Assembly: GCF_025273655.1 (NCBI RefSeq)
Contig: NZ_CP045921.1
Coordinates: 510,001 to 542,000 of the forward strand
Direction: 5' to 3'
Source of the DNA: Candidatus Saccharimonadota bacterium
GTDB lineage: Bacteria; Patescibacteriota; Saccharimonadia; Saccharimonadales; Saccharimonadaceae
Length of the DNA stretch: 32,000 bases
Shown: piece by piece, positions 1 to 32,000 of the stretch
Numbering within the stretch: position 1 is the first letter of the stretch
How the letters are laid out: each line of letters begins with the position of its first letter
Notes under the pieces: model-generated
Databases searched by the model: none
Told to the model about the DNA's origin: nothing
Seen by the model: the letters and a program-made list of their open reading frames with translations, nothing else
Program-made: the position numbers and the translations under genes

Positions 1-1
1 T

Positions 2-376
2 AAGATCAAAGGACTTATCCAGGATGACGCGCATATGCCTGTCGTAGAACGTAAACGTATAGTACGTTCACATTTTGGCGGTTCGGTGTTCACCGTGGTG
101 CGCAACAGTCTGCTGATCGACATGGCCGATGCCGGTCTACCGACTAAGCTGCGTCATTCTATCGAGGAACAACAGCTGCAAGTGAGAAAAGCACGCGATT
201 ACAATTACGATGCGCACTCAAAAGGTCTCAAAAAACTGCTAGAAGATCATATGATCGAGCGTGATCCGGAAAACAAGCCGACATGGGCGATTCCTCTACT
301 CGCTACCTACTATTCAGCGCTTGATACGGAGTTTATACAGGGGAATCCGGCACCTGTTGACGCAAATCAGCGATGA
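2..376 (+). CDS. hypothetical protein, C-terminal part (ORF open at the left window edge)
   Basis: Frame 2 is open from nt 2 (KIKGLIQDDAHMPVVERK...) to TGA at 374-376. No family motif recognised. The 3' end overlaps convergent tmk by 44 nt. Confidence 0.4.
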   Translation, partial: KIKGLIQDDAHMPVVERKRIVRSHFGGSVFTVVRNSLLIDMADAGLPTKLRHSIEEQQLQVRKARDYNYDAHSKGLKKLLEDHMIERDPENKPTWAIPLLATYYSALDTEFIQGNPAPVDANQR

Positions 377-1013
377 TGAGGTTTTGAACTTCTTGTTTTG
401 TGCCACCTGCGTCGATCGTGGCAATATGTTGTTGGTTGGCGATTTGACTATACGCGCTACTAACAGCCGCTTGGAACTCTGCACCTCGAGACTCGAATGT
501 ATCGGGCCTGTCTAAGACTCCACGATTTTGGATGCGTGCCTGGCGGGTAGCTTCACTACCGAGAACTAGTACGGTCTGGAAGTCCGGTCGCATGTATTCT
601 TCTCCGACTTGCTCAGCGGTATACGTGAGAATGTCATCAAGTGACACACCTTCACCGAAGCCCTGATACGCCAGGGTAGACACGTAGTTCCGAGCCGCCA
701 CAACCCAGATACCACGCTGCAAGGCGGGTCGCATGACTCGCTCCCAATTCGCCTTTCTTGCAGCCGTATTCCACTCAACGTTTTGCCACGGCGTGCGATC
801 AATCGTACCATCTTTAATGCGTTGGCGCAGCGCGATCGCTTCATCGACTCGCGGGAGGCCTAGCGTATTGTCACCCGCAAACCCGTCTGGCTCATGAATT
901 TGGATCGCTTGCACTCCCCGTTCCAAGAGGCTGTGCTGCAGCATGTCAACTTGTGATGATTTACCGGTGCCGTCGGTACCTTCAATAACGATGTATTTGC
1001 CTCGTTCGCTCAT
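333..1013 (-). CDS. tmk: thymidylate (dTMP) kinase
   Basis: N-terminal P-loop YIVIEGTDGTGKSS is typical of Tmk; 226 aa. Its ATG shares one nt with the dcd stop (TAATG), suggesting translational coupling. Confidence 0.93.
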   Translation of the reverse strand: MSERGKYIVIEGTDGTGKSSQVDMLQHSLLERGVQAIQIHEPDGFAGDNTLGLPRVDEAIALRQRIKDGTIDRTPWQNVEWNTAARKANWERVMRPALQRGIWVVAARNYVSTLAYQGFGEGVSLDDILTYTAEQVGEEYMRPDFQTVLVLGSEATRQARIQNRGVLDRPDTFESRGAEFQAAVSSAYSQIANQQHIATIDAGGTKQEVQNLIIADLRQQVPDSPV

Positions 1014-1999
1014 TATGCAATTCCTTTCTGTAGTCCCTCGACAGGCTCGAGCGGCAAAATTTCGTTTTTGTACGCACGGGGCAGCATATTACTCGGGTGC
1101 CACTGTGATTTGGTGGCGCGCAAGGTTTCCTGCCGCTGCTGCTTGAGGCCATGCGCATACGAAAGATCGACGACGTTCTGCGCTTGATAATTACCAGATG
1201 CTTGTGCGTATTCGGTACCGACACTTCCCGTCATACTGAATACGATCTGGGCCAAGCGAAAACCGACTGGGACAGGCAGGAACTCTTTTTCGTTCAGGTT
1301 ATGAATCTCCATCGTCCACCGGTTGATATAGCCGGGGTCGCCCCAGCCTGCACAGTAGCATGCTGACAGCCCGATCCGACCAGTAGTGCTGCGCGCCTGC
1401 ATGGATGTAGTACCCGGCGGCAGTATACCGATAAATTCGTTGGTGTGTGCGAGAATTCGTTCACCTGGCCGTAGTAAGATCATCGGATGCTCCGCGGGGA
1501 TACGCGAAAGTTGCTCCTCGTTTTCGTAGCGAGCCAGCACACGCTGACCCATTTGTTTTTTGACTTTTGTGAGTACAGCTCCCCAGGGCTCCGCCGTCAA
1601 AAAGTCTGTCTCCGGGTCTTTGATGCCGTAATAACGTAACGTATCTTCGTAATCATACGGGGTGAAAATCGTGTCGGTAGTGTGAGGTTCTCCCGCGGCA
1701 TAGAACTGCTTACCGATTGTGACGTCTACACTCGAACCATTAATACTGCGTGGATATGGATCGCATACGATGTGGCCAAGTTCCAAGCCGACACGTATTT
1801 CACGATCGCTGAGTACTCCGTTGCTGCGAAGGAATGCTTTGTCAGTTGTAAACACAGGTTTGTCGGCTGGATCGGACAGGTGCTCGTGTCGCATGATCTC
1901 ATGAAATAGTTCATCTTGTTCTGCCTGTGTGGCATCGTTGTCGCGCGTGTCGACGTTATACACTTTTTCACCAGCGATTTCTACCAGGCCACTTCTCAC
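1013..1999 (-). CDS. dcd: dCTP deaminase family protein, unusually long form (328 aa)
   Basis: Dcd/dUTPase-fold motifs are present: GSSVDVTIG, ARSTTGRIGL, GDPGYINRWTMEIHN. GTG start at 1999 is preceded by AAGAGGGAAC. Extra N-terminal, internal and C-terminal segments relative to typical ~190 aa Dcd. Confidence 0.8.
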   Translation of the reverse strand: MRSGLVEIAGEKVYNVDTRDNDATQAEQDELFHEIMRHEHLSDPADKPVFTTDKAFLRSNGVLSDREIRVGLELGHIVCDPYPRSINGSSVDVTIGKQFYAAGEPHTTDTIFTPYDYEDTLRYYGIKDPETDFLTAEPWGAVLTKVKKQMGQRVLARYENEEQLSRIPAEHPMILLRPGERILAHTNEFIGILPPGTTSMQARSTTGRIGLSACYCAGWGDPGYINRWTMEIHNLNEKEFLPVPVGFRLAQIVFSMTGSVGTEYAQASGNYQAQNVVDLSYAHGLKQQRQETLRATKSQWHPSNMLPRAYKNEILPLEPVEGLQKGIA

Positions 2000-2026
2000 T
2001 TATTTGTTCCCTCTTATATTCTATAA

Positions 2027-2035
2027 ATTATATCA
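2027..2035 (-). promoter_or_regulatory. extended -10 element (TGATATAAT) upstream of dcd
   Basis: The reverse complement of 2027-2035 reads TGATATAAT, 27 nt upstream of the dcd GTG, in an AT-rich intergenic stretch. Confidence 0.4.
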
Positions 2036-2102
2036 TTTCAAAAATGAGTCAGCCCGATGGGCTAGCGACGGAATTGATCCATCGAGCCGACCCATCGGCG
2101 AT

Positions 2103-2987
2103 TTACCCTTTTTCAACCAGTGAAAAGTCGGCTTCGTTGGAGACAAACTTCCTGAGCTGCTTCCAGCCGCAAAAGTTGCCACAGAAGCCACCGCTCACTG
2201 GAATCACACGACTGCCGGGCTCCGACCTACGTGGCCAGTCATTGTCGACGAGATGCGGTGTCGCCACGTGTTCGAGCGGTGACATATGCCCGCCTTCGAC
2301 GAGACGCTTGTAGAGCATCAGATCGGCATCGAGGTCGCGCTTGCCGTCATGCGTGAGGTAGCTCACGCGAGCGCAGCGAGCAGCCGAAATCTTACCCGCC
2401 TCACCTGGGTCCTCTTGCGCCCAGGTGAGCTCGTTTGGCTGAATATACGGCATATGCCATTCACCCTCACGAATGAGGTGCGGTTCGGAGGCGTTGTACA
2501 ACTCCTTCATCTTCTCGGCGATCACGCGAATCTCTGGCTGCGCCATTTCGTTGGCACGAAGCGCGAAGAAGTTGCTCCACTCGGTTGCCGTCACGATGAC
2601 GGTATGCCACATCCACGGTTCAAGCAGACGGTTGACCGTCTGTTTGTGGACGCCAGCATGATATAGCTCGAGTGCGTGTCCAACTACATCGTCGCGGGCT
2701 TTCAGCCAATCTTCGATAGCGATTTCTCGCTCAGCTCCCTCGAGCTCTACACTCGCTTGCATACCGGGCTGGTTTTTACCCCAATAGATCGGGATAAATG
2801 GGTCATTTCGGATACGCGCGAGTTGCTTCTCGAACGGAATCGCCCGACTGCTCGCCGAGTTGCGACTAAACACGCGGTGCGTGTTGAACTCAGCCAGCAC
2901 AAATCGCGGAAATGTCACCTCCATGGTGGTCAAGCGATCGCCGGCTTCCGTGATCGAATCAAGTACGATCTTGGCATTGTATGCCAT
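2103..2987 (-). CDS. thyX: FAD-dependent thymidylate synthase (ThyX family)
   Basis: ThyX signature region EFNTHRVFSRNSASSRAIP matches RHRxxSxxxxSxR, except that the first Arg is Thr. AGGAGA RBS lies upstream of the ATG at 2987. Confidence 0.8.
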   Translation of the reverse strand: MAYNAKIVLDSITEAGDRLTTMEVTFPRFVLAEFNTHRVFSRNSASSRAIPFEKQLARIRNDPFIPIYWGKNQPGMQASVELEGAEREIAIEDWLKARDDVVGHALELYHAGVHKQTVNRLLEPWMWHTVIVTATEWSNFFALRANEMAQPEIRVIAEKMKELYNASEPHLIREGEWHMPYIQPNELTWAQEDPGEAGKISAARCARVSYLTHDGKRDLDADLMLYKRLVEGGHMSPLEHVATPHLVDNDWPRRSEPGSRVIPVSGGFCGNFCGWKQLRKFVSNEADFSLVEKG

Positions 2988-3048
2988 GATTTCTCCTAGA
3001 ATTGTAGGGTAAACTCTGTATGTTCACCCACCCAAGACTAGTATAGCA

Positions 3049-3076
3049 AACTACACGCTACATATAGCGTGTAGTT
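3049..3076 (-). terminator. perfect 12-bp stem-loop between the NUDIX-like gene and thyX
   Basis: AACTACACGCTA-CATA-TAGCGTGTAGTT, 21 nt downstream of the NUDIX-like stop. The U-tract on the minus strand is weak. Confidence 0.45.
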
Positions 3077-3096
3077 GTTGTATTTGCGACTATTCA

Positions 3097-3603
3097 CTAC
3101 TCTTGTTCGGTTGTCTCGGCATGCTTCTGGAGAGCGTAAAGCGCGCGACTTACGGTGATCTTGCTGGTGAGCATGAGCTCGCCTAGCTGCTCGGCGTCAA
3201 ACCACTCCAGCTCTGGCGGAGCTTCTACTTCTGGTGTGAGCTCATCTGTAGTGCTCACTAGGATGTAGGCAGAGTCGATATGCACGTGATTACCCTGCCC
3301 CATGCGATGGATATCGAGGTCAAATGGCATGGGCTGCGTGTTGCCTTCTGCTTCGTCGCGTTCGAGCGACATGTTGTCGGCGTAGGTGGCGAGCACTGTC
3401 AGGTACTCTTGTCGCAGGCCTGTCTCAGCTTGGACATGTCGAAAGAGTGCACCGAGTGGGGTTTCATCGATCCCAATGTGAGTGCTAGGGCTGAGCCAGC
3501 TGTAGACCTGCTGATCACGCCGCAACAACACTTTGTTGTCGTAGAGTAATACGGCGCTGACAGTCGGATAGAGCTCGTCTTGGGGTTGTTCGGTAGCTGC
3601 CAT
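3097..3603 (-). CDS. NUDIX-fold protein with a degenerate Nudix box
   Basis: THIGIDETPLGALFRHVQAETGL aligns to Gx5Ex7REUxEExGU with REUxEE replaced by RHVQAE. AAGGAGG RBS upstream. Confidence 0.55.
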   Translation of the reverse strand: MAATEQPQDELYPTVSAVLLYDNKVLLRRDQQVYSWLSPSTHIGIDETPLGALFRHVQAETGLRQEYLTVLATYADNMSLERDEAEGNTQPMPFDLDIHRMGQGNHVHIDSAYILVSTTDELTPEVEAPPELEWFDAEQLGELMLTSKITVSRALYALQKHAETTEQE

Positions 3604-3651
3604 GTTCCTCCTTTAGATTACCTACTCTCAGTATGACACGACGCGGGCAAA

Positions 3652-3680
3652 CAAAAAACCCACGAGACTAGTCTCGTGGG
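3652..3680 (-). terminator. rho-independent terminator downstream of rplA
   Basis: The minus strand reads CCCACGAGA-CTAG-TCTCGTGGG followed by TTTTTTG, 19 nt after the rplA stop. Confidence 0.8.
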
Positions 3681-3698
3681 TTTCGCACTAGTGTGAAA

Positions 3699-4667
3699 CT
3701 AGTTGTTCTCTACCTTGATACCAGGGCCCATGCTGGTGCTGAGGTTGATTGTCTTGATGTAGACGCCTTTGATGCTCGATGGTTTCTGGCTCTGCAGACT
3801 ATCAAAGAAGCTTTTGGCGTTGTCGGCCAGCTTGTCGGCGCCAAACGATACCTTACCGATGGCGAGGTGCACGATAGCTTGTTTGTCGACACGATATTCT
3901 ACCTTACCAGCTTTGGCTTCGGTTGTAGCCTTTGCTACGTCAGCTGCGACAGTGCCGCTCTTTGGGTTTGGCATGAGGCCGCGTGGACCGAGCAAGCGGG
4001 CGTATTTACCAAGCTTCGGCATGTACTGCGGGGTAGCTACAAGGATGTCAAAGTTGAGCTCTTCTTTGTCGAGCTGCTTCAGGAAGTCTTCGTCGCCTAC
4101 GATGTCGGCACCGGCTTTTTTGGCTGCGGCGTGTTCTGATTCTGGAGCGAATACGGCGACACGGACGGTTTTACCGGTGCCATGTGGCAGGCTGACAGTC
4201 GCGCGAATGTTTTGGTCTGCTTGGCGTGGGTCAACACCGAGACGAACATGTACTTCAACGGATGCGTCAAATTTGGCAGGGTTAGTCTCGACAGCGAGTG
4301 CGAGTGCTTCGGCAAGCGGATAAACCTTGCCTGCTTCGAGCTTCTCGGCTACTTTGCGGTAGCTTTTGCCGCGGCGTTCGATAAGTGGACGAGTGACTGG
4401 TACTGGACCTTTTTTCTTCGCCTCTTCGGCTTCTGGATCTTGTGCTGAGGTGTCGCCTGCTTCTTTGCGGGCTTCTTTCTCGGCTTTTGCTTCAGCTTCA
4501 TCGAGCGACTTCTGGCTGCGCTTGCCGGCTTTGGCTGGTGCGGCTTCCTTCACCTCATGATGCTCGGCACCGGCGATCGCTGCTTCGATCTCAGCAATAG
4601 TATTTTTCTCTGTAACTTCGAGCTTGAGCTCGGCAGCTTTTTCTAGGAGATCGGCTTTTTTTGCCAT
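3699..4667 (-). CDS. rplA: 50S ribosomal protein L1 with an N-terminal extension of about 100 aa
   Basis: Canonical L1 core ([49 protein letters not shown]). I chose the start at the ATG at 4667 (MAKKADLL), which has AAAGGA 11 nt upstream, rather than the longer ORF start at 4721. Confidence 0.93.
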
Positions 4668-4737
4668 ATCTGTAAAATCCTTTCTGTGGTGCAAACGGTA
4701 GTTATAGTTACCTCCCAACATTGATAGTTATAGACAA

Positions 4738-4766
4738 ATCATAGCAAATATGTCACAGAATATCAA
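4738..4766 (-). promoter_or_regulatory. sigma70-like promoter for rplA (TTGATA-N17-TATGAT)
   Basis: Hexamers read on the minus strand with a 17-nt spacer. This implies an rplA leader of about 70 nt. Confidence 0.45.
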
Positions 4767-4776
4767 GCGCTTGTGC

Positions 4777-4804
4777 TTGCAGTACGTAGCGAAATACATA
4801 CAAT
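4777..4804 (+). promoter_or_regulatory. sigma70-like promoter for cdsA (TTGCAG-N16-TACAAT)
   Basis: Hexamers read on the plus strand, divergent from the rplA promoter. AAGGAAG RBS precedes the ATG at 4858. Confidence 0.4.
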
Positions 4805-4857
4805 AACGCGCAAGGGTTGTAACTCGACAATTCGACGACAAGATAAGGAAGTGGCTC

Positions 4858-5622
4858 ATGGCTACTGAAAACGATTCCGTGACAGCCGGTAAGACTGCTT
4901 GGTTTCTGGGGTTGATTGCGCTTGTGACGAGCATTGCACTCATCGACTACTGGGCTAGCGCCGACATGTGGGGCTCAAAGACGGTCGGCATGATCCTCGA
5001 TACCGGCATGATGCTGATTGCCGCGGCAGTATGTGCAATTGCTTTCGGGGAAATCTGTCTGACCGGCTATTATCGCCAGTGGGCAGTGTTTCGTCAGTTA
5101 GCTATGACTGCACTTCTTGGTGGCGGCATGGTTGCTGCCATCTATCTGTGGACACAGCAACACGGACTGTTTTACGTCGTGTTTGTCGGTACCATCATCT
5201 GTGACACTGCTGCACAGCTGTGCGGTCGCTTGTGGCCCCGCATGACGAACAGGTGGCCTCGGGTTTGTGAGTTCGGAGCGGTGCATCCGCGAGCACTCAC
5301 AAATGTATCGAGTGGCAAAACTCGTGGAGGGTTCATATGCGGCATGGTACTGGCGGGCGTATTCGTAGGCATCTGTGTCGCTATCGGGTGTCTGTTGCTT
5401 GGCGCTCCACTCTCTTCATGGGGGTTAGTGGCGATAGTGCCACTCGGTGCCGTACTGGGAGATCTGAGCGCTAGCTGGGCGAAACGCGGCATGGGGGCGG
5501 ACGACTTTTATCTCATGAGCGACGAAGAGGGCTTACTCGGTTCTCACGGAGGTCTGCTAGACAGGATCGACAGTCATCTGTGCGCCCAACTTTTTGCGGC
5601 CGCGGTCTTGCTGTTGAGCTAA
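4858..5622 (+). CDS. cdsA: phosphatidate cytidylyltransferase (CDP-diglyceride synthase)
   Basis: Polytopic membrane protein. The C-terminal CdsA signature SWAKRGMGADDF...GSHGGLLDRIDS matches SxxKRxxxxKDxxxxxxGHGGxxDRxD with an insertion. Confidence 0.8.
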   Translation: MATENDSVTAGKTAWFLGLIALVTSIALIDYWASADMWGSKTVGMILDTGMMLIAAAVCAIAFGEICLTGYYRQWAVFRQLAMTALLGGGMVAAIYLWTQQHGLFYVVFVGTIICDTAAQLCGRLWPRMTNRWPRVCEFGAVHPRALTNVSSGKTRGGFICGMVLAGVFVGICVAIGCLLLGAPLSSWGLVAIVPLGAVLGDLSASWAKRGMGADDFYLMSDEEGLLGSHGGLLDRIDSHLCAQLFAAAVLLLS

Positions 5623-5664
5623 GCTTGCGATAGCTGCTTGTCGTCTGCGTCGAATAATGCCCTA

Positions 5665-5698
5665 GCGGAGCGGTATTTTGTACGAAATACCGCTCCGC
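5665..5698 (+). terminator. 14-bp stem-loop downstream of cdsA
   Basis: GCGGAGCGGTATTT-TGTACG-AAATACCGCTCCGC. A strong stem, but no U-tract on either strand. Confidence 0.5.
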
Positions 5699-5745
5699 AG
5701 ACCCCTGTAATCATCTATTTTAATCTAGCGATAACCTAAAAATAA

Positions 5746-5774
5746 TTGACATAAGCAACATGCGCAGATAAGAT
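5746..5774 (+). promoter_or_regulatory. sigma70-like promoter for the LysM-Rpf gene (TTGACA-N17-TAAGAT)
   Basis: Consensus -35 with a 17-nt spacer. It leaves a leader of about 100 nt before the AGGAGG RBS and the ATG at 5877. Confidence 0.5.
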
Positions 5775-5876
5775 AATATTTGTGTTTTTTGGATGTGAGA
5801 GACCAGGAAGGCACACCATCCCATATTCATATCTCTAGCATAACAGGAATACTGGGAGATAAATAGGAGGAAATCA

Positions 5877-6479
5877 ATGCGATATAATGTAAAATTGACA
5901 GCACTTGCCGTGGCTGGTGTCATCACACTGTTTGTTGGAGGGTCGGCGCATGCTGCACCTGGCGATACAGTGACTATCAACCCCGGTGATACACTGTCGT
6001 CTATCGCGGCAGCCAACGGCACCGACTATGTGCGCGTGTTTAACGCCAATCCGCAAATTGCCAATCCAGACGTGATTAATGCAGGAGCTCAAGTACGTAT
6101 ACCGACAGCAGACGAGCAGCTTCCCGATCGACTTGGTGCGCTGCAGGCGGCACCTGCCGTAGCGGTAAGCTATCAGGCGGCACCACAGGCAGCGACATAT
6201 AACGCTCAACTAAAAGCTACTGCAGCATCAACAGCGAGCGGTGGCGTATGGGACACGATCGCGCAGTGTGAATCCGGCGGTAATTGGGGCACCAATACTG
6301 GCAACGGCTATAGTGGTGGCCTGCAGTTTAGTCCTGGTACATGGGCTAAGTACGGAGATGGCTCTGCCTCGGCAGCTGGTGCAAGCAAAGAGGCCCAGAT
6401 AGCCGCAGCCGAAAAAGTCCTGGCAGCACAAGGCTGGGGCGCATGGCCTAGCTGTTCGGCAAAAGCTGGACTACGTTAA
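5877..6479 (+). CDS. rpf: secreted LysM domain + resuscitation-promoting-factor (Rpf) transglycosylase-like protein
   Basis: Signal peptide (..GGSAHA/AP). LysM-like [31 protein letters not shown]. Rpf core [32 protein letters not shown]...[10 protein letters not shown] retains the catalytic Glu and both Cys. Confidence 0.88.
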
Positions 6480-6499
6480 AGCTGGAATCTACTGCGACA

Positions 6500-6536
6500 A
6501 AGAAGACACTTTTCTGCAAAGTGTCTTCTTATTTTG
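6500..6536. terminator. bidirectional terminator between rpf and the convergent gene
   Basis: AAGAAGACACTTT-TCTGC-AAAGTGTCTTCTT followed by ATTTTG on the plus strand and a T-rich tail on the minus strand. It overlaps the stop of the 6529 gene. Confidence 0.7.
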
Positions 6537-7545
6537 TGCCTTCTAGTGCAAGGTCGAAATCGGTTGCATTATATGGAAGATAGAGCGGGCTTTCGCTCAT
6601 GTCGACGGAAGGATCTACTACCAAACATATGCCGGTATCTGGATCAAGCAAGTCCTCACGTTCGTGCAATCGTCGTTGATTTGCTTCCATGCGTCCGCCA
6701 CGTACGGATTGCCAGGCATTGATGAGGCTGACACCGAGTACAGTACCGGTAATTTCGTACGACTTGCCCGCTTCGCTGCTTGACACTGCAGGTTGATGGT
6801 CATCTTGTGCTTCATAGTACAGAAAAGGTGCCGCAGCTGTGATTAGCAGATGAGTTCTGGATGCTGGTAGTGGCATCGCATCGTGTACGAGATTCGTTAC
6901 TTTTTCAAACATACCATATTGTCGTGCCGAAGACAGTTCATAGAATTTAGAGCCTTCGCGTGTGCGTTCATGATACCAAGCTTCAGCTTCGTAGATTCGC
7001 TCGCTGATCTCGCTTATATCGGCTGGTTCGATATCAAATATGGGAGATAGTGAAAGTTCATCAATATTTCCAAATGCCATCGATTGAAAGCTGATTTCAT
7101 GTCTTCCAAGTGGCGTCTCGACACTTTTGCTACCACGCTCGCCAGGGTCAAACTTGAGTTTAAGCGTTGGTGGACTTGAGCGGGAGTCTTGCGTAGCGAT
7201 GAAGCCAAGACTTTTGGCTACTCGATGGACGGGTTCAATGACATCAAAGACACGCGATAACTGGTAGCCTTCTTCTGTATCTTCGATGCTAAGCTTCCCG
7301 CGATGCCAGACACCAGAAACTAACATGTCGTCGTCAAGATACGGCCATTCACAGTCTAGTCCTTTGGTGAGATACTGGACTGCCTCTTGTATGGTGCTTG
7401 GATTGGCATTTTCTTTGTAAAGCCACTTGAGCAGATTATTACCCTCTACGATCTCAGGATAGATCTTGCAGATTTTGTCGTCTGCGTACTCTTGGGCCAG
7501 TGTCTGACCTTGTAGCCATCTTTCGCTTGCTGTCACTCTCTTCAT
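6529..7545 (-). CDS. hypothetical cytoplasmic acidic protein (338 aa)
   Basis: Long ORF with no recognisable motif. Start placed at the ATG at 7545 because TAGTAT lies exactly 7 nt upstream (leaderless-type arrangement); the longer start at 7584 has no signal. Confidence 0.55.
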   Translation of the reverse strand: MKRVTASERWLQGQTLAQEYADDKICKIYPEIVEGNNLLKWLYKENANPSTIQEAVQYLTKGLDCEWPYLDDDMLVSGVWHRGKLSIEDTEEGYQLSRVFDVIEPVHRVAKSLGFIATQDSRSSPPTLKLKFDPGERGSKSVETPLGRHEISFQSMAFGNIDELSLSPIFDIEPADISEISERIYEAEAWYHERTREGSKFYELSSARQYGMFEKVTNLVHDAMPLPASRTHLLITAAAPFLYYEAQDDHQPAVSSSEAGKSYEITGTVLGVSLINAWQSVRGGRMEANQRRLHEREDLLDPDTGICLVVDPSVDMSESPLYLPYNATDFDLALEGTK

Positions 7546-7620
7546 ACATACGATACTACATGGTTTTGACACAAAAGCGAGCATGGGAGGTGTATGGTAC
7601 GTATGAAATAGAGAAGTGTA

Positions 7621-8196
7621 TTATGCCCTGAACACTTTTGCGATGGCTTTGACTATCAAATTTGCATCGTAGATAAGCGAGCCGTGTGTGACATCAAATA
7701 CCTCCATCTCCTTCTGAAGCTCTTGTGAGGCGATATCGTGATCGCCGAAATGAGATTCGATGCTAAAAGTGCCGACAAGGCCTGGTCGTGTCGGTACGAC
7801 TAGCGAAAGGTGCTGGATGTCGAGGGGAGTGTAGGGCTCCGCATACCGCTTGACATGATCAATGGGTGCCAACTGTCGCCAACCAACCATCGACATGGTA
7901 CCTGCGCGTATCTGACGGTGCTGTGCAAACTCGTCGATGCCCATTCGCTCCATGAAGCTAGCGAGTGTATTGAGCGGTTCATTATCGTCATTTGTAGTGC
8001 GAATTTTGTCGATATCACCGAGGCTGGCAAACGCGCCAACTCGCTTCTCGGTGCGCAGATATTCCGTGTTACGAAAAAGATCCGACGCTCGAAGCGCCTG
8101 GAGTGCAACTGCCGCAGGCAGGCGCAATGTATGGGCGACAGCCAGATCGAACACACGTTTTTCGCGCGAATGGGCGTATTCAACACCTGTTTTCAT
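7621..8196 (-). CDS. divergent PglC-like small phosphoglycosyl (bacterial sugar) transferase
   Basis: Collinear with PglC-type motifs: KRVFDLAVA (KRxxD), DKIRTT (KFRTM), GIDEFAQHRQIRAGTMSMVGWRQ (DELPQLxNVLxGDMSxVGPRP), TRPGLVG (RPGITG). Several motifs are degraded. Start at the ATG at 8196 has TACAAT 6 nt upstream. Confidence 0.55.
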   Translation of the reverse strand: MKTGVEYAHSREKRVFDLAVAHTLRLPAAVALQALRASDLFRNTEYLRTEKRVGAFASLGDIDKIRTTNDDNEPLNTLASFMERMGIDEFAQHRQIRAGTMSMVGWRQLAPIDHVKRYAEPYTPLDIQHLSLVVPTRPGLVGTFSIESHFGDHDIASQELQKEMEVFDVTHGSLIYDANLIVKAIAKVFRA

Positions 8197-8287
8197 ATCG
8201 ATATTGTACGAATCGCATAGAGAAGTTACAAGCGAAAAATAAATACTCCCCCAGGTGAGGGAGTATTTATGTGCGACGAGGTAACGA

Positions 8288-8713
8288 TTACTCGACGACT
8301 TCAACACCCATACTGCGGGCGGTACCAGCGATTGTCTTCACTGCACCATCGAGATCGACAGCGTTGAGCATTTCCATCTTGGCATTGGCGATTTCTTCGA
8401 GCTGGGCACGAGTAATCTTACCAACCTTCTCTGCATGTGGCTTGCCACTGCCTTTTTGGATACCGATAGCGGCGCGAATTGCATCGTCTACAGGCTGACC
8501 GAGGCTTTTCCAAGTAAATGTGCGATCTTCGAACACTTGGATGTGCACGATGACATCTTTACCCATGTCACCTTTTGTGGCATCGTTAAATGGATTGATG
8601 AAGTCCATCATGTTGAGGCCCCACTGACCAAGTGTGCTACCTACAGGAGGACCTGCTGATGCACGGCCGGCTGGGATACGGAGTTTGAGATTACCGATAA
8701 TCTTTTTTGCCAT
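8288..8713 (-). CDS. rplK: 50S ribosomal protein L11
   Basis: MAKKIIGNLKLRIPAGRASAGPPVGSTLGQ... is a canonical L11 sequence; 141 aa; AAAGGA RBS. Confidence 0.97.
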   Translation of the reverse strand: MAKKIIGNLKLRIPAGRASAGPPVGSTLGQWGLNMMDFINPFNDATKGDMGKDVIVHIQVFEDRTFTWKSLGQPVDDAIRAAIGIQKGSGKPHAEKVGKITRAQLEEIANAKMEMLNAVDLDGAVKTIAGTARSMGVEVVE

Positions 8714-8826
8714 AGTTGTGTAATTCCTTTGACTAAATAACTATTTGAAGCGTTATTATTTAGTGCGTAACCTGCATATTGTAGCAAAAAACCGACGTTC
8801 TGGCAACAACGTGTATACTAGAAACC

Positions 8827-9399
8827 ATGAGCGTTATACAGCGATCTAGCCGGTTCCCCTCGTGGCGTACTATGCTGGCGAACTATATCGGGGGCCTGGG
8901 ATATTATGCGTGGCATATGGCATGGATGGTAGTGACTTTGCTAGTGTTTTTGCGAGGTCTGCAGTTCTTGCTTTTCAAGGGTCAGACGCTTTTGTATGTA
9001 CCTGCCCAGACAGCTCAGTATGACGCCCCTCCAGCCAGTACGGGACTCTTGAGCGAACTGCTGCTCAGTATATTGACGGCTGTGCTCGTACTTGCTGTGG
9101 TAGTGTTTGTCGTATGTCTTCCCTATTGGATTGGCTACATGTCGCGCAGTCTTCCGCGCTGGTGCTTAGCGCAAACATCCTGGAAACTGATTCCGCGTAA
9201 CCTGTATAGGACGAAGCTCATCGCTACGGCGGCTGTATTCGTATGCGCTGTACCTGTGTTGTATTATCCCGGGGCAGCTGCACATGCCAATATCGGGTTT
9301 TTCTTTGTGAGCGTGCTTTGCTTGGTCGCATTTATTTGTTTTTGGCTGCAATACCTATGTACAACGCTCTGGAAAATTCCAGAGCGTCACATATTTTGA
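8827..9399 (+). CDS. hypothetical integral membrane protein (~4 TM helices)
   Basis: Hydrophobic segments throughout. TATACT lies exactly 7 nt upstream of the ATG. The gene sits on the opposite strand between nusG and rplK. Confidence 0.55.
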   Translation: MSVIQRSSRFPSWRTMLANYIGGLGYYAWHMAWMVVTLLVFLRGLQFLLFKGQTLLYVPAQTAQYDAPPASTGLLSELLLSILTAVLVLAVVVFVVCLPYWIGYMSRSLPRWCLAQTSWKLIPRNLYRTKLIATAAVFVCAVPVLYYPGAAAHANIGFFFVSVLCLVAFICFWLQYLCTTLWKIPERHIF

Positions 9400-9415
9400 A
9401 AGTAAGCTGAAGTGA

Positions 9416-9961
9416 TTAGACTTTTTTGACCTGCAAAGCGTCTAGCTCTACTGGTGTGTCGCGACCAAACATGCTAACCATGACTTTAAGCTTACCTTTG
9501 GCATAGTCGATTTCACTGATCGCGCCATCGAAACCTTTGAACGGACCATCAGTGATAGAGACCACTTCTCCTTCTTTGTAGTCGATCTGGTGTTTTGGCT
9601 CTTCAACGCCCATGCGTTTTTTGATCTTGCGGATTTCTACCTCAGATACTGGCGTAGGATCAGTGCCGCTACCCACGAAGCCAGTTACACCGGGCGTGTT
9701 GCGCACGATATACCAAGTTTCTTCGGTAAGCTTCATCTCGACAAGTACGTAGCCTTGGAAAATCTTGCGGTCGACAACTTTTCGTTTACCGTTTTTGATC
9801 TCGATTTGCTTTTCTTTTGGCACCATGACATCGAAAATCTTGTCGGCCATGTCAACAGCATTGATACGCTGACGGATGCTGTCGGCTACCTTGTCTTCGT
9901 AGCCGCTATACGTGTGAATGGCGTACCATTGTTTAGTAGAGTCATATCGTTTTCGGACCAT
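9416..9961 (-). CDS. nusG: transcription termination/antitermination factor NusG
   Basis: NGN domain (WYAIHTYSGYEDKV) and KOW domain (GEVVSITDGPFKGFDGAISEID); 181 aa; 6 nt downstream of secE. Confidence 0.95.
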   Translation of the reverse strand: MVRKRYDSTKQWYAIHTYSGYEDKVADSIRQRINAVDMADKIFDVMVPKEKQIEIKNGKRKVVDRKIFQGYVLVEMKLTEETWYIVRNTPGVTGFVGSGTDPTPVSEVEIRKIKKRMGVEEPKHQIDYKEGEVVSITDGPFKGFDGAISEIDYAKGKLKVMVSMFGRDTPVELDALQVKKV

Positions 9962-9967
9962 GTTTCG

Positions 9968-10303
9968 TTATCCTTTCACCAGGAAATCAAATAAATATTT
10001 AAATACTGCATCGAGCGCGATGACAAGTAGGAAGAAGAAGATAGAATACACGACGACGGCAAATGTAAGGCCCCAGGTGGCTTTGCGATCCGGCCAGCGT
10101 ACTTGCTTGAGTTCGCGCCATGCACCGATAAAATAGTTATCGCGCTGCTTCTTTACTTTTGATTTTTTGGTTGTGTCGGCTGGTTTGGCGGCGACTTTGT
10201 CTGTCTTGACTGTTTGCTTTTTAGCTGGTTTCTTCGCACCGTCGGTCGAGGCCACAACGCGGGTGGTCACTTTCGATGACGATGCTTTTTTCTTGTCTGC
10301 CAA
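9968..10303 (-). CDS. secE: preprotein translocase subunit SecE with a Lys-rich N-terminal extension
   Basis: C-terminal WRELKQVRWPDRKATW plus a single TM helix, typical of SecE. TTG start is preceded by GGGAGAAG. Position upstream of nusG fits. Confidence 0.85.
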   Translation of the reverse strand: MADKKKASSSKVTTRVVASTDGAKKPAKKQTVKTDKVAAKPADTTKKSKVKKQRDNYFIGAWRELKQVRWPDRKATWGLTFAVVVYSIFFFLLVIALDAVFKYLFDFLVKG

Positions 10304-10402
10304 CGTTCTTCTCCCAAATTAAATAGTCTGCTCGTATGCAGACTGTCAAGACCAGTATAGCTATCTCTGTTTGCACTGTCAAGCCGTGCTACAATAAGCG
10401 GT

Positions 10403-11527
10403 ATGGAAATATACTTGGTGGGCGCATGGCTGGTAGCAACAAGTACAGCAGAGTTGGTAGCAATTGCGCGACTTCGCGCGATGCTGGCAAGGTTTCATCG
10501 CCGCGAGCTGCTCAGCACACCATCTATGGTGCGCGAGCTCCCAAGTGTCAGCGTGTGTATACCGGCACGCAACGAACGTCATGCTATGACTCGTTGCCTC
10601 GAATCTGTGCTCGGTAGCAATTACTCCAAGCTCGAAGTCATCGTACTTGATGATGAATCTGTGGACAATACGTCAAGCCTCATCAAGTCATTTGCCAAAG
10701 ATGGGGTGCGGTTTGTAGACGGTAGCACTCCGCCAGTAGGCTGGCTTGGTAAAAATTACGCCCTCAGTGTACTGCTGGGTGAAGCGAGCGGCACTTACGT
10801 GTTGTTTCTGGATGTTGACACGGTGCTTGCGCCGCATGCTATCGCGCAGTTGGTGGCGTATGCCGAATCTACCCAGTCAACCATGGTCTCGGTCTTGCCT
10901 CAGCGCAGCGATGTATGGCGTATGAGTGTCGTAGTGGCGCCACTGCGATATTTTTGGCATGTATTGTTTCATCGCCCGTCACGTCCAGTTGCAGCCAGTA
11001 GCGCATGGATGGTACGGCGCAAGGCACTAGTGCAAGATTTTGCTGAGCTGGCATCACTCCGCTCGGATGTTGAGCCGGAAGTGACCATAGCGAGGAAGTA
11101 TTTAGCAGAAGGTGCGTACAGATTTCTCACGAGCCATCAGCTGCTCGGCGTATCATATGAAAAGCGCATGAGCTCACAAATCGAAACAACGATTCGGCTG
11201 CGATACCCTCAGCTCGGATTTTCTGTATGGCGCAGTGTCCTGTCTTGCCTGCTCAAACTGGGTGTCGGTAGCGCGCCATGCGCCGCGGCGATTGTGCCCT
11301 CCCTGTGGCCGCTTGCCCTCGCCTCGTACCTCTTGGGCGCTTACTGCTATCTCTTGTATCTTTTGTTTGTGTGGGAGCGAGGCGCCTGGCTTGGCATGTG
11401 GCTGTGGCCTTTTGTATTGTTGGGTGATGCATGGCTGACGCTTGTGAGTATGATACGGTACCAGACGAATAGTGTCACCTGGAAGGGGCGACCGATTACT
11501 TCTCAGGTTGCTCGAGAGGAAGTGTAA
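10403..11527 (+). CDS. membrane-bound family 2 glycosyltransferase
   Basis: GT2 motifs VSVCIPARNE, VIVLDDESVDNT, FLDVDT, plus C-terminal TM helices. TACAAT lies 7 nt upstream of the ATG. Confidence 0.85.
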   Translation: MEIYLVGAWLVATSTAELVAIARLRAMLARFHRRELLSTPSMVRELPSVSVCIPARNERHAMTRCLESVLGSNYSKLEVIVLDDESVDNTSSLIKSFAKDGVRFVDGSTPPVGWLGKNYALSVLLGEASGTYVLFLDVDTVLAPHAIAQLVAYAESTQSTMVSVLPQRSDVWRMSVVVAPLRYFWHVLFHRPSRPVAASSAWMVRRKALVQDFAELASLRSDVEPEVTIARKYLAEGAYRFLTSHQLLGVSYEKRMSSQIETTIRLRYPQLGFSVWRSVLSCLLKLGVGSAPCAAAIVPSLWPLALASYLLGAYCYLLYLLFVWERGAWLGMWLWPFVLLGDAWLTLVSMIRYQTNSVTWKGRPITSQVAREEV

Positions 11528-13130
11528 TACTAAAAGTAGAGCCATGGTTGAGGCGACTTTTGAGTTCTATGGTCGTGCCAAGTTTTGCGGCAAGTTTTTT
11601 GGCGACATGTAGACCGAGACCAGTGCCTCGTGTCTCGCGCGTACGATAATCTTCGCTGCGATAAAATTTGTCAAAAATCTTCTCCTTGTCAGCTTTGCTA
11701 ATTCCAATCCCAGTGTCAGTAACAGCCAGAGTAACATGGCTTCGAGAGACAGTCGCGTGGAGCGTGACCGAACCTTGCTTGGTATATTTAATAGCGTTTG
11801 TCAAAAAGTTTTGCAGAAGTTCGCCGAGGTATAGCCTACTTGCAACTACTGAGCCAAGTTTATGTGGTGTATCAAGATTAAATTGTAAACCCGCTGAGTG
11901 TGCTGATTGGCTGTATTCGTGATACAGGCCATTAACCAGCTCTGTGAGATCAATATGTTCTACTTCGTCTGCAACGCCACGTTCGGCTCGCGATAGTGTG
12001 CTGAGGTCGTTAACCATGCGCGAGAGAAAAACCATCTGCTCGTGAGCTGCTTTCAGGGCTGGGCGGATACGATCTGGCGAGTCAAGCCCTTTGTCATACA
12101 TAGCCTCTATATTGCTTAGGGTGCCTTCAGCGATAGTGAGCGGTGTGCGGAGTTCATGACTGACGACGCTGATAAACTCATCGCGCTCTTCGTCGAGATT
12201 TTTCTGCTTGGTTATATCGCGAAGCAACAAGATAAATCCTTGGTCGATGTCGAGGCGAGCATGATGTTTTCCGACGCGGATAGGCGTGATTGAAACCTCC
12301 AGGCGGACAATGTCGTCGGAGTATTTGTAGAACAAGTCGTCATGCACCACGGTATATTTGCTCTTTTTCATGAGCGGAAATATATGGACACGATGCCCTT
12401 CTTCATCTCGTATTTTGAAGATCTCATCAATATGGTGCCCGCTTGGTGAGCCGTTTGTGTCGAGAATACTGAGGGCGGCAGCATTGTACATGCGGACAAT
12501 ACCGTGACTGTCGACACTGAGTACGCCTTGAGCGAGGTTGTTCATAAGCGTCGAAACTCGGTAACGCTCAAGCTCCGCCTGGGCTTTGCTGTGCTCAAGC
12601 ACGGCTTGTCGTACCCCTTGTATACGCAAGATGGCACTTACTACCACAGTAATGGCGACAAGAGCCAGTACCACAATTATGATATCGGCAATATTTGGTA
12701 AGCGAAGCTCAATTGCACGGTATATGTCGAGTATGATACCCAATGTGAGGACAGTAGCCGTCAAGATAAGTCCTTTGATACTGTAGACGCGGTATCCTTC
12801 GTAGAGGAGTAAGATCAATGCGAGACTGAGTAACGAGCCAAATCCGCTCGAGGTGAGGACGAGTCCAATCGCTACAATCTCTAGTGCCACAGTGCGAGCG
12901 AGCAGTATACGTGGATCTTTTTCGTGCGAAAGTATACTATAGCCTGCTAGTATGGCGCCACAAAACACCAGGAGAAAGAACACGCCTGAGCCCATGTAGC
13001 GCGTCTGGGGCAAAATTCCCACCATGACTAAATACCCTTGCAGCATAAAGAGGAGTGCGAATACAACACACGCCACACGTAACCACTTACCAGTCCTAAG
13101 TGCACGCCTGTTTTGATATTTCCTCGTCAT
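11496..13130 (-). CDS. sensor histidine kinase (multi-TM N-terminus, PAS-like region, HisKA, HATPase_c)
   Basis: H-box FISVVSHELRTPL, N-box LLQNFLTNAIKYT, G-boxes DTGIGI and GTGLGLHVAKK. AGGAG RBS. No response regulator in the window. Confidence 0.9.
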   Translation of the reverse strand: MTRKYQNRRALRTGKWLRVACVVFALLFMLQGYLVMVGILPQTRYMGSGVFFLLVFCGAILAGYSILSHEKDPRILLARTVALEIVAIGLVLTSSGFGSLLSLALILLLYEGYRVYSIKGLILTATVLTLGIILDIYRAIELRLPNIADIIIVVLALVAITVVVSAILRIQGVRQAVLEHSKAQAELERYRVSTLMNNLAQGVLSVDSHGIVRMYNAAALSILDTNGSPSGHHIDEIFKIRDEEGHRVHIFPLMKKSKYTVVHDDLFYKYSDDIVRLEVSITPIRVGKHHARLDIDQGFILLLRDITKQKNLDEERDEFISVVSHELRTPLTIAEGTLSNIEAMYDKGLDSPDRIRPALKAAHEQMVFLSRMVNDLSTLSRAERGVADEVEHIDLTELVNGLYHEYSQSAHSAGLQFNLDTPHKLGSVVASRLYLGELLQNFLTNAIKYTKQGSVTLHATVSRSHVTLAVTDTGIGISKADKEKIFDKFYRSEDYRTRETRGTGLGLHVAKKLAAKLGTTIELKSRLNHGSTFSITLPLEQPEK

Positions 13131-13166
13131 GATTGCTCCTAGTATACCCTACGAAGCATAAGCGTT

Positions 13167-13856
13167 TCAAATTGTAGGCGAATATTGCTTGATTGTGCGA
13201 CGATGTGCACTGTACTCCGGGTCAGCTTGCTCAACAAGTTGCCAAAAATCTCGGCTGTGATTCATCTGTTTTGTATGACATAATTCATGGATTAACACGT
13301 AGTCAATCAGCTCAAATGGCAGTTGCATAAGCGCAATGTTGAGGCTAATCGTGCCCCTACTACTGCAGCTTCCCCATCTGGTACTGGCATGTGAAAATCG
13401 GACACGCTCGTATTTACATCCGAGCTCGTCGGCAAGAGTGGAAAGGCGACGAGGTAAATAGTGCCTGGCTTCTTTGCGGAGTGCAACCAGAGTGTGTTCA
13501 CGTACCAACTGCTGTACGGCTGCGTCCGTGAGGTTGTAAGTCGGTGGTAACGTCAAAACAAGCTTGAGTTGTTGTCGCTTCAGGTGGAGGTTTGGTCCAC
13601 TTGTTACTAAGAGTGAGTGACTCTTGCCGATCTGCATGCCATCTGCGTAGGCAACTTTGGGCGCATGCTGCGTTAGCATGCTGCGGATTTGTGTGCGTGA
13701 ATCGGCGATGAGTTTTTTGAGACTGCGTGTGCTTGCGAATACTGGCATAGAGGCCCTCAGCATACCATTTGGTGCGACACTCAGCGTAATTGAGCGTGAG
13801 CGATGACTTTTGCGGATCGTAATAGCGCCAAATTCATCATCGGTATATATTGCCAC
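13167..13856 (-). CDS. YgjP-like (DUF45/M48-type) metal-dependent hydrolase
   Basis: C-terminal HELCHTKQMNHSRDFW (HExxH...H..FW), typical of the YgjP family. GTG start lies 6 nt after the upstream stop. Confidence 0.75.
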   Translation of the reverse strand: MAIYTDDEFGAITIRKSHRSRSITLSVAPNGMLRASMPVFASTRSLKKLIADSRTQIRSMLTQHAPKVAYADGMQIGKSHSLLVTSGPNLHLKRQQLKLVLTLPPTYNLTDAAVQQLVREHTLVALRKEARHYLPRRLSTLADELGCKYERVRFSHASTRWGSCSSRGTISLNIALMQLPFELIDYVLIHELCHTKQMNHSRDFWQLVEQADPEYSAHRRTIKQYSPTI

Positions 13857-13862
13857 GAGTCA

Positions 13863-14474
13863 CTATCCTATTTTGATCGAGTTTCCCTTGAGGGTTTGGC
13901 GTTTGGGTACCGTTAATGGTGTCTGGGCGGGGCGATTTGGATCGGCTAAGCGCCTCAGTATAGCGCGTAGTTGCGAGGCGTAGGTGTGTTTGCCGCTGAT
14001 TACCACGGCTTTCTCCTCTTCTCCAGGCGCCGTAAAGCGTTTCGCAAGATGTGCGTAGCGCTCATCAGGAAGGATAAAAATCTTGTCTTTATTGACTCGA
14101 CTCGCGCGCGTTGCACGATCATATGCAGTGTCGCCATCTGTTTGTACCCACACGAAGAGTGGCTCGTAATTATGCTTACGGATCCATTTGGCGAAGTTTT
14201 GCCTATCTACCTTAGCCTCGGTACTTGTTTCAACTAGAAATGTCTGCGAAGTCTTGAGAAGTTCGCTAATCTGCAGCATTACCAGTCTGTCGACGGTTTT
14301 TTGCTCGGCGGTATCGTAGACAGGATTTTGTGTGATGATACCGCGCACTTGGTCTGCCTCGACGTACGGCACGTTAAACGTCTCCGCGAACTTACTTGCA
14401 AACTGGGTTTTACCCACTCCAGGCTTACCGATCACGAAAATCACCCGCGGCGTAGTCAGACTCAACGATTTCAT
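13863..14474 (-). CDS. P-loop NTPase / kinase-like ATP-binding protein
   Basis: Walker A VIFVIGKPGVGKTQF. Start set at the ATG at 14474 (TATACT 7 nt upstream). The longer ORF to 14660 reads antisense through tRNA-Trp (GIEPRSS artefact). Confidence 0.7.
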   Translation of the reverse strand: MKSLSLTTPRVIFVIGKPGVGKTQFASKFAETFNVPYVEADQVRGIITQNPVYDTAEQKTVDRLVMLQISELLKTSQTFLVETSTEAKVDRQNFAKWIRKHNYEPLFVWVQTDGDTAYDRATRASRVNKDKIFILPDERYAHLAKRFTAPGEEEKAVVISGKHTYASQLRAILRRLADPNRPAQTPLTVPKRQTLKGNSIKIG

Positions 14475-14528
14475 ACGTATCAGTATAGCAGATAGTAGCC
14501 GTGCGGGCGAAATCAGGGCCTGATATGA

Positions 14529-14557
14529 TTTACATTTGCTAGAGGGATTGATATAGT
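14529..14557 (+). promoter_or_regulatory. promoter of tRNA-Trp (TTTACA-N17-TATAGT)
   Basis: Hexamers with a 17-nt spacer, ending 15 nt before the mature tRNA 5' end. Confidence 0.5.
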
Positions 14558-14572
14558 GATACGAGCTGCTAT

Positions 14573-14647
14573 AGGGGTATAGTACAGCGGTTAGTATATC
14601 GGTCTCCAAAACCGACGACCTAGGTTCGATTCCTAGTACCCCTGCCA
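14573..14647 (+). tRNA. tRNA-Trp (anticodon CCA), CCA end encoded
   Basis: Manual cloverleaf: acceptor AGGGGTA/TACCCCT, anticodon stem TCGGT/ACCGA with loop CTCCAAA, T-arm CTAGG-TTCGATT-CCTAG, discriminator G plus CCA; 75 nt. Confidence 0.93.
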
Positions 14648-14705
14648 ATATAAATGACACACTGTCAAAGGTATGTCATTTATATTTTATGCTATAATCA
14701 CAGAT

Positions 14706-15044
14706 ATGAACACCCACCAACTACAACTTGCCACCGTGCCATTTGATGCTATTACATCAGGCGCAAAAACGATTGAATCACGACTATATGATGAAAAACG
14801 CCAAACAATCCAGATTGGCGATACTATTGTCTTTACGAACCGAGAAAACACCGATCAAACCGTATCGGTAAAAGTTATCGGCTTGCTGCGCTACGAAACA
14901 TTCCACGATCTTTTCTCTCACAATGACCCTGCTAAGTTTGGTGGAGAGAGCGTTGAATGGCTTGAAAACCAGATCAACGAATTCTACTCTGTTGAACAGC
15001 AGAGGCAAGATGGCGTTATCGGCATCGAATTTGTGCTCCTGTAG
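14706..15044 (+). CDS. stand-alone ASCH (PUA-like) domain protein
   Basis: PFDAITSGAKTIESRL ... IQIGDTIVF ... GVIGIEFVLL matches the ASCH layout (GxKTxExR, C-terminal IEF). Start at the ATG at 14706 has an extended -10 (TGCTATAAT) ending 7 nt upstream. Confidence 0.7.
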   Translation: MNTHQLQLATVPFDAITSGAKTIESRLYDEKRQTIQIGDTIVFTNRENTDQTVSVKVIGLLRYETFHDLFSHNDPAKFGGESVEWLENQINEFYSVEQQRQDGVIGIEFVLL

Positions 15045-15045
15045 G

Positions 15046-15074
15046 TTGCATAAAACCATAAACTCTGTTATAAT
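15046..15074 (+). promoter_or_regulatory. near-consensus promoter (TTGCAT-N17-TATAAT with TG extension) upstream of the GC-rich gene
   Basis: Lies in the low-GC spacer and overlaps the stop of the ASCH gene. A leader of about 58 nt ends in a GGGAGG RBS. Confidence 0.55.
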
Positions 15075-15138
15075 CACTACCGTCCTATCCACCTGCTAGG
15101 TCAACCAAAAAATCCTAGCAATCATCGGGAGGTGTACC

Positions 15139-16482
15139 ATGACCGCATCAACGGTCATTAACAACGTTGTCATTCGCCCTGCGGCGTCTGATGACTTCGA
15201 GTGGGTCGCCGACCTCATGGTTCGGGCGCTCAGCCCGTTCTACGACGGCGACCATCGTGCGCACGCACAGCGCATCTTCGACACCCACATGGAGGGTGGC
15301 GTCGACCACGTCGGTCACTTCTCGGCTGGACAGTACATGTTCATCGCCGAGCAGGACGGGCAGCGGGTCGGCATCATCCACGTCGTGGAGAAGAAGCAGG
15401 AGACGGTGAAGATCAGTCCGCTGATCGTTAGCACCGACTACCGTGGGAAGCTGGGAATCGGAAGCATGCTGCTCAAGCACGCTGAAGAGTTCGCCCGCAA
15501 CCTCGGTGCTCGGCAGCTATACTGCACCGTCGCCTCACCGAACCAGAAGGCGTTGGAGTTCTTCCTCCGGAAGGGCTTCCGCATCACTGGTACGGCGAAG
15601 GATCACTACAAGCAGGGTGTCGACGAGCACATGCTGTACAAGCAGCTCGTGGACGAGGCGGGTTTCGACTCGCCCAATGTCTCGGTGATCCCCTTCGACG
15701 AGGAGAATCACGCTGAAGGCGCGCGGAAGCTCATTCTGTCGCAGATGAGCGATGTTTTCCGTGGTGTGGACGACGATTGGGTTGACGCCCTGTTCGCTGG
15801 CTACAAGCGGAAAGAACTTGGCGACGTGAATGCCAAGTACAAGATCATCTTCACCGCCGAGTGTGGTGGTCAGGTGGTCGGCATCGCTGGCGCTACACCG
15901 AAGAAGGGTCAGCCCATCAAGCTGATGCCGCTCGTGACGTTGTCGGAGGCAGCGTTCGAAGCGCTTGTCATCGACCTTCAGGGATTGCTGGCGGACTACG
16001 GTCACAAGCTGTACGTTCACCTCGTTCCCGAACCGTGGCAGGTCGCCTGCCTCCAGCGTCACGGCTGGACGCTCGAAGGTGTGTTCCCGGGAGGGTACGC
16101 ACCGAACAGTGTCGTGCAGCAGTGGGGACTGAACTTCAACAAGGAAGGAGCAACCGTGCGTAAGATGCGCATCAAGCGTCCGTACTACGACGCGATCATG
16201 TCGGGTCGCAAGACCCTGGAGGTTCGCGTCGGATACGACAACATCAAGCGGCTGAGGGCCGGGGAGATGTTGCAGCTCGAGACCGGACACACGTCGGGGG
16301 TGGTGAGGATCAAGTCGATCCGCATCTACAACAACTTCGCCGATATGCTGGCGACCGAGCCGTGGCGAGAGATCGTCCCTCAGGTCAACAGCGAGGCGAT
16401 CGCCCTCCAGCTCCTACGCGAGATCTATCCCGCACACAAGGAGCGTCTCGGTGTTCATGTCATCGAGGTCGAGAAGCAGTAG
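15139..16482 (+). CDS. GNAT acetyltransferase - second GNAT-like domain - ASCH domain fusion protein (447 aa)
   Basis: Domain 1 has the acetyl-CoA motif (YRGKLGIGSMLLKHAEEFA). Domain 2 is GNAT-like without that motif. The C-terminus RPYYDAIMSGRKTLEVRV...GVHVIEVE is ASCH. Sampled lines are 62-67% GC with GC3-rich codons, and there are many shadow ORFs. Confidence 0.85.
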   Translation: MTASTVINNVVIRPAASDDFEWVADLMVRALSPFYDGDHRAHAQRIFDTHMEGGVDHVGHFSAGQYMFIAEQDGQRVGIIHVVEKKQETVKISPLIVSTDYRGKLGIGSMLLKHAEEFARNLGARQLYCTVASPNQKALEFFLRKGFRITGTAKDHYKQGVDEHMLYKQLVDEAGFDSPNVSVIPFDEENHAEGARKLILSQMSDVFRGVDDDWVDALFAGYKRKELGDVNAKYKIIFTAECGGQVVGIAGATPKKGQPIKLMPLVTLSEAAFEALVIDLQGLLADYGHKLYVHLVPEPWQVACLQRHGWTLEGVFPGGYAPNSVVQQWGLNFNKEGATVRKMRIKRPYYDAIMSGRKTLEVRVGYDNIKRLRAGEMLQLETGHTSGVVRIKSIRIYNNFADMLATEPWREIVPQVNSEAIALQLLREIYPAHKERLGVHVIEVEKQ

Positions 16483-16620
16483 GACAAAACGGGGTTCGCA
16501 TTCCTGAGACGGAGTAATCCGCTCAATCGTGCGAGTGACTTGGGCTAGTGTCACTGGTGCCTGACTTAAGGTACCGAACAACTAGCCTGCTTTCTTTGGA
16601 AATTATATTACACCACAATA

Positions 16621-16650
16621 GGTTCGATAATCATCCTTCAACCCCTGCCA
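16621..16650 (+). repeat. degenerate direct copy of the tRNA-Trp 3' end (attR-like remnant)
   Basis: GGTTCGAT-AATCA-TCCTTCA-ACCCCTGCCA compared with tRNA GGTTCGAT-TCCTAGT-ACCCCTGCCA. That is 22 of 25 aligned positions with one 5-nt insertion. It does not fold as a tRNA. Confidence 0.5.
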
Positions 16651-16657
16651 TGAAAAT

Positions 16658-16685
16658 CGTCAGACTTTTTAGTCTGGCGTTTTTC
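16658..16685 (+). terminator. rho-independent terminator
   Basis: CGTCAGACT-TTTT-AGTCTGGCG followed by TTTTT. An outer extension CCATGAAAA/TTTTCATGG lengthens the stem. Confidence 0.75.
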
Positions 16686-16767
16686 ATGGCACATAGCAAG
16701 CTGAGGATTATGCATCACAAACTGATTTGATGGATAGGGGGTAATAGTTTTATACTTGAGACAGTTT

Positions 16768-18057
16768 ATGCGGCTCTCTCGAACACACGCACCAGAAGCG
16801 GATACCTTTGTACCTTCGATCGACCTACCACCAATGCCGGGCGACATAGGGAGGATGGACGGTGCGGTACGCGACTCCCATCGCAACACAGAACCTGCAT
16901 TTGGTAAATTTATGCGATGGACCAGTGCATCTACTCTGGGGGCGGTAGCTGCTGGTGCCGTCTGGCTAGGAGCTGATATTGTTCATGGCGTGCACGATGG
17001 ACGTGAAGCTGTCCAGAGTAGTCATGCTATGGTGCATGAGGTATACGGGAGCCATACAGAGATTGATGTGCTTCATGCTCATCATGGCACTTTTGTGCTG
17101 ACGGGCCTAGGCACCAAAAACCCCACCAAAACTGCCGAAGTCCTTGAGGTACATAAGGAGGCCGGTCAGGTCTTCGCACTTGAATACAGCAACCGCGATC
17201 TGGACACAAAAGATATGGCAAAACGTGTCATTGCAACTGCAAAAACGCACGAGTTGACTGAAATATCGTTTGACGGGTATAGTGCCGGCGGGCCAATCGC
17301 TCTGGATATAGCAGCCCACATTAGGGAGATGGAGCCGGAACTAAATATCGTTGCAATTGTCTTCAATAGTTCGCCCATCGGCGACGATAGCCTCACCGAC
17401 AGGAGTAGGGAGGGCATAGATCTTATGCAGACAATACTCTCGGTAGATGAAGATCTAGCGTATTATCTCAAAGGGCGTATAGCTACCGAGCTACTAGCAC
17501 GTAGCGATCGTTATATCGAGCGGTCACCCGCAAGTGATCGTCGTCTTACAATTCATAGCTACAAGAGTTTTGACTATAATGGTACTCATTATGAAGTACT
17601 ATACCCAAACATCTTACCGGAGTTGTATGACATCATTGATAAGCTTAGCGACGAAGATGCCGCTAGTGCAATGCTCATATGGGAGCAAGCCAAGTTTATT
17701 GTGCAGACTGACTACGAAAAAAATATTGCTACACTCCCAGAAGATACTCTCATCGTCTACACCTGTGCCTGGCAAGAATCTGACGACCAGGTTGTTGCTA
17801 CTAATCCAAGTGCCACAAACCTACAAGTTGCTGCCGAGAAGCATAATCTGCAGTTTAAGCTCATAAAAGCCCAGGTGGGCCATGCGAATCCGGGCGAAGA
17901 CACAGCTCAATATACCAATATGATACGCCAGATCCAGCCATACATTACTAACCGTCTCGTTAAAATCGTGCTGCCACGCGAAATGGCCACTCATGCCCTA
18001 CCTTCATCGACTGAGCCGAATGCGCAGGTTAGAGCAGAGGCTGCGCCACCACGCTAG
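16768..18057 (+). CDS. membrane-anchored alpha/beta-hydrolase-like protein (putative esterase/lipase)
   Basis: One TM helix (STLGAVAAGAVWLGADIV). Nucleophile elbow GYSAGG (GxSxG). Start is uncertain: ATG at 16768 with TATACT 11 nt upstream, while the ORF track uses TTG at 16756. Confidence 0.55.
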   Translation: MRLSRTHAPEADTFVPSIDLPPMPGDIGRMDGAVRDSHRNTEPAFGKFMRWTSASTLGAVAAGAVWLGADIVHGVHDGREAVQSSHAMVHEVYGSHTEIDVLHAHHGTFVLTGLGTKNPTKTAEVLEVHKEAGQVFALEYSNRDLDTKDMAKRVIATAKTHELTEISFDGYSAGGPIALDIAAHIREMEPELNIVAIVFNSSPIGDDSLTDRSREGIDLMQTILSVDEDLAYYLKGRIATELLARSDRYIERSPASDRRLTIHSYKSFDYNGTHYEVLYPNILPELYDIIDKLSDEDAASAMLIWEQAKFIVQTDYEKNIATLPEDTLIVYTCAWQESDDQVVATNPSATNLQVAAEKHNLQFKLIKAQVGHANPGEDTAQYTNMIRQIQPYITNRLVKIVLPREMATHALPSSTEPNAQVRAEAAPPR

Positions 18058-18740
18058 AGGGAGATGTCGACAAGGCTTTTGATATAGTCATAAATTGCGT
18101 AGCCGCGGACTGGCTCTTGGCCGGCGACAAAGGTTGTCGGTGTGCTATAGATATTAGCGGCATACGCTTGTGTGTCGGCTTGCTTGATAAGATTGTCGTA
18201 CCGATTATCGCGTAGACACGATGACAGCTTAGTCTCATCGAGTCCTGCTCCCTGGGCAATGCGTGCTGCGGGGAAATCTGTAAAAAACGATACACCGTTG
18301 ACTTCGACAGTGCGGCCATTGCTGCGAGTAAGTGCATCACTTACGAAATCCGATGTATCCATAAATTTTCCCTGTTCATTGCCACACATGAGTAGCTCGG
18401 TAAGTGCAGCCGACTGCTCAGTGACAATACTCAGAGGGCGAATTTCGAGATCAATTTTGCCTGTTTTGGCATAGTCATCGTAAAGTGGCTTAACAGTTGC
18501 GGAGTGAAATGTAGCGCATTTGTCGCAGACTGGATCGGTATAGATGACGACTTTGGTGCTCGCACTTTTGTTGCCGAGCGAAACACTTAGTGGTGCTTGA
18601 GCTGGCGCGGTATCGCCTGTCGCATGTTGCTGCCAAAACATACGAAAGCCCACTATCGCTAGCACAACTACGCATACAATTGCCGCCACAGCGATGATGA
18701 CTTTTTTCTGTTGTAACTCAGTTTCGCGAGATATTGCCAT
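18054..18740 (-). CDS. membrane-anchored DsbA-family thiol:disulfide oxidoreductase
   Basis: N-terminal TM helix and thioredoxin-like CxxC (DPVCDKCATFH). Overlaps the convergent hydrolase gene by 4 nt. Confidence 0.75.
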   Translation of the reverse strand: MAISRETELQQKKVIIAVAAIVCVVVLAIVGFRMFWQQHATGDTAPAQAPLSVSLGNKSASTKVVIYTDPVCDKCATFHSATVKPLYDDYAKTGKIDLEIRPLSIVTEQSAALTELLMCGNEQGKFMDTSDFVSDALTRSNGRTVEVNGVSFFTDFPAARIAQGAGLDETKLSSCLRDNRYDNLIKQADTQAYAANIYSTPTTFVAGQEPVRGYAIYDYIKSLVDISL

Positions 18741-18779
18741 AGTGTTGTTAGTATAGCAGCTTGCAAGAGTGCCTGCGAC

Positions 18780-19766
18780 CTACTTATGCTTTTTGCTTGG
18801 TTTTTTGCGTTTTGATACGCGAACTGCTCGACGAAACTTTCGCTCTACTTCACCGTCGGCAAAACGCGCAATTGGAGTGTGGACAATAAGGCGTTCCGCG
18901 GGTGTCTTGACATCCCGGTCAATATCTTCCACCATCTGCACGAAATTTTTCTCGATAAGCCACTCGCGTCCGGGGAGTGTCTGACCTATGACGCTAATAC
19001 GCCAGAGATCGTCGTTCCAGCGTTCGGCATACGTAATCTTGAGCGGGCTTGCGAGCATGGTTGCGCCTGTCGGAATCGTGTTGATAATTGCTTCAATTGC
19101 GCGCTCACCACGTGCACGGTCGCGCACAAATACATCGACAGCCATGGTGCGTACGCCTTTTGGTGAGACGTGCACTGCCTGGATTTGCTGATTGTGCACC
19201 CAGACGACTTCCCCGCTAAGCGTGCGGATTTTGGTAGAGCGCAGTGTCATACGCTCTACGACGCCGCTGAGATCAATAAATGGCTCGATCTTCACAAAAT
19301 CACCGATCGTGTACCATTTTTCGGCAATCATCATTGCGCCAGTAGTTACGTCGCGGATTACCATGCCGAGACTTTGACCAGCAAATACGATAAAAAATGC
19401 GCTGGCACCGACCGCCGCGATACCGCTAGTCATACCTAATCCCGAAGCTGGACTGAGGAGGCGCCATAGTACATAGGCGGTCACGACGACGATTGCCGTA
19501 CGAACGACCGCAATGGCTATACTGAGATATGTTTCGAGTTCACGGTAGCGCTGAGCCTTGACTTCGTCGGATTCGTTGTCGCTGCGTATGGCAATGTTTT
19601 GAGCTACATGGATAATCGCCCTAGCAATATATTTACTAATCCAGATGGCAACGACGATACAGCCGATCATAATCAAGACCGAACGCAGCGCATTTGGCTC
19701 GGCAAAAAAATCCCGTACCTCGAGGAGTACGGTATGAAATATTTGGTCTTGATCGGAGCTATTCAC
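18780..19766 (-). CDS. mechanosensitive ion channel (MscS family)
   Basis: TM helices followed by the MscS beta-domain motif GDFVKIEPFIDLSGVVERMTLRSTKIRTLSGEVVWVHNQQI. GTG start with TATACT 8 nt upstream. Confidence 0.85.
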   Translation of the reverse strand: MNSSDQDQIFHTVLLEVRDFFAEPNALRSVLIMIGCIVVAIWISKYIARAIIHVAQNIAIRSDNESDEVKAQRYRELETYLSIAIAVVRTAIVVVTAYVLWRLLSPASGLGMTSGIAAVGASAFFIVFAGQSLGMVIRDVTTGAMMIAEKWYTIGDFVKIEPFIDLSGVVERMTLRSTKIRTLSGEVVWVHNQQIQAVHVSPKGVRTMAVDVFVRDRARGERAIEAIINTIPTGATMLASPLKITYAERWNDDLWRISVIGQTLPGREWLIEKNFVQMVEDIDRDVKTPAERLIVHTPIARFADGEVERKFRRAVRVSKRKKPSKKHK

Positions 19767-19864
19767 GTGTATATAGTATAGACTATTTGACGGGTTTTGA
19801 CCAGTTTATTCTTGTTGTGCTTTTTGGTATCATGGGTGCAGCAACTGAGCAACAAAGGTGGTAT

Positions 19865-21025
19865 ATGCATACGGTTATCGTGGGTGGCGGATTCGCCGGT
19901 ATTAAAACAGCACTCGAGCTGAGCAGGGCTCAATCAGGTCGTATTACATTGATATCTGAACGGCCTGACTTTGTCCATCACGGCGGCTTAAGGCATGCGC
20001 TTACAGGGGGTGATCCTGCCGCTTCGGCTATTGCTCTTGATGATATCTTTGCATCGCACCCCGAAGTACGCATCGTCCATGCCAAGCTAACATCGATCAA
20101 TCCGGACCGCAAACTTGTTGTGTGTGGACACGAGAGCTATGACTATGATCAGCTTGTCATGGCACTTGGAAGCGAGGCAAACTATCGAGGTCATACCGAT
20201 GGCCCGAGCCACGTGTTTGGCAGCTGGAATCTCAAACAAGTTTCCGATCTCCATGATCATCTGCACGCTGCGCTCGCGGGAGACGAGCCAGTCGATCGTC
20301 GCTACGCAGTTATAGGCGCGGGGCCAAGTGGTGTCGAGATAGCTGGATTGCTCGGTGCCTATGTCCAGCAGCTTACTGAGCGCCACCTTGTATCACGTGC
20401 AAAAGTTCGCATCATGCTGATCGAGTCCGCCGAGCGTATTCTACCAACACTTTCGAAGCAAGCGAGCCGAACAGCCGCAAAAGCACTCAAAAAACATGGC
20501 ATCGAAATCATCACTAGCACTCATGTTGCCACCACGCATACCGAATTCGTCACAGTAGGTTATCAGAAACTACCTATCGATGCGCTAGTATGGGCAACTG
20601 GTACACATAACAATCCTTTTTATGCACAGCATCCTCACTTGTTTGACGTGCAGCCAGGTGGACTCGTCGCAGTTAACCCTTATCTCGAGGCGTATCGCGA
20701 CATCTCCGTAATCGGCGACAATGTTTCTGTGCGTGGAAGTGGTCGGATTCGTGGTGCTCTCGATATGGCTGAATACGTGGCCGACCATCTTGTACGACGC
20801 CAGACCGGCAAACTCGTCAGCGCCTACCGACCCGCCACGAGTATCATCTCGGTGCCAGTCGGTACAGATTGGGCATATATCGAATGTCTCGGCATCTATA
20901 CGACGGGACGTTTCGCAAAGTATCTTCATGATCGTCTACTTCGTGACAGTTATCGCCGTATTATGCCCCTGACGCTCGCCGAAGCAGCCGTTGCCTCTCA
21001 TACAACAAAAACAAACAATTTCTAG
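19865..21025 (+). CDS. NAD(P)/FAD-dependent oxidoreductase (type II NADH dehydrogenase-like)
   Basis: Two Rossmann motifs, VIVGGGFAGIKTA and VIGAGPSGVEIAG. Start set at the ATG at 19865 (AAAGGTGG RBS) rather than 19694, which would overlap mscS. Confidence 0.8.
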   Translation: MHTVIVGGGFAGIKTALELSRAQSGRITLISERPDFVHHGGLRHALTGGDPAASAIALDDIFASHPEVRIVHAKLTSINPDRKLVVCGHESYDYDQLVMALGSEANYRGHTDGPSHVFGSWNLKQVSDLHDHLHAALAGDEPVDRRYAVIGAGPSGVEIAGLLGAYVQQLTERHLVSRAKVRIMLIESAERILPTLSKQASRTAAKALKKHGIEIITSTHVATTHTEFVTVGYQKLPIDALVWATGTHNNPFYAQHPHLFDVQPGGLVAVNPYLEAYRDISVIGDNVSVRGSGRIRGALDMAEYVADHLVRRQTGKLVSAYRPATSIISVPVGTDWAYIECLGIYTTGRFAKYLHDRLLRDSYRRIMPLTLAEAAVASHTTKTNNF

Positions 21026-21111
21026 GTTGCCAGAACCATAAGCACTGACTATAATAAGAGACAAATGTGGTAAAAAAGGAGCGCAAGCGGTAGGGGCTGC
21101 TACACAAACAT

Positions 21112-22335
21112 ATGAAAATATTGATGCTCGGGTGGGAATTACCACCACATAACAGCGGAGGACTTGGGGTAGCTTGCTATCATTTGTCCAAATCACTCGC
21201 GCTTCGGGGCGCTGAGATTGATTTTGTTGTGCCCTACACTGCCGCGCATCCCGAAATCAACTTCATGAAGATCCATGCGGTGAGTTCACTTACCCCTCTT
21301 GAGCGCAACAACCTCGGCGTGTACGACAGTAGTCGCACGGTTGTGAATCGCGAACTGCCGGATATACCTGGAGGTGATCACAATATTCGCACGATCCAGC
21401 GTCGCTATGTCGATTTCGTCGAGAATTTTGTCTCTGATACAGAAGTGGATGTCATCCATGCACATGACTGGCTTACTATGGAGGCAGGTGTTCGCGCTAA
21501 AGAGCTGACAGGTAAGCCGCTGATAGTGCACGTCCATGCCACCGAGTTTGATCGCTCGGGCGAGCTCACTGGAAACCCCATAGTGCACGAGATTGAGCAA
21601 ACGGCCTTGCTGATGGCGGATCGAATATTTGCCGTGAGTAGTATCACCAAAAGTATTATCGTGCATCGCTATGGTATACCTGCAGACAAAGTCGAAGTAG
21701 TGTATAACGGCTTTGACCCAGCGCACTTCAATGATGGCTACACCTATGATGAACATACTTATCGGTACCTCGAATCGCTCAAGCAAGAGGGTTTCACGGT
21801 CGTCGCAACAGTCACTCGTTTTACTGTCCAGAAGGGACTATCGCACCTTATGCACGCTGCCGCCAAGGTACTCGAACAGTACGACAAAGTTGTCTTTCTT
21901 TTCGCAGGCGACGGTGAACAGCGAGACGAGCTTATAGATCTGGCGGCTCGGCTCGGCATTAGCGACCGCGTAGTATTTACCGGATTTGTGCGCGGCAAGC
22001 TATGGCGAGATGCGTATTCGGTCGCCGATATATTTGTTATGAGCTCGGTGTCGGAGCCGTTTGGTCTCACGGCGCTAGAGGCTGCTCATCATGGCAATGC
22101 ACTCATGATTAGCCGTCAGTCTGGCGTGGGTGAAGTATTACAAAGTATCTTTAGGTTTGATTTCTGGGATGCTGAACTACTGGCTGATCAGATTATCGGC
22201 CTTGCTACTTCTCCAGCACTTTTAGGTGAGATGAAACGCAACATCCGCGATGAATATGCACGCTTGTCATGGCATGATATCGCTAGCCAGTGCCTCTCGC
22301 AGTACACCCGAGCCCACGTAGGAGCTGTTGTATGA
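21112..22335 (+). CDS. glycogen-synthase-like retaining glycosyltransferase (GT4/GT5, GT-B fold)
   Basis: N-terminal MKILMLGWELPPHNSGGLGVA and C-terminal SEPFGLTALEAAHHG (E-x7-E region). Directly upstream of GH57 and GH15 genes. Confidence 0.75.
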   Translation: MKILMLGWELPPHNSGGLGVACYHLSKSLALRGAEIDFVVPYTAAHPEINFMKIHAVSSLTPLERNNLGVYDSSRTVVNRELPDIPGGDHNIRTIQRRYVDFVENFVSDTEVDVIHAHDWLTMEAGVRAKELTGKPLIVHVHATEFDRSGELTGNPIVHEIEQTALLMADRIFAVSSITKSIIVHRYGIPADKVEVVYNGFDPAHFNDGYTYDEHTYRYLESLKQEGFTVVATVTRFTVQKGLSHLMHAAAKVLEQYDKVVFLFAGDGEQRDELIDLAARLGISDRVVFTGFVRGKLWRDAYSVADIFVMSSVSEPFGLTALEAAHHGNALMISRQSGVGEVLQSIFRFDFWDAELLADQIIGLATSPALLGEMKRNIRDEYARLSWHDIASQCLSQYTRAHVGAVV

Positions 22336-23528
22336 GCCAAAAGACAATTGCGCTGTATTTACAGCTACACCAGCCATACCGCGTTAAGCGCTACACTATC
22401 TTTGATACAGCGCATGACCACTTATATTTCAATGATGAAGGCGATAGCGACACCAACAACCGCCGTATCTTCGAACGTGTCGCCGAAAAATCATACCGCC
22501 CTATGCTCACGCAACTGGAGCGACTGGGCGAAGAGCTGCCAGACTTCCGATTTAGTTTGAGCGTCACAGGCACATTCCTCGAGCAAGCAGAAGCATGGGC
22601 TCCCGATGTGATCGATACGCTCAAGCGACTTGTCGCCAGTGGTAATGTAGAGCTTTTGGCGGAAACGTATCACCATAGTCTGGCGTTTTATTACAGTCAG
22701 CGTGAGTTTGAGACACAGGTAAATCTGCACCGCGAAAAAATCTTCCAAACGTTTGGCGTGATTCCGTCGGTATTTCGCAATACCGAGCTGGCATACGATG
22801 ATCGCTTAGCAGAGTGGGCGGCTGAACATGGGTATAAAGGTATCCTAGCTGAGGGCTGGGACGCAGTACTCGATTGGCGTAGTCCGAACCATTTGTATCG
22901 TGCTGCAGGCACCGACAAGCTCGCCCTACTACTCAAAAACTACCGACTGAGTGATGATCTGGCTTTTCGCTTTGCACACGACAACTGGTCGGCCGCAAGC
23001 TACATCGACAGGCTGCACCACTCCGATCCGTCAGCCAAGCTGATTAACCTCTTTATGGACTTTGAGACATTTGGCGAGCATCAGTGGGAAGACACCGGTA
23101 TTTTCGCGTTCTTTAGTCAGTTTGTGCACGCCTGGACAGCAGACAATCAACGCTTTGTTACTGTATCTGATGCTATCGCTCTGCATGACCAAGAGGGTGA
23201 ACTTTCGATGCCAGAAACGGTCACTTGGGCAGATAGCGAGCGTGATCTCAGTGCCTGGACGGGCAACGCACTTCAGCAAGAGATACTCAAATATATTTAT
23301 GCACTTGAACACGAAGTGACCCAATCCGGCGACAGTGACCTTATCGCAGATTGGCGCAAACTCCTCACGTCCGACCATGCCTACTACATGTCGACTAAGT
23401 GGCATGACGACGGCAATATCCATGCATACTTTAGTCCCTATGATTCACCTTACGATGCGTTTCTGGGCTATATGAATGTTGTTCGTGACCTACGCTGGCG
23501 AGTAGGCGAACACCGAAAGGCTCTTTAG
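22332..23528 (+). CDS. glycoside hydrolase family 57 protein (alpha-glucan active)
   Basis: N-terminal LQLHQPYR motif and overall GH57 layout (TGTFLEQ, ELLAETYHH). ATG at 22332 overlaps the upstream stop (ATGA). Confidence 0.8.
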   Translation: MSQKTIALYLQLHQPYRVKRYTIFDTAHDHLYFNDEGDSDTNNRRIFERVAEKSYRPMLTQLERLGEELPDFRFSLSVTGTFLEQAEAWAPDVIDTLKRLVASGNVELLAETYHHSLAFYYSQREFETQVNLHREKIFQTFGVIPSVFRNTELAYDDRLAEWAAEHGYKGILAEGWDAVLDWRSPNHLYRAAGTDKLALLLKNYRLSDDLAFRFAHDNWSAASYIDRLHHSDPSAKLINLFMDFETFGEHQWEDTGIFAFFSQFVHAWTADNQRFVTVSDAIALHDQEGELSMPETVTWADSERDLSAWTGNALQQEILKYIYALEHEVTQSGDSDLIADWRKLLTSDHAYYMSTKWHDDGNIHAYFSPYDSPYDAFLGYMNVVRDLRWRVGEHRKAL

Positions 23529-23531
23529 TCT

Positions 23532-25484
23532 GTGACGCGACCTATCGTACTGAGCAACGGCGAGCTTCATGTTGGCATCAATAATTTTGGTTTGGTGCAT
23601 GATTTCTATTTTCCCTACGTCGGACTAGAAAACCATGCCGCAGGCAAAGACCTCAGGCATCATGTTGGTGTGTGGGTGGACGGTCAAATCAGCTGGCTCG
23701 ATATTCATGCGTCGGATTGGCATGTAGAGTTTTCGTACCCGCACCGTGGGCTTGTTGGCCATATGGTGGCGGTCAACGAAGCACTCGGCATCATCTTGGA
23801 GTTTGACGACACCGTCGATGCGCATATGAACGCGTTTCTTCGCAATATTCATGTTGTCAACATGCGCGAGTACGAGCGTGAGGTACGACTTTTTACTCAC
23901 CAGGCTTTTGCAATTGGTGACTCAAGGAGTAACACAGACACCGCCCAGTACTTGCCCGACAGCGACGCGATATTACACTACCGAGGTAATCGAGTATTTG
24001 TCGTATCGGGCAATTATCACAATGCGCCGTTTGACCAATACACTGTCGGTATCTTCGGCATAGAGGGAAAAGAAGGTACCTATCGTGATGCCGATGATGG
24101 CGAATTGAGTATGAGCAATGTCGAGCATGGGCGTGTGGATAGCACACTGCGCTTCACTCTGCAGCTGGCACCCCATGACTCCGGACGTGTGCACTACTGG
24201 ATTGCGGCTGGCACCTCACTTCGTGATGCACTCCATATCAACAAGCAGATCCAGAAACAGGGTGTCGGGCATTATATGCACAGTACACTTCACTGGTGGC
24301 ACACCTGGCTCGAGCCAACAGAACGCGTGCTTGATCGCATGGATGAACGCTACCGTGACAATTTTCGTCATAGTGTGATGATCATCAAATCGCAAATCGA
24401 CAAACGCGGTGCCGTGATTGCCAGCACAGACTCCGCCATGCTTAACTACTGGCGCGATGCCTATGCTTACTGCTGGCCGCGCGATGGAGCCTACGTGCTA
24501 TGGCCGTTAATTCGCTTGGGCTACACAGAAGAGCCGCTCAAGTTTTTTGAATTTTGTCGACGTGTCATGCACCCCTCCGGATATCTCATGCACAAGTTTC
24601 GCGCAGATGGCGCACTTGGCTCCAGCTGGCACCCGTATGTCCACGACGGGCTTGTCGCGCCACCTATTCAGGAAGATGAGACGGCACTTGTCCTATTTGT
24701 GTTTGCACAGTACTATGGCATGCACAAAGATCAGCGCCTCCTCGATGATTTTTATGAAGAGATGATCAAACCAATGGCGCTGTTTCTCGCAGAGCATATC
24801 GACGAGGCAACAGGCCTGCCAAAGCCCAGCTATGATCTCTGGGAAGAAGTGTTTCTCACTACCACTTACACCACTTCGGTCGTATATGCTGCACTGCTTG
24901 CGGCTGGTGATCTTGCCGAAGCTGCTGGTGATCACAACAACGCCGTCGCGTGGCGGCTAGCGGCGGATGATATCTACGACGCTGCACACAAACACCTGTA
25001 CAACAGTCAGCGAAAATCGTTTTACAAAGGACTGTTGGCACGAGACGGCGAAATTACCTACGACGAACGCATCGACACTTCCAGTGTGTTTGGCGCATTT
25101 ATGTTTGGCCTCTTTCCTATCCGTGAGCTTGAGCTGCAAACAGCACTGCAGAGCTTGCTCAAAGTCTTCCCTACTCACGAAGGTGCCTACGGATTGCCCC
25201 GTTACGAAAACGATACATATCTACGCACAAATGACACATTGCCTGGCAACTGGTGGCACATTGCGTCGCTTTGGCTAGCACAGTACTGTATCGAAACCGG
25301 TGACAGTGAGACTGCGACAAAAATTATCGACTGGGTGCAGCAATACGCTGGTCCGACAGGTGTATTGTCTGAACAACTCGATCCGCACACTGGAGAATCA
25401 CTGTCGGTTGCCCCACTGACATGGAGCCATGCAGAGTTCGTCGCTACATTGCTCGATATGATCACAGAGCCGGAGGCTCACTAA
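23532..25484 (+). CDS. glycoside hydrolase family 15 (glucoamylase/glucodextranase-like)
   Basis: GH15 catalytic-domain motifs YCWPRDGAYV, SYDLWEEV, VLSEQLDPHTGESLSVAPLTWSHAEF. GTG start lies 3 nt after the GH57 stop. Confidence 0.88.
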   Translation: MTRPIVLSNGELHVGINNFGLVHDFYFPYVGLENHAAGKDLRHHVGVWVDGQISWLDIHASDWHVEFSYPHRGLVGHMVAVNEALGIILEFDDTVDAHMNAFLRNIHVVNMREYEREVRLFTHQAFAIGDSRSNTDTAQYLPDSDAILHYRGNRVFVVSGNYHNAPFDQYTVGIFGIEGKEGTYRDADDGELSMSNVEHGRVDSTLRFTLQLAPHDSGRVHYWIAAGTSLRDALHINKQIQKQGVGHYMHSTLHWWHTWLEPTERVLDRMDERYRDNFRHSVMIIKSQIDKRGAVIASTDSAMLNYWRDAYAYCWPRDGAYVLWPLIRLGYTEEPLKFFEFCRRVMHPSGYLMHKFRADGALGSSWHPYVHDGLVAPPIQEDETALVLFVFAQYYGMHKDQRLLDDFYEEMIKPMALFLAEHIDEATGLPKPSYDLWEEVFLTTTYTTSVVYAALLAAGDLAEAAGDHNNAVAWRLAADDIYDAAHKHLYNSQRKSFYKGLLARDGEITYDERIDTSSVFGAFMFGLFPIRELELQTALQSLLKVFPTHEGAYGLPRYENDTYLRTNDTLPGNWWHIASLWLAQYCIETGDSETATKIIDWVQQYAGPTGVLSEQLDPHTGESLSVAPLTWSHAEFVATLLDMITEPEAH

Positions 25485-25485
25485 T

Positions 25486-26124
25486 ATGCTCGGCTCATCG
25501 CTCATAGCACTTACCCCTAGTGACCGTGTCACCCAAAGTTTCAAGCATTTTGCCAAACACGCCGGTGTCATGTATATGGGCGGTGTCAAGCAACATAGTG
25601 TCGAGTATCATCTCGTGCGCGGATTTACGGCATCGCACACACACAAAGACACAGATCACTGCATCGGCACATTTCTTCATCACGACTTCATTGCGCTACA
25701 TCGCACTACTGCCCATGGTCGTGTCGTTATCACTGAGGTCGACCTTCATACGCTTCATCCGTTTAGTCATTTCTTTGTGCTGCCAAATCTTCTCGATAAG
25801 GCTTGGTTTGAGGCGATTTTGCAGCTTTATCCTCACCACCGACAAGCTCCGTATGCACCGCACGATCACTTTAGTGCCCGGTTCAAAGACGAACATACTA
25901 TTCTGTCACTTCCGACACATTTCGAGAGATCACTTCATTTTGCCAGCGATGAAGTTGCTGGGTGTATAGAAAACTTCCATAGCGAGCGCTACATGTTCGA
26001 AGTAAGCGATAAGAGTCTGTTTGTCTACAATTTTTCGCAGCATGAGCCTACGGAAAAAACACTTGAACTCCAGGTTCGCTTCGCCTGCACACTCGCTACG
26101 GCACTCGAGACGCGCAACAAATAA
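25486..26124 (+). CDS. hypothetical His-rich protein (23 His in 212 aa)
   Basis: ATG lies 1 nt after the GH15 stop, so the two are tightly coupled. No recognisable domain. Confidence 0.5.
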   Translation: MLGSSLIALTPSDRVTQSFKHFAKHAGVMYMGGVKQHSVEYHLVRGFTASHTHKDTDHCIGTFLHHDFIALHRTTAHGRVVITEVDLHTLHPFSHFFVLPNLLDKAWFEAILQLYPHHRQAPYAPHDHFSARFKDEHTILSLPTHFERSLHFASDEVAGCIENFHSERYMFEVSDKSLFVYNFSQHEPTEKTLELQVRFACTLATALETRNK

Positions 26125-26154
26125 CCTCCAGCGACTGCCGGAGGCTATTTGTTG
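26125..26154. terminator. bidirectional stem-loop between the His-rich gene and rpmG
   Basis: CCTCCAGC-GACT-GCCGGAGG (8 bp including one G-U), flanked by T-rich tails on both strands. Confidence 0.55.
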
Positions 26155-26155
26155 A

Positions 26156-26362
26156 TTAGCTTTTACGCTTCTTGACTTCGTTGCGTCCGAGGTTTTTCTT
26201 GGTCTCGGTGTACGTTGCGTGCTTGCGTGCAACTGGGTCGTATTTACGCAGGACGAGTTTGTCTGGGGTATTCTGGGTGTTTTTGACCGTGTAGTATGTG
26301 CGGTGACCAGACAAGTCACTCACCAGGCCGATAAGCTTGCGCTTCGTATTCTTCTTTGCCAC
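26156..26362 (-). CDS. rpmG: 50S ribosomal protein L33 (Cys-less form, C-terminal Lys-rich tail)
   Basis: [55 protein letters not shown] matches the L33 pattern. GTG start with AAGGAAG RBS. Confidence 0.85.
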
Positions 26363-26458
26363 TTCAACTTCCTTATTAGATTGCCGGGTTCTCGGCTTTT
26401 ATAAGACTTTCAATACTCGATTATAGCAAAAACACTACAGATACGCAAGGGGTACGCG

Positions 26459-26953
26459 CTAGCGGAAATTGACAAATTGCAGTGGCGCATCGATGTCGAG
26501 TGCTCGCACATGAGACATGACAGCTTGCAACTCGTCTTTACTGGCACTCGTCACACGCAGTTCGTCGCCTTGTATCACCGGCTTAGCTTTTTTGAACTCA
26601 TCTCGAATCGCTTTAGCGATGAGTTTGGCATTGTCCTGGCTCAAACCCTTTTTGAAAGGTATTTCTTTGGTGGCTTTGAGGTTTGACTCTACTACTTCTT
26701 TGCTAAGATCGAGGACTTTGCTACTTATTTCTCTGCTGGCGAGTTTTTTGCGCACGATGTCGAGTACTGCATCGACTTGCCACTCGCCCGCACCGATGAG
26801 CTTAAACCCGGTCTTATCGCCAAGCCATTCTAACCCAGCGGGAGTACCCTTGAAGTCATAGCGACCAGCAATCTCTTTCTCGGCTTGCATGTAGACGTTG
26901 TTCATCTCTGCTTTGTCGTAATCAGACACGATATCAAAACTAAATGTTGGCAT
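26459..26953 (-). CDS. yajQ: YajQ-family nucleotide-binding protein (UPF0234)
   Basis: MPTFSFDIVSDYDKAEMNNVYMQAEKEIAGRYDFKG is the typical YajQ N-terminus; 164 aa. Extended -10 TGATATACT lies 6 nt upstream of the ATG. Confidence 0.9.
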   Translation of the reverse strand: MPTFSFDIVSDYDKAEMNNVYMQAEKEIAGRYDFKGTPAGLEWLGDKTGFKLIGAGEWQVDAVLDIVRKKLASREISSKVLDLSKEVVESNLKATKEIPFKKGLSQDNAKLIAKAIRDEFKKAKPVIQGDELRVTSASKDELQAVMSHVRALDIDAPLQFVNFR

Positions 26954-27016
26954 ATACTTAGTATATCACCTCTAGAAATATCATACATCTTGTGCTAAGA
27001 TAATATGGATTTATAG

Positions 27017-27091
<75 letters not shown>

Positions 27092-27102
27092 GATGTATCT
27101 TT

Positions 27103-27129
27103 CACCCTGTCCTGCACGGGGTGTTTTTT
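27103..27129 (+). terminator. rho-independent terminator after tRNA-Thr(GGU)
   Basis: CACCC...GGGTG stem followed by TTTTTTG. Confidence 0.65.
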
Positions 27130-27164
27130 GTATTTGAACTAGCGTACTATAGAAAGACACTGGT

Positions 27165-28268
27165 ATGAATACACACACTCAAAAAATACTTATCGTCGGG
27201 GCGGGTATCGCCGGACTAGCCTGCGCTATCATGTGCGAAAAGCATGGCCTCGACTATGATCTCATAGAGCGCAGAGGGGTCTCGCATCCACAGGGATACA
27301 GCGTCACACTCCCGCCTGCGGGGCTCGATGCACTCCGTACACTTGGTATCTACGAAAGTATTGCACCACTCAGTTCCTCTGTTGACGGCGTATTACTTGC
27401 CTCAGAAGCGCACGAGGCTACTCGTAGCATCGACTTTGGGCGCAATCGACTCCAGGTGAGGACGGTTCGACGCGCGGACCTTCATGCAGCTCTACTTGCT
27501 GAGCTCACGAAGCCAGTTCGCTACAATACAGCAATAGGCTCATGTCAGGCATCAGAAGATGGCGTGACCGTAGAGCTTACGACAGATAAACAAGCTTCGT
27601 ATCGCCTCGTCGTCGGTGCAGATGGGCTTCATTCACACATACGTACTCTCATGTCCCCTTCTGCACAGGCTTCACCTACGGGAGTGGCTTTTTGGACGTG
27701 CTTCATTCCCGAGCCACTGCATACGCGATTTAGTACAACGCACATAACGCAGTATTGGCAGCATGGTCACTTTGCCGGTATCTTTCCTTTGCCTGGTGGG
27801 GCGAATATCGTGCTCAGTACCCATCTACCTGCTACAATCGACCTTCGAGACATCGACATATCACAGCTTTTTGGCAACATGTCTCCCGATATCGATGCAG
27901 TACTTGCCAATATTGATCGTAACGCAATGTACCAAGGGCACTTACATGAGGTGAAATTGGCGCACTGGCAACGATATCCCTATGTCCTTGTCGGCGATGC
28001 AGCTCATGCAATGATGCCGGCAACAGGCATGGGGTCGACAGCTGGAATTCTAGATGCGATTGCACTCACGGATGCTCTAGTCCGGCATCATGATACCCAT
28101 ACAGCGCTCAAATCGTATGAGGCAAGCCGTGTCGTGTCGTCCAAGCGGGCGCAAACTACATCACGCCTCATCACCGAAGCCATGCTATCAACAGGCATCG
28201 CGGAAACAATCAATCAAAAAGCCGTCCAGTTGCTCCCGGACAGCTTTTTCGTACGTATATTTCGCTAG
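27165..28268 (+). CDS. FAD-dependent aromatic-ring-type monooxygenase (UbiH/salicylate hydroxylase-like)
   Basis: GxGxxG (ILIVGAGIAGLACA), DG motif (VVGADGLHSHIR), and GD motif (LVGDAAHAMMPATGMGSTAGILDA). Confidence 0.85.
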   Translation: MNTHTQKILIVGAGIAGLACAIMCEKHGLDYDLIERRGVSHPQGYSVTLPPAGLDALRTLGIYESIAPLSSSVDGVLLASEAHEATRSIDFGRNRLQVRTVRRADLHAALLAELTKPVRYNTAIGSCQASEDGVTVELTTDKQASYRLVVGADGLHSHIRTLMSPSAQASPTGVAFWTCFIPEPLHTRFSTTHITQYWQHGHFAGIFPLPGGANIVLSTHLPATIDLRDIDISQLFGNMSPDIDAVLANIDRNAMYQGHLHEVKLAHWQRYPYVLVGDAAHAMMPATGMGSTAGILDAIALTDALVRHHDTHTALKSYEASRVVSSKRAQTTSRLITEAMLSTGIAETINQKAVQLLPDSFFVRIFR

Positions 28269-28272
28269 TCTG

Positions 28273-28563
28273 CTATTTTTTGCGTGGCGTGCGAGTCTGC
28301 TTTTGGGCAGCTCGATGAGCATCGAGCGGGAGCAATATGAACGATTGTAACAATGCCCATGCTACTGCGTTGAGTATAAACACAGCGACACACACAAATG
28401 CTACAAGCAAAATGCGCTGGCCCAGATCATAGTTGATCAATCCCACGATACCGGCTGCCAGTATCAAGATAGCGGCAGAGGCAGCATAACCATGCTGCAG
28501 TTTCTGGCGAGTGTCGTATGACTCGTCCCATCGGAGAAGTGATGTATGAAATGTTTTGGCCAT
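28273..28563 (-). CDS. hypothetical small membrane protein (2 TM helices)
   Basis: 96-aa ORF with two hydrophobic helices and a basic C-terminus. No motif; the only support is the ORF and its hydrophobicity. Confidence 0.4.
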   Translation of the reverse strand: MAKTFHTSLLRWDESYDTRQKLQHGYAASAAILILAAGIVGLINYDLGQRILLVAFVCVAVFILNAVAWALLQSFILLPLDAHRAAQKQTRTPRKK

Positions 28564-28617
28564 ATACTTTTAGTTTAACACTTTTATGTTGTTTAGTCAA
28601 TCATTCCACCTCTAGGC

Positions 28618-28646
28618 TTGAAATATATTGCCAAGTTTTGTATACT
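28618..28646 (+). promoter_or_regulatory. promoter of the tRNA-Thr/tRNA-Tyr pair (TTGAAA-N17-TATACT)
   Basis: Hexamers with a 17-nt spacer, ending 12 nt before the tRNA-Thr 5' end. Confidence 0.55.
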
Positions 28647-28658
28647 TATTCAGGTTAC

Positions 28659-28735
28659 GCCGCTTTAGCTCAGTTGGTTAGAGCAGCTGTTTTGTAAACA
28701 GCAGGTCCTGGGTTCGAGTCCCTGAAGCGGCTCCA
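28659..28735 (+). tRNA. tRNA-Thr (anticodon UGU), CCA encoded
   Basis: Acceptor GCCGCTT/AAGCGGC, anticodon stem GCTGT/ACAGC with loop TTTGTAA, T-arm CTGGG-TTCGAGT-CCCTG (one U-U mismatch); 77 nt. Confidence 0.88.
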
Positions 28736-28778
28736 CGACGAGATGATGATACTTCATCGTTTCGTGTATGGAAACAAT

Positions 28779-28863
28779 GCCGGAATCGTGTAGTGGCAAT
28801 CACAGGAGACTGTAAATCTCCCGCCTTTCGGCTTCGTAGGTTCGAGTCCTACTTCCGGCACCA
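28779..28863 (+). tRNA. tRNA-Tyr (anticodon GUA), class II long variable arm, CCA encoded
   Basis: Acceptor GCCGGAA/TTCCGGC, anticodon stem GGAGA/TCTCC with loop CTGTAAA, long variable arm, T-arm GTAGG-TTCGAGT-CCTAC; 85 nt. Confidence 0.93.
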
Positions 28864-28901
28864 AGTTTAAGCCCTGCCCTTGCGGCGGGGTTTAAACTTG
28901 G
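28861..28901. other. 18-bp hairpin beginning at the CCA end of tRNA-Tyr
   Basis: CCAAGTTTAAGCCCTGCC-CTTGC-GGCGGGGTTTAAACTTGG (18 bp including 2 G-U). No U-tract. Sits between convergent tRNA-Tyr and the CYTH gene. Confidence 0.7.
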
Positions 28902-29057
28902 TAGCGCAAAGTCACGAGAACCTACGAAACTTTTGCAGAACAAAAGACGTAGAGTTCGGCGCAGAGAGCGAAGCCAAAGAAAGCGCGAAGCATTTTCTTT
29001 AGCGAGTGAACAAAGGAGCGAAACGAAGTGGAGTGATGCCCTACTTCCCTCAGTTTT

Positions 29058-29591
29058 TTACAAATGACTCGCTACTCTATAGCCCTCATAACTTCTGTCT
29101 CCTGCCGCTACCTCCTCAAGCTGCGCCGGAAATTTGTCAGGTTCGAACATAGCACGCAACTCTTCTGTCTCGGTGTCTACTTCTAGAACCCTCAATTCGC
29201 TACCTACGAACTCATCGTAATTCACTTTAAAGACGACATTCCCTTGAGTATAGTTGAACGAATATCGATTTTTCTCAACTCGTAGCTGGGACGATTTCAG
29301 CAGCGAATCATATTCATTTTGTATCAAAGGTCTTTTCTCAGAGCTCCTTTTGCCACTCTCTGTCGTCTTGGCAATCAAGAGCATTTGAATTGTCCCGTCA
29401 TCATAAACCTTACGGACGATTTTCTTTTCGGTGTTCTCATCAGTCTCAATCCAATCAGTTGGGAAATTGCATCGCACAATATCGTTACCATCAAGAATTG
29501 TACTATCTAGATTATGCACGATAAATTTACGAGCGTCATCAGGCGCGCGTTCCACTTCTTGCTTACTTTGAGATAAAGATACATGTGTCAT
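29058..29591 (-). CDS. CYTH-like domain protein (putative triphosphate tunnel metalloenzyme)
   Basis: N-terminal EVER...ARKFIV resembles the ExExK-type start. C-terminal LRVLEVDTETEE...FEPDKFP..EEVAAGDRSYEGYRVA resembles the CYTH C-terminus. TATAGT lies 6 nt upstream of the ATG. Confidence 0.5.
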   Translation of the reverse strand: MTHVSLSQSKQEVERAPDDARKFIVHNLDSTILDGNDIVRCNFPTDWIETDENTEKKIVRKVYDDGTIQMLLIAKTTESGKRSSEKRPLIQNEYDSLLKSSQLRVEKNRYSFNYTQGNVVFKVNYDEFVGSELRVLEVDTETEELRAMFEPDKFPAQLEEVAAGDRSYEGYRVASHL

Positions 29592-29621
29592 ATCGGTACT
29601 ATAGCACGTGGATTGCGCACT

Positions 29622-30290
29622 CTACATGACCACTTTGCGTGGTTGCTTGACAGTCTTCGTCACGCCAACAGGAGCTTTTGGCGCCAGGAGTACTTTCATC
29701 TCTTCACGGGCGAGATCGGCTTGTTCTTGATTGCCATCTCGCTCGTAGGCATCTGCCAGGATACGAAGCGACTGGGGATTTTTGTGTCCATCGAGCTCTA
29801 CGGCGAGCTGTAGTGACTCAATCACTTTCTTTTTGTGACCTAGCTTTTCTTGTACCTTGGCATAGGCAATGTGACGCGACGGCACGCCCTCTTCCATGGC
29901 TATTGCTTGTTCAAACGCAAGTGCTGCCTTGTCGTACTTCTCTGTCTCGAAATAAATCAGTCCGACATTGTGCAGACTCGACGCACTTGGCTCCAGACTC
30001 TGCGCAATCTCGAAGCACTCGATAGCATCGGGAAATGCCTGCTGCTTGGCATAGAGAATGCCAAGACGGTTGTACGCGGTAGCATTGCGTTCATCGACGC
30101 GGAGAATAGTCAGTAGCGCCTTCTCGGCACGAAGATACTTTTTGTCGCGAAGCGATTCTTGGGCGATATCCCAGAGGCGATCAAGTTTGTCGGCAAATTT
30201 GAGCTTTGTCTCAGAAGCCACTTCGTGAATCGTCTGGCGATGAAACACCACGGCGATACCTATAATTACTAGCAGGAGTAATCCAAACAT
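29622..30290 (-). CDS. membrane-anchored TPR repeat protein
   Basis: N-terminal TM helix (FGLLLLVIIGIAVVF) followed by several TPR-like repeats (AYNRLGILYAKQQAFPDAIECFEIAQSLEP...). Confidence 0.8.
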   Translation of the reverse strand: MFGLLLLVIIGIAVVFHRQTIHEVASETKLKFADKLDRLWDIAQESLRDKKYLRAEKALLTILRVDERNATAYNRLGILYAKQQAFPDAIECFEIAQSLEPSASSLHNVGLIYFETEKYDKAALAFEQAIAMEEGVPSRHIAYAKVQEKLGHKKKVIESLQLAVELDGHKNPQSLRILADAYERDGNQEQADLAREEMKVLLAPKAPVGVTKTVKQPRKVVM

Positions 30291-30299
30291 TACAATTTA

Positions 30300-31049
30300 T
30301 TATACCACAGCCCGGAGGAGCTGCAGTTTGATGTTGCCGTTTTGCTTGATGGCAATCTCTGCAGCCAGCAGCTTCTCGGTTTCGTCGCGAAGCTTCGGTG
30401 TAAATCGTGACTTCATGAGTGTTGTATATGTCACCAAACAGGCGTCGATAAACTGCAGCGCCTCATCACGCTTGTCACTCGTCTGTTTGATAACAACCAG
30501 GCGATCATATGCAGAACCCCCTACGTAGCGTTTCGCAAACTCAAACAGCTTACTGCGCCGTGCGAAATATCGCTCATCGCGCGCCAGTCTGGCTTCTTCG
30601 GACGCTATGCCGCCCGCCATGAAGCGGATGCGCGCTGCTTTGTCATCTGGCAACTGCACCGACTGATCACTTACAACCGTCGCACGTTGACAGCGTGAGC
30701 GAATCGTCTCAAGCAATACGTCTGGTGAGTACGTCTCGAGTATGAAGTGAAGATCGGGTCGCGGCTCTTCGAGCAATTTCAGTAGTGCGTTTTGCGACTG
30801 AACGGTCATGGCTGCGGCGTCGCGAAGTATCACGACCGTGCGTATGTGTGGCTTGGCCGAGCGTACAGCTTGCTGTAGGGCGCGGATGTCATCGATATAA
30901 ATACCGGTACTTGTCTTGGATGTGTTAGGGTGCTCGTCAATACGGAGCACTTCGTCGGTTGGCTGCTGCCGCATGCTGTAGTATGCGCCAAGATCTTCGC
31001 CTGGAGTGCCACTGACTATCATAGCCTGCGGCAGCTCGGCCCCGCTCAT
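30300..31049 (-). CDS. holB: DNA polymerase III delta-prime subunit-like protein
   Basis: NALLKLLEEPRPDLHFIL and TIRSRCQ motifs. The P-loop is degenerate (GTPGEDLG). ATG overlaps the rluD stop by 4 nt. Confidence 0.8.
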   Translation of the reverse strand: MSGAELPQAMIVSGTPGEDLGAYYSMRQQPTDEVLRIDEHPNTSKTSTGIYIDDIRALQQAVRSAKPHIRTVVILRDAAAMTVQSQNALLKLLEEPRPDLHFILETYSPDVLLETIRSRCQRATVVSDQSVQLPDDKAARIRFMAGGIASEEARLARDERYFARRSKLFEFAKRYVGGSAYDRLVVIKQTSDKRDEALQFIDACLVTYTTLMKSRFTPKLRDETEKLLAAEIAIKQNGNIKLQLLRAVV

Positions 31050-31996
31050 GCCAATGCCTCACGAAACTCCGGTGGTATAGGCGCTTCAAACACTTTGCGT
31101 ACCCCACCTGGAAGTGTAACTTCAAGCTTGTAGGCGTGCAGGTACATGCGGTCTGCCGATTCTTCGCCATAGACTTTGTCGCCTACGATAGGTGTACCAA
31201 GATATGCCATGTGCACACGTAGCTGGTGGGTGCGGCCGGTACGGGGCCTCAGCGCCACTAGCGAACGTGGAGCGCCAGACTCTAATACTTCGTACACCGT
31301 TTCGGCCGATTTGCCGCCAGCGTCGACTCTAAAAGTACTTGGTGCATTGGGGTTACGGCCTATAGGCAAGTCGATCTTGGCCTTGAGTTGCTCCGGTGTG
31401 CCGCTTACGACGGCCACGTATTCTTTTTTCGTAGTGCGATTGGTAAATTGTTTGCCGATAAGCGCCGCAGTCTCGTCGTTTTTCACCATCAGTAGCACGC
31501 CGCTTGTGTCGCGGTCGAGCCGATGAACGATACCCGGACGGTTTGTGTCTGCTTTGTAGCTTGTCTTAGGCTTCACGAAGTCGGCAGCGGTAAATTCTTC
31601 CACCATAGCGCCCTTGGCGTGTGTCAGCAGTCCAACGGGCTTATTGATAACAAGCACATTGTCATCTTCGTAGAGCACCGCTATATCTGGTGTCTCATAC
31701 GCTACATCTAGTGTTTCTAGCGTAATCACATCGGTTGCTTTTACGGCATGTTTGGCAGACGTGTGTACTTCGCCGTTGACCAGCACTTCGCCGCGGGCGA
31801 TGCGCTTCTGATACGTGCTGCGCGACTCGTCCCCAAATTGCTCTACGAGCGCTTGGTCGAGGCGCTTGGTCTGCGGCGCATCGCGGAGCAAATAGACTTC
31901 TTTGGCGCGGTATGGCAATGCATAGGTGGTGAGGCCTGTGTCGCCTGGGAGGGCGATGAGTTCATAGTGATGTACCACCCCGGACTCTTCCACCAT
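31046..31996 (-). CDS. rluD: RluA/RluD-family 23S rRNA pseudouridine synthase with S4 domain
   Basis: Catalytic motif HRLDRDTSGVLL and an S4-like N-terminus (RLDQALVEQF...GEVLVNGE). The start ATG at 31996 is 4 nt from the window edge, so the true start could lie upstream. Confidence 0.88.
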   Translation of the reverse strand: MVEESGVVHHYELIALPGDTGLTTYALPYRAKEVYLLRDAPQTKRLDQALVEQFGDESRSTYQKRIARGEVLVNGEVHTSAKHAVKATDVITLETLDVAYETPDIAVLYEDDNVLVINKPVGLLTHAKGAMVEEFTAADFVKPKTSYKADTNRPGIVHRLDRDTSGVLLMVKNDETAALIGKQFTNRTTKKEYVAVVSGTPEQLKAKIDLPIGRNPNAPSTFRVDAGGKSAETVYEVLESGAPRSLVALRPRTGRTHQLRVHMAYLGTPIVGDKVYGEESADRMYLHAYKLEVTLPGGVRKVFEAPIPPEFREALA

Positions 31997-32000
31997 GTCG

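Follow-up and report, generated by a model that had tools for sequence, protein, structure and literature searches.

A mobile gene pair in Patescibacteria: a tandem-GNAT-ASCH protein and its stand-alone ASCH neighbour

In the DNA block that is shared among Saccharibacteria, a gene for a small stand-alone ASCH protein and a gene for a large GNAT-GNAT-ASCH protein form one conserved, horizontally mobile module. The window, that is, the whole stretch analysed, comprises 32,000 nt from Candidatus Saccharimonadota bacterium (assembly GCF_025273655.1, contig NZ_CP045921.1, positions 510,001-542,000, forward strand). An earlier note on this DNA had pointed out two adjacent, co-oriented genes bearing ASCH domains, and both open reading frames were indeed found there:

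14706-15044, + strand: small stand-alone ASCH gene, 112 aa (ORF open from 14673)
15139-16482, + strand: large GNAT-GNAT-ASCH gene, 447 aa

The ATG at 14706 is also the start of the small gene in its orthologues, which begin MNTHQL or MTTHQL. Our tentative reading of the pair is that it constitutes a mobile acetyl writer (the large protein) and an ASCH eraser that serves as its antidote, with RNA or cytosine nucleotides as the target. Why is such a pair of interest? ASCH proteins have only lately been proposed as erasers of N4-acetylcytidine (ac4C), and the cassette provides a natural genetic clue to their role: here an ASCH family is tied, in one direction, to an acetyltransferase that itself bears an ASCH domain, which bears on what ASCH enzymes oppose and could be tested with two small recombinant proteins. 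Whichever reading is right, this is a rare case of a small, well-bounded mobile cassette in Patescibacteria, and of accessory genes moving between very reduced genomes.

Linkage, dependence and mobility

The adjacency of the two genes is far beyond chance. Of 88 loci from many phyla, 81 have an orthologue of the small ASCH gene beside the large gene, which amounts to all 81 determinable loci, the seven others having been left out because their contigs are cut in or near the gene (save for locus L053). The hosts of the pair span many lineages of the Patescibacteria (candidate phyla radiation, CPR), among them Saccharibacteria, Paceibacterota, Magasanik-, Andersen-, Berkel- and Levyibacteria. 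Two gene orders occur, with the small gene upstream on the same strand (64 loci) or downstream and convergent (14 loci). The two proteins have also diverged together (r = 0.94 for 64 unique pairs; Mantel p = 0.001). Conserved adjacency had been set beforehand as the test of a functionally linked two-gene module, and the proposal is borne out by it and by the co-divergence.

The genes differ strongly in nucleotide composition, as had been noted before: the small gene has a GC content of 0.44 and a GC3 of 0.44-0.46, the large gene 0.60 and 0.80, and the flanking genes have a GC3 of 0.52. A recent chance insertion of a foreign gene beside a native, functionally unrelated one would account for the contrast in this window. 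However, the same contrast recurs in 88-94% of 80 loci, regardless of host GC, and therefore does not reflect a one-off insertion; together with the co-divergence and with adjacency in two arrangements across phyla, this refutes chance adjacency, which we regard as almost certainly wrong. The former description of the genes as "native plus alien" survives insofar as the small gene is the more autonomous one (alone in about half of the related loci). Otherwise it fits an ancient origin at most, since the genes now move and diverge as one block.

The dependence between the genes runs one way. Small-ASCH orthologues of 72-83% identity stand alone in 32-37 of 74 loci (about 45%), whereas the large gene is alone in none of the 81 determinable loci (Fisher's test against the small gene, p = 6e-13). 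The solo small-ASCH genes belong to at least five to seven clades and are nested among the paired ones. Seven copies of the large gene have been split or truncated, while some 99 copies of the small gene are intact.

Mobility is evident from the DNA surrounding the pair. A block of about 1.9 kb (about 14687-16606) is common to the loci at 72-94% nucleotide identity, its left end falling at 14676-14705 in more than 45 loci, and the flanks are unrelated (235 flank clusters). The position of the cassette differs between genomes even when the proteins are 91-95% identical. Within 500 nt of the pair, genes for tRNA or tmRNA are enriched about 10-fold (18 near versus 10 far, p = 6e-9), and a tRNA gene is adjacent in 22 of 113 paired loci versus 1 of 37 solo loci (p = 0.008). 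In Saccharibacteria the block often directly follows a tRNA gene. The atypical base composition of the cassette is also in line with mobility.

Borders and noncoding elements

Several noncoding elements lie within the cassette or at its edges:

14573-14647, + strand: tRNA-Trp (CCA) gene (ARAGORN; Rfam tRNA, 68.5 bits)
14647-14686, no strand assigned: AT-rich inverted repeat between the tRNA gene and the cassette, 16-nt arms, 94% complementary
14690-14698, + strand: extended -10 promoter-like box TGCTATAAT, read from the sequence
15066-15074, + strand: second extended -10 promoter-like box TGTTATAAT, for the large gene, a direct repeat of TGCTATAAT
15082-15138, + strand: leader of the large gene GTCCTATCC, from an alignment of 15 loci
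16483-16600, + strand: structured 3' element, from an alignment of 24 loci
16618-16650, + strand: degenerate copy of the tRNA-Trp 3' end (TAGGTTCGAT...CCT...ACCCCTGCCA), from local alignment

The tRNA-Trp gene is the left border of the cassette and possibly a landmark for its insertion. The AT-rich inverted repeat looks like a terminator for the tRNA; the same hairpin also borders the cassette in locus L009 and, on the opposite side, in L015. Beyond the other end, the degenerate copy of the tRNA 3' end is the best in the window outside tRNA genes, with a score of 26 where shuffled sequences reach 28; it is kept in L009, L010 and L046 and inverted in L015. The gene and its copy are suggestive of an att-like direct repeat bracketing the cassette.

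The first promoter-like box ends 7 nt short of the start codon (ATG) of the small gene, which would make the transcript nearly leaderless, and lies at the left edge of the shared block. It was not called by a consensus promoter scanner, which requires a -35 box. A TGnTAnAAT box is present between the small and the large gene in 24 of 52 distinct loci. In the leader of the large gene, a hairpin (GCTAGG, 15095-15100, with CCTAGC, 15114-15119) precedes the ribosome-binding site GGGAGG (15127-15132), and four pairs of its 6-bp stem show compensatory double changes among the 15 aligned loci. Such a conserved hairpin in front of the ribosome-binding site suggests that the putative writer is under tight control.

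The 3' element consists of two small hairpins, a long two-part terminator-like stem (GGGCTAGT...[GGTGCC-loop-GGTACC]...ACTAGCC) and a U-run; compensatory changes are seen in 11 of its 26 predicted pairs among the 24 aligned loci. It forms the right edge of the shared block and follows the large gene closely in its distribution, being found in 79-82 loci with that gene and in 0 of 52 loci without it. The element is single copy in the window, has zero copies in the viral contigs searched, and matched no Rfam family.

The small ASCH protein

The small protein matches the Pfam ASCH family (PF04266) with 42 bits (E = 1.6e-10; cut-off 21.2 bits), and its AlphaFold2 model (pLDDT 83) is a PUA-like beta-barrel, similar in Foldseek to PH0355 (2z0t, TM 0.80-0.83) and to the ac4C amidohydrolase YqfB (9kyf, TMt 0.73). 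PH0355 (2Z0T) is likewise matched by a profile of 14 orthologues (E = 9e-22), and the RLYDEKR motif of the small protein resembles it. The protein is acidic (pI 4.7, net charge about -8). Its octapeptide, G19-K21-E24-R26, is of the GKER type, and all four residues are invariant across the 14 orthologues, paired and solo. None of the PADLOC-DB v2 models matched the small ASCH.

The large GNAT-GNAT-ASCH protein

In the large protein, profiles and models agree on the order GNAT, degenerate GNAT, ASCH:

15166-15645, + strand: GNAT domain 1, aa 10-169 (Pfam Acetyltransf_1)
15682-16134, + strand: GNAT domain 2, aa 182-332 (AlphaFold2 secondary structure and Foldseek)
16159-16476, + strand: C-terminal ASCH domain, aa 341-446 (Pfam ASCH)

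GNAT domain 1 matches Acetyltransf_1 over residues 10-160 (60.8 bits, E = 2e-16; cut-off 20.7 bits), resembles single-GNAT PDB structures in Foldseek (TMt 0.72-0.86), and keeps an acetyl-CoA loop, RGKLGIG, of the R/QxxGxG/A type with G106 and G108 invariant; it is predicted to be the catalytic domain. Its best sequence matches are RimI, Naa50, SpeG and the streptothricin/nourseothricin acetyltransferases, and JGI labels homologues of the large protein "RimI-like". The large protein could accordingly be an acetyltransferase for proteins or small molecules (of the RimI, SpeG or aminoglycoside/streptothricin type), the ASCH domains only binding the ribosome or RNA or having an unrelated role. We consider this very doubtful, however: the matches are far below the family cut-offs (RimI 45.9 versus 86.4 bits; STAT 34 versus 420) and represent generic GNAT similarity, and the obligate ASCH partner, the invariant ASCH motif and the fusions of related proteins to nucleotide hydrolases (see below) would be left unexplained. 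The sole match to the large protein in PADLOC-DB v2 was also generic GNAT similarity, to the candidate PDC-M11A (E = 6e-6).

The middle region (residues 180-335) gave no match in the Pfam scan. In the AlphaFold2 model of the large protein (pLDDT 88.8, pTM 0.78), on the other hand, the GNAT strand/helix order is repeated there, and the best Foldseek matches in the PDB are tandem-GNAT proteins (VipF 6wqb, 2wpw and 5kf1; 347-375 columns, E about 1e-12). A KKxxxxK(I/L)xPL(I/V) strand is repeated internally in GNAT domain 2, a GATPKKGxPIKLMP motif is conserved in it, and a direct DNA repeat, D2, is shared between the two GNAT domains (15336-15375 versus 15846-15885). GNAT domain 2 lacks the R/QxxGxG/A loop and has no glycine loop after strand 4 (TLSEAAFEAL). 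It is a degenerate GNAT, and probably serves to bind the substrate or to shape the substrate site.

That the C-terminal region is ASCH/PUA-like, as previously proposed, is agreed on by the Pfam match (residues 344-446, 41.4 bits, E = 2.4e-10; cut-off 21.2 bits), by sequence similarity to PF0455/PH0355 (1S04/2Z0T, E about 1e-9) and by the structural resemblance to viral ASCH proteins (Foldseek TMt 0.73-0.86). The fused domain has a pI of 9.8 and a net charge of +6, and its octapeptide is G355-K358-E361-R363, with K358, E361 and R363 invariant. No match to EVE (PF01878) was reported in the Pfam scan of the large protein.

How are the two ASCH domains related? They are 29% identical over 59 residues, and Pyrococcus PH0355/PF0455 is closer to each of them (E about 1e-9) than they are to each other, in keeping with the earlier view that the genes are not a recent tandem duplication. 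The motif that they had been said to share is present (SGAKTIESR and SGRKTLEVR), but denotes no special relationship, the GxKxxExR octapeptide being found throughout the ASCH superfamily (10.64898/2026.02.27.708502). Both domains fall into the GKER group defined in that study, and the Lys, Glu and Arg are invariant in the orthologue alignments of both proteins. The mention of YqfB in the earlier note needs a correction, as Glu replaces Thr24 of YqfB in both domains (KTIESR, KTLEVR) and neither is YqfB-type. In charge they are opposites: a basic fused ASCH is common to all 64 orthologues (median pI 9.9), and 86% of the free ASCH proteins are acidic.

What might the cassette do?

In the reading that we tentatively favour, each gene would be driven by its own extended -10 promoter, and the large protein would be an acetyl-CoA-dependent acetyltransferase. 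Its basic ASCH domain would dock it on RNA, most likely tRNA, at a base of the cytosine type, or else on a cytosine nucleotide; GNAT domain 1 would then transfer the acetyl group to the N4 amine or to another amine close by, and the small acidic ASCH would remove the acetyl mark or otherwise neutralise the large protein. Such a role of the small protein would explain why its gene is kept alone and the large gene is never alone. What we infer is that an acetyl group passes to a nucleobase or to RNA, which target receives it, that the two proteins are antagonists, and any toxicity.

The idea of a writer and an eraser, put forward in the earlier note, has outside support, with acetyl-cytosine as the presumed substrate: all 19 ASCH proteins assayed, including the GKER type, deacetylate ac4C in tRNA, and mutagenesis of TthASCH, EOLA1 and TRIP4 showed that ac4C removal requires Lys and Glu/Thr (10.64898/2026.02.27.708502). 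The required Lys and Glu are kept in both ASCH domains of the cassette (K21/E24 and K358/E361). A part in conflict, suggested at the same time, is supported by the one-way dependence, the mobility and the occurrence of relatives in defence or mobile-element contexts, toxicity being presumed. These contexts were seen for locus L007, with AIPR, Vsr and DNA methylase neighbours, and otherwise only for N-terminally extended relatives outside the CPR: one with a helical, HTH-like extension on a conjugative element, beside the type I R-M gene hsdM (L175), and one with an HTH-like extension beside DISARM-like drmA/B/C genes (L176).

Other observations weigh against an antidote or a conflict. The catalytic motif of the fused ASCH is intact, so that writer and eraser of the same mark in one chain would work to no purpose unless the fused domain is confined to binding. 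The separate promoters and the 14 convergent loci are unlike classical, co-transcribed toxin-antitoxin pairs. Most CPR neighbours of the pair are housekeeping genes (conservation next to the pair does not extend to the AAA_33/AAA_17-like ORF at 13863-14660), and there is no match to a known defence system. The HTH-extended relatives have no small ASCH. Variants with only the two GNAT domains (L079, L081, L083, L085 and L087) still have the small ASCH, which fits a helper subunit as well as an antidote. Finally, tandem-GNAT relatives are fused to MazG-like/dUTPase_2 domains (P0141, P0152, P0176 and P0187) or to a Ham1 pyrophosphatase (P0212), which points to free nucleotides and cooperative clean-up rather than to a toxin.

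Might the pair then be a cooperative pathway for the clean-up, salvage or detoxification of cytosine-type nucleosides and nucleotides, with no antagonism? The ASCH domain of the large enzyme would bind a cytosine nucleoside or nucleotide, or an aminoacyl- or peptidyl-nucleoside antibiotic, whose amine would be acetylated and the compound thereby inactivated or marked; the small ASCH would deacylate host-derived N4-acyl-cytidines, catalyse a neighbouring step, or be a subunit. MccE and RimL, which acetylate processed microcin C, provide a model, and nucleoside antibiotics are one idea for the substrate of the large enzyme. Besides the fusions to house-cleaning nucleotide hydrolases and the retention of the small ASCH by the GNAT-GNAT-only variants, several findings are in favour: NUDIX and HIT genes recur near the pair, one of the structural matches, a phage protein, carries the annotation of a cytidine/dCMP deaminase domain, the small ASCH resembles YqfB, which acts on nucleosides, in being acidic, and CPR bacteria depend on salvage, with tmk, dcd and thyX, earlier described as close by, all present in the window. 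YqfB and EOLA1, moreover, handle free ac4C in salvage (PMC6972931; 10.64898/2026.08.01.741249). However, the fused ASCH is uniformly basic, of the nucleic-acid-binding type, the individual MazG-like matches are below the Pfam cut-offs, and a simple pathway does not predict a strict one-way dependence or the repeated decay of the large gene only. We consider clean-up somewhat unlikely; if true, it would show how salvage-dependent episymbionts handle modified nucleosides of the host or nucleoside antibiotics.

The large protein might instead be a housekeeping enzyme of the epitranscriptome, a tRNA or rRNA cytidine acetyltransferase that replaces TmcA/TmcAL in the CPR, with the small ASCH as ac4C eraser. 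The module is widespread in Patescibacteria, among housekeeping neighbours and adjacent tRNA genes; the fused ASCH is basic, fusions of PUA-like domains to RNA-modifying enzymes are common (PMC7641849), and ASCH proteins do erase ac4C from tRNA (10.64898/2026.02.27.708502). Yet about 45% of the loci with close small-ASCH orthologues lack the large gene, which is also often split, the location varies between genomes with 91-95% identical proteins, tRNA adjacency goes with the paired cassette and not with solo small-ASCH genes, and Pfam and NCBIfam scans of the large protein revealed no helicase/ATPase domain (DUF699) as in TmcA/NAT10. A housekeeping modification enzyme is quite improbable. If, on the other hand, writer and eraser are toxin and antidote, acetylation of nucleobases or RNA would join the chemistry of bacterial conflict systems, and the GNAT-EVE/ASCH systems predicted since 2013 would gain an experimental footing.

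Comparison with known systems

Like YqfB, TthASCH, EOLA1 and the Pyrococcus ASCH proteins, the ASCH domains of the cassette have a beta-barrel fold and an octapeptide with Lys, an acidic or hydroxyl residue, and Arg. The small protein, with about 110 aa and a single domain, is also like the characterised erasers in size, and is acidic like YqfB (PDB 9KYF/9KYH). Unlike YqfB, which is of the GKTR, or Thr, type, both domains are of the GKER, or Glu, type, and none of the characterised ASCH proteins has been reported with an obligate acetyltransferase partner. Deletion of yqfB in E. coli reportedly has no phenotype.

The large protein shares the combination of one active and one degenerate GNAT with VipF, CBG of the clavulanate pathway, the glucosamine N-acetyltransferase of C. 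acetobutylicum, and Eis. However, the identity is only 11-15%, the orientation of the domains is not conserved (rmsd about 18-20 Å), and these enzymes have no ASCH domain and act on unrelated substrates. TacT, AtaT and KacT are single GNATs of about 170 aa that acetylate aminoacyl-tRNA and are bound and sequestered by RHH/DUF1778 antitoxins. The large protein has a GNAT in common with these growth-arresting toxins of tRNA-linked substrates, but profile and sequence searches with it found no specific similarity to them, and a type II GNAT-RHH toxin-antitoxin system (TacAT/AtaRT/KacAT) is ruled out by the tandem GNAT fused to ASCH and by the ASCH partner.

Operons of the (PIN)-GNAT-EVE type almost always encode a stand-alone ASCH protein and were predicted to be toxin-antitoxin systems by Iyer et al. 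in 2013 (cited by Bell, Wolf & Koonin 2020, PMC7641849). As in these systems, the GNAT of the cassette is followed at the C-terminus by a PUA-like domain of the base-binding kind, and a small ASCH protein is encoded separately nearby; among the relatives there are HTH variants, and a few (at L007, L175 and L176) lie in defence or mobile contexts, including type I R-M. Unlike them, the cassette has an ASCH instead of an EVE domain, no PIN domain, and a tandem of active and degenerate GNATs; its hosts are mainly Patescibacteria, housekeeping genes make up most of its CPR surroundings, and an AAA_17-type ATPase does not recur beside it. On architecture and neighbourhood, we cautiously regard the cassette as a variant of these predicted GNAT-EVE plus ASCH systems.

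In DarT-DarG, a toxin that modifies nucleic acid is carried only together with the enzyme that reverses its mark, and orphan antidotes are tolerated. By analogy (not homology), the large gene of the cassette occurs only with the small gene, and orphan small genes occur. The presumed mark is acetyl rather than ADP-ribose, however, the folds differ, and the cassette genes are not always co-transcribed. In an acetylation-based counterpart, which we think unlikely, a mobile toxin would use its basic ASCH as a guide to acetylate cytosine N4, or an aminoacyl amine by the CCA end, in tRNA or another nucleic acid, with the small ASCH amidohydrolase as its dedicated enzymatic antidote. Under the control of its own leader hairpin and structured 3' RNA, the cassette would spread among the ultra-small Patescibacteria by insertion beside tRNA genes. 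If this were true, the cassette would rank as the first natural writer-eraser system for N4-acetylcytosine in bacteria.

Organization and folds of the ASCH gene pair

The window (GC 0.506) comes from a Candidatus Saccharibacteria (TM7) genome. Two open reading frames follow a tRNA gene on the same strand:

14573-14647, + strand: tRNA-Trp gene, upstream of the small ORF
14706-15044, + strand: small ORF, 112 aa, ASCH (Pfam, E = 1.6e-10)
15139-16482, + strand: large ORF, 447 aa, GNAT at residues 10-160 (E = 2e-16) and ASCH at residues 344-446 (E = 2.4e-10), both by Pfam

With both ORFs on the + strand and a Pfam ASCH match in each, the earlier note was right to describe two neighbouring, co-oriented ASCH genes. 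The identical 447-aa protein also appears on two Logan contigs, and the contigs that carry relatives of the large protein at 79-97% identity are mostly labelled Saccharibacteria or Nanosynbacter.

For the large protein, AlphaFold2 run on 15 diverse homologues gave a confident model (pLDDT 88.8, pTM 0.78), which repeats the GNAT order of strands and helices at residues 182-332. The top PDB matches in Foldseek are tandem-GNAT proteins that span both halves: VipF, a clavulanate-pathway tandem GNAT and a glucosamine N-acetyltransferase. A KKxxxxK(I/L)xPL(I/V) strand is common to both GNATs; the second has no glycine-rich CoA loop and is degenerate. The C-terminal domain matches viral ASCH proteins (Foldseek TM 0.73-0.86). 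For the small protein, the model (pLDDT 83) can be superposed on both Pyrococcus PH0355 (TM 0.80-0.83) and the E. coli N4-acetylcytidine (ac4C) amidohydrolase YqfB (TMt 0.73). One structural match, the phage protein BFVD A0A6J5KPZ7_1, is annotated with a cytidine/dCMP deaminase domain.

Did one ASCH domain arise from the other? A recent tandem duplication, which the earlier note had already discounted, is ruled out by the identity between the two domains, 29% over 59 residues. It is also opposed by the small-ASCH profile, which scores 16-28 bits on the large proteins versus 60-229 bits on true orthologues. The motif that the two domains were said to share is present in both, but it is the generic ASCH octapeptide of the superfamily and is not special to this pair.

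Conserved linkage and base composition

A profile-guided scan of one genome per species gave 80 loci, mostly from Saccharibacteria, with the rest labelled Paceibacterota, Magasanikbacteria, Andersenbacteria, Berkelbacteria, Levyibacteriota, Minisyncoccia or plain Patescibacteria, and a few short contigs binned to other taxa; all loci beyond the window are metagenome-assembled. Of the module-bearing contigs, L008, L054, L064, L076 and L084 were assigned to MAGs of Clostridia, Spirochaetia, Gammaproteobacteria or Deltaproteobacteria. Those assigned to Clostridia and Spirochaetia are probably mis-binned, since they are only 1.1-1.6 kb long and 95-96% identical to the Saccharibacteria protein.

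Of 88 loci, 81 have a small-ASCH orthologue adjoining the large gene. It precedes the large gene on the same strand in 64 of them; in 14 it lies downstream in convergent orientation, and in the 3 remaining cases, with weaker matches, it is downstream and co-oriented. In the other 7, L053 excepted, the contig ends inside or beside the large gene. The divergences of the two proteins are correlated pairwise (r = 0.94 overall, 0.83 for close pairs and 0.78 for distant pairs; Mantel p = 0.001), and chance adjacency is excluded. No conserved third gene emerged when 149 flank-gene clusters were scanned with Pfam and PADLOC. In some Nanosynbacter loci, a gene for a 90-aa PUA-like protein with a weak DUF3850 match lies just upstream of the pair (4242-4514 in L003, L004 and L005; 159-431 in L092), with a NUDIX gene beside it in L092.

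The two genes differ strongly in base composition, which the earlier note had taken as the mark of an alien gene placed next to a native one. The contrast itself is real: in the window, GC3 is 0.80 in the large gene and 0.44-0.46 in the small one, with flanking genes at 0.52. Across the 80 loci, however, large-gene GC3 exceeds that of the flanks in 88% (mean +0.16) and small-gene GC3 falls below it in 94% (mean -0.125). Because of this recurrence, the contrast is a property of the cassette wherever it is located and not evidence of recent insertion here, and a one-off foreign insertion is ruled out as the full explanation. The asymmetry persists over host GC from 0.32 to 0.55 and down to about 50% protein identity. 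An antisense ORF of 251 codons (15535-16290) was ruled out as the cause of the high GC3; antisense open frames within the large gene vary in position among loci and are gone in low-GC orthologues. The long antisense ORF is a by-product of the high GC3.

A mobile block next to tRNA genes

The DNA shared among loci extends from about 14687 to about 16606 and is common to more than 45 Saccharibacteria loci at 72-94% nucleotide identity. The flanking genes, on the other hand, fall over all loci into 235 unrelated clusters and differ even where the large proteins are 91-95% identical. The pair thus behaves as a mobile cassette. The alternative of a housekeeping writer and eraser of ac4C in tRNA is a poor fit with so patchy and mobile a distribution, and we consider it improbable. 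The block carries its own candidate signals:

Ending 7 nt before the small-gene ATG, + strand: extended -10 box TGCTATAAT, within the shared block
Before the large gene, + strand: second extended -10 box, within the shared block
15082-15138, + strand: large-gene leader of ~57 nt, GTCCTATCC followed by a 6-bp hairpin directly before the RBS
16483-16600, + strand: structured RNA-like 3' element of ~120 nt, also in L003-L058, about 125 nt after the large-gene stop codon

The leader hairpin pairs GCTAGG with CCTAGC in the window and GCTACG with CGTAGC elsewhere. Compensatory changes occur in 4 of its 6 pairs, the AAAAAT loop end is conserved, and the leader may be a translational operator. In the 3' element, two small hairpins are followed by a long two-part terminator-like stem. 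The unpaired stretches ATGCGAGTGAC and CGAACAA are highly conserved, 11 of 26 pairs show compensatory changes, and an alternative AGTGAC/GTCACT pairing could form in competition with the terminator stem. The element matches no Rfam family and is seen only where the large gene is present.

Within 500 nt of the pair there is an enrichment of about ten-fold in genes for tRNA or tmRNA (p = 6e-9). They have at least ten identities and lie nearly always just upstream of the small gene, in the same orientation. Besides the window, the cassette adjoins such a gene in L009, L013, L014, L015, L016, L020, L047, L062, L063, L065, L071 and L075. Such a neighbour adjoins 22 of 113 paired cassettes versus 1 of 37 solo small genes, that is, those without a large gene beside them (p = 0.008). 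The tRNA-Trp 3' end is repeated in degenerate form at 16618-16650, which is suggestive of an att-like repeat bracketing the block. The same landmarks (tRNA-Trp, hairpin and remnant) occur in L014 and L015, where the block faces the other way. No recombinase was found inside the block, and no integrase or transposase nearby.

Two further ORFs lie close by in the window. On the - strand, a 265-codon ORF (13863-14660) that weakly matches P-loop kinases (AAA_33, KTI12, Zeta-toxin-like, AAA_17) runs antisense through the tRNA-Trp gene. Its first ~30 codons (…GIEPRS…) only read through that gene, so that translation probably begins further downstream. The ORF is not conserved beside the cassette. 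Just past the cassette and outside the conserved block, a 433-aa ORF (16756-18057) has no match in Pfam, NCBIfam, PADLOC or PHROG.

One-way dependence of the large gene

Metagenome contigs were also scanned starting from the small ASCH. Among 74 small-gene loci with enough flank, judged within 2.5-5 kb of the small gene, the large gene is present in 37 and absent in 32-37. Two long contigs carry the small gene alone, one of them between groEL and clpB and the other in a different context; neither retains any trace of the large gene in its DNA. The large gene occurs without the small one in 0 of 81 loci, versus 32 of 74 for the small gene without the large (p = 6e-13). When 112 distinct small-ASCH sequences are placed on a tree, the solo genes are spread over at least 5-7 clades that nest within paired ones. 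Of the large genes, seven are split or truncated, although some of the "split" ones could be assembly errors, and five naturally encode GNAT-GNAT only; the small gene is intact in about 99 cases. From the solo counts, the nested clades and the broken large genes, it follows that the large gene has repeatedly been lost or broken while the small gene persists; the converse was never seen.

In L059, L116 and L143, the large protein is split after about residue 314, a common domain boundary, into GNAT-GNAT and a separate ASCH ORF. A Saccharibacteria subclade with 350-aa forms (L079, L081, L083, L085, L087) has lost the C-terminal ASCH and kept the upstream small one. L153, L155, L160 and L168 contain short ORF fragments about 600-800 nt upstream of a solo small ASCH. 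These fragments resemble the large protein over its first ~50 residues only (44-57 bits) and may be relics of a decayed large gene.

Functional clues and a possible mechanism

What might the two proteins do? The Lys, Glu and Arg of the octapeptide are invariant in both ASCH domains. Activity as an ac4C amidohydrolase had already been demonstrated for YqfB (PMC6972931), and in a 2026 preprint from the Meskys laboratory all 19 of the 19 ASCH proteins assayed removed ac4C from tRNA, those with a Glu (GKER) and a Thr (GKTR) motif alike; most hydrolysed free ac4C too, and the octapeptide Lys and Glu/Thr were essential (10.64898/2026.02.27.708502). Each of the 64 orthologues has a basic fused ASCH (median pI 9.9), in a range that the preprint links with nucleic-acid binding (10.64898/2026.02.27.708502). 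The free ASCH is acidic in 86% (median pI 5.5; 4.7 for the window copy). A generic acetyltransferase of proteins or small molecules would leave the ASCH partner unexplained and seems quite unlikely.

We tentatively favor a system in which the large protein is an acetyl writer acting on RNA or a cytosine nucleotide and the small ASCH undoes its effect. The N-terminal GNAT would use acetyl-CoA to acetylate the target, which the basic fused ASCH would hold. Candidate targets are a cytosine nucleotide or, on RNA and most likely on tRNA, a cytosine-type base or an amine close to it. The small ASCH would then reverse or neutralise the action of the large protein. Such an arrangement would account for a writer that is never carried without the small gene, and that decays while the small gene persists.

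The main rival is a cooperative pathway for the clean-up or detoxification of cytosine nucleosides and nucleotides, which we regard as somewhat less likely. It draws on the salvage lifestyle of the bacteria that carry the pair and on the fusions of more distant tandem GNATs of the same family to other nucleotide-directed domains. Four of these (P0141, P0152, P0176, P0187) carry a C-terminal MazG-like/dUTPase-like pyrophosphatase, in each case below the Pfam cut-off but recurrent, and P0212 has an N-terminal Ham1 nucleotide pyrophosphatase above the cut-off. An N-terminal ASCH fusion, or "ASCH-GNAT-GNAT" permutation, is only suggested by the sequences: the P0193 N-terminus aligns with ASCH in hhalign over a 15-column motif at a probability of 0.8%, and P0227 has a weak Pfam ASCH match (E = 0.023).

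In Patescibacteria (CPR) genomes the pair is flanked mostly by housekeeping genes, with sporadic NUDIX, HIT, Fic and OLD/Gabija-like ATPase genes. High-GC relatives of the large protein outside the CPR (L175 4001-5833, L176 5001-6848, and L178) are 569-615 aa long, with a helical HTH-like N-terminal extension of ~170 aa. That of L175 sits on a conjugative element, between conjugation genes (relaxase, TrwB-like) and type I R-M hsdM, and that of L176 follows a helicase / MZB(DrmB-like) / PLD trio resembling the drmA/B/C of DISARM. In L175, the one HTH-extended relative checked, no ORF matching the small-ASCH profile lies beside it. A phage origin is opposed by a tblastn search of 50,697 phage records, in which the small protein had 0 matches; the large protein had a single weak one, to an ASCH gene of a Streptomyces phage. 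PADLOC gave no match to a known defence system, and that reading was rejected.

Comparison with known systems

The module is not of the TacT/AtaT toxin-antitoxin type, nor is it like TmcA/NAT10, and both of its ASCH domains differ from YqfB in carrying Glu in place of Thr24. The closest described systems are the (PIN)-GNAT-EVE operons, "almost all" of which encode a separate ASCH protein and for which a toxin-antitoxin or conflict role was predicted without experimental work (PMC7641849). Acetylation of a DNA base has been suggested as their activity (Iyer et al. 2013, as cited in PMC7641849). Like them, the module combines a GNAT bearing a C-terminal PUA-like domain with a stand-alone ASCH. 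Unlike them, it has a tandem GNAT, no PIN domain and Patescibacteria as hosts, and it lacks EVE, the defining feature, so that it is not a member of the group. Literature searches found no description of this module. Given that result, the shared layout and the missing EVE, we regard it as a previously undescribed variant of the predicted, still uncharacterised systems that join a GNAT/PUA-like protein to an ASCH partner.

Follow-up and report, generated by a model that had tools for sequence, protein, structure and literature searches.

A two-gene unit and a structured RNA beside tRNA-Trp

The window, by which we mean the whole 32,000-nt stretch of the Candidatus Saccharimonadota genome that was analysed, contains a conserved unit of ~1.9 kb (~14690-16605) made up of a small ASCH gene, a large GNAT-GNAT-ASCH gene, and a structured RNA. 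The left-edge landmark of the inserted unit is a tRNA-Trp(CCA) gene (14573-14647, +; ARAGORN; Rfam tRNA, 68.5 bits), and between the two lies an AT-rich hairpin (14647-14686, +; inverted repeat I5, 16-nt arms, 94% complementary). The same hairpin occurs on the tRNA-proximal side of the unit in locus L002, and in loci L007 and L008 with the unit inverted. Sequence comparison placed the right edge of the slot at a remnant of the tRNA-Trp 3' half, AGGTTCGAT...ACCCCTGCCA (16624-16650, +), which is a direct repeat of 14623-14647. This remnant is also present 3' of the unit in L002 and L003, and its reverse complement lies 5' of the unit in L008. A second, terminator-like hairpin with a T-run (16646-16691, +; inverted repeat I3; terminator scan) falls outside the conserved unit. 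Interspecies nucleotide homology sets in at 14676-14705 and ends at ~16600. Every complete locus has the small ASCH gene beside the large gene, whereas conservation does not extend to the other neighbours; the small gene also adjoins the large-gene homologue in Uhrbacteria and, convergently, in Andersenbacteria.

Domain architecture of the large protein

The large gene (15139-16482, +; GC3 0.80) encodes a protein of 447 aa with three domains. The N-terminal GNAT domain (residues ~10-170; 15166-15648, +) scored 60.8 bits against Pfam Acetyltransf_1 (PF00583; cut-off 20.7) over residues ~62-148. Its Gly-rich acetyl-CoA loop is intact and reads RGKLGIG, with a one-residue insertion relative to R/Q-x-x-G-x-G/A; YRGKLGIGSMLL begins at residue 101. 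In the family alignment of 26-28 homologues, G106 is invariant and G108 nearly so (at least 90%). This GNAT resembles RimI, streptothricin acetyltransferase, and SpeG-like proteins, a similarity that does not discriminate as to substrate. The middle domain (residues ~182-332; 15682-16134, +) gave no Pfam match and lacks the Gly-rich acetyl-CoA loop. However, it has a GNAT fold, as seen from the secondary structure of the AlphaFold model (pLDDT 89.6) and from the best Foldseek matches, which are tandem-GNAT proteins (~370 columns aligned to 2WPW, VipF, and 5KF1; E 1e-12 to 1e-10), and it repeats the first GNAT within the same chain (E 7e-6). This degenerate domain bears a conserved ATPKKGxPIKLMP motif of its own.

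The C-terminal ASCH domain (residues ~341-446; 16159-16476, +) scored 41.4 bits against Pfam ASCH (PF04266; residues 344-446; cut-off 21.2) and matched the PDB structures of PF0455 and PH0355 (E 1e-9). Its octapeptide, G-R-K-T-L-E-V-R, is of the GKER type (GxKxxExR), and the family alignment shows no variation at K358, E361, or R363. The EVE family was absent from the Pfam matches. The order of an active GNAT, a motif-less GNAT, and an ASCH domain that had been proposed from the sequence only is supported by Pfam, by AlphaFold with Foldseek, and by the internal repeat. Fusion of an acetyltransferase to a domain of a deacetylase family is a paradox, which could be resolved only if the ASCH domain served as a reader.

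The small ASCH gene and the two promoters

The small gene (14706-15044, +) encodes a stand-alone ASCH protein of 112 aa when read from the ATG at 14706, the mechanical ORF starting at 14673. The protein scored 41.6 bits against Pfam ASCH (E 2.2e-10; cut-off 21.2), carries the GKER-type octapeptide G-A-K-T-I-E-S-R, and has PH0355 and PF0455 as its nearest PDB entries. The GC content of the gene is 0.42 in the window, and its GC3 ranges from 0.24 to 0.50 across loci. An extended -10 element, TGCTATAAT (14690-14698, +; repeat D18), ends 7 nt 5' of the ATG, and the arrangement TGnTATAAT-7 nt-ATG recurs in L002, L004, L005, L006, and L008. With the -10 element ending so close to the start codon, the small ASCH mRNA is probably leaderless.

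The large gene has a promoter of its own, TTGCAT-17 nt-TATAAT with a TG extension (15046-15074, +), which was recognised from the sequence and from orthologous loci. It had been called a near-consensus, low-GC promoter. The -10 part of this description holds, since TGnTAnAAT is kept at a fixed distance in orthologous loci. However, the -35 element fits at only 3 of 6 positions, for which reason a simple scan did not list the promoter, and it is not conserved. Downstream lies a conserved 5' UTR (15082-15119, +; alignment A7) consisting of a GTCCTATCC box and a hairpin, in which GCTAGG (15095-15100) pairs with CCTAGC (15114-15119). The stem covaries among loci (GCTAGG/CCTAGC, GCTACG/CGTAGC, GCTGCG/CGCAGC). 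The strong ribosome-binding site GGGAGG (15127-15132, +) is retained in orthologues as GGAGG or GAAGG.

A GNAT pair of the TacT/AtaT/KacT type was considered as an identity for the two genes, the criterion being a single-domain toxin of ~170 aa with an RHH/DUF1778 antitoxin gene upstream in one operon. It was rejected, as the enzyme here has 447 aa and three domains, the upstream gene encodes an ASCH protein, and the two genes have separate promoters.

A covarying RNA motif 3' of the large gene

The third part of the unit is a structured RNA (16486-16605, +) of 115 nt that ends in a U-rich tract. It is doubly pseudoknotted and comprises five helices, namely P1 (CGGGG/TCCTG), P2 (with a GNRA loop), P3 (AGTGAC/GTCACT), P4 (GGTGCC/GGTACC), and P5 (GGCTAGT/ACTAGCC), as well as a loop-junction pairing, Pa, between CGCAU in the P1 loop and GUGCG; the pseudoknots are formed by P3 with P5 and by Pa with P1. 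Across the alignment, 92% of the cells are paired, compared with 26-40% in slid controls, and 22 of 35 pairs have changed on both sides. None of 500 shuffles reached the observed values of pairing and covariation. The G.U pairs are consistent with the + strand only, and folding by minimum free energy gives a z-score of -3.9.

The RNA model (R1) was found in exactly one copy per locus, directly 3' of the large gene, in all 67 of 67 loci, and the large gene lay directly upstream in 38 of 39 metagenome contigs that contained the RNA core. A search of 3.5 kb against Rfam 15 returned nothing with E < 1 on 16483-16610, and in a search with 231 nt the sole match on the element was a chance-level one of 11 bits on the wrong strand. 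The 3' RNA is a previously undescribed motif with strong covariation and no Rfam family.

Lateral movement of the unit

The tRNA genes that adjoin the unit in different species include those for Trp, Leu, Glu, Tyr, and Asn, and the orientation of the unit is inverted in L007 and L008, where no obvious long inverted repeats accompany the inversion. No integrase or transposase was found in or beside the unit, and between the repeats there is no recombinase gene but just the ASCH/GNAT gene pair with the RNA. Between the window and L002, the unit shows dS of 0.29-0.31 and dN of 0.012-0.024, whereas the flanking MscS, GlgA-like, and GH57 orthologues show pS of 0.78-0.81 and dN of 0.30-0.40. Divergence of the unit is thus less than a tenth of that seen in the orthologous genes around it, and this difference (dS 0.3 against saturated flanks) argues for lateral movement. 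Similarly, the L003 unit is 94% identical to that of the window, yet its flanks have a GC3 of 0.34 compared with 0.52 in the window. Purifying selection on the unit is strong (dN/dS ~0.08). The earlier suggestion that the large gene is laterally acquired DNA is therefore sound as far as mobility is concerned, and the unit is common to Saccharibacteria and other ultra-small bacteria, which exchange it.

Composition and origin of the large gene

The window has an overall GC content of 0.506. The large ORF (15139-16482) has a GC content of 0.598, with 0.632, 0.364, and 0.799 at the first, second, and third codon positions, and it had been singled out in the sequence-only reading as compositionally alien. 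Our measurements bear this out. The mean GC3 of the 33 other long ORFs in the window is 0.518 (sd 0.056), which places the large gene ~5 sd out, at third positions only, and 358 of its 448 codons end in G or C, as had been noted. Two stretches counted by hand at 62% and 67% GC gave 61.7% (15841-15900) and 66.7% (15181-15240) on recounting. In 100-nt sliding windows, GC rises from 0.43-0.50 to 0.60-0.66 at ~15150 and is back at 0.44-0.38 by 16550-16650; the step coincides with the CDS borders, matching the reported onset near the ribosome-binding site and fading past the stop. Of the long shadow ORFs ascribed to stop-codon depletion, ORF 15535-16290(-) is likewise real. It lies in the codon-register antisense frame of the large gene, in which stops correspond to sense TTA/CTA/TCA, and just four such codons occur in the gene, two of which delimit this ORF. 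The antisense ORF ranges from 79 to 446 aa across orthologues, and this lack of conservation marks it as a by-product of composition.

Within the unit, the GC excess is limited to the large gene and is common to all orthologues. In all 44 of 44 loci that have flanks, GC3 of the large gene exceeds that of the flanks by 0.09-0.45. We found 879 homologues of the large protein, of which the top 120 are 79-97% identical, the named ones being Saccharibacteria; the closest homologues as a whole (59-97% identical) are from Saccharibacteria, and the gene is present in 55 species-level genomes. The genome of the window is indeed Saccharibacteria-like, as had been considered earlier. The next relatives (50-53%) fall together with sequences labelled as Patescibacteria (Andersenbacteria, Paceibacterota, and others). 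Homologues on contigs of 64% GC are 50-52% identical, and that of Actinophytocola is 38-39% identical. A neighbour-joining tree, which is star-like and carries no support values, places the Saccharibacteria clade as sister to the Patescibacteria-labelled sequences. The composition of the large gene is atypical in almost every host, lying above that of low-GC hosts and below that of high-GC hosts: the values for homologue and host are 0.75 and 0.51 in Uhrbacteria, 0.76 and 0.90 in Actinophytocola, and 0.51 and 0.67 in Andersenbacteria. Polarised synonymous changes in the large gene comprise 928 S>W and 405 W>S (2.3:1; the net flux is 2.3-2.5:1, also in the shallow clade of the window), compared with 173 S>W and 233 W>S in the small ASCH gene as a control; these counts were obtained by parsimony, which inflates common-to-rare changes, and the control is biased 1.35-fold in the expected direction.

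Taken together, these data mostly show that the unit is old within Saccharibacteria and Patescibacteria and is not a recent gift of an actinobacterial host. An older origin in a GC-richer lineage is possible. The GC excess is slowly decaying towards AT, and we read it as an inherited, incompletely ameliorated trait of a travelling gene. However, the Saccharibacteria and Uhrbacteria copies, which are only 46% identical, are both GC3-rich, which fits poorly with purely neutral decay, so that selection at synonymous sites may contribute.

Alternatively, the high GC3 might be actively maintained by synonymous-site selection or biased gene conversion and bear no trace of history, an explanation that we regard as unlikely though worth weighing. 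Candidates for such selection include mRNA structure or stability and the avoidance of AT-rich signals, and gene conversion would act during frequent recombination. Maintenance would account for an excess found in every orthologue, including synonymously saturated pairs and the 46%-identical Uhrbacteria copies, and for the co-transferred small ASCH gene not being GC-rich. In several comparisons, synonymous divergence is also much lower in the large gene than in the small one (for example, pS 0.30 against 0.74 in L005). However, the net GC-to-AT flux of 2.3-2.5:1, with the control gene near parity, runs against maintenance, and in the hosts of lowest GC (L040, L041, L049) the large gene has a GC3 of no more than 0.48-0.50. 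Furthermore, genes of ribosomal-protein size near nusG show no GC3 preference, so that translational selection for GC-ending codons is not evident.

The sequence-only reading had suggested a high-GC, actinobacterial-type donor for the large gene, possibly the host of the epibiont; such an acquisition would be recent, with amelioration yet to come. A GC3 of 0.80 in a genome of 0.51 GC invites this view, as do homologues in Actinomycetota (Actinophytocola, and tandem GNATs of Rhodococcus, Mycobacterium, and Corynebacterium), a homologue fused to SARP, small ASCH genes carried by Streptomyces plasmids and by a phage, and the 50-52% identity to copies on 64%-GC contigs. However, the nearest relatives are the 59-97% identical Saccharibacteria genes with the same GC excess, an outcome that the sequence-only reading had itself named as refuting, and on this ground we reject a recent acquisition from an actinobacterial host, which is very improbable. 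The actinobacterial copies are 31-39% identical and mostly have a different, MazG-like C-terminal domain, the Patescibacteria copies are as close or closer, and in high-GC hosts the large gene is GC-poorer than its host. A chimeric assembly, against which the junctions had been flagged for checking, can practically be dismissed: although many close homologues sit on very short contigs (1.4-6 kb), two of them binned into Clostridia and Spirochaetia MAGs, a 171-kb contig (SRR31609102) and a 5-kb contig (SRR12142700) from two sequencing runs match the window at 100% identity over both junctions, and dozens of genomes contain the gene pair within long contigs, some as large as 1 Mb. A shared segment of odd composition that breaks assembly graphs and misleads binning is the better explanation for the short contigs.

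Proposed function of the unit

The unit probably acts on acetylated cytosine-type nucleobases. The ASCH domains of both proteins retain the K/E/R octapeptide, and GKER-type ASCH proteins act as deacetylases on ac4C, both within tRNA and as the nucleoside (bioRxiv 10.64898/2026.02.27.708502; YqfB, PMC6972931). Actinobacterial homologues carry a MazG-like NTP pyrophosphohydrolase in place of ASCH, and genes for NUDIX, HIT, Ham1, or adenosine deaminase proteins are recurrent neighbours. We propose that the N-terminal GNAT acylates the exocyclic amine of a nucleobase-bearing substrate from acetyl-CoA or another acyl-CoA, the most plausible target being the N4 of cytosine, either within RNA or as part of a free nucleoside or nucleotide. 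The degenerate GNAT would then be a pseudo-dimer scaffold, as is usual for tandem GNATs, the C-terminal ASCH domain may recognise and possibly hydrolyse the same cytosine or N4-acylcytosine moiety, and the stand-alone ASCH protein could be the matching deacetylase or eraser. The 3' RNA presumably terminates the unit; it is conserved beyond the needs of a terminator, which suggests that it probably also binds a protein of the unit or a ligand and so regulates the unit. The explanation as a whole, that is, an old mobile three-part unit with an ameliorating GC-rich gene that acts in nucleobase acylation with ASCH partners, is the one we favour, with moderate confidence.

Another explanation is that the unit is a toxin-antitoxin or conflict module, in which an ASCH-targeted tandem GNAT acetylates charged tRNA or other nucleic acid and the small ASCH protein, perhaps with the RNA, neutralises this toxin or defence effector, as in the predicted (PIN)-GNAT-EVE + ASCH systems. 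We consider this fairly unlikely. The two genes, sharp borders, patchy positions, tRNA-adjacent insertion, and lateral exchange would suit such a module, and there is a weak PADLOC match to PDC-M11A. However, the unit is kept in at least 55 species with very small genomes at dN/dS ~0.08, its two genes have separate promoters, and an RHH or DUF1778 antitoxin is absent. An ASCH protein accompanies GNAT-EVE operons almost always and an AAA_17 ATPase often (PMC7641849), and an AAA_33/AAA_17/Zeta-toxin-like ORF (13863-14660, -) does adjoin the unit in the window, but this gene is not beside the unit in other loci. Some homologues do have a DISARM-like restriction-modification cluster next to them or sit within a conjugative element, but a defence or conjugation context was seen only for these distant, 50%-identical copies, and the neighbours in Saccharibacteria belong to housekeeping and nucleotide metabolism, not defence.

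The enzyme might also modify a small molecule, such as a cytosine-nucleoside or aminoglycoside-type antibiotic of neighbouring Actinobacteria that is detoxified or built, with ASCH binding or cleaving an N4-acylcytosine part; we give this a low probability. AmiF, an enzyme of the N-acetyltransferase family in amicetin biosynthesis, reportedly acylates cytosine N4. The best structural match of the large protein is a tandem GNAT of the clavulanic-acid pathway, one homologue is fused to SARP, and another, on a Rhodococcus plasmid, lies within a deoxysugar-nucleoside-type cluster (nucleoside 2-deoxyribosyltransferase, DegT aminotransferase, NDP-hexose 2,3-dehydratase, MFS, and ABC genes). Similarity to acetyltransferases for streptothricin and aminoglycosides was seen in NCBIfam, but always under the family cut-offs. 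No biosynthetic or efflux genes lie beside the unit in Saccharibacteria, and a small-molecule substrate would leave the conserved RNA and the second ASCH protein unexplained.

Within the nucleobase-acylation explanation that we prefer, a bolder version can be formulated, to which we likewise assign only a small chance: the unit would give ultra-small bacteria a laterally mobile system for RNA acetylation that is complete in itself, with a writer, an eraser, and a new RNA class. N4-acetylcytosine or a related N-acyl mark would be placed on RNA by the GNAT-GNAT-ASCH protein, as a new kind of writer that needs no ATP, and removed by the small ASCH protein, and the doubly pseudoknotted 3' RNA would be the target of the enzyme, a decoy, or a ligand-sensing regulator.

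Saccharibacteria and other Patescibacteria have tiny genomes and obtain nucleotides from their hosts. That a unit is strongly conserved and yet exchanged among such host-dependent genomes suggests that it is likely to matter for their biology. The ASCH family has only recently been shown to remove ac4C from tRNA and nucleosides (bioRxiv 10.64898/2026.02.27.708502), and the unit is a candidate writer/eraser pair for acetylated cytosine in bacteria that lends itself to study. In addition, it contributes a new RNA motif rich in covariation and a clean case of gene-level lateral exchange inside the Patescibacteria phylum. It also calls for caution: however sharp the GC anomaly in the genome of an epibiont, it is not enough on its own to point to the host as the donor.

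Comparison with known systems

A close precedent is provided by (PIN)-GNAT-EVE operons with ASCH and often AAA_17, which have been predicted to be base-acetylation or toxin-antitoxin operons (Iyer et al. 2013; Bell, Wolf and Koonin 2020, PMC7641849). Like the unit, they combine a GNAT carrying a C-terminal PUA-like, modified-base-binding domain with a separate ASCH protein and have a mobile, patchy distribution, both being known from sequence alone; in the window, an AAA_17/AAA_33-type gene adjoins the unit as well. However, the fused PUA-like domain of the unit is ASCH rather than EVE, there is no PIN domain, and the GNAT is a tandem of one active and one degenerate copy. Conservation of the unit does not take in the AAA gene. 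The unit also contains a conserved structured RNA, occurs in Patescibacteria, and has neighbours of the housekeeping type.

Stand-alone ASCH amidohydrolases and tRNA ac4C erasers (E. coli YqfB, TthASCH, and Pyrococcus proteins) share GxKxxExR with both ASCH domains of the unit, and the Lys and Glu of this motif are essential in the GKER group (PMC6972931; bioRxiv 10.64898/2026.02.27.708502). The nearest structures are Pyrococcus PH0355 and PF0455, and the stand-alone protein of the unit has a comparable length of ~110 aa. In contrast to these enzymes, one ASCH domain of the unit is fused to an acetyltransferase, and the activity of both is a predicted one.

With tandem GNATs (2WPW of the clavulanate pathway, Legionella VipF, the C. 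acetobutylicum glucosamine N-acetyltransferase, and MshD/Eis-type proteins), the large protein shares two GNAT folds with one acetyl-CoA loop. These enzymes are its best Foldseek matches (E ~1e-12), at just 12-15% identity, and the global TM-scores are low (0.26-0.36) because the domain arrangement differs; they also have no ASCH domain. In MshD the active domain is C-terminal, whereas the active GNAT of the large protein is N-terminal. The actinobacterial GNAT-GNAT-MazG-like proteins of Mycobacterium, Corynebacterium, and Rhodococcus, which are annotated merely as 'GNAT family N-acetyltransferase', have a homologous tandem-GNAT core (30-34% over residues 9-330) and a nucleotide-directed C-terminal domain. 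However, this domain is MazG-like instead of ASCH, and neither a partner ASCH gene nor the RNA motif is present.

Finally, the unit differs from tRNA-gene-associated genomic islets in having no integrase, in its length of only ~2 kb, in occurring in both orientations in one slot, and in that just one of its two genes is compositionally odd. As in such islets, however, it abuts the 3' end of a tRNA gene with a partial direct repeat at the far border, has an atypical composition, and occupies different tRNA sites across genomes.

Composition and architecture of the GNAT-GNAT-ASCH gene

The gene encoding the 447-aa GNAT-GNAT-ASCH protein (15139-16482, +) has a GC content of 0.598 and a GC3 of 0.799 in a window with an overall GC of 0.506, while its GC1 (0.632) and GC2 (0.364) are both ordinary. 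GC3 averages 0.518 (sd 0.056) across the 33 other long ORFs of the window, which bears out the claim of the sequence-only reading that the gene is a compositional outlier. The two lines counted by hand in that reading were 61.7% and 66.7% GC on recount, and G or C occupies the last position of 358 of the 448 codons. The 100-nt GC profile rises at about 15150 and is back down by about 16550, so the anomaly matches the coding sequence in extent.

The 251-aa antisense ORF pointed out earlier exists, but it is a by-product of composition and not a conserved gene. It lies in the frame whose stops complement sense TTA, CTA and TCA codons, only four of which occur in the whole gene (two of them delimit the ORF), and among orthologues the longest open stretch on the antisense strand can be as short as 79 aa or as long as 446 aa. 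An overlapping antisense gene was therefore rejected as the source of the high GC3. Translational selection for GC-ending codons was not supported either, since GC3 is unremarkable in other genes of the window, among them those near nusG.

A chimeric assembly is very unlikely. The exact protein was found in two runs, on contigs of 171.5 kb (SRR31609102) and 5.1 kb (SRR12142700). These contigs match the window with 100% identity, the first over 12139-19482 and the second over 12702-17821, and both span the two junctions. Matches of 89-97% identity lie mostly on contigs shorter than 6 kb, and two contigs of 1.1-1.6 kb with only this gene in Clostridia and Spirochaetia MAGs (L001, RZZW01000057.1; L045, JARKOY010000128.1) are evidently mis-binned. 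Apparently, a shared and compositionally odd segment breaks assemblies and misleads binning.

The proposed domain order was correct: an active GNAT is followed by a degenerate one and then by ASCH. Pfam recognized a single GNAT at residues 62-148 and a single ASCH domain at residues 344-446, and the middle domain duplicates the first GNAT within the same chain (E 7e-6). The internal-repeat alignment ends exactly at RGKLGIG of domain 1, and domain 2 has no Gly-rich loop there. An AlphaFold model with 26 homologues as input (mean pLDDT 89.6) best matched tandem-GNAT proteins in the PDB (2WPW of the clavulanate pathway, VipF, and a clostridial glucosamine N-acetyltransferase) over ~370 aligned columns. 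The ASCH domain carries the octapeptide GRKTLEVR, in which K358, E361 and R363 do not vary among family members, and its nearest solved structures are Pyrococcus PF0455 and PH0355. In an NCBIfam search for a specific enzyme family, every match was far under its cut-off. Many homologues consist of the tandem GNAT alone, and relatives in Mycobacterium, Corynebacterium and Rhodococcus have a MazG-like NTP pyrophosphohydrolase in place of the C-terminal ASCH.

A conserved unit with a partner gene and a 3' structured RNA

The gene belongs to a conserved and mobile unit of ~1.9 kb (about 14690-16605) that extends beyond the segment originally singled out and includes a partner ASCH gene and a new RNA. 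The partner, directly 5' of the GNAT-GNAT-ASCH gene, encodes a stand-alone ASCH protein of 112 aa (14706-15044, +; Pfam E 2.2e-10) with the octapeptide GAKTIESR, whose closest PDB relatives are likewise PF0455 and PH0355. Among 55 related genomic loci, it precedes the large gene in every locus complete on that side. None of the twelve other neighbor genes of the window was found beside the unit in related loci, except in L002 (UBA1944). In Andersenbacteria the two genes are convergent and still paired, and this pairing through a changed gene order argues for their functional coupling.

At 14690-14708 (+), the sequence TGCTATAAT ends 7 nt before the ATG of the small ASCH gene, with equal spacing in several other species, and no Shine-Dalgarno sequence was found for this gene. 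The spacing suggests that its mRNA is probably leaderless. The promoter previously placed at 15046-15074 upstream of the large gene was supported by conservation of its extended -10 element. In the 5' UTR of the large gene (15082-15119, +), a conserved GTCCTATCC box is followed by a covarying hairpin (15095-15119), with stem variants GCTAGG/CCTAGC, GCTACG/CGTAGC and GCTGCG/CGCAGC between clades. An extended -10-like sequence, TGTAATATAAT (16603-16625, -), is located just outside the unit and points into its 3' end; in L008, the homologous stretch precedes the inverted unit, where it would act as promoter of the small ASCH gene.

Across species, similarity at the nucleotide level begins at 14676-14705 and extends to about 16600, ~120 nt past the stop codon. 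Directly 3' of the large gene lies a structured RNA of ~115 nt (16486-16605, +) with strong covariation, two pseudoknots and a terminal U-tract. Across 30-33 distinct sequences, its five helices (P1-P5) and a loop-junction pairing were 92% paired, compared with 26-40% in slid controls with the partner shifted by 1-3 columns. Changes on both sides were seen in 22 of the 35 pairs, and none of 500 shuffles reached the observed values. Helices P3 and P5 cross each other, and a second crossing arises where the loop of P1 pairs with the junction following P2; in L009 this second pairing is preserved by a different sequence (UCACGC with GCGUGA). The G.U pairs are compatible with the + strand only. 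Because a U-rich run comes after P5, the element also looks like the terminator of the unit. The pseudoknotted motif is new, and an Rfam 15 search returned no match.

In the 67 loci searched with the covariance model of the RNA (R1), the motif occurs only right after the large gene, as exactly one copy per locus where it is present. The model found no copy beyond loci of the Saccharibacteria type (Uhrbacteria, Andersenbacteria, Actinophytocola and 64%-GC loci) and none in L042 and L049. Of 39 metagenome contigs with the RNA core, 38 carry the large gene just upstream of it in the same orientation, among them copies with a protein of only 48-53% identity; on the remaining contig the locus is too short for a decision. 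In the clade of L014, the motif lacks the 3' strand of P5.

Relatives of the unit and the donor question

We found 879 homologues of the large gene. The best 120 share 79-97% identity, and the named ones among them are Saccharibacteria or Nanosynbacter. In a one-genome-per-species collection the gene occurs in 55 loci, nearly all of Saccharibacteria, with a GC3 of 0.48-0.86 versus flanking-ORF means of 0.26-0.61 and an excess of 0.09-0.45 in every locus with flanks. The nearest homologues are thus from Saccharibacteria and likewise GC3-rich relative to their flanks, a result that the sequence-only reading had itself set as the refutation of its actinobacterial-type donor; recent acquisition from such a donor is not supported.

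When 50%-identity cluster representatives were searched exhaustively, full-length relatives had 34-52% identity; those with names come from Uhrbacteria (46%), from a MAG of divergent Saccharibacteria (41%) and from Actinophytocola (39%). A profile search added sequences from Paceibacterota, Andersenbacteria, 'Patescibacteria group' and one Acidobacteria MAG. A neighbor-joining tree, star-like and without support values, places Patescibacteria-labelled sequences as sister to the Saccharibacteria clade; the high-GC forms that have N-terminal extensions lie scattered at equal distance, and Actinophytocola is a deep outgroup. Two proteins with such extensions (P0123 and P0121; 50-52% identity) are encoded on 64%-GC contigs. 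The loci of the 50-52% homologues with N-terminal extensions (L056 1-6578 and L058 1-6554) show conflict or mobile contexts: one homologue adjoins a DISARM-like cluster (Eco57I/MmeI methylase, helicase, MZB, PLD), and the other lies inside a conjugative element (relaxase, TrwB, ArdA, Multi_ubiq/ThiF pair).

The GC3 of the gene is above that of the host in Uhrbacteria (0.75 vs 0.51) and below it in Actinophytocola (0.76 vs 0.90), Andersenbacteria (0.51 vs 0.67) and the 64%-GC contigs (0.67-0.71 vs 0.75). Being too GC-rich in Uhrbacteria and too GC-poor in high-GC hosts, the gene is compositionally foreign almost everywhere, as expected of a family that keeps switching hosts.

The partner ASCH gene has a GC3 of only 0.24-0.50, so a donor's composition is not a property of the entire unit. 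Codon-wise parsimony of synonymous third-position changes on a tree of 42 orthologues gave 928 G/C to A/T changes versus 405 in reverse for the large gene (206 versus 83 in the shallow clade of the window) and 173 versus 233 for the small gene; parsimony inflates common-to-rare changes, but the small-gene control suggests a bias of only ~1.35-fold. We therefore read the large gene as still drifting downward from an even higher GC3; the value is still 0.86 in L042 and down to ~0.49 in the lowest-GC hosts. This fits an older origin of the tandem GNAT in a GC-richer lineage and its pairing with a resident ASCH gene in Patescibacteria; in high-GC bacteria, the core gene has no small ASCH partner. 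Selection on synonymous sites may also contribute to the high GC3, as the Uhrbacteria copy, though distant, is still GC3-rich.

Mobility of the unit

When the window is compared with L002, dS is 0.29-0.31 and dN 0.012-0.024 for the two genes of the unit, whereas three flanking genes retained nearby in both (MscS channel, GlgA-like glycosyltransferase, GH57) have pS of 0.78-0.81 (saturated) and dN of 0.30-0.40. In L003, a 94%-identical unit sits within flanks with a GC of 0.41 and a GC3 of 0.34. Within a shallow Nanosynbacter-like clade the unit is vertically inherited, since unit and flanks are collinear and all 94-95% identical.

In the window the unit lies 42 nt downstream of a tRNA-Trp gene. 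On its far side it is bounded by a tRNA-Trp remnant, AGGTTCGAT...ACCCCTGCCA (16624-16650), which repeats in direct orientation and in decayed form the T-arm and 3' end of that tRNA (14623-14647). The remnant is common to L002 and L003, and similarity stops right after it. Other tRNAs abut the unit elsewhere, namely Leu(TAG) in L006 and L039, Glu in L009, Tyr in L013 and Asn in L010. In L007 and L008, the unit lies the other way round within the same slot, with the hairpin and tRNA-Trp end on one side and the remnant on the other. No recombinase is encoded within the unit, and the search for long inverted repeats to account for this inversion found only short AT-rich stretches. Relative to L005-L008, pS is 0.53-0.74 for the small gene and 0.27-0.36 for the large gene; this far greater synonymous divergence of the small gene suggests recombination breakpoints within the unit or constraint on synonymous sites of the large gene.

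Protein searches of INPHARED and PLSDB for phage or plasmid carriage gave only distant single-domain matches from Actinobacteria. One IMG/VR contig carries the large gene (L064, IMGVR_UViG_7000000394_000074). Over 2 kb this contig runs collinear with ordinary loci of Saccharibacteria (L017, L020), and phage carriage on this basis was rejected; the contig may be a cellular fragment, or may contain a prophage further along.

Several other features adjoin the unit. The ORF at 13863-14660 (-) is P-loop kinase-like (AAA_33, KTI12, Zeta-toxin and AAA_17 matches), and its true start is probably internal (MKSLSL...), because the mechanical ORF overlaps the tRNA-Trp. AAA_17 genes are common alongside GNAT-EVE/ASCH operons (PMC7641849), but this ORF is not adjacent to the unit in other species. 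The 433-aa ORF directly downstream (16756-18057, +) had no match in Pfam, NCBIfam or PADLOC and is missing beside the unit in all other species-level loci. In Nanosynbacter-type loci, a second ASCH-like sequence, which is diverged, follows the unit at a distance of ~1.4 kb (L014 8750-8899 and L019 8872-9026; also L026, L028, L031, L032, L034, L035 and L047), and in N. featherlites an additional gene for a DUF3850 (ASCH-like) protein lies immediately upstream (L062 6242-6514).

Overall, the gene is foreign-looking, mobile and, as predicted from its conserved promoter, expressed, and these parts of the sequence-only reading stand; transfer from an actinobacterial host to its epibiont is not indicated. 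Lateral exchange within the phylum, with no recent actinobacterial gift, is the account we consider likely.

Inferred function of the unit

ASCH proteins, including GKER-type members from Pyrococcus, Thermus and human, hydrolyze N4-acetylcytidine as nucleoside and in tRNA, for which the Lys and Glu of the octapeptide are essential (PMC6972931; bioRxiv 10.64898/2026.02.27.708502). Both residues are retained in the two ASCH domains of the unit. Genes for nucleotide house-cleaning or salvage recur nearby, such as two NUDIX genes in Uhrbacteria, adenosine deaminase, HIT and NUDIX genes in N. featherlites, and Ham1, HIT and NUDIX genes in L063. The ASCH activity in relatives, the exchange of ASCH for a MazG-like domain at the C-terminus, and these neighbors together point to a nucleobase-type substrate.

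Tentatively, and with the balance somewhat against any mechanism this specific, the unit would encode a write/read-erase pair whose target is cytosine N4, either in RNA or in free nucleosides or nucleotides, with the 3' RNA as terminator and probable regulatory or binding element. A role in antibiotic modification is a less likely reading. On Rhodococcus sp. 2G plasmid p1 (L106, NZ_CP018064.1 40065-53027), a GNAT-GNAT-MazG-like homologue lies in a deoxysugar-nucleoside-type cluster with genes for dTDP-glucose 4,6-dehydratase, DegT aminotransferase, GT4, methyltransferase, nucleoside 2-deoxyribosyltransferase, NDP-hexose 2,3-dehydratase, TetR, MFS and ABC proteins. This cluster resembles a nucleoside-antibiotic pathway and recalls amicetin biosynthesis, in which an N-acetyltransferase-family enzyme (AmiF, the amicetin cytosine-N4 amide synthetase) reportedly acylates cytosine N4. 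A homologue search from the Rhodococcus gene for a link to AmiF gave only unnamed or generic GNAT entries. A toxin-antitoxin or defense role is likewise a less likely reading. PADLOC gave a single weak match to the GNAT region (PDC-M11A), and a known defense system was rejected.

Among described concepts, operons of the (PIN)-GNAT-EVE plus ASCH (plus AAA_17) type come nearest to the unit; they are predicted to function in nucleic-acid base acetylation or as a toxin-antitoxin pair (PMC7641849). Those operons contain an EVE domain and the unit does not, so we regard the unit as a variant of the (PIN)-GNAT-EVE operons and not as a member.
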